64,000 nt of DNA, taken from positions 62,808,001-62,872,000 of the forward strand of contig NC_058368.1 in NCBI RefSeq assembly GCF_018350175.1, in the 5' to 3' direction. The notes below the pieces were generated by a model. The model did no database searches and was not told where the DNA came from. It saw only the letters and a list, made by a program, of their open reading frames with translations. Of this stretch, positions 1 to 64,000 are shown piece by piece (position 1 is the stretch's first letter; each line of letters opens with the position of its first letter). A program made the position numbers and the translations under genes. The DNA comes from Felis catus (taxonomy: Eukaryota).

Positions 1-599
1 ATTTATCTTCTGCCATTGGGGCACCTGCTTTATGATGACTAAGAAAGCATGAGTGGAAGAAAAGCAGTGACTTGTGTCAGCACAGCGGCCTTTTCAAATA
101 TGTTCTTCCAATTCCTCTGCACAATTGCTATTTTACAGAAGAAGAAAACACGATGTAAACCAGTTAACAAGCATCTGCTTTATTTAAGAAATGTGGCAAA
201 TCAATTAAATCTCCACTAACCATGCAACAAAATATGTGCTCAATTTCCAAAATTTAGCATAATGATATATTTTAGAATTATCTCTGTAGTTATTTAAACC
301 TGGTTCTTAATTTCATAACAGGTTACAAGCTGAAGAAAGAGTATTTAAACAGTCCCTCAACATGACCTTAAGCAACTTTATCCTTATGCTATGATTTGGA
401 AATACTGGTAATGTTAAGACTTTAAAATAACAACCTTTGCTTAATAGTCAGGAATTTAATACTCAAACATAAAAATGTCTTATAATCTAAACATGTTTTA
501 TGGACAACCAGGTTGTTATTTTAAAATGAGATATAAGAATAAAAATCCATAAATTATTTAAAATTAATTTCATATAGTATTGCTTCAAACTATATTTTG

Positions 600-1130
600 C
601 TACCCAAGATTCTAGCCACTTTACCACTCTTCTTTTACAGACTTTCATGTCAAACTAATTCATTTTCCACAAGAAAGTTAGCATATTTTGCCAATTTATT
701 AAAAACATACCCTCTGTGATTTACTTGTTATTGTGTTGAACAGATAGGTTAAGGAAGAACTTCTATTTTTATTTGCTATTGAAATGAATTGTTTTTCCAA
801 AATATTGTTTATCTTACGATAGTTTGCATATTAAAAAGTTCTTGATTGGTGATTGTTAATTTAACCTGCCATCTTACTTAATTCGATTATTGACTCAAAA
901 CTTATTATTTTAGATTATCTATGCATATAATCAGATCAACTGAGAATAATACATTTCACTCTGCCTCTTTTTTTCATATTTACATCTCTCGTGTCTTTCT
1001 TGGCTCTAATAGTTTCTTCCCTTAGTGCCAGAACAATAATATGAGGGTGATTTTTGGCATTATTCTCTGTCTCCTAGTCTTAAACACAGTGCTTTCAGTC
1101 TTTCAACATCAAACTTTTGATTCTGATTTG
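600..1130 (-). mobile_element. Old L1 (L1M-type) ORF2 fragment
   Basis: Antisense L1 ORF2-like phrases, e.g. 'ctcctagtcttaaacacagtgctttcagtctttc' and 'ttgctattgaaatgaattg'; highly diverged, ends approximate. Confidence 0.6.
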
Positions 1131-1766
1131 AGATATTTCTCATAATATTTTCTTATCCAATATGTGACATCATGAAGAGGGAACAGGGGAGGAGTTGGAA
1201 TGCAGGAGGAAAAATCCTAACTTTCCATTCATTGTGATTGTCCTCACAACTTAGAATTTACACTTTCTCTAAAACCTATTTTCTATCAACTAGTCTTCTC
1301 TTACTCAGTTAAATTCTATACAGAGGATATAAACAGATACTTAGTGACCTCTAGGCCCCATATCAAAATAAAAATGCTAAAAAAATTATTCTCAGTTAAA
1401 ATTAGTTAATGGATCTGTTTCCTATAAATATGAAGTTATTTTACTAGCACAACATCATATATCATGAATTTTAATGGCAGGAAATGCACTGAGGTGGTCT
1501 GGTCTGTATGTTTCCCCAGTTGGACATGAGCCCTCTCCCTCATCAAGGAGGGTGTTTCTCCTTTAATGATTTCACCAAATTTTCCACACATTTATACAAA
1601 ACGAATATGCTAGATTCTTGCGAAATTTCTGGCCACAGACTGTAATGCTTATTATTTCCATTCTGCACAGGGAACCAGGGTGAAATAGAGAGAGTGACAA
1701 AAGCTGCAGAACTATAACCAACTAGAATCAATGGAGTGGAATGGAAGCATAGACTAAATGACCATT

Positions 1767-1771
<5 letters not shown>

Positions 1772-1811
<40 letters not shown>
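1772..1811. repeat. (TG)20 microsatellite
   Basis: Perfect TG run seen directly. Confidence 0.98.
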
Positions 1812-1815
<4 letters not shown>

Positions 1816-2754
1816 AAAGCAAATGAAGTCTTTGTATTATGTACACTTGCTGCTAAGTGCCTAAGGAACAATACTCAAACTTATGTCTCAGGGACACTAA
1901 ACCATGGAAATTCATTCTTTAATAAATGACAGCATTCCCACTTTACTCCACCCCTGTCTTAGTTACTATGAATAAACTAAAAAAAAAAATGGGTACTGTT
2001 GCTTTTTAGATGTAATAATCTATATTTCTCAACAAGAATTGCTTTAGTTAGTTTGTATTTAGCCTATATTTGTTAACAACAAACACTAAGTCTTTATGAT
2101 AGGCACTTATGTTAAACACAGCTTTATTTATTCCTTTTTAGATTGGTAAACAAGAACATTTTTATGTGGAGCAGAAAGACTTCATGTCAACCTCTCCCCT
2201 CAACAAGGTGTCTTTTGGGTAGAAATAAATAAATCATTTTAAGGAGGGACATTTCTTGTCATGGCCCTTGTCTTCTGACAGTTACTCGCTGATGCATGGC
2301 TGAAAAGGGCTCTGTGCTTATGGTGAAAAATAATTACCAGGACTTGACAAGGAGAATATATTCATTCCAAGCCTATGGCAGAGGTCTGCTGCAATAAACA
2401 AAAGAAAGATAGCCAGAAAATTCATGGAGACCAATATCATGCATTTCTCCCCCTGGCCTGAAGGCTGATGTTGCACACTTCCTATAAGCAACAAACTATC
2501 AAACCAGCATTACAGAATAGAAGCACCTAGAAGTCAATGGGAGCCCATTTTTGCTCAACAAGAGATCCTGACAACTAACAACTAATAACCATCTGCCTGA
2601 GGCTCCAGTTGAGGTTTTAAGATGCATCAAATCCCCCTTCCAGCCTCCAGTTTCACATCCAATAATGCTTCCAGTGCCTGACATCTCGAGCCTTGGAATG
2701 ATGAACACTTAGAGTTCGCCTGGGGGATGGACAATTATCTGAGGCAATATGCAG

Positions 2755-2892
2755 ACTTTCCAGATAAGGATAATGAGCATAGGTTAATGCAACAACAGTT
2801 CAAGGCCGTGCAGCTACTTTGGTTAAGCCATCAGAATAAAGTCTAGGTTTTAAAATCCTAGTCTAGTGTTCTTTCATTCTATGCTGCCTCCC
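2755..2892 (-). mobile_element. MIR fragment
   Basis: 'cagataaggataatgag...caaggccgtgcagcta...ctagtgttctttc...atgctgcctc' follows the antisense MIR core and head. Confidence 0.6.
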
Positions 2893-3154
2893 TTAAGTGA
2901 TAATGTTTTGAAGTAAAACTACTAGTAATCAAGTCAAAGGAAGCCTCTGAATTAACATGTCATTTTGAAAAATAGAATGACACTGATTTTTCCAAGTAAG
3001 CCTCCTTAACCCCTTCTCCAAGCAATCAGCAGTAGTTTTAATTTTATGATGAATCTTCCATGCTTTTTTGCCAGATGTCACCGGTGAATGCGTGGAGAAA
3101 TCTCTGAGTGCGGTACAAGTTTAGGAAAACAATCTGTAGCCCTGGAACGGAGGT

Positions 3155-3236
3155 AAGCTAACTGGCACATATGGGGAGTGAAAACATGACCGTGGCCTCA
3201 TTAGCACCATGTGCTAAAAAACGGAGCTAGGCAGCC
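3155..3236 (-). mobile_element. tRNA-Ile(AAT)-derived ancient SINE head (MamSINE1-like)
   Basis: Reverse complement 'ggctgcctagctccgtt...agcacatggtgctaatgaggccacggtcatg...ccccatatgtgccagttagctt' resembles tRNA-Ile(AAT) plus the MamSINE1 extension; too degenerate to be a tRNA gene. Confidence 0.65.
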
Positions 3237-3964
3237 AAGTGTGAAGGTGAACCAGTCATGGGGAAGGTCTGGGCACCCTAAAATGGACGTGTTTTGCTTC
3301 ACTGTGGAGTTTTTCCTGAATGTAATTAAAGCCTGATCCTTTCCAGCTGTAGTGCCACAGATTGTTTTAAGATAAACTCAATCTATAATTAAAAATCTCA
3401 TTAATCATTTCCCAAATTATTTGTTGTACTATAAAATGGAAGTTGAAACCATTCCTGCTGTGAAAAACAGTTATAATATTAATAACCGTGGCTGTAACAG
3501 ATGTTAATGGTGAAAGGACCTTTGTGTTACTATTTATAGTTTTCTATTTTCACACCTCCCTCACAAAGCAAGCAAGTATTCTTTAATCCAATGTGTTTTC
3601 TGACTTTGAAATACATTCAGCATTTTAAAAAAGTTTTTACTGTTGTATGAGAAGAATATTATATGATTGTAATTCCAGACTAAAGTTATTAAATAGACTT
3701 AATGTGCACAAATGTAACTGGATTAAAAATGAGATTATTTAGTTTATTTTGTGATTAGCAATCCATTCAGATACTTAGACCCACTATCTAATAGCTACCA
3801 GACTGAGGTGTTTTTTTTCCCTTCCTGGAATGTTAAGATTCATACCAGCTTTAAGTTTATAAAGACAATAATGGCCCTTCGCCATAATGATAGGAATAGG
3901 CAACAGAACTCTGACCAGGTGACAATTTCAAATGTGGTTCTATGGTAAAGAAGTTCTACTATCA

Positions 3965-4100
3965 TGGGTTTCCAAATGTTGGTTTTCCTGGGAGATACCC
4001 GGTGTACACCTACTGTCCTTGAGACCCATCCGGTTCATTAGCATTTGTTCCTGATTTGTTGTTGTTCTTAAAAATTATTATCAATAGTTGCATTCTCCTA
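3965..4100. mobile_element. hAT-Blackjack MITE (MER94-like)
   Basis: 'ggttttcctgggagatacccggtgtacacctactgtcc...ccggttcattagcatttgttcctgattt' resembles the MER94 consensus. Confidence 0.5.
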
Positions 4101-5368
4101 GGGGAGTCTCGACGTATTTTCACTTTGTACTTTCATCTTCTGTCTTTGTCCCTGTGGTGGTGTGTGAGAGACTCGTGGGTAGTGAACTGAGCTTTAACAA
4201 TTAAATCTGAAAGACATCTAAAAACCCAGTTCTCGTTTCCTAAACTTTCCAAGACCCAAGGGAACAAACCTCTTCAAGGATAGCATTCTGACTAATAAAG
4301 TGAAGTACGTTCTCTCACTCAGCTGTCTTTCCTGGCCATTTGATAAATGGCTAGCCATGTCATGCATGGCACCCGATGATGTTCACAAGAATACCAAAAG
4401 CCACCAGGAGTAAGGAGAAGTCATATATTAATTATATTTTAAATATATGTATTACACAGAAATTGAGTAGCCTGCAGTAGAATATATCGGTACGGATACT
4501 TTTGTCATACTGATTATTTTTGTCATTTATGGTTCAAAGCTACAGCTCTATATTTATTGCTTGGTCATGCTTTTGTTTGGCTGTTTTGTATTAGTAAAAA
4601 AATTCAGTAGCAATAAACTAAAAATATATATACATTTAATGGTAAATTGAGTTATACATTTTTATACTTCAAGAAAGTTGTTATTGATAATGTAACTACA
4701 TAGAAAGCTGGCAACATTTATTGCCTCACATGGCAACAAGATATCAAATCTGTTGAGGAAGAATTAGTACAGCTAGTTGATGTGTGAAGAAGCGTGTGTT
4801 CAAATAGAAGGATTTAGCAACTGAAGTTTCTATGGTAAAGAACTATGTTCTTTGTTTCTGTGGTAAAGAACTATGTTTCTTTCAGAGAACCACATTTGAA
4901 ATTGTCACCTGGTTAGAGTTCTGTTGTCTATCCCTATTACTTTGGTCAGGTTCTATTATTATCTTTATAAACTTAATGTAGATATGAAAGAGTGCTCACA
5001 TATCATTCTGTGAAAAACAAATTTTCACTCAAAGATTGTTCTTTTATTTTTGTTCTATTTTCATCTTCAGTTTTTCTTAATTATCATGAAAAGTAGTCAA
5101 TATGTAGCTTTGTTATCAGAAAACTCTTCATAGATAACGAAATTATTCCAGTTTTATATCAGTGCCATTAGATACTTCAAATTAGTTTTTTAATACTTGA
5201 TATGGGTTGCATATTTTTATCCAATTTATAAAAGCAGAGTGAAGCTGTTAGACGTTCATTTTGTCAAAGATTAAACAGAAACATTAGTCAATGCTACTAT
5301 AAAGTCAATATTAAAGATAAATTTTGGTAGGGCAGAGTATCATATTTAAAAAAAAAAAAAAGACCCTT

Positions 5369-5581
5369 GGGGCGCCTGGGTCGCTGAGTCAGTGAAGCGT
5401 CCGACTTCGGCTCAGGTCATGATCTCGTGGTCCGTGAGTTCGATCCCCGCGTCGGGCTCTGTGTTGACAGCTCAGAGCCTGGAGCCTGTTTCAGATTCTG
5501 TGTCTCCCTCTCTCTCTGACCCGCCCCGTTCATGCTCTCTCTCTGTCTCAAAAATAAATAAACGTTAAAAAAATTTTTTAA
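5369..5581 (+). mobile_element. Felid Can-SINE
   Basis: GGGGCGCCTGGGT head, A/B boxes, CT-rich segment, AATAAA and A-rich tail. Confidence 0.95.
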
Positions 5582-6230
5582 ATCCTTAATACATTTAAAA
5601 ACATATGGGATAGAATGTATACTTGAAATAGACTTCAAGACATTAACATAATTTACTCTTATATTCAAATAAATTGTCATATTCCAGCAACTGAAGTAGA
5701 AGCTGTAGCTATCAAAAATTAACATAAACAGACATATACACACACATACACATGCATACACATATGCAGAGACCCACACTCACAAAGACTGAATGTAACT
5801 GAACTAACACATTTTAGTTATGTAACTCTTGAACAAAACAACAGTAATTATTGCATGATATTACATCTTTTTCTTCTAGTGCCCATTATAGTTGTATTTA
5901 AGAAGTGTCTGACCTTTGGAAAAAAATCACCTTCAAGAATCCAGTGTGGTATTAGACACTTCTTAAAGCAGCACTTTATATTTTAGTTAAAATTTATTTG
6001 AAACCAGTTGGAAACATTAATAAAATATTCAGTGAATGGAGAACTAAAATCTAATCCTTTTAACCTTTTAGTATATTGCAGTTATTTAAAACAAAGCTTG
6101 AAATAAGAAAGAGCTAATAGAATGGCTTTTTTTCTCATACAAATATTTATCACAAAAAAATGACACTGAAATTCACAGGCAAAGAGAATAACTATTAGAC
6201 ATTTGGGCTGTAAAATTTTCACAGTTTAAT

Positions 6231-6266
<36 letters not shown>

Positions 6267-6328
6267 TACTTTTCTTTTTTTACCAGAATTTTTCCTGAGC
6301 TTTCTCCCAATTAAAATATTCTGGTCCT

Positions 6329-6482
6329 GGGGTACCTGGTTGGCTCGGTAATTTGAGAGTCCAACTCTTGGTTTCAGCTCAGGTGATGACCTAATGGTTC
6401 TTGAGTTCAAGCCCCACATCAGGCTCTGTGCTGACAGTGCAGAGCCTATTTGGCATTCTCTCTCTGTCCTTCCTGTGCTATC

Positions 6483-6521
<39 letters not shown>

Positions 6522-6527
6522 GTAAAT
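6329..6527 (+). mobile_element. Can-SINE with (TAAA)n tail
   Basis: SINE body; TSD aaaatattctggt / aaaatattttggt. Confidence 0.92.
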
Positions 6528-6859
6528 AAATATTTTGGTAAGATTAAGTGTCAATTGAATATGTCAAATATTTTTAATTAATTAAGCATAAAAATAAGTT
6601 GTGATGGTCAGGATAAAATATATTTAAAATTTTTTAAATACTAAACCTTTCAATGTGGAAAAGAACATTCTTCAGAAATGTACAAATCATCTGGCATTTG
6701 AGGCTCATATGGCTGGGAAAGTGAGTAAAATATGTAAATATGTGACAGGAATAAGTTTTCTGTTTTGCTTGTTTTTGTTTAGGCAATCAATATAAAGTAG
6801 TTTTTTTAAAGTTTTTGCTGACGTATATGTATATATATTACTTTGTACTTTTTATAAAG

Positions 6860-7263
6860 ATATTTTTTGAGACATATACAGTGGGGGAGGGGCAGAGAGA
6901 GAAGGAGAGAGAATCCCAAGCAGGGTCAGCACTGTCAGTGCAGAGCCCAACGCAGGGCTTGATCTCCCAAACTGCAAGATCATGGCCTGAGTAGAAATCA
7001 AGAGGCAGAAGCATGGGGTGCCTGGGTGGCTAAGCCGGGTGAACAACTGACTTCAGCTCAGGTCATGATCTCACAGGTCATGAGTTTGAGCCCCACATCA
7101 GGCTTTGTGCTGACAGCTCAGAGCCTGGAGCCTGCTTTGGATTCTGTGTCTCCCTCTCTACCCCTCCCCTGCTCGTGCTCTGTCTCTGTCTCTCTCTCTT
7201 TCAAAAATAAATATTAAAAAAAAAATCAGAGGCTTAAAACCCACTGAGCCACCCAGGTTCCCC
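6860..7263 (-). mobile_element. Can-SINE interrupted by a second SINE
   Basis: Antisense body 6860-7014 resumes at ~7225-7263 ('cactgagccacccagg'); flanked by ataaaga on both sides. Confidence 0.9.
7015..7224 (+). mobile_element. Felid Can-SINE nested in the previous SINE
   Basis: Full body; degenerate TSD cagaagcat / cagaggctt. Confidence 0.93.
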
Positions 7264-7715
7264 ATAAAGAATTTTATTTTTAAAAACTAAAATAAATTAC
7301 TTTGAGAGGTATTTACAAATACCTATTTAATAAACCAATTTGTTATTGTAAAATTATTGTTTTACAACAAGTTTTGTTTTATAATTTGTTATAAATTTGA
7401 ATAATTTAGATTATTTTTAGCAAAACTTTTTACTTTCAAGTATCTTAGTTTAGACAGTAAATTACATGTCCAACTTATTGATAATACATATAGATCTCTT
7501 TCATTTGAACAAATATCATATCAACATATCAAAATACCATTCCTTGATTGGAAGATACAGAAACAGATAAATCAAGAAGAATAATGTTTCCAAGATTCCT
7601 TAAGAAAACCTCCTAAAAATACTCATGCCATTAATTAGTGATTAAAAAAATATAATTATAAGAGAAGAATCAGTTGCCTAACACTGTAGCAATTGTTATA
7701 AATTAGAATTTCCAT

Positions 7716-8142
7716 GTAGTGCAGTTGTACTAATCAGGAAAATCTAACTGATCTTACATAATCCTACAATTCCCCATGGTTTATCTCATTAAAATTTTGT
7801 GCCTGTCTCATGCCATATTACAGTGCAGGTAAGCAGTAGCCCCTGTTCCACATTGTCAATCAAGGAGGCTGGCCCCCGCCCTCTCAGAGCTCTGCCGTGT
7901 TGAAGGTCTCTGAATCCTCCACTTACTTGTTTGCATTCAGATAAAGAAAGAGAGCTCGAAAGAGGTCAGGGAGGCATTAGAGGCCAAGCCTCGGAGGGGC
8001 TTCATCATTTCCTTTTGTACACCCTTAGTGAGGACTCAATCACATGGTCCTCCCTAACTGTGAAAGGTCCTAGAAATGTAAACTACAAGTCTGTCAAAGA
8101 AGAGAAAATACAGATATTTGTCAGTTTCTGCCAGTCTTCCAA
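7716..8142 (-). mobile_element. MaLR LTR (MLT1K/L-like)
   Basis: 'ggactcaatcacatggtcctccctaactgtgaaagg...aaatgta' is typical of old antisense MLT1. Confidence 0.65.
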
Positions 8143-8204
8143 GAGAAGGTAGCTATTTACTGACTATTGACTCAGTCCATTAACAGAGTGCTTCAATGCT
8201 TACT

Positions 8205-8455
8205 ACAAGCATACAACATCAAATGCTTCCAGGGAGCAGATAACAAAGACGATGGGTAGAGCAGCCTAGAAGGTAAGTAACAGGAAGTGGTGGAGACTGA
8301 GGGAACAGAAGAACATATGTCTTAGCACTGAAGCAACAGATGCCACCAACTTGCACAAAAGGTCACCTAGAGTTACTAGCCCATGGACACTGGTTTAGTA
8401 GAGAAACTGGTTGTACAGACTTTTTATGGAATGTTTCTGATGTTCAAATTCTTTT
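8205..8455. mobile_element. hAT-Charlie MITE (MER102-like)
   Basis: 'tcaaatgcttccagggagcagataac...ggaagtggtggagactgagg...agagaaactgg...tttttatggaatgtttctgat' resembles MER102. Confidence 0.45.
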
Positions 8456-9389
8456 TCAAATAAAAAGTTTCCCTTAAAAAGACTTTGCAATCTAACTCAA
8501 CATTTATGAGTCTTTTTTTTTTCTTTATAAGGGAAGGTAGAGGGAGTAGAAAGCACTGAATTGCCCAAGTCTTAAATATAAAAGAAATGAAGAAAGGAAG
8601 GGGCTTATAAAGAGGCAATATGTAACAGAGTCACAAATATCAAAGGTACATTTATCTAGAAATGTGGTTTGAAGCTGAAAGTATATAGTATGACTCTAAG
8701 GAATGGCTTCAGAAAGGGAGACAGATTAAGGGCTAGAGTGACAATCAGGAGGAGAAGCTGAAATAGTCAAAATGCTCCAAATGAGGCAAAGGGCCAGTGT
8801 CTTGATATGACTAATAAACCTGGTAAAATTGGTCAGTTGACTAAATGGAGTATGGATAACTTCTCTTCATTCCATTTTCCTTTTCCTCCTTGCTATTTTA
8901 TCACACTTTCATCATAATCACTTCTATTTGTCTGTATAGTTAAATATTAACTTCTCAGAAAATGTTTCTCATGCTAAGAAGTTGCTGCTGTCTTGTCAAC
9001 AAGAGCTGGTTTAGCAAATACCTGTGTACTGTACTCGGTACTATGTTCAGTTCTCCTCTTGATGATATCATTTCCTAGACCTGCCTGAATAAGTCAGACT
9101 CTCAGTATCTGGAGTGGCACCTTACTTAAACACCAAGGGATCCTTAGCTAACATTAATATAAGTAGCAATACAGATTAAGACCTCTCTCTTGTGCATTTG
9201 GGTGTTAGCCATACATTGAGAACTCTATAATAAAGGATTCATGAACTAAATCTTTAGTATTGTTTTTTTTTAAATAATTCAAGTTTCATTTCTGGTAAAA
9301 TAATTTTACTAAAAGCTCTGAAAGACACGATGAGTTCACTGAATTCATTTCTTATACCACAGTCTATCCATCATTACATTACAGTACTT

Positions 9390-9552
9390 TTTTTTTTTAA
9401 ATTTTTTAAATGTTTATTTATTTTTGAGAAAATGCAAGAGACAGAGTGCAAGCAGTGGAGGGGCAGACAGATGGAGGCACAGAATCTGAAGCAGGCTCCA
9501 GGCTCTGAGCTGTCAGCCCAGAGCCAAATGCGGGGCTTGAACTCACAAACCA
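9390..9552 (-). mobile_element. 5'-truncated felid Can-SINE
   Basis: Antisense body stops near the B box; perfect 15-bp TSD tacattacagtactt at 9375-9389 and 9553-9567. Confidence 0.93.
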
Positions 9553-9586
9553 TACATTACAGTACTTCTAATTAAGATCAAAGAAG

Positions 9587-9622
<36 letters not shown>

Positions 9623-9819
9623 CACACACATTATATATATATACTATACATATATAGTATATACATATATATACACTATATATATATAATATATATAGTG
9701 TGTATATATATATACACAAAACACTATATAGTATATACACTATATATATATACACTATATACAAACTATATATACACTACATATGTATATGTATATATAT
9801 ATGTATATGCACTATATAC
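9587..9819. repeat. Compound (TA)n/(TACACTATA)n low-complexity array
   Basis: Seen directly. Confidence 0.95.
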
Positions 9820-10214
9820 AGTACTTCTAATTAAGGTCAAAATAGTGTAGATAGATAGATGATTGATGCTCAATTTTATAATGATTTTTCAAATCACTAT
9901 TTTTCAAACGTATTTTTAAAAATACTTACCTGTGTTGAATGTCAGTGTTTTTGAAGCTGTAATACCCTGTCCAACTCATTTACATTTAGTAGATCAAAAT
10001 AATTATTTTCTATATCAGTAGGAAATTGGCATTGTCTTTACAAGTAGAACCAATTGAATAAGACCATGTTGGTAGGTTTGTCTTGTATTTTCTATTTGGA
10101 GACTATATTAAATGGTTATTTAATTGAATTTATTGTATTCATTTTGCTTCGTGAAAAAATGGCATATAGGGCCTACAAATATGTCGAAAGCTTTTCAAAA
10201 AAATGATTTGAAGA

Positions 10215-10427
10215 GGGGCGCCTGGGTGGCGCAGTCGGCTAAGCGCCCGACTTCAGCCAGGTCACGATCTCGCGGTCCGTGAGTTCGAGCCCCGCGTCAG
10301 GCTCTGGGCTGATGGCTCAGAGCCTGGAGCCTGTTTCCGATTCTGTGTCTCCCTCTCTCTCTGCCCCTCCCCCGTTCATGCTCTGTCTCTCTCTGTCCCA
10401 AAAATAAATAAAAAACGTTGAAAAAAA

Positions 10428-10451
<24 letters not shown>
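10215..10451 (+). mobile_element. Very young felid Can-SINE
   Basis: CpG-rich body, long A tail, perfect TSD aaaaaaatgatttgaaga (10197-10214, 10452-10469). Confidence 0.97.
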
Positions 10452-10458
<7 letters not shown>

Positions 10459-11944
10459 TGATTTGAAGAAGCAGTATGTCTGTTTTTGCTTTCAGGGTAC
10501 TAAACAGGTCAGCATTGACACTGACTATCAGGTGAATGGGATTCCTAGTAAATGTTTCAAAGAACAGGAGAAAAGGCAAAGAGGGCAGACAGTGATATAT
10601 ACCAAGGGAAGAAACAGTCCGTAGTTAGCGGTTGGATGATATGGATCATTGTAAGGTGTAAGCCACATGGAAGAGAAGGAAGGGAATTGCTTCAGATGAC
10701 TCAATTGAATTTTTGGTCCACAGAATTGTCCTGTCAATTCAGTCACAGGCAGACATTGCTTTGCATACCAGCAACCTCGCTGGTATGTCTGTTCCCATTC
10801 ATCTAGCATTGTGTGATGGTGTAGGGAGAAATACAAGTTGTCAAAGTCAATCTTTCCTCATTTGATCATTTTGGCTAGCATTGACATTTTGTAAAAGTCA
10901 TTTAATAGTACAATAATGGCATTTTAAAAGTATTTGTGATAAAGTGCCTTGTCTACTACCTGAGCAAATGGAGTATAGAATATTTTAATATGAATTTGTT
11001 TCTAGCTAATTCCCAAAGATGATAACTACAATAATACCTTTCAAGCACATCTTATTATTCATTACCAGTTCACTCTAAATCTCCCTGAATGTTCATTTTT
11101 CAAGTTTGGGGTTTTTCATTTGGATTAATTTATCAATATATTTATCTTCATATAAATATCTCTAGTGAATAATTCAACTCTGAAATATAAATTCATTTTT
11201 TTCATTAATTTCATTAATGTTTAGTTGTTTAATAATAGGTAAATAATTATATAGGGAGATGATATTTGAGTTAGATATCATTCAGTAAATTACTTAACCT
11301 CAGGATTTAATCTACTAAGTTGTGTAAAATAATTTTAATAAATGCATGACAGCAAAGCAATATTAGAAATTAATGATAATCTCCAGTTATGTTTTTAAAA
11401 AATGGATTTCAAATTCAACCTCCAAATATTTAATTACTTTTTGAGCATATATTATTTTTAGAATATTTGCATTCTCAGCCCAAATTTGGAATGCTAAATT
11501 CAAAAGACATTTTATAAAAATGGCATTTGCATTCTAGAATGATTTAAAACATGAATTACCATTGAAAATATTCTCATGACAAAGCAAGCTGAATTTAGTG
11601 ATATATTCTAAAATTTTCAGAAACAATGTCCATTCTGATTATATATGTGGTATCTTTAGTCTGGAAAATAGAATAACCTGAGAGGTTTATATTGCAGAAA
11701 ATGAAATGTACTCATATTAAAATAAAAAAAATTAAATTTCCCTCTATGTATGTGTGTGTATATGCATATATATTCCTTTTAGATCACCAAATATTTGTAG
11801 GGCATCTAACAGTTGATCTAATTTGGGGTCCTTTGAAACATGCTGGAACAATGAACCACTGGCCTGCTTTCCTTCCTGTTCTCTGACCAAATTATGGGTA
11901 ATATATAATTAACGAGCAGTAAATAACCATAAGAAATATATTGC

Positions 11945-12035
11945 ACAATTTGTTTACCTAAGGTCAGAAAACTCTTCTCAGGCAAATATAGGACTAGAAT
12001 AAAGCTCTCCTAACCTCTAGTGCAGTGATTCTTTT
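11945..12035 (-). mobile_element. MIR fragment
   Basis: 'tacctaaggtcagaaaact...aggactagaa...ctcctaacctctagtgcagtgattcttt'. Confidence 0.5.
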
Positions 12036-12319
12036 TTTTTTTTTTCATGAATTTATATATATCTGTCTGCATATATCAAGAGCTTGGTAGAGTAGGCTCA
12101 GCGCATATTAAATTGAATTGTTTTCCTAATGTAGCATTTGCCCTCATCAAACTTTTTATATAGCTCTGGTTCTTATCACAGACAACAGGGACTATGTAAG
12201 GCAAAGACAAAAATGAAGGTAAACTAATATGGTTCTTTGTACAACAGAATCTTCTGGCCACCAAGTCATTAATTTCTCTATTTTTTTTCCTTCTTTGAGT
12301 CTTGCATATGCAAAAGACA

Positions 12320-12830
12320 GTGCTGCCCTTTATGGATTATAGCATTTTATTGCCAATGCATAAGAAATGTGTTATTTTCCAATGCCCCTTCCCCTTACTG
12401 CTAATTTCTTTGTTAGTTTCGCCTGATTGCTTTAGCAATTCTGAGGAGCTGTTGTATTTGGATGATGTTTGAGTAGCAATTTTAGGCTAAAGACTTCATT
12501 CAATTGACTCTTTTGAAACTTATTAATCTTGTGGTGATGCTGGTGACGGAAGGATAAATTAGGATGCCTTTATTATTGATCTGTCCAAAGCTTTCATGTT
12601 ACTTGATCATACTCTATTGTTAATACAGCTGAAGGCAATTAATTTTAGAAACAAGACAAGTGTTAACACAGTATAGTTTGAAAGTCTTCCCGTTAAAGGA
12701 ATTGAACTTTATTGTAAAGTGTTGGATCATTTCAATTAATTTTATTTCACTTCTAAATTAGCAGAGTATTTAAATGTGTACTTGCTCTGTTCTATGAATC
12801 TATCTGTTCTTTGATCTTTCAAAACCAAGT
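12320..12830 (+). mobile_element. Ancient non-LTR retrotransposon RT relic (CR1/L2/Crack-group-like)
   Basis: Manual translation with frameshifts gives collinear motifs PMHKK, ISLL, FR, LLKLIN, IIDLSKAF..LDHTLLL, *FES, SVL*..LF. Confidence 0.75.
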
Positions 12831-13240
12831 GTCATCTTCAAGCTTAAACTGGAGGGTCAAATGTAAAAGTGATAAGGATCTTAAATAGTCCTGGCAGGCT
12901 CCGTAACACTGCATTGCTCACTTTCTTTTTATACTTGGTTCTTGGCATGTTGAATAGGCTAAGTATTTTAGCTAAAAACAATTGGTTTCTCTTATCTCTT
13001 AGATATACTTTCCTGCTTAAAGATTGATAATTCCTTCATATACCCAGAATTTCGATTTCTACTAATATTATAGATTCACTGTTAATATTATAGAAAAGAA
13101 TTTATTAAAATGACAATATAAACTTGATAATACCGATTTCACCATTTAATTCTATACAGTTTAAATTAGAAGCAAAAATCAACTTAACTTGAACAGGTTA
13201 AGTGTGTAATTCTATGAAACCGAATGTCCCTTTAAAAATA

Positions 13241-13470
13241 GGGGCACCTGGGTGGCTCAGTTGGTTAAGCGTCAGACTGTGGCTCAGGTCATGATCTCAC
13301 GGTTTGTGACTTTAAGCTTCGCATCGGGCTCTGTGCTGACAGCTCAGAGCATGGAGCCTGCTTCAGATTCTGTGTCTCCCTCTCTCTTTGTCCCTCTCGC
13401 ACTTGTGCTCTGTTTCTCTCTTTCTCTCAAAAATAAATAAACATTAAAAACATCTAAAAATTAAAAATAA
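13241..13470 (+). mobile_element. Felid Can-SINE
   Basis: Full body and A-rich tail. Confidence 0.95.
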
Positions 13471-15182
13471 ACATACTACAGAAAACATGACATAAAACAA
13501 GTAAAACATATTAGCCACACTTGCCGGAATTTAATTAAATACCCTGTTTTCTTTCCACTTTAATTTACAACCTTAACTTCTTAGAAGAAGATTACATTGC
13601 CTAAAATTTATGGCCTGGTATTTTGTGAGTGCTATTCCAAAGGATTTCATGACAAAAGGATAAAGACTGTAAAAGATGCAATGTACCTATCAGAATCATA
13701 GCTACAACAAAGTTGTGGAAACATTAGGATTATACACATTTTTATTACATTCCCGATACTTCTCTACTGAGATCATAAATGTCAGCATCAAAATATTAGT
13801 TCAAATTTGAGAAAGAGTTTGACTTCTGTCCCCAGCATTTAGAGTTAAGAATTGCTGTGTCTAGTGAACTGTCAACACAACTAATGAGTTGAAATGTTTA
13901 AGTGCAAAGCAATTGGATATAGTGACCGTATTTTGAGATTATTTTTAGGAAATAGAACTAATTGACCAAACTGTAGTACATATGAATTTTATGGAAAGGA
14001 GGATATGCCCTTATTTGAATTTTCTTTACTCTGAGTTTATCTAAATCTTAACTTCCAAATTCTACATTAGGGAGATATTTATATTATAACAAGAGCCATC
14101 AGAAGCAGCTTCACTGGGTTATCTTATGGGATGTGTTGGAGATGAATATGCAAGAAATCGTGTTAATACAGGTCATGTATTAAGGGACCTTAAGAGAATC
14201 TGTTAATTTTAGGAGAATTACACACTTACATTGTAGGCTTTCCTTCCTTTGTTTTCATCATGACAAAATTAAAGCAATAAATATTTCAGCATGTAAAGGT
14301 GAAAAAAAAGGAACTTCTGTAGGCATAAAATAAAGGCAAAGTAGATGGAGATTTCTGAAGAAAGCTAAGAATCAATTGTAGTTGAAGAATGGAAAGAAAC
14401 ATATTTTTGTATCTCTCCTGTTTAAAATGGTAGGCTGCTCTATCAGGTAATAGGGGGAAGTTTATGGGAAATTGTGAAAACTGCCTCCAGGTAAACAAAA
14501 GGCACAGCATTCCTGACACAATTTTCCCCTAGACATGTCATGTGTATTTAGAAGAATATATAATGTTGTTTGAATAATGAATTCTGTACATGATAATGTC
14601 CTTTTATTTTTCTTAAAACTATCATTTATCTCTAAGGAATTTTGTTTAATTCTTGAATACTGGAATTTGATCATCTTGTATGAACCCTAGAAATAGAGTT
14701 ACTATTTTAACACAACAATTACATGTTGCTTAAATTACATCTAGATGATAAAACTTATGAGAATGTGCATAATGTGTCAAGAGCAGTGACAAATACATCC
14801 AACCCCTACAAAGGGACAGAAAATATGCCCAGACTTTAAGAATACATAGTTCAAATGTCTAAATTACTTTAAATAGACATGTGTGCCGAAATGTGGACAT
14901 TTTGACCCAGTGACTTTAAAGCCATGAGGCTAATCAAAATGTTTGAATAACATCTGGACTCTAAATCTGTTATGGCCTCTAGCATAATTTATGTATCACC
15001 ACCTGAGATATATAATGGATAGTGTGATAGATTTTCTTCTGAGACATGGTCATATGTAGAATCCACCTCTTTTTTTTAATTAATTTTTCAGTCATTTGCT
15101 TAGGTATGTGTAGATGACTGAATTCAAGTAACAATTTAAGTATTTTCTCAGATATTTCCCTTCTATTAATATACTATATTTT

Positions 15183-15404
15183 GGGGCGCCTGGGTGGCTC
15201 AGTAGGTTAAGCGGCCGACTTCGGCTCAGATCATGATCTCGCAGTCTGTGAGTTCGAGCCCCGCGTCAGGCTCTGTGCTGACAGCTCAGAGCTTGGAGCC
15301 TGTTTCAGATTCTGTGTCTCCCTCTCTCTGATCCTCCCCCGTTCATGCTCTGTCTCTCTCTGTCTCAAAAATAAATAAGCGTTAAAAAATTTTTTTAAAT
15401 ATAT
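15183..15404 (+). mobile_element. Felid Can-SINE
   Basis: Full body; TSD atatactatatttt. Confidence 0.96.
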
Positions 15405-15439
15405 ATATACTATATTTTATTTTAGAATTAGGATATTTC

Positions 15440-15780
15440 ACTTTACACAAAGCAAAAATTATTCATAATCCAAACACCAAAAAGTAAGCAAGATCAATAA
15501 TTTCAAATTATTTCAGACTTCTCTCTCAGTGTATAGATTCAGATGGTATATTTAATTTATAAAATTGGAATCTATGATACATACTATTTTATAATCTACA
15601 TGTCATTTAAACATTCTGTAGGTGACATGTTTGTAAGTAGTATATACACTGGTACTGTAGAATCTTTATTAGTCTTCAATTATGCCATTTTTCATATGTC
15701 CATTTACCAAACCTAGTATCTACTGATGGATTTTAGATTGTTTTAAATTTTCACTATTACACACACTTAAACACCTTTCA
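15440..15780 (-). mobile_element. L1ME-like 3' UTR fragment
   Basis: 'tataaaattggaatc...atactatttt...tactgatggattttagattgttttaaattttcactatta'. Confidence 0.5.
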
Positions 15781-15796
15781 AAAATAGTAGTGTTCT

Positions 15797-16019
15797 GGGG
15801 TGCCTGGGTGGCGCAGTCGGTTAAGCGTCCGACTTCAGCCAGGTCACCATCTCGCGGTCCGGGAGTTCGAGCCCCGCGTCAGGCTCTGGGCTGATGGCTC
15901 AGAGCCTGGAGCCTGTTTCAGATTCTGTGTCTCCCTCTCTCTCTGCCCCTCCCCCGTTCATGCTCTGTCTCTCTCTGTCCCAAAAAAATAAATAAATGTT
16001 GAAAAAAAGAATTAAAAAA
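15797..16019 (+). mobile_element. Young felid Can-SINE
   Basis: CpG-rich body; perfect 17-bp TSD aaaaatagtagtgttct. Confidence 0.97.
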
Positions 16020-16939
16020 AAAAATAGTAGTGTTCTATTACAACCAAAGCTAAATAGTGAGATGTTTGGTATTTATTAACATACATCCTTCAAGCAATTC
16101 AGTACCAATTCATTCTGCCTTTAGAAATGTATGTCTTATTTCTAAATACTCATATGCAGTCTTAACATATTTTCCAAATTTACATATAAAAGAGTTACAT
16201 ACCAATATACATCTATATTCTATCTTCAAAATTAGATCTGCTTCAGCTAAGTGCTCTTTGGCGTGATACAGTATGGCTTTCCACAACTCATCATAATTCT
16301 CTTAAAACTTTAAATCAAGGATTTATGGTCACTGTATAACTTTGATGATTATTTTAACTGATGCTATATTTTAATTCTGTCTCTACCTATCTTTCACTGA
16401 AGTAAGATAAACAAGTTTTGAACTATGTAACCAGATGTACAAAAACAAAAACAAAAACAGTATGGGGTAGCTGTTGAGCACATGAGATTGATACATACTG
16501 AAGAATCTGAATTTTACCAGAGACTTACCCATAAAATAGAAAGTGATCTTATATACTGTTTCTGATTCCAATAGTCTTCACACCTCTCTTAAAATTATAA
16601 AAAAAAAAAAAAAATTCTTGGTTAGATTTTTCTCAGCATTACCAGCTCATAGTATATGTTTTCAGGACCATCTGGCCTGTTGGCCTATATAAGAGCAGTT
16701 TCCGAGTGAAATAAATGTTGAAGCCAGATGGATGAATATACAAAAAGTGAGAAAGTAAAGTCGCTGAACATAAAGCATTATTTCTAGAAACTTTACTTGT
16801 AAAGTTAGAAGAGAAATATATCATTGTCTAGAATTTAACTCTCAATGGAGAGTTTGGTGGTTTGATGATTTTGTTACTGTGTTTCATTTTTATGATGGAA
16901 GAGATTTAAGTATTATTATATATTTGCAACAAAGATTCA

Positions 16940-17250
16940 GGAGAAAAGGAGTTGGTGCCACTAAAGAGAGACAGTTGATAGAGCTAAGACCACCCAGAAA
17001 CCACAGGAGAGGATGAAGCCATGAGCACAGGTAAAACAATTACTTGTGGATTAGAAGAGATACATCCATTCCACTTAAACTGAAAGGAGAGAGGAAAGAG
17101 GAAATTTATTAGTGAAGAAAGTAGGTAGTTAAAGGGAACTCATGACAGATAGCCTCAATTATTTCTCCATAGTAGAAGGTCAGGTTATATGGTCCAAGAA
17201 TGTTTGAAAGGGGGAGAGAAGTGTAGTACAAAGTTTAACTGATTCCTGCA
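16940..17250 (-). mobile_element. L2 fragment
   Basis: Purine-rich antisense L2-like text ('gacagatagcctcaattatttctc'). Confidence 0.45.
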
Positions 17251-17329
17251 ATGATTAAAAATAACAACTGACTGTGGATATGTTTTCAAACTGTATTCAA
17301 AACTCAATCTGAAAATATAGGTATTGTTT

Positions 17330-17537
17330 CAATTTTTTTGAGTGAGACAGAGCAACAGCACAAGCAGGGGAGGGGTAGGGAGAGAAGGAGAGAGAGGGAA
17401 GGGGAGGGAGAGAATCTTAAGCAGGCTCCATGCTCAGCCAGGAGCACGAAGCAGGCTCTGTTTTACAACCGTGAGATAATGACCTAAGTCAAATTCAAGA
17501 GTCGAATTCTTAAACGACTAAGCCTGCCAGGAGCCCC
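17330..17537 (-). mobile_element. Can-SINE
   Basis: Antisense body; TSD taggtattgttt. Confidence 0.92.
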
Positions 17538-17567
17538 TGTAGGTATTGTTTAAAAGCAAAAAAGCAA

Positions 17568-17781
17568 GGGGCACCCCGGGTGGCTCAGCTGGTTAAGTGT
17601 CCGACTTCAGCTCAGGTCATGATCTCACCATCCTTGAGTTTGAGCCCTGCATTGGGCTCTGTGCTGTCAGCTCAGAGCCTGCAGCCTGCTCAAGATTCTG
17701 TGTCTCCCTCTGTCTCAGCCTCTCCCCTGCTCACACTCTGTTTCTCTCTCAAAAATAAATAAACATTAAAAAAAATAAAAT
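17568..17781 (+). mobile_element. Felid Can-SINE
   Basis: Full body; TSD aaaagcaaa.aa.caa. Confidence 0.95.
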
Positions 17782-18123
17782 AAAAGCAAACAAACAAGCC
17801 AAGCATGACCAAAACCCTTTGTAAAGTTGGCTGAGAAATATTTGAAAATTGTTAAAATGTTTGAGAAACATTAAGAAATGCAGGTTTAAAGATATACAAA
17901 CAAGAGATTGTTTTTTTGCTGGAAATGCCTTAATATAATAACGTTCATGGGATTTTAAGAAAAAGAGATGAGCACATTGAATGTCCTGCTAAAAAAATGA
18001 TTACAAGCATGAAGCAGAAGTAATAACCCATGCAGAGAAGAAAGTGGATATATAGGATATATAGAAAGGAAGAAAAGGAAAGATCAAGATAAGGACAGAC
18101 TAGCTAAAGAAAAAGATTTTAAA

Positions 18124-18330
18124 GGGTGCCTGGGTGGCTCAGTCAGTTAAGCATCCGACCTGGGTTCAGGTCATGATCTCATGGTTTGTGGGTTCGAGTC
18201 CCGTGTCAGGCTCTGTGCTGATGGCTCAGAGCTTGGAGCTGTTTCAGATTCTGTGTCTCCCTCTCTCTCTGCCCCTCCCTTGCTCTCTCTCAATCTCTCT
18301 CAAAATTAAATAAACATTTAAAAAATTTAA
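18124..18330 (+). mobile_element. Felid Can-SINE
   Basis: Full body; TSD agattttaaa. Confidence 0.95.
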
Positions 18331-18477
18331 AAAAGAGATTTTAAAAAATTGTTGGGAAGACCATCACAGTGTGGGACACTCTTATTTTTATATAAAGCGT
18401 TGCCGATGAGTTGCTGAGGTTGACTGGGGTTGATCACTTGCCACACCTTTATTTATTAACTTACTGGATTTAATGCA

Positions 18478-18730
18478 TATTTTACTGAAGTAACACACAA
18501 TGTTACCTTGGTTTCAGGTGTGAAACATAGTGATTTGACAAGTTTAATCATTATGCTATGCTTACAAGTGTAGCTACCATCTGACCCCATATGTTATTAC
18601 AATATCATTGACTGTATTCTCTATGCTGCACCTTTCATCCCCATGGCTTATTCATTCTGTAACTGGAAGCCTATATCTCCCTCTCCCCTTCACCCATTTT
18701 GTCCAACTCCTTACCCTCCCCCCAGTTTGC
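18478..18730 (-). mobile_element. L1 3' end (L1MA9/carnivore L1-like)
   Basis: 'ggtttcaggtgtgaaacatagtgatt...actgtattctctatgctg...taactggaagcctatatctc...ttcacccattt'. Confidence 0.8.
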
Positions 18731-18747
18731 TCTTGCCACACTGTTTT

Positions 18748-18944
18748 GTTTTTTATTTTATTTGAGACAGACAGAGAGAGGAATGAGAGAGAATGAGCTG
18801 GGGAGGTACAGAGAGAGAGAAAGAGAATCCCAAGTAGGCTCCATGCCCAGTGTGGAGCCTGACATGGGGACACAGAGTTTGATCTCACAACTGAGATCAA
18901 AAACAAGAGTCTGTGCTTAACTGACTGAACCACCCAAGCGCCCC
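18748..18944 (-). mobile_element. Can-SINE
   Basis: Antisense body; TSD ccacactgtttt / ccatactgtttt. Confidence 0.93.
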
Positions 18945-20149
18945 TACCATACTGTTTTAAAGAGGAATCCAGGGTTGAATGTTAGCAAATCTGGAAAGAG
19001 TTTGCAGAAGAAAAAGAATATCTTGTAGAAAGGCCTTAATAAATGAAAAGAAATAATCTAAACATTAGTAGGCCACACTAACAAATCCAGGGGGCATAAT
19101 CAAATAAAATGAACTTCAAAGCAAAAGAGATTTTTGCCTGAGGGTTGAGTCTAGCAAAGCCCCGGAGAATTAAAAATATGGGAGCAAAGAAACTTATGTG
19201 CTTAGAATCTCTTTGAATTTTATTTAATTGAATGTTACTTAAAAGTATGTATAATAGCATTAATATTTATCATTATTAAAATAATAATTGGGTGGAACAC
19301 TTAACCCTTGTCAAAATTGTATTGTGTGATCAAACACATGTATACAGTAGCTCAATAAACTCTATTTTAAGAAAGTGGTATGACCACTTATAGATGAAAA
19401 AAATCAAGACTTAGACATTTAAGTAAATTTTTGAAGTCCAAACAGTCAGAAAGAAAAAGGGACTGTATAAAAACCCGGGTCTGTGTGGGAGGGGAGAAGG
19501 CAGAAGGTTGAAGGTAAGAAAACTGAGGATCCAAAGGGCGATTAAAACAATTGCCATTTCTTTGAAAATATTAGTGAGAAAATTAGTGATAAGAAATAAG
19601 ATTATATACATATGTGTATTTAGCAGTGAGATAATATGATAATATTATAGTGTAAGAAAAATCAGAATGAAATTTGGTTTGTTTTTATTTTTACATAGAG
19701 AACAAACAACTTTTAGTACAATTGGGAGAGAGAACACCTCATGTTGAGAAGGGACAGAAGAGAAGCCAAGATAAATTGGATGAGATAACTTCATAAAAGG
19801 AGATGAAATGAGAGACAAAGAGTATGGAGTGCAAAGCATCAAAGAAAAATGAAAGATCAGCAATTTATGTCAATCTCTTGTCAGTTTTTAGATAAACATG
19901 GACCAGGCTTTGAAAAGCTAGTTCTTTCTTTTGAGTAGGTATCACTATTAAAAATTCATTCCCCGCATAGGTATTTCTACTGGGAGGATTTCAATTAGTT
20001 CAAAATGTATTAAATCATTTTTCTGTCAAGAATCACCAAAGCAAGAATGAGAATTACTCAGTTAGAAAGAAAGAAGGGATGAAGGAGAAAATAGAATAAG
20101 AGAAGGGATGGCAGAAAGTGTTGTTTATGAATTTATTAATATTATTGAT

Positions 20150-21560
20150 TGATCAGCATCTTTTCATTTGTATTTATTCTTTGGTGAAAGGCATTTTCAA
20201 ATATCTTGCCCACTTCTAAGTGTGTTTGTTTTTCTTCTCAGTGAGTTTAGATAGTTCTTTATATATCTAGAAACAAGACATTTTTTTGGATGTTTAAATT
20301 GAAACTATCTCTTCCCCAAACTGCGGTTTGTGTTTTCATTTTCTTAAGTGTCTTTCACAAAGTTACAGTATTTACTTTTGATGAATTCCAACTTATTAAT
20401 TTCTATCTTTTTTAAATCATGGATTTAGTGCCATATCAAACTCTTTGTCTTGAAGATTCTCTCATGTTACCTTCTAAGGGTTTTTATAGTCATCCATTTT
20501 ATATTGTAGAAGCCCAAGGCAGACCACCTCAAGATGGGCCACTTTGGTATAGATTGTTTTGTGTTGAAAGTAATCACAATCCAGCAGATAGAGGAAGAGC
20601 TCAACTGCCTAAACTTGCATTGGAAAGGAGAGCCTGTAACAGGAAGAGAGCTATTAACAGAGACTGCCCTTTATCTAAGCAACTTATGTACATAATAGGG
20701 GAACCTTATTTTTCCAAACATCTTTTTTCACCTTCTTGGTAATGAGCTTTCTGTCTTTTATATCCTCAGGCCCCTAGCCCTGTCCTTAGCTAATATAAAC
20801 TTTCTGTTGCCTCATTGTCTTTGCAATTTCATGTCTGTGTGGAAACTCCATACACACACCTATTAAATGTACTTTTCTCCTGTTAATCTGTCTTATGGCA
20901 ATTTGGTTCTGAGGACCAAAAGGTAGCCAGAAAGACCATAGAGCACAGGACAGTCTTCCTCCCAGACAATATTTATTCTATTGATCCATTTTGAGTTAAT
21001 TTTAATGTAACATTATAAAGTATAGGTCAAGATTCTTTTTTTTTTTTATCTAATCTAATTATTCCAGCACTATTTCTAGAAAATACTTTTTCTCCATTGC
21101 ATCCTTTTTCCCACTTTTAGAAATCAATTGATCATATTTCTGTGGGTTTATTTCTGGACTCTCTATTATGTTCCATTGATTTATGTATCTATCCTTTCAC
21201 TTAGCTTGATTAATGTATCTTTCCAGTAAATCTCAAAATGTATGAATCTGTTTCTCTAAACTTTGTTTTTCTTCTTCAAAATTGTTTGCAACTTTAATTT
21301 TTTTACCTTCCCATGTAAATTTTAGAATCAGCTTATCTATATCTACGAAGATTACTGCTTGTATTTTGACTGGATTTGTGTTCAATTTGTAGATCAATTG
21401 GGGAAGAATTGACATCTGAACTGTATAGAGTCTTCCAATTCATGATCATTTTGATTTCTTTTAACAGTGTTTACAACATAAAGATCTTGCACATATTTTA
21501 TTAAATTTATACCTCAGTATGTCATTTTTTTGATCTTACTGTAAATGGTACTGTTTTGTG
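20150..21560 (-). mobile_element. L1 ORF2 3'-part fragment, split by an LTR
   Basis: ORF 21233-21415 (MSILPQLIYKLNTNPVKI...DKLILKFTW) matches L1 ORF2 MAILPKVIYRFNAIPIK...LKFIW; L1 text continues on both sides of the LTR. Confidence 0.88.
20505..20968 (+). mobile_element. ERV1 solo LTR (MER34-family-like)
   Basis: TG...CA termini, perfect 4-bp TSD atat (20501-20504, 20969-20972), MER34-like start and end ('cttcctcccagaca'). Confidence 0.85.
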
Positions 21561-21599
21561 TTGAGAAAATCATATTTATTCAAAAAATGAAATTTTTAT

Positions 21600-22460
21600 T
21601 TTATTTTAGAAAATCAATATAATTCAATGTAATAATTAGGAAAATGACATTCAATCATTAAATTAATATAGGAAGAGCATTTGATAAACATACTAATTTA
21701 TAATTTTTTAAAAATATATTAACATAATATAAAAGAGAGGAAGTTCTTTAACCTTGTTAAGTTGTATTTATAAAAATATAAAGCAAATGTTATTAATGGT
21801 TAAAATTTGAAAACAACCTCTGTAAAGTCAAGCATAAGACAAACACTTGACTTTGTACTCCATCCAGCTGAGGCAGCTGAGTAAGGCAAAATAAGGAAAT
21901 CAAAGATATGTAAATTAGAAAGAAAAAAACATTTTATATGTAGGTGATGCTTGTCAACATCGGAAATCCCAAAGGACCTAATTAATAATGATAGCAAGTT
22001 GTCTGATTTTTTTTAAATCATATATGAAACTCAATTCTTTGTCTATACAACATCTGCCAATAGTATATACATAATAAAATGTATAAAAAGCATATAATAT
22101 TAAAATACCATTTAAAAAGTCTCTAGGCTTATGGGCGCCTGGGTGGCTCAGTCAGTTCAGCGTCCGACTTCAGCTCAGGTCACGGTCTCACAGTTCATGA
22201 GTTCAAGCCCCGCGTCGGGCTCTGTGCTGACAGCTCAGAGCCTGGAAACTGCTTCGGATTCTGTCTCCCTCTTTCTGTCTCTGCTCCTCCCCTGCTTGTG
22301 CTCTCTCTCTCTCTCTCTCTCTCTCTCAGAAATGAATAAACATTAAAAAAAAAAAGTCTCTAGGCTTAAATGCAATGAAAGACTTGCATGAGTTTTATTA
22401 AGAAAATAATAAAACATCATGGAACAATATTAAAGAAACAAAACAAAACAGGGAGATCCT
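21600..22460 (+). mobile_element. Old L1 ORF2 RT-region fragment
   Basis: 'gagcatttgataaa' (KAFD-like), 'gtaggtgatg' (ADD region), 'gaaatcccaaagga'; split by a SINE. Confidence 0.7.
22133..22350 (+). mobile_element. Felid Can-SINE
   Basis: Full body; TSD aaaaagtctctaggctta. Confidence 0.96.
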
Positions 22461-23177
22461 GATTAATAGTATCTGGTCCAAAAGCAGATTATTGCTGCTA
22501 GTAACACGGTCTTCAGTGTCAATGCCTCTGTTGTATTCTAGTAATTGGGAAAGCACTACCTAATCTCCTTGAATCGTTGTCTTCCAAACACAATTAGAGA
22601 AGTGAAAACTGTTTTTCTTTTTTCTTATTTTCACAAAAAACATGAACTTGGCCATAGAATAGGGAGCTGCTATAGCTCCTGCAGGCTTATTTTGGCACTG
22701 CTTTGTAACACAGCTGTAGACATTGATAACTGTCCTCAAGCAACACCTCGCTTTCTTGAGAAAACCAGCCTTAAGTTAGTAATCAAAAATTTCAAAATAT
22801 CACCTCAATTTACAAGAAAAAATGTGAATTTTTCAGGTTCGCTTACATAAGGTAGTGTCTAGGTATAGCCAGCTTCGGTGACCATGTATTTCTAGACTCA
22901 GAACATCAGGATCATTATTTCCTTTCTATAATTTAATTCCAAATGACCTGAGGAAGTCAGAACACTTTGATGTTCATGAAAAATAGGGCTTTGTGTTTGT
23001 CATTATCCCGGAACTGCAAATTATTAAATTGCTTATGAGCAGATACCCTAATTTAGCATCTTTGTTATTTCAAGATCACCTTACTTGTGCTTTGTAGCTG
23101 GGGCTGATCTGTGCGCCTAAAATAAATGACACCTTTAACAGTCCCTTCAACACTAAATATAAAGAACTTATAAACGA

Positions 23178-23823
23178 GGGGTGCCTGAGTGGCTCAGTCG
23201 GTTTGTTAAGGAAAAATCTGTCATATCATGGCCAACAGGACTGATAAGGGAATTTCAGTCCCTGCCTGAAGACTTCCCTTCCAGATTCATTCCACCCTGC
23301 TTGCCTCAAGAGCCAAATTACTACTGTTGGGAAAATAAGTAAAGTTCTGCACCATAAGATAGCCGACAGGACTAAAACAAGTTCTAGTTCCTAGCTTAGA
23401 GACTCCTCTTCTGGGTTCTTCCTGCCCTGTTTGCCTCGTGCATGAAAGCCATCACGGATGCAGATGACGCTATAAATTACCCTTCCCACCTGCATTCGGG
23501 GCTCAGATCTCTGGAGAATGATCTCTGAGCCCACCGGCGTAAAATAAACCTCCTTGCTTCCAAGATCTCTGAGTGCCCCTTGGTTCTTCTGCCGGGTGAT
23601 CCAGACCAGTTTCTGTAACAGGTGAAGCATCCTACTTCAGTTCAGGTCACGGCCTCCTAGTTCACGAGCTTGAGCCCCACATTGGCTCTGTGCTGACAGT
23701 TCAGAGCCTGGAGCCTGCTTCAGATTCTGCATCTCCCTCTCTCTTCTCTGCCCCTCCCTTTCTCTTGCTCTGTCTCTTTCTCTCTCAAAAATAAATAAAC
23801 ATTAACAAAATTTTTTAAAAAAG
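23178..23823 (+). mobile_element. Felid Can-SINE split by an LTR
   Basis: Head 23178-23203; remainder resumes at 23625 ('aagcatcctacttcag'). Confidence 0.93.
23204..23620 (+). mobile_element. ERV solo LTR, 417 bp (class I-like)
   Basis: TGTTA...TAACA termini, TATAAA 23471-23476, AATAAA 23543-23548, 4-bp TSD ggtt/ggtg. Confidence 0.9.
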
Positions 23824-24145
23824 AATACAAGCAAAATCAAATATTTTAGTTAAGATAAAGATGCCACCAAACTTCTTCTTGGTAGGCACTAGGTTGATAA
23901 AATCTATACCCTACATTTTTAGCTTGACAATTAAGGCACTATACTCAATTATACTTCATCCTTTGGCAGAAGGGACAAGGGACTTCTTTCAAGATCTATG
24001 TTGTTTTCATTTCACTTTATCAGCTACAGGCCATGACAAAAATTTAATACTACAGTAATCTAATCACTACACATATTTTTGTTTTTGCTGCTGTTCCTCA
24101 TACATTGACTTTCCATTGACTCAAATTTTCCTAAAGTCATTATTT

Positions 24146-24341
24146 TTTTAATGTTTATTTTGGAGAGAGAGAGCAAGCCGGAGAGAGGCAGAGAGAGAAG
24201 GAGGGGACACAGAGTCCGAAGCAGGCTTCATGCTCTTAGCTGTCAGCACAGAGTTCTACACGGGACTCGAACCCAGGAACCATGAGGTCATGACCTGAGC
24301 TGAAGTCATCCACTTAACCAACTGAGCCACCCAAAGGCCCC
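24146..24341 (-). mobile_element. Felid Can-SINE
   Basis: Antisense body; TSD taaagtcattattt. Confidence 0.95.
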
Positions 24342-27271
24342 TTAAAGTCATTATTTACATATGAATGAAATAATTGAAATTGAAAGGAGATTCTATCAAA
24401 ATGGTTTGTGTTCCCTCTGTAAGACTTCCACAATTATTAGCAATAGAGTTCTTTACTACACCACCTTACTCACCTAATACTCTACCCTTACTTCTAGGAA
24501 GGCACTTGAATTTTACACTTAAATTTTGAATCTTTTCTGAATAAAAATAAAGTAGAGCAAATAAACAGGTTTTTCTCCATTGGATGTCAAAGGATCTCTA
24601 TAGGTTTATTCCTGAGGTCTCTAAAATAAGCTGTGTTATTTAGAGGTCACATTTTCATTCTCTTTCTGACACAAAGATTGTTTTAGTTTTTAATGCAGAG
24701 TTTTAGTTGCTGTAGAAAGCTGCTCAATTATCGAAGCTGAAAGGCTTCTTTCCAGGTTGGTTTCTAGAAGATAAGTAAGACACAGGATGGAACAGGTGTC
24801 AAAAGCAATTGTGAGCAGGTAGGCATGATTCTATGGCAGCCCACTCCTTTGCACCTAAACAGTAAATCTTGAAGACATCAGTTCACACCATATTTAAAGA
24901 CAGTATATACCTGAGTAATTCTTAATTTATTATTTTCTCTGCCCCTTCCTTTGTTTTAGAATCTAATTATCAGTAATCTAGTTCAGAGGCTTTGAACTTG
25001 TCACATTTCATTTGCTTTGCTGTGCCAGTTTAAAATGAAGTGGGATAATTTTGCAAGAGGATATTTGAAAACCAAATTTCTACCACCATCACATAAATAT
25101 TACACACTGGGACTTCTAATTTCAAATTATTTTATCTTAAAAAGGTACCATTTCCTTGGTATGTTGAAATATTGTTCCATGGTGTAAATATGTAAACAAA
25201 GTATCATGCTTTTTTGTATATTTTCAATTATAACATTAAATAGTAAAGAAGGCATACCATAAAATGCCCCTAAAATAAAAGTTATATATTGGAGTGTTCA
25301 CAAATACAACCTTTAAAAAAAATTACAGTATTATGTTTTTTTACTTCCTCTGAAATTTCTGTTACATAGGGAAATTGAATATTTAAAAAAATGATGCATC
25401 AATATCTACAGGAGAAGAATTCCTGGTAAACCTGTGAATAAACATGATGACAACGAGAAGCAGCAAAAACCAGCACATCCACAGATACTACTTTCTAATT
25501 GCATAATCTGGTCCCTAAAGTTATCTTAAAACAGTAAGTAAAATCTCTAAGTTCTAAACAATGAGGTATCACTAAGGACTGTCCCAACTAAAGGCTCTAG
25601 AAATGATTCAATTCAGCACACTCCTCTGGCTGAATCCCTAGAATTTTCCCCTACAATGTCCTCAGTGCCTCACTTCACTTCCAGTACACATCTACCTGCA
25701 AGAAGAGATCAATGGTAGATAAGATTATGTTTATTTTCTCTTCATTCCTTTTCTTTCCTCTTTTAATTCCAGGAACAAGCTGAAATGTCGGTGGCATTCC
25801 TTCTGGTGGCATTAGAGGTATGTAAAGATGTGATGTGTATTCTCTATTTCCCCCCAAAAATGAGAAACTACTATGACATTTTGTTCCTGGTTAGTTAAGC
25901 CTGAGTATAAGGGGAAATGATTTAATAACAACATGATGTTTCTTATATTCTGACTATAGGATTCTAAGAACAAGTTGTCCATATATTCTAATTCTAGGAG
26001 CTTTTAAATAGCATTTATGTAAGCCAATATTGCAGAAAAGAGTCTCAAATTTAAGTTTGACTTTTTATGCCATCTGTGACCAGATAAATTGGATCCAGAT
26101 CAATTTTAGAGCCATGTTATTTAATAAAATCAAATTGATTATGCAGTGCTCTCAAAACCAGGCATTGCTGTTCATTGGGAAACATCAATTTTTTCTTCTG
26201 CTTTTGCAGTTACAAATTAATATAGTACTCCATTAGTGAGATGAACTTCAGGTTACTAATTAGTATAGCACCCCATTAGTGAATTCTATTTGCTTTGTAA
26301 TTTGGCAAAATTTATTTGTCTTTGGAGAATGTCCTAAATCTTTGGTCCAGAATATTCTGCCGTTCTATTTTTCCCCTCAGTCTATCACAACCTCAGAATC
26401 TCTCCCTTTGCCTCTATCCACTCCTCCCACCCTCATTCCAACAGATGAAATTGACTCTACCTGCTAGCGAAGAGAGAGGAGAAAAGAGTCAATGTTTTAG
26501 TTACATCCTCCTCAGCATCATATTTTACTCTTCCCTTCTCTTCTACCAAATTATTCTGTTCCCCTTTTAAGAACTCATTTGAATCCCATGCAAATAGGTC
26601 CATTTATGAGAGGGAATCAATATTCTTATTGCTGAGATCGGCTCTACAATGAACGCAAAACACTTGTCCAACAGTGGAGAGTATCTAAATTGCTTTGTAA
26701 CATCTATGTCATTGGATATCTCTGAGAATCTACTCCAAATCGCCTCCAAACACCTTTCCCATACCATGTCAATTGTTTCTGGGAATTCTGATTTGAGATG
26801 TGGTGTAGGTACGCTGCCTGACTTTGTAATATGTTCTATTCTGTGCATCCTTACAGGCCTCCTGGATCTGGTCAAAATGCAAAAGTGACACTTACTTTCA
26901 AATGAATCCAAATCACACTCTTGAGCTCCTAAGGAAATACTTGTCTGGCAATTACATAAAGCATTTATGAATAGGTTTAGGCAAATGAGCCACAAGGGAC
27001 AGCCATTTTATAAAATTATATAGGCCATGTTTTTGCCTAGATTTGAACATGGTGATAATAGACAATATACTATCTGGGATGATTATTCTTCAAAATCCTT
27101 TTGTCTTTACCTTCATCTCCTACTCCACTCAGGGCCCTGCCTATTTGAAGATCGTAAACTGGCAGAGTGACCTGAAATGGAATGGTTGCAGAAGTCTCTC
27201 CTTCCACCTTCAGAACATTTCCTATTTGCAGCATTTTTTTAGTGTTTTAGCCTTAAAGATACCAGAGATGA

Positions 27272-27339
27272 TTTCTTTTAAAAAAGGGGTTTTTTTTATT
27301 AATTTTGAGAGAGAGAGAGTGCTGGGGAAGGGGGGGGGA

Positions 27340-27384
<45 letters not shown>

Positions 27385-27510
27385 CCAGCAGACTCCATGC
27401 TGCCAGCACAGAGTCTGATGTGGGGCTCTACCTCATGAACTGTGAGATCATGACCTGAGCCAAAATCAAGAGTTGGAAGCTTAATCTACTGAGCCGCTCA
27501 GGCGTCACAG
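27272..27510 (-). mobile_element. Can-SINE with long (GA)n
   Basis: Antisense body; TSD taccagagatga. Confidence 0.93.
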
Positions 27511-27602
27511 TACCAGAGATGACGTCTTATCACAGTTCCCTTTTTTTAATAGGGGAAAATCACAATGTTAAGAGGTTTTGTGGGTGTCTGCTTTTTGGTT
27601 TA

Positions 27603-28190
27603 CAGGCATAACCGGGAGATAGTACAGGTTCGGTTCCAGGCCATCGCAATAAATCAAATATTGCAGTGAAGAGAGTCAAATGAACATTTTGGTTTCCTGG
27701 TACATATAAACATTAGGCTTACACTATACTGTAGTCGATTAAGTCTGCAGTAGCATCATGTATAAGAAAACAATGTACATACCTTAATTTAAAAATACTT
27801 CATTGCTTAAAAATGCTAACCATCACCTGAGCTTTCGGTGAGGTGTAATCACTGATCACAGATCACCATAACAAATATATATTAGTGAAAATATTTGAAA
27901 TATTGCAAGAAATTTATACTCTCAGGCCCTACCCCAAATGTACAGACTTGCATCTTAGCAAGATTTGTGTGTCCATTAGACTTAAAAAAAATAACAATTT
28001 TTCTATAGTACTTGTATCATCTGCATGATCAAAAGCACAGAAAGAAACAGACATAAAGTGAGCAAATGTTGTTGGAAAAGTGACAGCAGGAGACTTGCTT
28101 GGGGTGGGGTTGTCACACACCTTCAATTTATTAAAAATGCAGCTTCTGGGAAGCATAATAAAGCAAAGCACAGCAGAACAAGGGAGGCCG
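27603..28190 (-). mobile_element. Tigger1 internal-deletion derivative (Tigger1a-like, TcMar)
   Basis: TA + 'caggcata' terminus; both Tigger1 end regions joined at 'gtaatcactgatcacagatcaccataac'; carries a ~140-bp foreign insert. Confidence 0.88.
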
Positions 28191-29254
28191 CTTTTTTCAC
28201 CTTCTCAGTCAGCATTGAGAAACTTGAATAAGACCATCCCTAACCCAAGTCCCCAAAATGTGGCTGGCACGCCTAAAAGACCTCTAGCTGTTGCAGCTGC
28301 CCCTGTCCCACACTGCCTGCCAGGCAGCATGCCTTCTTCCAAGTTCTGTCCTTCCTCTAAGGAGCGACAGCTGGTCCTTCTCCATGGACCCAGTTTAATA
28401 TAACCTATTATATTAAATATATAAATAGTTTAAATAACCAGAAAAAAACAAAAAACCCACAAAAACCTGGAGAGTGGTCACATTGCGTCAGGTTAAGTTC
28501 AGAAAAAAGTTTTCAACTAAAATAACTGCAGCCTGAAACTGTATCAAGCTGATCTATTTGTGCGTCCAAAGCCCTTTGGTCAGAGGCCCCTACACCAAAA
28601 TCTCCAGCCACATGATGTATATAGACATCTGTTTCTAAGCCTTCTGATAGATATTCATGTTTTACTGCTTTATAGCTCCCTGGTTCCCTCATGCCCATGA
28701 ATATTTGGACTTTTTGACTCAGTCTTCATAGGGCTATTTCCTTAAAGGACTCAAATGATCTCATAGGCTGAGCTTTTAACACATTAGCAGCCTCTATCAT
28801 ATATCAGACTCTGATACTTGCCATTTAGGCAGCATCTAAGTATTGCTCCCTAACCACGAATAAGTCACACTTCTGGAAATAGCCCCAGCTTTCCATAACA
28901 CCATTTCTCAGTTATAAAAAGCATAGTTTCTCTAAGGGTCTGTCCTACTCTATGCCTAATCTTTGATCATTTAGAAGAAGCTTTGCATTCCAAAAGGAAC
29001 CTTATAAATAAAATGTATAATGAAGCCCTCTAGGAGTTAAGCCAGCATCTTAAGGAAAGCTACATTAAGGCAAGTGTTTTGTATGTTTTATCTCAATCCT
29101 TCCACATTTGCTCTCCAAACAATTCTCGGGGAAAACTATATGACAGTCCCTACTAACTTTCTATTCTAACTTCCTTTCTTCCCTACTTTATAAGAAAGAT
29201 GTGAATATATTCCAATTTGCCTAAGTAGAGTTGTATTAAATTTCAGGGTCATTC

Positions 29255-29475
29255 TTTTTTTTTCCCCTTTTTTAATGTTTATTTATTTCTGAGACAGAGT
29301 CAGAGCACGAGAGGCAGAGGGACAGAGAGAGTCATACACACAGAATCTGAAGCACCTCTTGGTTCTGAGCTGTCAGCACAGAGCCCCATGCAGGACTTGA
29401 GCTCACAGACCGTGAGTGAGATCATGACCTGAGCAGAAGTCAGATGCTTAATGTACTGAGCCACCCAGGCACCCC
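29255..29475 (-). mobile_element. Felid Can-SINE
   Basis: Antisense body; TSD agggtcattctt / aggatcactctt. Confidence 0.94.
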
Positions 29476-29569
29476 TGAGGATCACTCTTAATAGCAGCCA
29501 TTTTCACTATCAATATATGGTAATACTCCCGCTAAGTTCTGTAATCATCCTATTTATAGTAAAACCATA

Positions 29570-29805
29570 GCTGATCAGAATCAAAACTATATTTCTCCTT
29601 TTCAGAAAAGTAGGTGCATACGACTAAGCTCTGGACAATAAGATACAAACAGAAGTATTGTGTGGGACATCCAGGAAGTCTCCTTGGAACAAAAGACATG
29701 CCCTTTGCCTTCCTATCTCCTGCTGCCAATATGGAACATAGAGACAAGGTCTAGTCTTTCAGCTGCTATCTTGGATTCTGAACAAATTTCAAGATAGAAG
29801 CCATG
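29570..29805 (+). mobile_element. MaLR LTR fragment (MLT1I/J-like)
   Basis: 'ctctggacaataagatacaaacagaagt...ccaggaagtctcctt...tcctgctgcc...cagctgctatcttgga'. Confidence 0.55.
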
Positions 29806-30000
29806 TGTATTAGTTAAGGTGGATGCTGGTAGCCATAACTACTTGGAATAGATTAGGAAAAAAAACAGTGGTTTAGAGATATATTACACTGATTTCTCTT
29901 TCACTCAACAATTCTCAGGTGAGTTGTCCAAAAAGGGGAAATAATTTTGCTCTATGTGGACATATTGAGACCCAGGTTCCTTCTACCGGCTTCCACTACT
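29806..30000 (-). mobile_element. MaLR LTR fragment (old MLT1)
   Basis: 'tgtattagttaagg...aacagtggttta...atttctctttcac...gacccaggttccttc'. Confidence 0.5.
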
Positions 30001-30024
30001 CTGTACCTCCTTGCTAACTGAGAA

Positions 30025-30150
30025 TATCGCCCGCAGGACAGACTCACTGATATCACTGAGGAGCTTAGTAGAAATCTATACTTTCATGCCCCACCCCAAA
30101 TCTATAGACTTGCATTTTAGCAAGATTTGTGTGTCCATTAGACTTAAAAA
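30025..30150. mobile_element. MER5A-like hAT-Charlie MITE
   Basis: 'atcactgaggagcttagtagaaat...gccccaccccaaa...ttgcattttagcaagat'. Confidence 0.6.
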
Positions 30151-31446
30151 CAAATCATTTCTCTATAGTAACGTTATCATCTGTATGATCAAAAGTACAG
30201 AAAGAAAATATTTTAAATTCATTATTTTAAAAATGAAAAATTGAAGTTTTTTTCCCACAAACTAGTAACTCCTTAAGCTTATAAGATAGTTCTATCTTAA
30301 AAAAAATGTGAAGTTTGCTGTCAATAAAAAGGTCTAAAATAATGTATTATTCTGGTAAATAGTTGCCGTAATGCAGGCTGGCCACTTAGTGATAGCATTG
30401 TCACTAGAATTGGATTCATATTACATAGGTAATACTAGAATGTGGGGGCCTGTGCATCAAGCCTCTAAAGAGGTCGAAAAGGGATTCTCTCCTGGGGAAA
30501 TAAAGTCAAACTTTATGGGAAAGCTTCCACAAAAGTGGAAACCAGCTCCATATAAGAAATATAAGGTTGACATGGTAAGATAAAGGGATAAAACTAAGTC
30601 TTATGTTTTCTCTCAAAAAGGCTGCTAGTGGTTGAATGTCCTTCCATGTTAAATAATCAAAAGAGGTAAAAATGCAACAGAGAGCATGGAATATTTGCCA
30701 CCAGTGTAAATAACCCAGAGAAAAACCAACCTCATTTTACTTGACTTGAGGTTCCACTTTATATATATCATAGCATTCACATTAATCCAACTCCCAAACG
30801 TTTTTGAATATGTAGTTGCACCACGAAAAAAAAGAAAAAAGAAAAATCTTGAGGACCCTGTAGAGAATTATACAGTATAATGAGTTTCCATAATTTTTTT
30901 CTTACCTGGCAGCTGCCTCCAAAACTTTACACTTTTTTCTCTAAAATTCCTCTGAATATTTTTTCCAATCTCCAGACTACTTATAGTGCCTGCCATCTCC
31001 TTTCTTTCTCTTTATTTTTAAAATACATATTAATTTTAAATAAATACAATTTTATAATTTATGTAAATATAAATTATAAATAAATATTTTAAAAGATAAA
31101 TTTTAAAACAATTTAGTCTTCTCAAAGGCTTTTTTTCCCCCCTCTTTTACATTTTATTGATCACTTTGGCAGCTCTAAGGAAAGGATTTTGAGGAAGAGA
31201 AGTGGAAGGTTTGGGGTTAGGAAGGGTGTTAAAGTCTTACTTTGGGGCTTTGGTCTGTGTAACAGTAATGGCGAAGCAGGGTCAGGTAGCTCACTAAGAA
31301 GAGGTTAAAGTCGTAGCTAAGACACTCACCTCATTTTTGGCCTCCACTGAAGGTTTAAATCAGTGGCTTTCAGGTTCACTTGCCAAATACAAGTATCACA
31401 TTCCCATATGTCTTATTAATTTTAAATTAAATTTAAGAAAAATATG

Positions 31447-31703
31447 AAGCTGCTTAGCATAATGGTTGTTATTCTGCAATTGGAGATCAAACCAACTTGC
31501 TTTTGATGTTTGCCTCTTCCACATATGCACTCATTATGATCCTGAGCAAGTCTCTTACCATCCCAGAGCTACAATGCCTTTATCTGTAAAAGGGAAGAAA
31601 TAATAGTGCATATTTAGTGGGGGGTAAATTATTAAATGTGATGAATTTCTAGTGTGTAGCAGAGTTTTGACACCGTTTGAGCTCTTGATAAATTCCAGCT
31701 ATT
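31447..31703 (+). mobile_element. MIR, near full length
   Basis: 'ctgagcaagtctctta...tttatctgtaaaaggg...aataatagt...attaaatgtgat...taaattccagctatt'. Confidence 0.75.
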
Positions 31704-31774
31704 GTAATATATATAACTAACTCTCTTCGTAATATAAATCTATTGAGCAGAGGTTGGCAAAAATTGGGGCCATT

Positions 31775-32930
31775 AATTTTTTAAATATTTTTTTTCTTCC
31801 TGACCCTCTTTTCCTTTAGGAGCTTCAATAACATGTACATTAAGCTACGTGCATTTGCTCCACAGATCATTGTTTTTCTGATCTTTTTTATTATTTTTTC
31901 TGCATTAAATTTTGGATGGTTTCTACTGTTATGCATTCAAGTTTACTAAGTTTTTCTTCTGCACTGTCTAATGTTTAGTTCATCACCTCCATATATTTTT
32001 TTATCTTACCTAATAAATTTTTACATCTAGAATTTTGATCTATAATTCATATAGATAGATAATTCAGGTATATATCTGAATAATTGAGATACTTTAGATA
32101 TAATAGATAATTCAGAATATACATGAATTATACATATATATAATTTTATTTATATATTATATATATAATTTTGCCTCTTTGCATGCCTGATAATTTCTGA
32201 TGGATACTTGGCCTTATGCTTTTAACTTAATGGTAGTATATATTTTTATATCCTTATAAATATTCCTAAATATTGTTCTGGGACACATCTAAATTACCTG
32301 GGAACAGTTTGATCTTTTCAAGGCTTGCATTTAAGTTTTGTCAGGCAATATTATAAACAGCCTTCAGTCTAGGTCTAATTTTGCCCTACTACCAAGGCAA
32401 TGTTGTTCTGAGTATTCTAAGAAATGAATTGAGAGAGTTTTCTTCATTCTGACTAGGGAGAGCAAAAGCTATTCCTGATCATATATGAACTGTGAGGATT
32501 ACTACCTGAAATTCTTTTAAGTTTTTCATATGGGAGCCTTGGCTAGTTTTATCACATACACGCAGCTAAAGACTCAAAGGGAATACCTGTAGACAGCCAG
32601 AGTTCCTTCTCTGGGCAGACTTGTCTTTTATGGTAATCTACCTCTTCTACAAAATCTTGTCACCTTGGTCTCCCCAAGGTGGTCTTCCCATCTCTCAATT
32701 CAGGGAAAGGCCAGATTCTTTCTCCTAAATTAGTGGCAGGCTAGGCTTCCCCTTTGTAGGGAGTAAGCTTTGAGGGTCTTACAGACCATTTTCTGTTTCC
32801 TCTTCTCAGATTTCACAGTTTTGCATTGACTGATACCTGATGCTGAAAAACATTCCATCTTTATTTTGTTAAGTTTTTTAATTGATTCAGTCAGGAAGAT
32901 ATGTCTGGTCCATCATTCTACCTTGATTAG
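31775..32930 (-). mobile_element. Old L1ME 5'/ORF1-region fragment
   Basis: 'caagtttactaag...cttctgcactgtctaatg', 'tctttgcatgcctgataatttc', 'cagtttgatcttttcaaggcttgc'. Confidence 0.65.
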
Positions 32931-33107
32931 TATCAAAAACGCTACCATAATTATCTGTCAAGTTTATTTCTAATATTACAAATTTTTAGAGGATTACTCA
33001 AGACTCTAGTTGTTCGTTGCTTTATAGCATAGTTAGGGACTTTTTCTCCTCTTCTCACTTATGTAGTGAGTAGTAATGTAGTTTCACATAGATTACTGGT
33101 AAATGCA

Positions 33108-33326
33108 TTTTTGTTTTTTGAGAGAGAGAGAGACAGAGGTAGTATGTTGTGTGCATGCGCATGCAAGTGGGGGAAGGACAGATGGAGAGGGAGAGAGAGA
33201 ATCTGAAGCAGGCTCTGTGCCCCAGCACACAGCCCAAGGCAGGGCTTGATCTCAGGACCATGAGAGCATGACCTGAACTGAAACCAAGAGTCAGATCATT
33301 AACCAACTGAGCCACCCAGGCATCCC
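33108..33326 (-). mobile_element. Can-SINE
   Basis: Antisense body. Confidence 0.93.
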
Positions 33327-33837
33327 TGTAATTACTATTTTCGAGATTTTGTATCACTGATGACAACCTTCATGATTCTACTTTTTTGTTAAATTTCTCT
33401 TCCTTCCCATTCTACTTGGTTTTGCTATTATTTTTAGTTTATTTAGTAAATATCTTTATAACCCAAAAGTTTTAAATCTCTAAAAATGTTCATTCTTTAT
33501 TACCTGATTTAATAAATTCAAACAGTGTTGACTGAGCTATAGCTATGAACAATAAAAACATGTGCATACATGGACTTTTACCCACTGCATCACTCACCTT
33601 GCCCCCAAAGTTTTTGTAATTATATTTACCATTGTTAGGCTAATCATATTTACATCATGATATGCAATTGTAATTATTTTTTTATTTTTTTGTCTATTGA
33701 TCATGAAAATGGATAAACATCTTTGTTTATGATTGTGGTTAAGTAACTATTATTCACTTTAATTCCATGTATTATAGTTAGTCCACAGAGAATTAAATAG
33801 AATCCTATTTATATCACTAAAACAACCAAACTTTAAC

Positions 33838-34196
33838 CATTTCTTAAAACTCAGCTGCACATTAGAACTGTCTTAGTGGGGCACCTGGGTGGCTCAGTTG
33901 GGTAAGCGGCCATCTCTTGGTTTTGGCTCAGATCATGATTTCATGGTTCGTGAGTTCGAGTCCTGCATTGGGCTCTGTGCTGCCATTGGGGAGACTGTTT
34001 AGGATTATCTCTCTCTCTTTTCTCTGTGCCCCTCTCCCACTCGCTCTCTCAATAAAAAAATAAACTTTACAAAATAATAATTAAATAAGGAATTATCTTA
34101 GAAGTGTTTAAAAAATACAAATGGCTAAGGTATTGTTTTTTATCTCAAAAACTCCCAGTGTTATTCTAATGAGCAGCCACATTTGAAAACTGGACT
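33838..34196. mobile_element. MER5-like MITE split by a SINE
   Basis: 'tcagctgcacattagaa' ... 'aaactcccagtgttattctaatgagcagcc' are complementary MER5 arms. Confidence 0.6.
33878..34088 (+). mobile_element. Can-SINE
   Basis: Full body; degenerate TSD gaactgtcttag / gaattatcttag. Confidence 0.94.
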
Positions 34197-35781
34197 ATAT
34201 GATGTTCTTTTAACTTTTTCTAGTTTGTTTTACTTTCTCCATTACATGTTCAGCTGCTCCCATGTCATTTAGTCTGTTTTCTAAGTTTTCTGTCTCTTTT
34301 GTTTTATTGTAGTTCTTTCTCAAGTCTTTCTCAAGAAGAAAATCTTTGATATGTATAATATACATAAATAGATTTGTTATTATATTTTAATATAGATTAT
34401 GTAATATACAAATATTTTATTATATAAAAAATATATCATATAATATATAAATAGTATATATAAGTTTTAGAAAACTATAGGATTTTTGCTTAGCTAAAAT
34501 TTTTATGGCATTTTGCATCCACTTGTTTGACTAGGTATGAACAGAATGCTAAGCTTCTAATTTTTTTTCCAAAACTTTGATATTATTCCACTTACTCTGG
34601 CATGCAGTGTTACTGCTAAAAGTCTTGAAAGCTTTTTTAGTGATTTCCTGAAAACCTTGCATGAAGTTTGAAACTGCTAATCCAATTCTGACAATACAAG
34701 GAAATACTAAATGGTCAATTAAGAAGTTTAAGCTGCTTTCTTTTCCTAAAATTTCCACACATATTATTTCTCTTGGTGTTACTTAAATAAAGATAATAAA
34801 TTTGTGTTTTAATGTTAATTGTAATTTGCTTTAAGAGAAACCACATTCTTGAGGTATAATGTAAAAGCATCATCTTCATATTGTACAATGTACAATATGC
34901 CCCTGTGAAAAAGGGTTTGTCTTTGCTTTTCTTCACACACTATTAAACTCAGTCTCTAAGTTTAGATTAAAAGCACACCTGAATGAGACCTGTAACATAA
35001 AAACTGATTTATGACACTAGGCGGTTTCACGTTTAGTCATTCATCAGTGATTACATGGCATCAATCTCTGGGTTGCAGATTACTACAATTTAATAGTCAA
35101 ATAGATTGCCTGGTAAAGCATTTCATCCTCAACTTTGTCTGACTTTTGGAATACAACTTAATTTGTTCTCTGTAAATAAAAAATTTTTAGATAATGATTG
35201 CAAGTAATGGTTTGCCTCTATGTAGGTAACAGAGAAATTGATAACGTTCAGTCAAAGGAGAATTCCTCTATTCATCAGGATCTGTCAGAAGAAGCCTGTT
35301 TGCTCCCTCAATTCCACTCCACACATAAATACAGTGTCTGTGGGTATCAGTGGACACTTTTCCTTCTCCACTTTTGTCTTTGCTTTCCCTATTCGTTTAT
35401 GAGGATCCAATTTTATTTCTTCAAAAGTTTTCAATAAAGACGAATGTCATCTTACTGCCTAGATCCTGCAAAAAATTGATTTCTGACCCTTTGTACCACA
35501 TTTCCAAACCTAAGTGTCATGTAACTATCTGGTCCTTGCCTTCCTTGCTGGCCCTGTAGTTCTCATTCGTCCCTATGTACACTCTCCTCCAGTTCATGAG
35601 TTATACTTACCAGCACATTTGAAGATGTGTAGCATTGACTTTATGTTCAATGTCAACTCAGACTTGCTGCTGTTTCAAAAGCAAACTTATGTATCGGTGT
35701 TAATGACAGGAGCTTTCCCTTCTAGAAGGCAAAAAACCTGTCCTCTTTCACTGAGCTCCAACCACACCTGTATCTATTCAT

Positions 35782-35799
35782 CTTTTCTTTTCTTTCTTC

Positions 35800-35848
<49 letters not shown>

Positions 35849-35927
35849 TTCCTTCCTTCCTTCCTTCCTTCCTTCCTTTCTTCCTTCCTTCCTTCCTTCC
35901 TTCCTTCCTTCCTTCCTTCCTTCCTTC

Positions 35928-35962
<35 letters not shown>
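35782..35962. repeat. (TTTC)n(TTCC)n(TTTC)n microsatellite at a SINE tail
   Basis: Seen directly; homopurine-homopyrimidine tract. Confidence 0.97.
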
Positions 35963-36126
35963 AATGTTTTTATTTATTTTGAGAGAGAGAGAAAGAGAAT
36001 CCCAATCAGGCTCCTGGCTGCCAGCATAGAGCCTGATGCGGGGCTCAGTCTCACAAACTGTGAAATCATAACTTGAGCCAAAATCAGGAGTCAGATGCTT
36101 AACTGACTGAGCCACCCAGGTGCCCC
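35963..36126 (-). mobile_element. Can-SINE
   Basis: Antisense body. Confidence 0.94.
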
Positions 36127-36139
36127 TGTTCACTTTTTC

Positions 36140-36410
36140 CATTGATCCATGTAGCTATGAATCTAGAGGTTGAAGCGTCGTACAATAGGTGTGAAAATGG
36201 TCCAATTTACAAATAAACGCAAACACATTTCCCAAAGCAGTGGTACCCATTCAAATTCCTTAATGCTGTATGTAAACAGAGTTCCCATTGAATAACTTCT
36301 CAGATCTTTGGTATTGTCTGATTTTCTCATTGTAAATTGTATCTCATTATCATCTTGGTTTACCGTTCTCTAATTATAAATAAAGTTGAATATCTTTTCA
36401 TACCATAAAT
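36140..36410 (-). mobile_element. L1ME-like 3' fragment
   Basis: 'ttcccaaagcagtggtaccc...agagttcccatt...tttggtattgtctga...gttgaatatcttttcata'. Confidence 0.6.
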
Positions 36411-36428
36411 GACTCCAAATTGATGATT

Positions 36429-36430
36429 TT

Positions 36431-36473
<43 letters not shown>

Positions 36474-36478
36474 TTTTT
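36429..36478. repeat. (TTTA)n microsatellite
   Basis: Seen directly. Confidence 0.96.
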
Positions 36479-38138
36479 GATGAATCCTCAGACCATGATA
36501 TCCTGGAATATCTGATAGAAATAGTTAGAATTCCACTTGGAGGCAAGATGTCTGGGAAATGAGGAGGCATATAAAAGAAAGACCAAACCATAATTACCCA
36601 GGAAAGGCTCTGAAATCCTAAGTTTCTCCAAGAAAATACTCTGGGAGAGGTTTAAAACAGCAACAAAGGCCAGCACCCTCCACCACCACCACCACCAACA
36701 AAACGAACACAGCATAACACTCGGGCATAATGTGAAGGATTCTGTTAGAATATTTTGCTCAAAAAATAGTCTAATGATGTTGGAGGATTTTTAGTGGAAA
36801 GGCAGGGTTTACAAAGCCAACAAGTACTTTGTGAATTAAACTATAGAGACGGAAACTTAAATATGTGTAAATTAAAACAAACTACTGGCCACGGAAAGAA
36901 AAAAAAAGATTTGCCTTTAAGGTTAGGGTTTTAAGTCCTGGTTCTAGGTGACCGGCTTTGAAAAATTGCCTCCAATCTTCTTAAAAAGATCATATGTGGC
37001 TTTTGCTGTTTTTCTAAAACATTTATTGTAAAATGGATAGTTTCTTACCCATTACCTTTTATATTTCAAAAGCCAATAAAAATATTATCATTGAATAAAA
37101 TTGGGACATGTAATGTTTTACTTTTAAAGTTCATTATGATTTTTTTGATGCTTTAGATAGAGCTATGTGAGGTTATTAAGAGCTTGAGCAACCATATATT
37201 TAGGTCTACAAAAGTTGTTGAAATCCTACACTAAAACTAGTTATAAACTTAATATGAATGCATTATAAATCATTAGATTTTAAAAACATATTAAACTGAA
37301 ATATGCTAACATTATTAAAACTGTTGTATGTAAATTTGTTTTCATAAAAATCTAGGTAATCAGAAAAATATATGAATGAAAACAGAAGATTTTATTTGAA
37401 CTTTCTAGATCAAATTAATACGGAATATGTGATTTTTCTGATTATTAATGATTATAATATTTATTTTCACATACTCTATTTTAAATATATTTGGGGATTT
37501 GAAATATAGGATTAAAGAAATGGATTTATATTATCTCTTAGAAATTGGTAATACTATACTAAGGCCATCTGAATATACAAAATAAAAATACTAGAAACAA
37601 CTGCATATAAAATAAATCATGATTTTTACCCATGAGTTAAAAAAAGGATTTAATATAAAAACACAAAATCCTGTATTTACATGTCTTTCTCTGATAATAA
37701 TACAGGGTAATAATACTACTACTTGATCCTCTTACTTACACAGTAAAATTAAGACTTAAATTGATACCGGATAAGCTAATACTATTAGGAAAATCAAATG
37801 TGCTAATGTAACACACTGATGAGATTACTATAACAATACAGCATGTTACACTGATAAGAGAATATAGTGTATTACAAAAAAGAAGACAATTTTGAAGATT
37901 AGAAAAGAAAGCAAGACAAATTAAAAAGCATTAAGTCAGAATAGAATTTGATCAAATTAAAATTTAATTGAAAATATGAAAATATAAATGTCATATAGTA
38001 CTATATATTAAATAATATGTAGAAAGTTTGTCTAATTATAACATAGACATAATTTTATAAAATTAGAACTTATATATTTAAGTATCTCTATAATAAGTCA
38101 AAATGGAAATAAATTGGTTGCAACATGGAAGTCTTATG

Positions 38139-38317
38139 TTTTTTAGTGTTTATTTATTATTTTGAGGGGGCAAGGGCACAGAGAGAGGGAAACAGAGGAT
38201 CCGAACAGGGCTCTGCACTGACAGCAGCAAGCCCGATGTGGGTTCAAACTCACGAACTGAGAGATCATGACATGAGCCAAAGTTGGATGCTCAACAGATG
38301 AACCACCCAGGAAACCC
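38139..38317 (-). mobile_element. Can-SINE
   Basis: Antisense body. Confidence 0.92.
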
Positions 38318-38855
38318 AAAATGAAAGTCATATACAAAACTTTGGGAATTAACATGCTGGAATTTCCTTATCATCTTGAAGTAAACTAGTAAGGGGGCTC
38401 TTGTTTCTCTTTCAGTTGCTGAATATGATAATCAAGAAAAGACAATTGTCTTAGAGTCTTCACCAAGCTGGGACTTAGAATCATCCAATATTGTAATAAT
38501 AATTTCCTTGATTTGAAAGAAAACTAGAATAGTTAACTAAATGGTCCATCAGATAAGTAATAATAGAGTCACAAAGAATGATGATTTATGAGACATCTTA
38601 GAAAAAAATATACTATGCATACATATCTAGATACATCAAAAAAGCAAAGGAAATGTAAATATACTCTAGAGTTTTATTCAGTACTGTCAATATTCACATT
38701 AATATTGAATTGTTATCTTCCATTTATTTCTCACATAAATAAGTTTGCCATTTTCATTAGGAATGAAGTTATCCAGTGTAAGATAGAAGGTAAAGTATTG
38801 AAAAGAAAAAAAAAAAAACTGTACGAACACTTTAAAGTTGGATTGAGGGCAGAGC

Positions 38856-39070
38856 GGGGCACTTGATGGCTCAGTTGGTTATGTGCCGACTTCCGCTCAG
38901 GTCATGATCTCACTGTTCATGAATTCGAGTTGCGCGCCGGACTCTGTGCTGACAGCTCAGAGCCTGGAGCCTGCTTCCGATTCTGTGTCTCCCTCTCTTT
39001 CTGCCCCTCCCCTGCTCACGTTCTGTCTCCCTCTGTCTGTCTCAAAAATAAAATAAACATAAAAAAATAA
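38856..39070 (+). mobile_element. Felid Can-SINE
   Basis: Full body; first of a tandem pair. Confidence 0.95.
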
Positions 39071-39084
39071 TAAAGCTGGATTGA

Positions 39085-39302
39085 GGGGCACCTGGGTGGC
39101 TCAGTTGGTTAAGTGTCTGACTCTTGGTTTTGAGTCAGGTCATGATTTCAAGGGTTTGTGAGATCATGCCCCGCATTGGGCTCTCTGCTGACAGTGCAGA
39201 GCCTACTTGGGATTCTCTCTCTCCCTTTCTCTATTCCCCTCTTTGACTTGTACACTCTTTCTCTCTCAAAATAAATAAATAAACATTTAAAATAAGAATA
39301 AA
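39085..39302 (+). mobile_element. Can-SINE
   Basis: Full body; second of the tandem pair. Confidence 0.95.
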
Positions 39303-39568
39303 TAAAGTTGAATCAAATTGTACATATTTTAGCAAAATTATCTATCATCTAAAACTCCCCTCTAGATCTGTCACTGAAATATACTCAGATCAAGTCAGTC
39401 TATACTTAGATTGACAACCGGTGATACCTATAAAATAAGTGGATTCCATGCCGGGGGCAGTTTACTACAGACAGAATCGTTAACATTTTAATGTTTAAAC
39501 AACATTAATTAATAAAAAAATATTCATGTTTAAAAAAAAATTTTAAACTGAGTTGAATCCTTAGCAGC

Positions 39569-39783
39569 TTTTTTTTTTTTTAAGTTCATTTATTTTTGAG
39601 ACAGAGAGAGACAGAGCCTGAACGGGGGAGGGGCAGAGAGAGTGGGAGACACAGAATCGGAAGCAGGCTCCAGGCTCTGAGCCATCAGCCCAGAGCCCGA
39701 CGCCGGGCTGGAACTCAGGGACAGCGAGATCGTGACCTGAGCTGAAGTCGGACAGTTAACTGACTGAGCCACCCAGGCAGCCC
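39569..39783 (-). mobile_element. Young felid Can-SINE
   Basis: CpG-rich antisense body with poly-T. Confidence 0.96.
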
Positions 39784-41677
39784 TCATGTTTTAAAATTTT
39801 TATGTTAACATTTGTTGAGTCAGAAAAAAAGAATGCTTCCAAATAGTAATAGAGTCATGACAAAGCACAAAGAAGCCAACCAAAAGAAGTTGTGAAAATT
39901 TGAGCATTAAAAGAAAAATAATAGCTGCATTTAATTAAAATACATTGAATTGATGTAAAGTCCATAATAATCCACCAAAGGATAAGTTAACATAAAGCAT
40001 TTTAAATGAAGATTAGTATAAGAAAAATATGATTATTTTGAGCCCTCTTACTTATATGGTATTACTGACACATTTTTTAAATCAATAGAATATATAGAAA
40101 TTAGTTAACATTATAAACAAAAGTTGGAAGATCTTCTCTGACTCAAGGAAAATATCAGTTTAATAAGCATATTTGTCAAATAAAACCATGCAAAATATCT
40201 GAAAATCAATTGAATATAATCTTAATTACCTTTAAGTGTTCCATGAGACTAATAACATGAAGGGGAAAAAAAGGCAAGAACTAATCAAGGCTAAAAGTCC
40301 TTAAGTTAAATACATATAGTTAGGGATTCTATTAAGTTTTAAAGTCTTCAGAGTTAGGGGAAAGACATTTATGTAACTTAGTTTGTCAACTAGAATGGAG
40401 ATGCATATTTTTATAAGTAGATGATTAAGGAATAGGTGTAGCTTAAATCCAACATATATGCTAAGTGATCGCATACTTCCTGGAGTAATAAAATTATTCA
40501 CACAACCACTAAAACTATGGTTTAGAGTGTCCCATCCAGTTACTACATCTAGTCTAACTCTCCCGTAGTATGTACTCTAAATTAATTGGGATGGCAATAA
40601 ACTTCTTCCTTAATGGATAAGCATTTTTTAAGCCTGAGAAGACTTTGGACTAGGCAGAGAAATATTTATGAGAATCAACCCCATAGTATTAATATTATAG
40701 CATTAAAAAGGAAGTTTTGCATATTTGCTAATTTATATGCTTGCAATGCATTAAAGATTTTGGCTTTTTACCATGATAGCATTGTAACTTTAATCTGAAA
40801 AGTTAAAAGTTAAAGTTAATTTGAAAAGTACTTTTATTTAGGTAATAAAACAAATTTTATATGAAATGAATACAAAATAAGATTTGTCAGCTGAATGTAA
40901 AAGTTATTACCTTATGGGGGCTTTAGCTCAGAGAGGAAAGTGATTACTCTGTATAATAATCCACTACAAATTGAAGACTATGATGAAATCGTAAAGGTCT
41001 TGCATGAATCTGTGCATCAACTACTCTCAGGACTTTTGTTAGAGACCTGAAAAACACTAAGCTAATTTCCCACTGTAAAAGTAATGCATTCTTTCCAATG
41101 TCTTACAGTGGCTACTGCAGTTACAGTTATTTCTGGAAAATACTTTAATACAATAATATATACATTTATGGAAGGTATAACCATAAAGGGAAGAAAGGAA
41201 GAGGAAATCAATACTATCATAATGAAACAGCAATATGTATTGATAGTTTCCATCAATCCCAATGCTGGGAGGGGTTCCAAAGGTTTCATCTATACTCTTT
41301 TAGACTATCTTGGGTATCAGAAGGAGATGAAGCTACTTAAGTTGTGGGAAGAAACTGGAATGTGATCTCAGCCTGTAGTATGTGAGAATTCTCATCCTTC
41401 TTTCCTGTGATGTATTTTGGCATATGATGAAAGATTTTATGAAGGTATTTTAAAACTAATTTTGAGTCTGTGCTTTTAATTTCTACTACAAGAAATTTGT
41501 TGGTTATATTAGGGTCTGTTTTTAACATACAAATAATAGGATTCTGATTAAAGGTAATGTTAGGATGTGTCATTATTTTTTTGAGTATAACATACTCTTT
41601 TGGTACATTGGAGGATGGAAAGGAAGGATTCTTGTGGATTTAGAGAGACCACTTACAGTGGCATCCAGGAAAAGGTT

Positions 41678-41765
41678 TTTATGGACTGAATGTGTAGCCC
41701 CAAATTCATATATTGAAGACCTAATGGGATAACATTTGGAGATGGGGCCTCTGGGAAGCAGAGTT
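41678..41765 (+). mobile_element. MLT1A/B-like LTR 5' fragment
   Basis: 'atggactgaatgtgt...ccccaaattcatatattgaag...tttggagatggggcct'. Confidence 0.7.
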
Positions 41766-42575
41766 AATTTACTTTGGAGATTAAATGAATTAAACATTAA
41801 TCCAGATAAATACTAAAATTTATTTGTATAAAACTGAGAAAATGTATGATCAATCACATATAATTAAATCTCAACCTTTAAAATGTAATTTAATTATTTG
41901 TTGAGTTTAATGAAACTGTCTTCCTTACAAAGCATTTCACATGTGAAAGCTACTCATATAACATAAATAAGAAAAAAGTTACTAACCAGATTTAATAAAG
42001 CATTGGTTTGATATGTTAATTAATGCTCAACTCATGTTTCTAAGATAGTTTATCTTTTTTCTAAAATGACATATACACCAATCACAATGTAATATGAATT
42101 TCTTCTGAAGAATCAACTTTTACATTTTGTCCAGATATTATTTCTTATTTTATATTATAAATTTATTATTTCATACTCTTTCTATTTTATATCTACCTGA
42201 GCCAAGAATTATGTCTATCTCACATAATATTGTAAGTTTGATTCTAAAAGTTTTTATTTATTTTCAGTTGATCATCTTGGCAACTGGTCACCGTCTTGCT
42301 ATTTCTCACCTTTAAGCTCCATAAGAGAAAGGACAGTCATTTCTCCTAGGCATCACCCAGAATGAATTTACACGTAAGTTTTTGAGATTTTGAGCCAGGT
42401 CACATCATATGGCACAAATCAGACTGTATATTATCTTCCATTGGAGATGTCCACCACTAGCCCATCAGCTGAGGCTGAGGTGATTGGATTCCACATAAGT
42501 TTAAAGAATTACCAAATGCATCTCTCTGGAAAGGAGTCATTCATGTGGAAATTTCATTAAAAGAGGCTGAGAATA

Positions 42576-42678
42576 GGAGTCTCTGACTGGCTCAGTTGGT
42601 AAAGCATGCAACTCTTGATCTTGGGGTCATGAGTTGGAGCCCCACATTGGATGTAGAGATTACTAAAGAAAAAAAAAA
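42576..42678 (+). mobile_element. Short Can-SINE variant lacking (CT)n
   Basis: 'ctggctcagttggtaaagcatgcaactcttgatc...gtagagattact' + A tail; TSD aaaagaggctgagaat / aaaagatgctagagaat. Confidence 0.88.
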
Positions 42679-42907
42679 GATGCTAGAGAATGACAAACCT
42701 GCTGAGCATCATAAACCTTTTTCAAAACACATGTGTATTCTTTCACACACACAGATAAAAGTAATACTATACATGGAAAAGTATAGTCTCCACAACTAGA
42801 GGCAGAATAACTCCATTGTATGTATACTCCACTTGGCAGCCTGTATCAGGGAATTCAGTCACCACTGAATGTGACAAAAAGCTACTGGTACTAAGAAGCA
42901 TACCATA

Positions 42908-43163
42908 GGGGCACCTGGGTGGCTCAGTCGGTTAAGTTGTCTGACTCTTCATTCTGGCTCAGGTCATGATCTCACAATTCATGGATTCAAGTCCCATGTT
43001 GGGCTCCATGATGACAGTGCAGAGCCTGCTTGGAATTCTCTCTCTTCCTCTCTGTCTGCCCCTCTCTAGCTTGTGCTCTCTCTCTCTCTTTCTGCATCTT
43101 TCTCAAAATAAATATTCAAATATTAAAAAGGAAGAAGAAGAAGAAGAAGAAGAAGAAGAAGAA
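42908..43163 (+). mobile_element. Can-SINE with (GAA)n tail
   Basis: Full body; (GAA)n 43131-43169; TSD aagaagcatac / aagaatcatac. Confidence 0.95.
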
Positions 43164-43279
43164 GAAGAATCATACAAACCAGCTAATTGTGTTTAGAGAC
43201 CAGGAAGGTAACCAGACACTTTAGAGCATACTGGGGAAAAAAAAAAAAAAAAAAAAAAAGAACATCATGAAAAGAAATA

Positions 43280-43960
43280 AGCCAGACATAGGCAGGGGTA
43301 AATAATATAGGCTCTTGCAGATGATGGTCACAATGTTTTTCTTTTTATTCTAAGATTAATGACAATCCCTTTGCACTTTAGAGTAGAGGCATGATGTGAC
43401 CCAGTAATACTTTAAAAACATTACATAGAGCTATAGAAAGAAATAGAAAAAGTGGAAGCAAAGAGATTATTAAGGGACCCACTATTGTAATAGAGGCAGG
43501 AAACTATGTGGCCTTGGATCAAGACTATAGGGAGGGAGATGGTGATGAAATTTTTTAATTTCATTTTTTAATTGATTCGTTTTTTTAATTCATTTTTAAT
43601 TTCATTTTTAATTTATTATTTGGAAATAGTGCTGATAGCATATACTGAAGAATTAGATATAGAGTTTGAGGGAAAAGAATCAACTGTATCTTCCACGTTT
43701 GAGATGGAGTAATTGGTGCATTGGTTAAGTGGTGTCGCTTAACAAGGGAACAGACTGTAGGAGATAGCTCAACAGCTTTATTTTATCTGTATTTCACTGA
43801 GATTAATGGCTGTACCTCCAGGTTTTCATGCCAAACAAGTGGTGGGAGATAATGAATCTAGAGCTCAGTATGTAGGTCTAGCTCATTGCACAGTTACAGC
43901 ATCTAGTGCCTTGTAGCTCCATAGTAAAATCACCTAAAAATACCGTGTAAACAGAGGAGA
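43280..43960 (-). mobile_element. L2 fragment
   Basis: 'gtggaagcaaagaga...tattgtaata...gtggccttggatcaag...gaattagatata...gagggaaaagaatcaa'. Confidence 0.7.
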
Positions 43961-44449
43961 AAAGCAAAGTGAAACTTCAATAGTTTGCTTATGACATGGA
44001 GTAGGGAGTTTTCTCTGGATCTTGTTATGGAATGTGCTCATCTGGTATATCTCTGATCTTATAGTTTCATTACATTTCTATTTTTTTGAGCCTCTGACTT
44101 CCTGCCAAGCAAATTTGACATCTGGACCTCATTCAAGGAGTTGCCGCAGGAAAGTACGGGGGCCAGCTCAGATTTCTTTCCAGGACTAAATCCCAAGTCA
44201 TTGAAGACTGCTCCCATGTCAGCCACACATTTTGATATCCTCACGCTTCTAGTACAACACCCTCAAAATCAACTTTTTCAGGGATTCCCTTTATCCTGCC
44301 AATACATATTAGCCAGATCTTGCAATTCATTTAATGAATAAAGTATTTTCTTCCTATGCAAGGTTTATTTTTCTCTGCAAAGGCTATTCTGAGACCGGGC
44401 TCTAAATCATCGACCTAGAGGCAGTGAAGGGTAAACAATGAGTTGATAT

Positions 44450-45050
44450 GGTAAGTTTCCTTATGCTCATCTTCAGTAGCAATCAGAGAAAGGAAATATT
44501 TAAGCCACAATGAGACACCGCTAGCTGGCAAAACTTAAAAAGGTTGAAAGAATGCAGTGCCTGAAAAGGTATAGAGCAAAGAGACTTTGCATTAACTGAT
44601 GGCCAAAGCCTGAAATGGTAAAAAGGCATTATTTAGTAAATTCAAACATGTGCAAACATGATGACTCAATATTTTTGCTCCTAGGTATATAGCTTAAAGG
44701 AAACCATGTGCAGAATACATGTACAAGGAAGTTCATAGCACTCATAATGGCCCCAAACTGGAAACAAAGCAAATGTCTCTGTATAGTAAACAAATGCGTA
44801 CATTATTTTAATGAAATCAAAATAGAAAATATGGAAGATGTACAAAAACAAAGAAGAATAACTACATTCCAGTTCTATAAGTTCACAGACAAAATGACCA
44901 TCTTGCTAAGGGAGGCAATCATAAATAGTAAACTATGAAGAAAAGCAAGGAAATGATAACTTTGAAAGTTTAGGAATCTTGGGTAAGAAAGGAGAAATTT
45001 ACTGGGAAGAGAGACACAATGCAAGGAATATACGTTTCTAGGATTCTGAG
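44450..45050 (+). mobile_element. L1ME-like ORF2 end / 3' UTR
   Basis: 'ccacaatgagacacc', 'ctcctaggtatata', 'atgtacaaggaagttcatagca', 'ccaaactggaaacaa'. Confidence 0.75.
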
Positions 45051-45276
45051 TGCCCCATTTGGTAAGGGCCAGTTGTCAGTCAGATGGAGTTTCTGTGTGT
45101 TAACCCAAACCCCACAACCTTATCAGAGGTTGCTTCCAGCAGTACAGAGGGAAGTATGTCTTTTCTGTAATGTAAATATACTTTATTATACGAATAAAAT
45201 ACAAATATATCAATTATTGAGATTATTACCACTAAGACATCTTTAAAACACTTAACACCCACGATTACTATATCCA

Positions 45277-45385
45277 TTGGTCACCCATTTCAGTTGGCTA
45301 GGGATCATCCAGTTTTACTGCTGAAAGTTCTGGTTCCAGGAAATTCCTCAGTCCTGAGAAAACTGCAGAAGACAGTTCAGGATTG
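45277..45385. mobile_element. MER81-like hAT-Blackjack MITE
   Basis: 'ccagttttactgctgaaagttc...ccaggaaattcctcagtcctgagaaaactg'. Confidence 0.6.
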
Positions 45386-45527
45386 AAATTACATTGTTTA
45401 TACCTATCAAGACTGTTAGGGACTTACCAAAGCTCTCTGCAGGGAAAGCATTCCAAATTTCCCTACTGTGGAAGATGGACTGAGCCATAGGAGATGTTCC
45501 AGCATCAACTAGAATAAAAAGTTATGA

Positions 45528-45712
45528 GGGTCTCCTGGGGGGCTCAGTCAGTTTGGCATCTAACTCTTGATTTTGTCTCAGGTCATGATCCCAGGGTCAT
45601 GGGATCAATCCCTGAGTCCACACTCAGTGTGGAGCCTGCTTAAGATTCTCTCTCTCTCTCCCTGCCTCTCTCCTCCACTCACACTTTCTCTCTCTAAAAC
45701 AAATAAAATAAA
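45528..45712 (+). mobile_element. Can-SINE (older subfamily)
   Basis: Full body with (TAAAA)n tail. Confidence 0.92.
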
Positions 45713-46321
45713 ATAAAATAGGTATGAAGATAAAAATACTCAGAGATTTAATAGATTTTAAGAATTAAGTCATCAAGCTTCCATTTATTCATTCTTCTTT
45801 GAGAATTTTTTATAAAATCATTCTAATGAAAAGTTTTGCATTATGATAAATTTAGCTATTTTCTTCCTTTTATTAACTGTGAAAAACAGCTAATCATTTA
45901 AATTTTGAACATAGCAGTCAAGAAAGTATAATCTGTCTCTGCAATGGGGCAATGAAACAGCATGAATGAATGTCTGAAACCTGGAAAGCTCAGGGCCATA
46001 GCAGTGTTGTGATGGTAATTTTTAGGTACAGCCTCAGTGCTACTACTTGTGGGTTAACCACTGTCAGGTATGTTTACAAAAGAAAGAAGCCACAAAAAAG
46101 AAATGCAGTGTTTAGTAGCACTATTAGAAGACTTCAAACCTTTCACCAAAATAGAACAAATACGTTCAAATACGTAAAAATGGCAAAAAAGAGAGAGGAC
46201 AATAATCAGATAAACACAATATATTTCAGGAATATGTAAAGATTCATGGACTCTGAATATACAAATTAACATTGAAACGTGTAAAAAATAAATATTTTAC
46301 TTAAAACTATTTAACATTTTT

Positions 46322-46535
46322 GGTGTGCCTGGGTGACCCAGTCGGTTAAGCATCCAACCCTTTGTTTCAGCTCAGGTCATGATCTCATGGTTTGTGGGTT
46401 AGAGTCCCCATACCAGGCTCCACACTGGGATTCTCTCTCTCTCTCCCCCTCCCTCTCCCCCTCACTCTCTGTCCCTCCCCTATTCTTATTTATATTCTCT
46501 CTCTTTCAAAATAAATAAATAAAACTTAAAAAATA
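46322..46535 (+). mobile_element. Can-SINE
   Basis: Full head, internal deletion, A tail. Confidence 0.92.
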
Positions 46536-46545
46536 ATATCTAAAA

Positions 46546-46740
46546 GGGACACCTGGGTAGCTCAGTCTGTTAGGTGTCTGACTCTTGATCTCAGTTCAGG
46601 TCTTGATCTCAGGGTCTTGAGTTCAAGCCCAAATCATTGGGCTGTGTGCTGGATGTGGAGCCTACTTAAAAATTAATATAATATAATATAATATAATATA
46701 ATATAATATAATATATAACAATATATAATAAATACAATAA
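46546..46740 (+). mobile_element. Short Can-SINE variant with (ATATA)n tail
   Basis: 'gggacacctgggtagctcag...ggagcctacttaaaa' followed by a pentamer array. Confidence 0.9.
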
Positions 46741-47552
46741 ATATATAAAAGTTTATAATATAGATTGTAAAATTAAGTAATTTAGCTTTTAATGTGAATG
46801 AAAATACACCTGGTAAAACATGTATTTCTTTGTATTAACAGCAATGAACTTTTTCCTCTTTGATTCAACTTTTCAATATTGTGAAGAATTCTAACCAGGA
46901 AACAGTCCAAGCTAATATGTTTAAAAGCATGTACTTTTATGGAATTATTAATCATTCTTAACCATAATATTTTATTATTGATTATAGAATGTGAACCAAT
47001 GAGCAGGATAATTTTATGAGATCAAGTTCAAATGTCACCCAACCCTTAAATCTGTACTCTACCTCCTAGACATACCAACAGGCTAAACTATTTTCTATTC
47101 TATTGGAATCCACTCATTCTGGCCTCCTCAAGGTTTTTATATCTGAAACTATTATCTTTTCTTTCTTTTTTCTCTTGTATCAACAGTTTTTTTTTCTGCA
47201 TCTTCCTGAGGTAATTCCCAATAGTACTTGAGAATTTATATGATCTCCTAGTCATAATAAGTATACAACTAAACACATAAATACAAAAATAGCAAAATAA
47301 AATAAAATACGCATAATGCCCCCTCCCCCATCTTCAGGACACTGTAAATTGGTACATATTAATCATGGAAAATTAAACCATTCCTCAAATTAATTATATT
47401 TTCCTTTTAATAAGATCAACTACAATTATTTTTATTAAGTAGATTTGGTCAAGATCTTTGGGCCTATGTTGAAAGGAAATTAATAACATATATTAATCCC
47501 CTGGATGATCCTACTTTTGCTTAGGAATCTGTTCCCTAGCATTCCACTGAAA

Positions 47553-47556
<4 letters not shown>

Positions 47557-47593
<37 letters not shown>
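47557..47593. repeat. (GA)n microsatellite
   Basis: Seen directly. Confidence 0.96.
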
Positions 47594-47596
<3 letters not shown>

Positions 47597-47949
47597 CTTT
47601 TGTTTCCCCCAAACAGAAAAAAAACAAAATTGGATTTCAACATTTCAACTTAGGTCCAACTCTGCACTAGAAAATGTAATTAAATAGAACACTCTCTCTC
47701 ATACTACCTGGTATGTTAATCTCAGCAGATTACAATAACAATTTCTTATTTGCCCTTAGTTATTAAATAACAACCATAGCTCTGTGGTACAGAGACATTG
47801 CTAGTGGCCATCTGAATAGAGTACAGGTAATGTTTAAATTCTGCTTGTCAGTAAAGGAAAGTGAAGGGAACATGAAAATTTTGGCTGGTTTTCCACATGT
47901 TGGTTAAAAATTTGAACATATTTTGATTAACTAATATTGTTTGGTCTGC

Positions 47950-48034
47950 CTATTCTATTCTATTCTATTCTATTCTATTCTATTCCATTCCATTCCATTC
48001 CATTCCATTCCATTCCATTCCATCCAATTCTATT
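47950..48034. repeat. (CTATT)n(CCATT)n pentanucleotide array
   Basis: Seen directly. Confidence 0.96.
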
Positions 48035-48327
48035 AAATTGTAAAATATCCTAATTAAATTATATTCATCCTATTCAAATTAAATTATATTGATTTGTGTT
48101 GAATGACAAATCAGTTTATGCAGTTTATGCATACTGCAACATTGTAATTATTGGGTGGGTAGGGATGCTATTATAAAAGTGCTCTTTTGCTTAAAATTCT
48201 CCTAGATTGATCTGAAGAAAACAAAGTCCATGGCTGTTTGCATTTACCAAACAAAAGAGTGAGTGATAAGGGACCAATTACTAATTTTATTAAGTAATTT
48301 TCTGCATGTTTCAGTCATCCATAATTT

Positions 48328-48452
48328 TTTTTAAGTAGGCTCCATGTCCAGTGTGGAGCCCAATGTGGGGCTTGAACTCACAACCCTGAGATCAAGACCT
48401 GAGTTGAGATCAAGAGTCAGACACTTAACCAACTGAATCACCTGGGTGCACC
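48328..48452 (-). mobile_element. Short Can-SINE variant
   Basis: Antisense body; perfect TSD agtcatccataattt. Confidence 0.93.
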
Positions 48453-48469
48453 TTAGTCATCCATAATTT

Positions 48470-48596
48470 AAAGAAAAGAAAAGAAAAGAAAAGAAAAGAG
48501 AAGAGAAGAGAAGAGAAGAGAAGAGAAGAGAAGAGAAGAAAAGAAAAGAAAAGAAAAGAAAAGAAAAGAAAAGAAAAGAAAAGAAAAGAAAAGAAA
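48470..48596. repeat. (AAAAG)n(AAGAG)n(AAAAG)n array
   Basis: Seen directly. Confidence 0.97.
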
Positions 48597-49262
48597 CATT
48601 TAGCCTATGGAATATAGCACAGAAAGGAAAATATCAGTTTTACAGCACTGAATCTGAATTCTTGCTGAAACATATCAGGAGGTCACCAACAGTCCATCTT
48701 TAAATTTGGGTTTATGAATAAATGACTATAAAATCTGACCTTTGAAACTCAAATAGTTTTTTTTTTTATAGTGGAAACTTAGAAGTGGGGTTTACTCTTC
48801 AGAACATTCAGGCATTTGTTTACATCTTGGGTATGCCTGTTACATGTGGTACAGTGTTAAACAATTTACTTAAATTCGGTATAAGAGAATCAAACTCATG
48901 GAGTGTTGTTTGATTAAATGACAAAAATGTCTATAAAGTGCTTAGCCATATACTTGGTGAACATTATTATTAATAATTATACCATTGATATTTGCAAGAA
49001 ATTCAGAATATCAGAAAAACCATTATGTAGTGTAACAGTGAAAAGCTGTTTAGATCTGTTTTCCCTTTGAAGAAAGAAAGATCTAAAGTATTCTACATTA
49101 TCTGTTTGATTTTTTCCTTGTTTTTTCAATTGAATAAAATCAACTGAGAGTATGAAAAAACAAAATAAAACAGCCTCCAAAAAATAGTATTTAGCTTCAT
49201 ATGTTGAGAATAACTATTTGCAAAAAAAACTTAACTACTCTTTTTAAAATTTTTTTACTTTT

Positions 49263-49487
49263 GGGGGTGCCTGGGTGACTCAGTCGGTTAAACGTCTGAC
49301 TTCAACTCAGGTCATGATCTCACAGGTTGTGAGTTCGAACCCCACGTTGGGCTCTGTGCTGACAGCTCTGTGCTGAAGCAGGCTTCAGACTCTGTGTCTC
49401 CCTTTCTCTTTGCTCCTTCCCCACTAGCGCTCTGTCTGGCTGTCTGCCTCTCTCTCAAAAATAAACATTAAAAAAAATGAAAAAAAT
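49263..49487 (+). mobile_element. Felid Can-SINE
   Basis: Full body; TSD aaattttttactttt / aaattttgactttt. Confidence 0.95.
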
Positions 49488-50307
49488 AAATTTTGACTTT
49501 TAAATGAAAATGTAAATATTTTGTCAAATTTGATAAAAATTAAAATATCATTGCACTTCTACTTATTCATAACATGGAAGAAAATCAAGGTAAAATCATC
49601 ATCAGAGTTTAAAGTTTAAATCTTACTTATAAACCAGGCCAATGGGCAATTAAGATGTACTTATTAAGTAGCTCTATTAAGATGAATTATCCTAATATGG
49701 TTCTTAAATTAGCTCAAAATTTACATAATAAGCAATAATTATAAATATGAAGGGTCCTATCTTCTGTTTCATTATCAACACCTCCTTTGCATATATCAAC
49801 TGAGGTTAAGGAGGGCAAGTTCAGAATATAATAATCATACAACCTGTCTCCTTGGCAAGCTAATCTCTTCTACTAAAGTACAAAGGTACAGACACAAATC
49901 TGCCTTTAGAACAAATAATTACTTCCTTTATGATTTTATTTTAATATTAAGTTTTTCTTCTAAAGAGTTTAGGAAATGCCTAAAGACAGAATCCAGCATC
50001 ATAATTAAATTTAGCTAACAAACCCCACACCTTTAAAGCCCACATTTTCATCATAAATTAGAACCCCAGGAAATAAATCTCTACTATAAATTTTAATTTT
50101 GTTAATAATTAAATAAATCCAGACTAATAAGTGGCTAATCACCTTGCATTGAATTGTAACAAGAAATAGTGGATACAAAAAGGTGTGTAGGCTTTATACA
50201 CATTCTTTATGCTGAGTCCCATTCATAGAGGGGGAGGGAAAAAAAAGAGGAGAGAAAGAGAGAGAAAGTAAACCTCTCTTGTGTTTTGGCAGTCAAGAAT
50301 AAAATAT

Positions 50308-50549
50308 GTAAGACAGAGAAAGACAAACGCCATATGATCTCACTTATATGTGGAGTCTTAATCAACAATAATAACCAAATTCAGAAATCAGAGGACAGCT
50401 TTGTGGTTGCCCAATGAGGGGATGGGAGTGGGTGAAGGGGGTCAAAGGGCACAAACTTCCAGTTGCAAAGTAAATAAATCCTGGGGATGTAATGTACAAC
50501 ATGATGATTACTGTTAACAATACTTTATTGTGTATTTGAAAGTTGCTAA
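50308..50549 (+). mobile_element. L1MA9-like 3' UTR fragment
   Basis: 'acagagaaagacaaa...atgatctcacttatatgtgga...acaaacttccagtt...ggatgtaatgtacaacatg...ttgaaagttgctaag'. Confidence 0.85.
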
Positions 50550-50767
50550 GGGGCGCCTGGGTGGCGCAGTCGGTTAAGCGTCCGACTTCAGCCAGGTCAC
50601 GATCTCGCGGTCCGTGGGTTCGAGCCCCGCGTCAGGCTCTGGGCTGATGGCTCAGAGCCTGGAGCCCGTTTCCGATTCTGTGTCTCCCTCTCTCTCTGCC
50701 CCTCCCCCGTTCATGCTCTGTCTCTCTCTGTCTCAAAAATAAATAAATGTTAAAAAAAAAAATTAAA
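50550..50767 (+). mobile_element. Very young felid Can-SINE
   Basis: CpG-rich, near-identical to the copy at 10215; no TSD found. Confidence 0.97.
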
Positions 50768-51969
50768 AGTACATGAATAAGCACTTCTTTAACAGGTGGT
50801 AATTTTTTGATGTCTCCTTTTCATTTAAAATCTGTGCTAACACTTGATTTCCATACCAGAGTTTTATGCTAGCATCTTTCACTAATCCTGTATCATACAT
50901 CCCTGGAATGAAAAACCTTTCATCATACTCTACATTACACTTGAAATGCAATTTTTATTTCTATGATTAGAAGCCTCCAAGTTTTAAAAGAAATTATGTA
51001 AATTGAGTTTTCATTTCAATTATTAATAGTAGGTGATTAATAAAAAAACAACATAAAATGCTATAAATTTTGCTAATGACTAATCACTGGGAAATGTTTT
51101 TCTTAATGACAGGAAAAACCTAATACTTATTGCTAGAATGAAGCCCAAGTATGTAATGACTTTTATAGCAATATATTTTTTAGATGCCAACGCTGAGAAA
51201 ACGTGTTTATGTAAATGAGAATGGAAGGTGTTTCATTATAATATTTCATTCAATGATTTGAATGACTTTGGATTTATAGGCTAGAAATCACACAGTGATT
51301 GATCATTACAAGTTAATTTTTATTAATTTATTTTCTGGCAATTTAATTTGCCCATCCTTTCAATTTTGTGGAGGCAAAGAAATGTACAAAGATTTCTTCC
51401 CCAGTTATTAAAGTCAATCTAAAGTCAAACTAAACACATTTTTAGTTTCTTAGAAGTATACTATACCTGTTAATTTTCCCCTTAGAAAGAAATGTGTTTA
51501 AAATATTTGGATAATTTGGACAAATTGTTTTTAATCTCAATACACAAATATACATATACATAAATAAATTTTCATCACATGATTTAAATATATTTTCAGG
51601 AAAACTTTGGAGCTGCACATGTAGCTCCATTAATTTCAAATATATCTACCATATAGGCTAATTGGCAAACCTAGTCCTTATTGTCTAACCAAGAAGGCAA
51701 ATTAGAATTGCTTTCTATCATGAAAAGACTGAATACATTTTTCAATGAAAATATTTGTATTAATACAAATCCTAAGACCACTGGTTCTCTTTTAGTTTTT
51801 ACTTAAGAGAGAAAATTTAGTCTCTCTCAAAAGATAGAAAATAGGTCTTACTGAAATGAAAAAGAGTTGGAATTATCCCTTTATTTGGCACCTTGGAGAT
51901 ATTTATACGCATAAAAATGCAGCATAGCAAGACTCAGGGTGGCCAGGAGGTGCGTATATACTTCTTTTG

Positions 51970-51971
<2 letters not shown>

Positions 51972-52004
<33 letters not shown>
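51972..52004. repeat. (GA)n microsatellite
   Basis: Seen directly. Confidence 0.95.
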
Positions 52005-52005
<1 letters not shown>

Positions 52006-54579
52006 AACTGGGAAGGTGAGGTGAGAGAGAAAAATCCATGGGAAGGACTTTGTGTAGACACAGGATCTCAGGTGTCCAAGCCCATGCCCCCTTTAGGCAA
52101 TCTTGGGTACCTCTCAAGTGTATGAATATTTAAGGTCAAAGCCAATGGGAAAAGAAAGAGGCTTAGCTTATTTCCCACCATGTAATTGTGAAGACTGTCA
52201 AGATCCAAGAGGTGTTTGAAATGGAAGAAAGGCAGAGATTTCAGATAGAGTGAGGAAGTTAAAGGAACCAGAGAACCGAAAAAACTGACTGGAGGTTGTG
52301 ATGTGAGAAAGGAAGAGTTTCTTGTGAGGACACACTCTGCCTGAGAGCAAGGCTTGTGTTGATGTTCCCAAATTCTGGACAGGAAGGCTCCATGTTCACA
52401 TATAATCCATTAGAATGAATTAGGTCCCTCTTGTGTTTCAGTGATGCTTTCCAGGAACATAACCCTCACTGATAGAGAAGGAATGCTAGAGTCCTTTGTA
52501 CTTCTATGATTTCCATTCCCACTGGCTGACTTTCACTGAAATGGTCAATCAATCCTAGCATTTGCTGAAATAATCTGAAGAATGCCATCACAGAAATTTT
52601 ACCAATAAATTGATATACAGATGATTTTTTGCTTAAGCAAGATCATTTTAGAAAGAATGGGCTGTTATGGTTGTTTAAAATCTAGATATAAATTCAAACC
52701 AAAGGGATATTATGTTCTTTCAGCAATAGCCCTTGACTCCAAGCTAAAATGCATTGAATGACTTTTGCCCTGCAGATGTCCATGTGAGTCCTGAAGGGAT
52801 TGACTGATTTTAGTGTGTAAATTAGTATCTAGGTTGAATGGTAATCAGAGGGCTATGAATAGATAATTGAGGACTTTGAAAATTAATCTGATTAAAACGA
52901 TAAAAAGGATAAAAATATGCAATACCTCAAATTCATTGCTAATCAGTGGGGTTTTGTAGTGGTTTGAGCTGTTCTGTACTAATAATTTATGACTTTATAT
53001 AAATTCTTTTTGAAAAAGTGGTATTCATTTAATGTGACCAGGAATGCAATTTGTCCTCGTGAAATAGAATAATATTCTCTGTCCCACATAGGAGAGGAAT
53101 CCAGACCTTGGCTTATTATCTATCATCTATGAAACCACAAGTAAAAGAATTTGAGTTACTTTTTCACAGACAATATCCTCATTATTTCAGTCATTTTACA
53201 AAAGGATGTTCATATTCAAAAGAAATTTGGTCAGCATTCATAGTATTTCAAATAAAATAATTAGGTCATATTAGGTGTTTTAAAGGGGGGCATTTTGGAT
53301 ACAAGAACAATATTATAGCAATTTTAGTAGTAGTAAATTACCACACATCTTTCATTTTTAAAAAACAGTTATTTAAGGATTTCGATGTTATATGTTAAGA
53401 CATGATTTTCAGCATCTACATTTTTAATGTTTTCTTAAAATTCAGGCATAGATTTTTATAGAGAATATAAAAAATTCAAATAGTTTTCTACAAAAAAGTA
53501 GTCAGTGAGTGACAATTCTGTATGTATTTAGTTTTTATTAAATATGATTTAATAATTATATTTTTCTATAGCAACACTCATAATATGTTCTTTAGAATTC
53601 TAGAAAGAAAGCAAGACATTGTTTTTGTTTTTTTTAATGAAATAAGACTTTGTGGTAATAGTAATCCCTTATGAAACCACTCAAATTTCAATCAATACAT
53701 GAAGAATAATAGCAAAATGAAATTATAGTAATTCTTTTTTTTTGGACTTCCAGCATATAGTACCAAAATTTTATATTCATTTTCATTAATTAGGCATAAC
53801 CTATAAGACAATCTAAGAAAAATGGTTAATCAGAAACTCAAGTTGTGTGTTAATTATGATCCATTGAAACATTTTATATCACAGCATAAGCTTTTTATAT
53901 TATCTTCAGCTTGCAAAGCTAATGTTAATTACTGTATGGATTAATAGCTGTCAAGTGTGTCCTACTTTCAGTATAAATGAATATAAATTAGCTTCATATT
54001 TTGGCAATAAATAGGGTACATCACTTTTGGAATTCTTTTAACTCTTATATGTACATATCCTCATAGAATTTAGAGAAGTCATTATATATTTCTCTGAAAA
54101 TAAAATTGTTCTTAATTCTGAAGCAAGAATAACCTTGGTTCTGTTTCTTCCTCTAATTGACATTGCTGATTGAGCAGACAGCAGGATATCAGGCCACTAA
54201 GGAACATGCACTGTGGAGAATGAACCAGGCCTAAGGCAATGACCCTGAGCTGCCACCATTAAAAACCCTTTATGTAATTTTCCCCTAACACACTGCTTTG
54301 CTCGTTAAAAATGAATTGGTATTAAAACATTTTATTTTTCCCATTAGTTATTCAAGGTTTCAAAACTAAGTTCATTTCATTTAAGACAAAACCAAATAAA
54401 CCTGAAAAATTTAAAACAGTTTATCAGTCTTATTATGAATAAATGTTAAGAATTTCTCTCTCTCTCTCTCGCTCTCTCTCGCTGTCTCTTTTTCTTAATA
54501 TATTGAAAATGGTTCATAGATCCTCCAGTACTAAATTTGCTTTCTCTAGAAATCAGATTGGCTATAGTTTCTTTCCTGT

Positions 54580-54750
54580 AGATTATGGTTCTCATTTTAC
54601 ACCATTAGAGTCTTGCAACAACAATCCTAGTGTTTGTTTCCTGGATTCCACTGTCTCTTTACTCTCATTTATTCCATAGTTCACTGCCAGAGCAGTAGTT
54701 CTTATTTTCTTAAAAATGTCATTATTTCATGCAATGTCCCTCTTTTCCTT
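54580..54750 (+). mobile_element. L2 fragment
   Basis: 'cttgcaacaacaatcctag...cactgccagagcag...ttttcttaaaa...atttcatgcaatgtccct'. Confidence 0.5.
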
Positions 54751-55440
54751 ACCTATTCAGTATTACCAATAAACAAATAAAAACTAGAAAACTGAAGAGA
54801 TACCGCTATCCCCAAACAATGGAAGGTTACCTTCAACCATGGTTATATTCCAGTACATTAGACCAACCAAATGGAAACCCAAAAAGATGTTGCTTCTTGG
54901 GGCTCAGCTCTATATTCCACTATCCATCTTTATTCTGTAAAGCTTGTCTTGTTCCAGTTTTGACACTAGCCATTTATGGCCAACTTCAGAAGTATAAAAG
55001 CCCCAGTTAGAATATGTCCCTAGCTGATGACCTCAAGAAGATGATAAAACTAGAGTACAGCATGATAAATCTAATTTTTGAAGACAAGAGCCCAAATTAA
55101 TGCAGCAATTGAGTTGTTTTGCCAATGAATACTTTGACCCTGTATTAGATTCCCATAACAATGTGCCATAACAAATGACCACAATAGGTAGCTTAAAACA
55201 GAAATTTAATCTCTCAGTTGTAGAGGCTGAATGTCTCAAATCCAGATGTCAGCACGTCCCTGCTGCCTCCAAAGCCTCGAGGAGAGTATCTTTCCTTGCT
55301 TCCTCCATCCAGCTTCTATTAGTTCCAGGTGTTTCCTGGCTTATGGATGCTTTTTCACTCCAGTCTCTGCTTCCATCTTCACATGATAGTCTCCCCATGT
55401 GTCTGTATCAAAATGTCCCTCTTATAAAAAACACCAGTTA

Positions 55441-55660
55441 GGGGCGATTGGGTGGCTTAGTCAGTTAAGCGTCCAATTCTGGATTTTGGCTTAGGTCATG
55501 ATCTCATGGGTCATGAGATATTGAGCCCCACGTCAGGCTCTGTACTGATAGCACACAGCCTGCTTGGGATTCTCTATCTCCCTTTATCTCTCTGCTTCTC
55601 CCTCCCTTGAGTGTGCACACTCCCTCTCTCACTCAAAATAAATAAATAAACACTTTAAAG
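55441..55660 (+). mobile_element. Can-SINE
   Basis: Full body. Confidence 0.94.
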
Positions 55661-55676
55661 AAAAATACCAATTATA

Positions 55677-55832
55677 GGGGAAGCTGGTGGCTCAGTCGGC
55701 CAAGCATCTGACTTTGGCTCAGGTCGTTATCTCAGGGATCATGACTTGGAGCCCTGCCTCGGGCTCTGCGCTGATAGCTCAGAGCCTGCAATCTGCTTCT
55801 GATTCTGTGTCTGCCTCTCCCTCTACCCCTCT

Positions 55833-55884
<52 letters not shown>

Positions 55885-55927
55885 AATAAATAAAAACATT
55901 AAGAAAATTAAGAAAATAAAACAAAAC
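55677..55927 (+). mobile_element. Felid Can-SINE with long (CT)n
   Basis: Full body. Confidence 0.94.
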
Positions 55928-56444
55928 AAAATACCAGTTGTATGCAATTAGCACTCCCACCAACAACCTCATTTAATTCATGTATGCCTACAAAGACCTT
56001 GTTTCCAAATAAGATCAAATTCACAAATACCAGGGTTCAGACGTCAATATATCTATTTTGGGGGGATATGATTCTATTAATAAAAGAACCTATTTTGGAA
56101 AAGCAACTTCAGAGAAATTGCCTCTGTAGTTTTAGGGGATATATAATTCTGGATGATGAGCTACAAAATACAACCACTGGAAAAAAGTTCTCCTGGGTTA
56201 GTTAGATAAAACTTATTTATTATTACTTAAGCCCCACTTATCCTTTTCATTTTATGACAAAGTTATGTTTGTTCTTAATACGCTTACAGAGGAGTTTTCA
56301 GAAACTTACCCTTTTGCTTTGGATGGGCTACTGTATTTTATATATATATATATAATGATAATTTATATATATATAAAATATATAGTAACCATAAATCCTC
56401 ATATAACTAAAAAAGAAGTCAAATAATGAGTGCTCTTTAAAGCA

Positions 56445-56890
56445 TTATATCTGGAGAAAAATCTGAGGAATCAGGGAGTTAAAAAAAAGTCATTTGGTAA
56501 CTGTCTTTGGAAAGACTTTATGGGGGGGTGTGATTTGAGAAGGGATTAAAGTAACTTTGCTCATCTTCAGAAGGCATAAATAGCACAGAAGGGTCAAGGG
56601 TATGAGGAGACAAATTTCAGTACAGTGTCAAGAATGATGCATTTTATGATATCCAGGCTTAAAATCAAATACGTGTGACAGTAATCTTATTAAAAGAAGT
56701 CTTCAGATGTGGATAATCCCTTCCATGAGATTAAAAAAAAAAAAACACCACATTTAATACGCACAGACTATGTGACAAGATCCAGGGATGTGGCCAACAC
56801 CAGCCCTGAGGATGTAAGTTTTGCTTGGATGCACTGAGCTGGACCTGGTCCCCTAAAGAGTCCTCCAATCTCCAGGATTATGGCTCTGGT
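56445..56890 (+). mobile_element. L3/CR1 3' end
   Basis: 'ggtaactgtcttt...agaagggatta...ggagacaaatttcagtacagtgtcaagaa...ctaaagagtcctccaatctccaggattatg'. Confidence 0.6.
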
Positions 56891-57639
56891 ATACTATTAA
56901 ACCTTTAAGGACAGGTCTAGCATGTTATTGAATTTGTAACTTAAATTCAATAAACAGAGTGATTTTGATTATAAAATACAATACAGTACGGAGAAATCAT
57001 CATAATATATAAAGTCATCTTCTGGTCAGATATATCTGCTCCTTGCTGAGGATCAAAGACATGGCTATTTTTTTCCTACCATAGCCTCAGCTTCATTGAG
57101 GGTCCTGATAAGGATAAAGTATTGTAAGCTGTAAAGTACTGTCTCCCCAGCCCAAAGGGGAGAAAACATACTGGCACATCCGGTAATAGGAGATGAACTA
57201 ATTATTTCTAACTTAATTACCAGAAATTCTTGTATGGTTGATGTTGGTATCAATTTAGCTCTGAAAAGCAAATATGTAAATAGAATGCAAATCACAATAA
57301 TCAGTAAGCTAAATTGTTTGTAATAAATGCAGATATTTTACATTTTCTCTTGGCTCATCAGAAATGATTGGAGAATATAAACTATCTCACTGGAATTAAT
57401 GCAGGTTCTCCACTGCCATTAGTATTTTCCAGTATTACTTCACTCTTTCAAGAACTGAAATCATAAGGCATTAAAATGGAAAAACAGTGCTCTTTTAAGA
57501 TGTAATTATCCACTATAGCAAATTAACACTTTCAAGCTTCAGGTTCATAATTAAAGACCGAGAATCACCTAAGGTTTCCACAATCACCTGCCAACCTGGC
57601 CTTATTGTTGAAGGATATGAATAAATGGAGACTTTATTT

Positions 57640-58685
57640 CATTTTCAATTTGGTGAAAACATAGCTCAGTATAACTGATTAACTTCAGTTAGCTACAGTG
57701 ATGAAGAAAAAAAGCAAGAAAACACAGATAACAAGTTTCTCAAATGAAAGTGGTATCATCACTGAAGACTGACATTCAAAAGATAATAATGGAACACTGC
57801 AAAATATTTTATACCCGTAAATTGACAACTCAGATGAAATGACCAATACTTTGAAGTGTGCAAACTATTAAATATTGCTCAAGAAGAGATGAACTGCATA
57901 ATCCTGAACCTATTAATGAAATTCTATTCGTAGTTAAAAGCTTTCCATCAAAGAAAACTTCAGATCCAGAGAGTTTTACTTGTATGTGATACCAAAACCT
58001 TAAGGAATAAATAAAACCAATTCTACACATACTGTTCAAGAATATAGAAAAGCAGAGAATGCTCCCCAATTCACCTTATGAGGCCTGTATCACCCAGATA
58101 CCAAAAGCAGACAAAACATGAGAAAACCACACTATCCTTCATGAATAAAGATGCAAAACTCCTCAAAATATTAACAGACAGGATCCAACAATATATGAAA
58201 ATGATAATACATCAATACCAAGTGAGGTTTATCTAAAAAAATGTAAACCTGACTTGACGTTTAAACACCTTTCAATATAATACAACACATCAACTGACTA
58301 TAGGTGGAAGGGGGCATTTGACAATGTTATTATTTGCAGAAAAACATATTTAACGAAATTGAATCCACTTATGCTAAAAACTCTCAGTGGATAAGAATGG
58401 ATGGGAGCTTCCTCAAACTGGTTAGGAGCATATACTGAAAAACTACAGCTAATACTGTATTCTACTTAATGGTAAAAGAATGAATGCTTTTCCCATAAGA
58501 TTGAGACCAAGGCAAAGATGTTCACTGTTACTGCACTTATTGAATATCTTACTGAAATACCTGGGCAGGATAATAATGAAATAAAAATAAATAAAACATG
58601 TAACAGGCAAAGTATTAGAAACAAAAAATGAATTGCTCCTATTTTCAAACGGCATGATTGCTTCTATAGAAAATCTCAAGCATCA
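57640..58685 (+). mobile_element. L1 ORF2 fragment (post-endonuclease through RT ADD motif)
   Basis: 'aattgacaactcagatgaaatg' (KLDNLDEM), 'ccttatgaggcc...ataccaaaa', 'atgaataaagatgcaaaactcctc', 'caaacggcatgattg'. Confidence 0.88.
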
Positions 58686-58699
58686 CTGAAGACAATGTT

Positions 58700-59790
58700 A
58701 ACAGGAACAATTCTCAAGATGGAAAAATATGATCATGTCTGATTCAGTAAACAGTTTTAAAATAGATAATAATTGTCAGAATTACGAGGACAATTTTTCA
58801 AATCCTAATTCAAAGTAGGAGAAAGTGATAGCCTCTACTGAGAGTTGTTAGGCAGGCAACCTTAAAAAAAAGAGTAATGATTTAGAAATGTTGAATAATA
58901 ACATTAAGAAGTATCATCTTACTAATAGATAAACAAGGTTTACACTTACCTATCAGAAATACACATTTTTTCAAGAATACCTTAAATATTTTTCAAAATT
59001 GGCCATCTGACAAGGCACAAAGTAAATAAATGTTAATGAATGTGAAAAAATTAGTTTCATATACTCCACAAACCTTTAACCACAATGCAAATCAATTAGA
59101 GATTCTAAAAAAAAGATACATTCATATATAACTACATAAACGAATTAAAATGTATTTTAATATTCTATCAGTTACAGAAGAAATTATAATAGAAATGAGA
59201 AACTCTTTAGAACTGAACAGTAGTAGAAATATTCTTATAAAAAACTATGATATGCATATATATGTATATGTATATGCATATATATGTATATACATATATA
59301 TGCATATCATAGACATTTCTAGCCTTAAACCATTACATTTAAAAACAAATGAAAGAATAAAATTCATGAGCTAATATTTCAATATAAAAAGTTATGGAGG
59401 GGTATCTGGATGGCTCAATCCATTAAGTGTCCAACTCCTGATTTCAGCGCAGGTCAAGATCTCAAGGTTTTTGAGTATCAAGCCCTGTGGCAGTGCTGTG
59501 CTGAGGGTGGAGACTGCTTGGGATTCTCTCTCTCCCTTCCTCTTTATGCTTGTGTGCTCTCTCTCTCTCTCTAACTCTCAAAATAAATAAATATACATTA
59601 AAAATAGGGAAACAAAAGTAAAATAAGGGAAATACAAGCAGAAGGGTGGAAATAATAAAACTAAAATCATAGGTTAATGATCTAGAAAGCACAGGTGACT
59701 TAGAGGAGTGCCCAAATAAACAAAATCTAGTGATTTGTTATGAGTAATAAACAGCCCTCTGGTAATATTGATACAGAAAATAAGGACAAC
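58700..59790 (+). mobile_element. Old L1 ORF2 endonuclease-region fragment
   Basis: 'gaaatacacattttttcaag' (EYTFFS), 'aaaattggccat' (KIDH), 'accacaatgcaaatcaattagagat' (DHN.IKLEI). Confidence 0.75.
59399..59605 (+). mobile_element. Can-SINE
   Basis: Full body inside L1. Confidence 0.92.
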
Positions 59791-60885
59791 GAATTCCACT
59801 TAAATTTGGCACGTTTTAATCTCTAATCAATCGCTTGCAACTCCATGAATGTCACAATAAAGAAATAAACACACAAAAACAAAGAGAATGAACAAGTGAA
59901 GAAACAGCAGACGAGCGATGTCATAATTTTGAATACAGGTAACGTTTGAACAAACAGTAATGGCAAGGGCAGGAAAAAGGAAAGATGAACGTTGGCTAAG
60001 GATGAACCAACTTGATTGGGCCAATTTACACTCCAGTTTTCTGGAAAGGCTCTAGAACTGAGCACATCAGACTCCTCTCTTTCCAGGATGAGGCAGAAAC
60101 CAGATCAGCCCTTCCCCAGAGCCAGACACAGCTGCCTTCACTCTGACCAAAGCGTGGGTTGCATTAGAGCTCTGGACTCTGAAAAGCAGGCAAACTTGAC
60201 GCCAGGAGGTGAACTCAAGGTCTACGCATTTAACCATATACATACTCCCACAGAAATATACATATAAACAAATACACACACAGTACCGTTTTTTAGATAG
60301 GAAATTCAGTAATCAATTAACTTAGTCATGTTTAAAAAAAACAGTGGGAGGGTTTGCAAAAGCAAATATTTCAAAAATTCTTTATGACAGGGAAAGTGCT
60401 ATTCACCATCTAGCTGATATTTCATTTTTAATTCTTGTCAGTAGAGTCTCTACTGACTCATCTTACAGGAGTTGTCTCTTTACGTGGACTTTGTCTTTCA
60501 CTGACAGCTTCTTTTCAGTGTCCTGCCAGTCATCATCCAACTATGTATTTGGGGTACTGAAAAAATCAAGAGAAAACATGACGTTGCTTCCCGCTGGGCT
60601 TTATAATGGTATTACCGAGCCAGCATCAGTTTTTATATTAATTTCTGGGCTCTTCTTTTACCTTAATATGTGAGTAATTTAGACTGGTTCTTATCCATGC
60701 GAGGAGGAGGCTTGAGATTTGTATTTTTCATGAAAGGCTTTTTTTTTTCTTTTCTGTTTTCCAACCAAAATCACAGGGAGAGACAGATAAGCTTCATTGT
60801 TTTCTTTGAGTCAATAAGTGGGGTATTTTGCTTTCTTTTATGAACCCATGAGCTTTCCGAAGTGACAGCTCCAATGTTAGGTTCT

Positions 60886-61259
60886 TGTAGTGAACTCTAG
60901 TCCCCCACAGATGCCTTTTAGCACACCAGGATATCAATCCCCCAGCTGCTGTAAGTATGGACTTCTCATGACTTAATGCCACCCCTTTTCCTTAACAAAT
61001 GGCTTTTGGTTGAGAGGAGCCATCTGATCGGAGGGCACCTGGCTGCCACACCCCAGGCCGCAGCCAATGTCCCAGTGAAGTCAGGCTATAAAGTGTAAAT
61101 ACTTTTATACTCCACAGTCTTCCCTATGGGTTATGCCAAGGCTTTCCCTTCTCCTGACCTGCTTCATTTGCTCTCTATGGGCTTTCCTGAAGAGCATTCT
61201 TGAATAAATCATCTGCACCTGAATCCCTCTCTCCCAGCTCTGTCTAAAGGCCTAGAACA
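60886..61259 (+). mobile_element. ERVL LTR (LTR16-like)
   Basis: TG...CA ends; 'cccccagctgctg', 'gcagccaatg', 'ctataaag', 'aataaatcatctgcacctgaatccc'. Confidence 0.7.
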
Positions 61260-61476
61260 TAGGCCCATTTCCAAGAAAAAATTTCTACTCTTATCTTTCA
61301 CTATCTGGACCTGCTATGGTAGCAGCTCAGCACTTCTTGCAAAATGGAATCACCCTTTCTTTCAAGATGAAGTTTGCATTTAACTTTGTTTTTTGTTGTT
61401 ACATGTTTATGTAGGAGTCCTAGCTGTTTCTAGTAGGCAAGGTAGTTCTCATTAACTCATTCTTCTATGCTGTTGT

Positions 61477-61691
61477 TTTCTTTAAAGTTTTGTATTTATT
61501 TATTGTTTATTTTTGAGAAAGACAGAGAGAGTGCAAATAGGGGAGGACCAGAAGAAGAGGGAGAATCCCAACCAGGTTCTGCACTATTACTGTAGAGCCC
61601 GATGTGGGGCTCGAACTCAAGAAACTGTGAGATCATGACCTGACCTGAAATCAAGTCAGACGCTTAACCAACTGAGCCACCCACGGGCCCC
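61477..61691 (-). mobile_element. Can-SINE
   Basis: Antisense body; TSD ctatgctgtt. Confidence 0.94.
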
Positions 61692-61799
61692 TATGCTGTT
61701 TTCAAACTACAAAAGAGAAAAAAAAGTTCTATATCTAATTTTATTCTTAGTTCCTCTGAATATAGTTACATTTGTCCTGTATGTTTCAATTCATCTGTA

Positions 61800-62018
61800 G
61801 GGGCTCCTGGGTGGTGCAGTCCATTAAGCCTCCAACCCCTGATCTCAGCTCAGGTCATGATCTCACATTGGTGAGTTCAAGCCCTGCACTGGGATCTGAG
61901 CTGATGGTGTGGAGCCTGCTTGGGATTCTGTCTCTCCTTCTCTCTGCCCCTCCCCTACTTCTGCAGGTGTGTGTGTGTTCTCTCTCTCAAAAACATATAA
62001 ATAAACTTAAAAAAATTT
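61800..62018 (+). mobile_element. Can-SINE
   Basis: Full body; TSD aattcatctgta / aattcacctgta. Confidence 0.94.
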
Positions 62019-62149
62019 AATTCACCTGTAAATTAAAATTAAAATTAAAAATATTCACTTTATGTATAAGCACTCGGACACTTTAGTCAGCTTGAAGAGG
62101 GGTTAACTGACTATGTAAAGCACTTCTGATTAAGACAAGAGGACAGAGA

Positions 62150-62420
62150 ACAGGATAGTTACCTGTATATTGGGAATGGAAATAAGCACAGCTTTTTTTT
62201 TTAAGTAATCTGGCACTGTGTACCATGGATATTAAAAATATTCACACAATTTCACTCAATTATACTTCTTTCTTAAGGAAAACCTTTAAGGAAAAAAAAT
62301 TAAAATAGAAGGAGAAACATGCATAAAATGACAATGATATTTAGTGTTACTACAGAGAGTAATTGAAAACAACCTAAATGCTGCACAACAAATGAGTGTA
62401 AAATAAACATAAAAATGCAT
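62150..62420 (+). mobile_element. L1ME-like fragment
   Basis: 'gtaatctggca...aattgaaaacaacctaaatg'. Confidence 0.5.
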
Positions 62421-63782
62421 CACAGAAAATGAACCCAACAGAGCTCTTTTAGTAATTTATCAGATTTAAACAAGTCTCTGAGTTAGGCAGTCTCTGCTCT
62501 ATATTCAGGCACAAAAACAGCTAAGCTTTCTGTAATCAATCTGATAAAAACAAATTGAACAAGCAACATTATGGTTGAAGAGGCCAAAGCCACTTGAGCA
62601 ATGGCCTTTGATTGATCAGTGCTATAAAAGCATCCTCAGAATCGAAAATTTGGTGTTGATAAATGCACAAATAAAAGAAAAGTCATCATAACAAGCCAAG
62701 TCATCACCATTTATCTTATGGAATTAAATAATAAATGTGTTCTAGGAGATAAAATATAGCTGGAGATGAATCCGAAAATCTGTTTTCACTCTTAGATTAG
62801 GCCATGGTTGTTATTCTCTTGAGGCCAGGACCTCAAGAGAAATCCTGTTACATAGTTGCACTCTTATTTGAAACTTGATAATGTTCTTCCTGTTTTTTCC
62901 CTCCTTGGAATTTTTTTCTTCTATTCTCTATTTTTCAACATTTCATTTACTGTGTAGGGACTAACACAATGGTAATTTATCTTATTAATAATTTCCTGGT
63001 AAAAATTCCTTTTCATGCCGTGTTGTGGCACATATGAAAAGATGGTGTACTATTAAGTAAATATACCTCTTTTCCCTACAACAGGATTCACAAGCCAGCA
63101 ATACACTTCATCGTGATAAGTGTCTAGTAAACAGAAGTAGTTAAGTAAGAGCTGAGTTAATGTAAATTGAATTAACTGTAACATAATTGAATTTTATCCA
63201 CTCACATTTTATCACCCAAATTTCAGCTATCATAACATATTCCTTCTTTGAAAAAACTATGATTGGCAGATAGAGGAGAGAAGAAATTGTTGGAAAACAG
63301 TGTTTCAACGTTCCTTAAAATCTCAAGAATTGACATAATCCAGTGCTTTCTTCTTTCGGACATGGCTCATGCCCTGTTCTGAATATGGGTACTGGAGAGG
63401 TGGGCCATACTTTCACATTTACTGAAAGCTGAAATAAGTTGGTACTAGACAGTATCCCAGCCATGCAAGACTCATTAAATGATTAAACTGTTTTCACTGT
63501 GCATGACTTACATGTCTTTTAAGAATTTTTCTTTCTACCATTCCCATTAATACATTGCAACTTGTTTTTTCCCACTACCAATCTATGAAAACTGCTAGAA
63601 TATCAATAATCGTAACATCAAGATTTGGTACTCACTACATGCTTGCATTTGTTCTCTAGACCACTGACATGTGATGATTAATTTAACACTCCCAACAACT
63701 GAATAGGTAATTGTCTTTTGAATATTATAAAACTTATTTATTTCCTATATTTATGCATTCTAAAAAAGCTACATAAGGTGAA

Positions 63783-63977
63783 TTTTATTATTATTATTTT
63801 TAGAGAGAGAGCTAGAGTCGGGGAGAGGGGCAGAGAGAGAGAGACAGAGAGAATCTTTAGTAGACTCCATGCTGAGCATGAGGACTGATGCAGGGCTCAA
63901 TCCCACAACCTTGGGATCATGACCTTAGCCAAAATCAAGAGTGGGACGCTTAACTGTCTGAGCCACCCAGGCATTCC
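63783..63977 (-). mobile_element. Can-SINE
   Basis: Antisense body; degenerate TSD taaggtgaatttta / taagacgaatctta. Confidence 0.93.
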
Positions 63978-64000
63978 TGTAAGACGAATCTTAAACAATG

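Follow-up and report, generated by a model that had tools for sequence, protein, structure and literature searches.

Protein fossils of L2, Crack and Daphne elements that predate the amniotes have been published for the human genome (Frith 2022, PMC9004415), and the tables of that study list 25 pre-amniote and two pre-tetrapod L2-Crack fossils, one Daphne and three Kiri fossils (PMC9004415). X13_LINE is the one human repeat that is filed under Crack in Repbase (Kojima 2018, PMC5753468), and the same article states that there are no reports of Crack elements from any amniote (PMC5753468). Crack and Daphne are not monophyletic, and Dfam files all of them as L2 (PMC13343379). The accessible portion of the RRE preprint contains no mention of Crack or X13. 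Our analysis of 64,000 nucleotides of Felis catus DNA (contig NC_058368.1, positions 62,808,001 to 62,872,000; the whole stretch is referred to as the window) did reveal a relic that resembles Frith's human fossils in being a short (100-300 bp), frameshifted and putatively L2-side LINE protein fossil in non-coding mammalian DNA, and in being hard to detect by standard methods (PMC9004415). Frith's fossils differ in that they have been dated, through one-to-one alignments with reptiles or frog, and described as conserved among mammals (PMC9004415). The relic is also comparable to X13_LINE, by description only, as an ancient Crack-type LINE trace in a mammal (PMC5753468). The original prediction had presented such a LINE fossil as novel, a view that is not supported as stated, the kind being already described (tables 3-5 of PMC9004415; X13_LINE in PMC5753468). 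Such fossils are thus already known in mammals, nothing here shows a job for the relic, and this copy is possibly catalogued already via its human ortholog.

The supported core of the relic lies at 12480-12700 on the plus strand and is non-coding. It reads FR, TLLKLIN..EG and AFIIDLSKAF..DH.LLL up to a stop codon followed by FES, and is interrupted by two stops and two frameshifts. The best-preserved in-frame stretch comprises 31 codons at 12566-12658 (plus strand) and contains the motif-A-like DLSKAF..DH, in which Met replaces Asp after AF; residues resembling GA.F/IIDL precede the motif in the window sequence, and the K of DLSK and the D of DH are present. By its residues the relic is a fragment of a non-LTR reverse transcriptase (RT) of about 220 supported bases, dead because of its stops and frameshifts, and it is smaller than first claimed. 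That it is not an intact gene had been correctly foreseen, given the stops, the frameshifts and the lack of a recognisable YADD. The eight strings quoted in the original prediction were all found where it had placed them, across all three plus-strand frames and including the TAG at 12674, with the one correction that four residues, not two, separate ISLL from CFSN.

For comparison we assembled a motif-selected set (120 loci found by the pattern DLSKAFD..DH, of which 26 with both outer motifs in frame were kept), a second set of 120 proteins related to one of the motif-selected loci, and an independent set (120 loci found by the pattern GVPQG, of which 39 with at least 130 in-frame residues upstream were kept). 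Many GTDB bacterial and archaeal MAG contigs (L121-L240) carried animal-type non-LTR RTs, which points to host DNA contamination of these assemblies. The profile of the 26 motif-selected loci was discarded as circular, and masking the motif cost the locus its place as the best local match. The profile of the 39 RTs is non-circular because its members were selected on the downstream GVPQG alone, without the DLSKAF motif. Among 127,996 six-frame residues it identified (hmmsearch) a single significant domain in the window, at about 12539-12655 (i-E 0.0018). The expectation that an RT search would find the relic was therefore borne out by this profile and failed with Pfam, which detected no RVT_1 among eight translations and only a weak PH_5 match. 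A frameshift-aware, CpG-corrected codon model ranked the locus first in the window with 33.0 bits, followed by a site with 25.9 bits, and four simulated 64-kb strands yielded 19.5-24.8 bits under the CpG-corrected model. A codon model that ignores CpG decay inflates scores: SINEs reached about 30 bits with it, and controls that had been reversed or complemented reached 55-78 bits. With the CpG-corrected model, none of 600 random window segments scored as high as the 34 columns upstream of the 11 motif columns and nine of 600 scored as high as the 30 columns downstream, both spans having been picked after the alignment had been seen. The motif-A region and its flanks are collinear with CR1-group RTs. 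Self-matching of the window revealed no other copies of the relic, and no other RT-region fragments stood out in the window with RT profiles under the CpG-corrected model.

These results bear on the question of whether the motifs are a chance resemblance in AT-rich non-coding DNA that was selected by eye. In favour of chance, Pfam, PDB and large protein searches returned no RT, many windows and motifs were screened in the first stage, the outer motifs score at chance, and DLSK appears a second time at 12813, in a different frame. Set against this, the locus is the top match of a profile that was not selected on the motif, both flanks are significant independently, and a homologous sequence termed P0002 (see below) keeps consensus residues when read in the RT frame and scores above the null. 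We therefore consider chance very improbable. Among the further standard searches, none of 597 candidates proved to be a longer relative of the translation in a single frame at E<=10, and a representative protein search returned a single match, P0002, which is not an RT and as a query retrieved only itself. Pattern scans of viral contigs gave no matches, the locus was not listed by an unanchored nhmmer search with the flanks alone, and no Rfam families were found at the locus or in the window. Behind the reference RT loci, a Transposase_22 ORF1 had no match at the one locus checked, where the controls were silent as well.

The original prediction had read a longer RT motif series at the locus, of which the core at 12480-12700 stands beyond chance and the outer motifs, placed in the expected order, carry no statistical weight. 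A tentative 5' extension at 12333-12479 (plus strand; W..A...P.HKK, ISLL, EELLY) has the right order and nearly the right spacing and scores at chance, as does a tentative remnant of GVPQG..LF.IFIN at 12775-12828 (plus strand; CVL, SVL with a following stop, LF and LIFQN). The best placements of the outer blocks end at 12418 and 12828, as the prediction had put them. However, 202 of 400 random segments score as high as the upstream block (PMHKK/ISLL) and 103 of 400 as high as the downstream block (CVL-SVL/LIFQN). Longer upstream blocks remained at chance level in 21 of 21 tests, and so did YADD-containing blocks in 28 of 28 tests with the codon model lacking CpG correction, under which whole-span anchored alignments were likewise not significant (40-65 of 400). 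No recognisable YADD follows the GVPQG remnant, and an open frame with YADD, as expected of an active LINE or a domesticated RT gene, is absent. Outer-block scores as low as those observed were obtained for 6-21% of copies simulated at d 0.3-0.45, and the outer motifs are thus compatible with a decayed copy but prove nothing. A third-frame reading of the tentative LIFQN remnant gives LFFDLSKP (12804-12827, plus strand), the second DLSK string mentioned above, which we take as chance.

With regard to the type of element, the relic was correctly predicted to be unlike L1. By its search results it is not L1, because a PDB search with the relic gave no matches at E<=10, while a genuine L1 relic elsewhere in the window matches L1 ORF2p. 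The latter is a decayed ORF2 fragment of an ordinary old L1 at 57750-58700 (plus strand), in which residues 6-72 of the 57900-58200 translation match human L1 ORF2p 456-522 (E 2.8e-13). In a quick tree of 98 RT cores, from which the relic was left out, we distinguished one CR1-like and one canonical-L2-like group besides several DL.KAFD.VDH groups, these names being our own labels from motifs and not Repbase labels. Since DLSKAFD is spread over four groups and two long-branch outliers of this tree, the motif is not diagnostic of a clade. Of the claim that DLSKAF is typical of Crack, Daphne and fish-type elements, the part that is supported is that the relic fits DLSKAF-type fish and invertebrate RTs better than the canonical L2-like and CR1-like sets; as a clade diagnosis the claim fails.

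Scored over motif and flanks with default weighting, the relic reached 31.8 bits with D1 (teleost elements), 29.6 with D4 (invertebrate-type), 27.9 with D2 (teleost) and 24.9 with group C, compared to 23.9 bits with 12 L2-like RTs and 23.8 with 22 CR1-like RTs. The flanks alone gave 14.6 (D1), 12.7 (D4), 11.5 (D2), 7.0 (C), 9.2 (L2-like) and 11.0 bits (CR1-like). Over five settings D1 and D4 scored 25-37 bits versus 20-26 for the canonical L2-like or CR1-like sets, and equal-size subsamples gave 37.2 and 33.5 bits for D1 and D4 versus 25.2 and 24.0 for L2-like and CR1-like RTs. The lead belonged to D1 or D4 throughout the six settings and also when subsamples of nine were used. Without the motif, the margin of D1/D4 over CR1-like RTs is about 1-4 bits, or up to 4.5 in equal-size subsamples, between groups that are unlabelled. 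It should be added that a motif-selected sequence, L077, served as the seed for the D groups, and that the L2-like set, enlarged from three to 12 sequences, holds no mammalian member as far as known and consists of non-mammalian stand-ins for L2/L3. The relic shares motif order and spacing with RTs of D1, D2 and D4 (e.g. L077, P0004, P0013 from Labrus, P0017 from Oryzias and P0037 from Labeo), the common order being FR..T.LLK..N....D.G...AIFIDLSKAFD.VDH.LLL..L, then WF. In contrast to the relic with its some 220 supported bases, stops and frameshifts, these RTs of teleosts, frog and invertebrates have an intact RVT_1.

A DLSAAFD-type motif denotes L2, and DF.KAFD.V.H denotes CR1/Zenon (L3-type). 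Neither a DLSAAFD-type motif with a best score to L2 RTs nor a DF.KAFD.V.H-type motif with a best score to CR1 RTs was found at the locus, the flank margin over the latter being small. The predicted difference from L2 and L3 is supported in so far as D1/D4 outscore the canonical L2-like and CR1-like sets, a comparison made against non-mammalian stand-ins only. Among the CR1-group relics of mammals, L2, L3 and CR1_Mam greatly outnumber all others, and the relic could be an ordinary copy of one of them, with a motif that drifted to DLSKAF and a routine RepeatMasker label. In favour of such a copy, the flanks also beat the null with CR1-like (0 and 0 of 300 segments) and L2 profiles (1 and 0 of 300), and 3 of 34 CR1-like copies simulated at d 0.45 were assigned to D groups by the model without CpG correction. 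Furthermore, only 0.3% of the TE protein fossils in human were not already known to RepeatMasker (table 1 of PMC9004415). We nevertheless regard an ordinary copy as distinctly unlikely, since in each setting the better of D1 and D4 exceeds both the L2-like and the CR1-like set by a total of 6-13 bits, and since the GA.F/IIDL-like residues, the K of DLSK and the D of DH match the D groups more closely than they match the L2 or CR1-like consensus. The relic behaves as a non-canonical L2-side element that Repbase would probably call Crack or Daphne, a clade name that we infer, as the reference groups used here carry no such labels.

Simulated decay of 17 independent RT loci matched the core at d of about 0.3, where the flank median was 11.8 compared with 11.6 in the relic, and matched the outer blocks at d 0.3-0.45. 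Once d reached 0.8-1.0, the simulated copies had lost the flank signal, with medians of -0.3 and -3.4 bits. The model thus suggests a decay of about 0.3-0.45 substitutions per site, which is the range for neutrally decayed repeats of L2/MIR age. At general background rates this fits a neutral Mesozoic insertion or an older one under constraint. The only cross-species comparison is with P0002, a 61-residue chance ORF on one Logan contig, to which the relic is homologous at 12367-12559 (plus strand), mostly outside the RT frame, with the same residue in 38 of 57 aligned codons and four indels. P0002 is an ortholog or a sister copy of the relic. The two differ by d 0.20 (95% 0.13-0.29) over about 190 bases and by indels of 3, 10, 12 and 9 bases. 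This corresponds to about one indel per 10 substitutions, which is the neutral ratio. With the neutral distances from cat to other mammals taken as general background, the divergence is near neutral if P0002 is from another placental and indicates constraint if it is from a marsupial or a more distant species. When P0002 is read in the RT frame via nearest codons, its ALLK..N and a KG line up with the consensus, and on four profiles it reaches 6.0-6.8 bits, with null means near -4.5 (both from the model without CpG correction). These in-register residues support homology, not function.

The best explanation in our view, although held tentatively, is a dead internal RT-region fragment of a CR1-group LINE of the non-canonical L2 side (Crack/Daphne-like) that is decaying neutrally or mildly slowed. 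LINEs enter the genome through target-primed reverse transcription, frequently in truncated form, and their copies become fragmented over time. A single insertion by this route would have occurred in the mammalian stem lineage or earlier; coding would then have been lost, and the copy would have decayed neutrally, or with only mild slowing, by about 0.3-0.45 substitutions per site. The relic would have no present role, and its visibility would be owed to the chance survival of the most informative RT motif. This neutral persistence is likewise a leading but uncertain part of the reading. It would be contradicted by strong constraint if P0002 proved to be from a marsupial or a more distant species, and, given that Crack is not known from amniotes and that Frith's L2-Crack fossils are pre-amniote and conserved, the same decay over >300 My would need selection.

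The latter consideration leads to the alternative that the same Crack/Daphne-like fragment is pre-amniote and has been retained by purifying selection because it regulates without coding, most likely in the manner of an enhancer. The original prediction leaned this way in taking the fossil to be pre-mammalian and possibly exapted, two points that are not supported as stated here. Pre-amniote L2-side human fossils are reported as strongly conserved (PMC9004415), the closest RT groups are those of fish, frog and invertebrates, a copy that old would need slowing since the simulated flank signal is gone by d 0.8-1.0, and the core is better preserved than the outer blocks. On the other hand, a better-kept core is expected from ascertainment, the sole homolog P0002 shows four indels and d 0.20 in about 190 bases, and no gene to regulate was found in the window among the 266 of 708 ORFs scanned. 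We consider purifying selection unlikely, albeit worth serious attention. The combination of a pre-amniote Crack/Daphne-type insertion, absence from Dfam and from Frith's catalogue, and co-option of the RT motif-A region as a mammalian enhancer appears improbable. If this combination held, the fish-type D1 lineage would be extended to mammalian ancestry, one more Paleozoic LINE fossil would have turned into a regulatory element, and a data point would be gained in favour of fish-type CR1-group elements having been passed on vertically among the ancestors of tetrapods. However, several hundred human examples already draw that picture (PMC9004415), and one more locus matters little unless its target gene and activity are shown. 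On the preferred neutral reading, the relic is inert fossil DNA that is useful only for repeat libraries.

The window is AT-rich (GC 30-42%) and CpG-depleted and contains about 30 copies of one short repeat, presumably the carnivore Can-SINE. The locus is not an assembly error, since its 601-base stretch recurs at a share of 1.00 in 13 runs from 6 studies, not counting the possible source run. Six contig rows from RNA runs had shares of 0.11-0.79 and provide no evidence of expression or of other species. Pfam domains over the cut-off were absent from the 266 of 708 ORFs of at least 38 codons that were scanned, with eight weak matches, and an ORF-based scan of this kind would miss short or AT-rich exons. 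Together with the lack of Rfam families, this places the locus in intronic or intergenic DNA. A 146-codon stop-free frame without a Pfam match lies outside the SINEs at 26570-27007 (minus strand). One of the 266 scanned ORFs, with 43 residues at 3205-3333 (plus strand), showed a weak match to the Pfam agnoprotein of polyomavirus (E 6.6e-05; 23.2 bits, cut-off 27) that is probably due to chance. Single self-matches in the window were observed at 3839-3952 and 4877-4988, 18810-18945, 27908-28047 and 30070-30207, and are likely pairs of older low-copy repeats.
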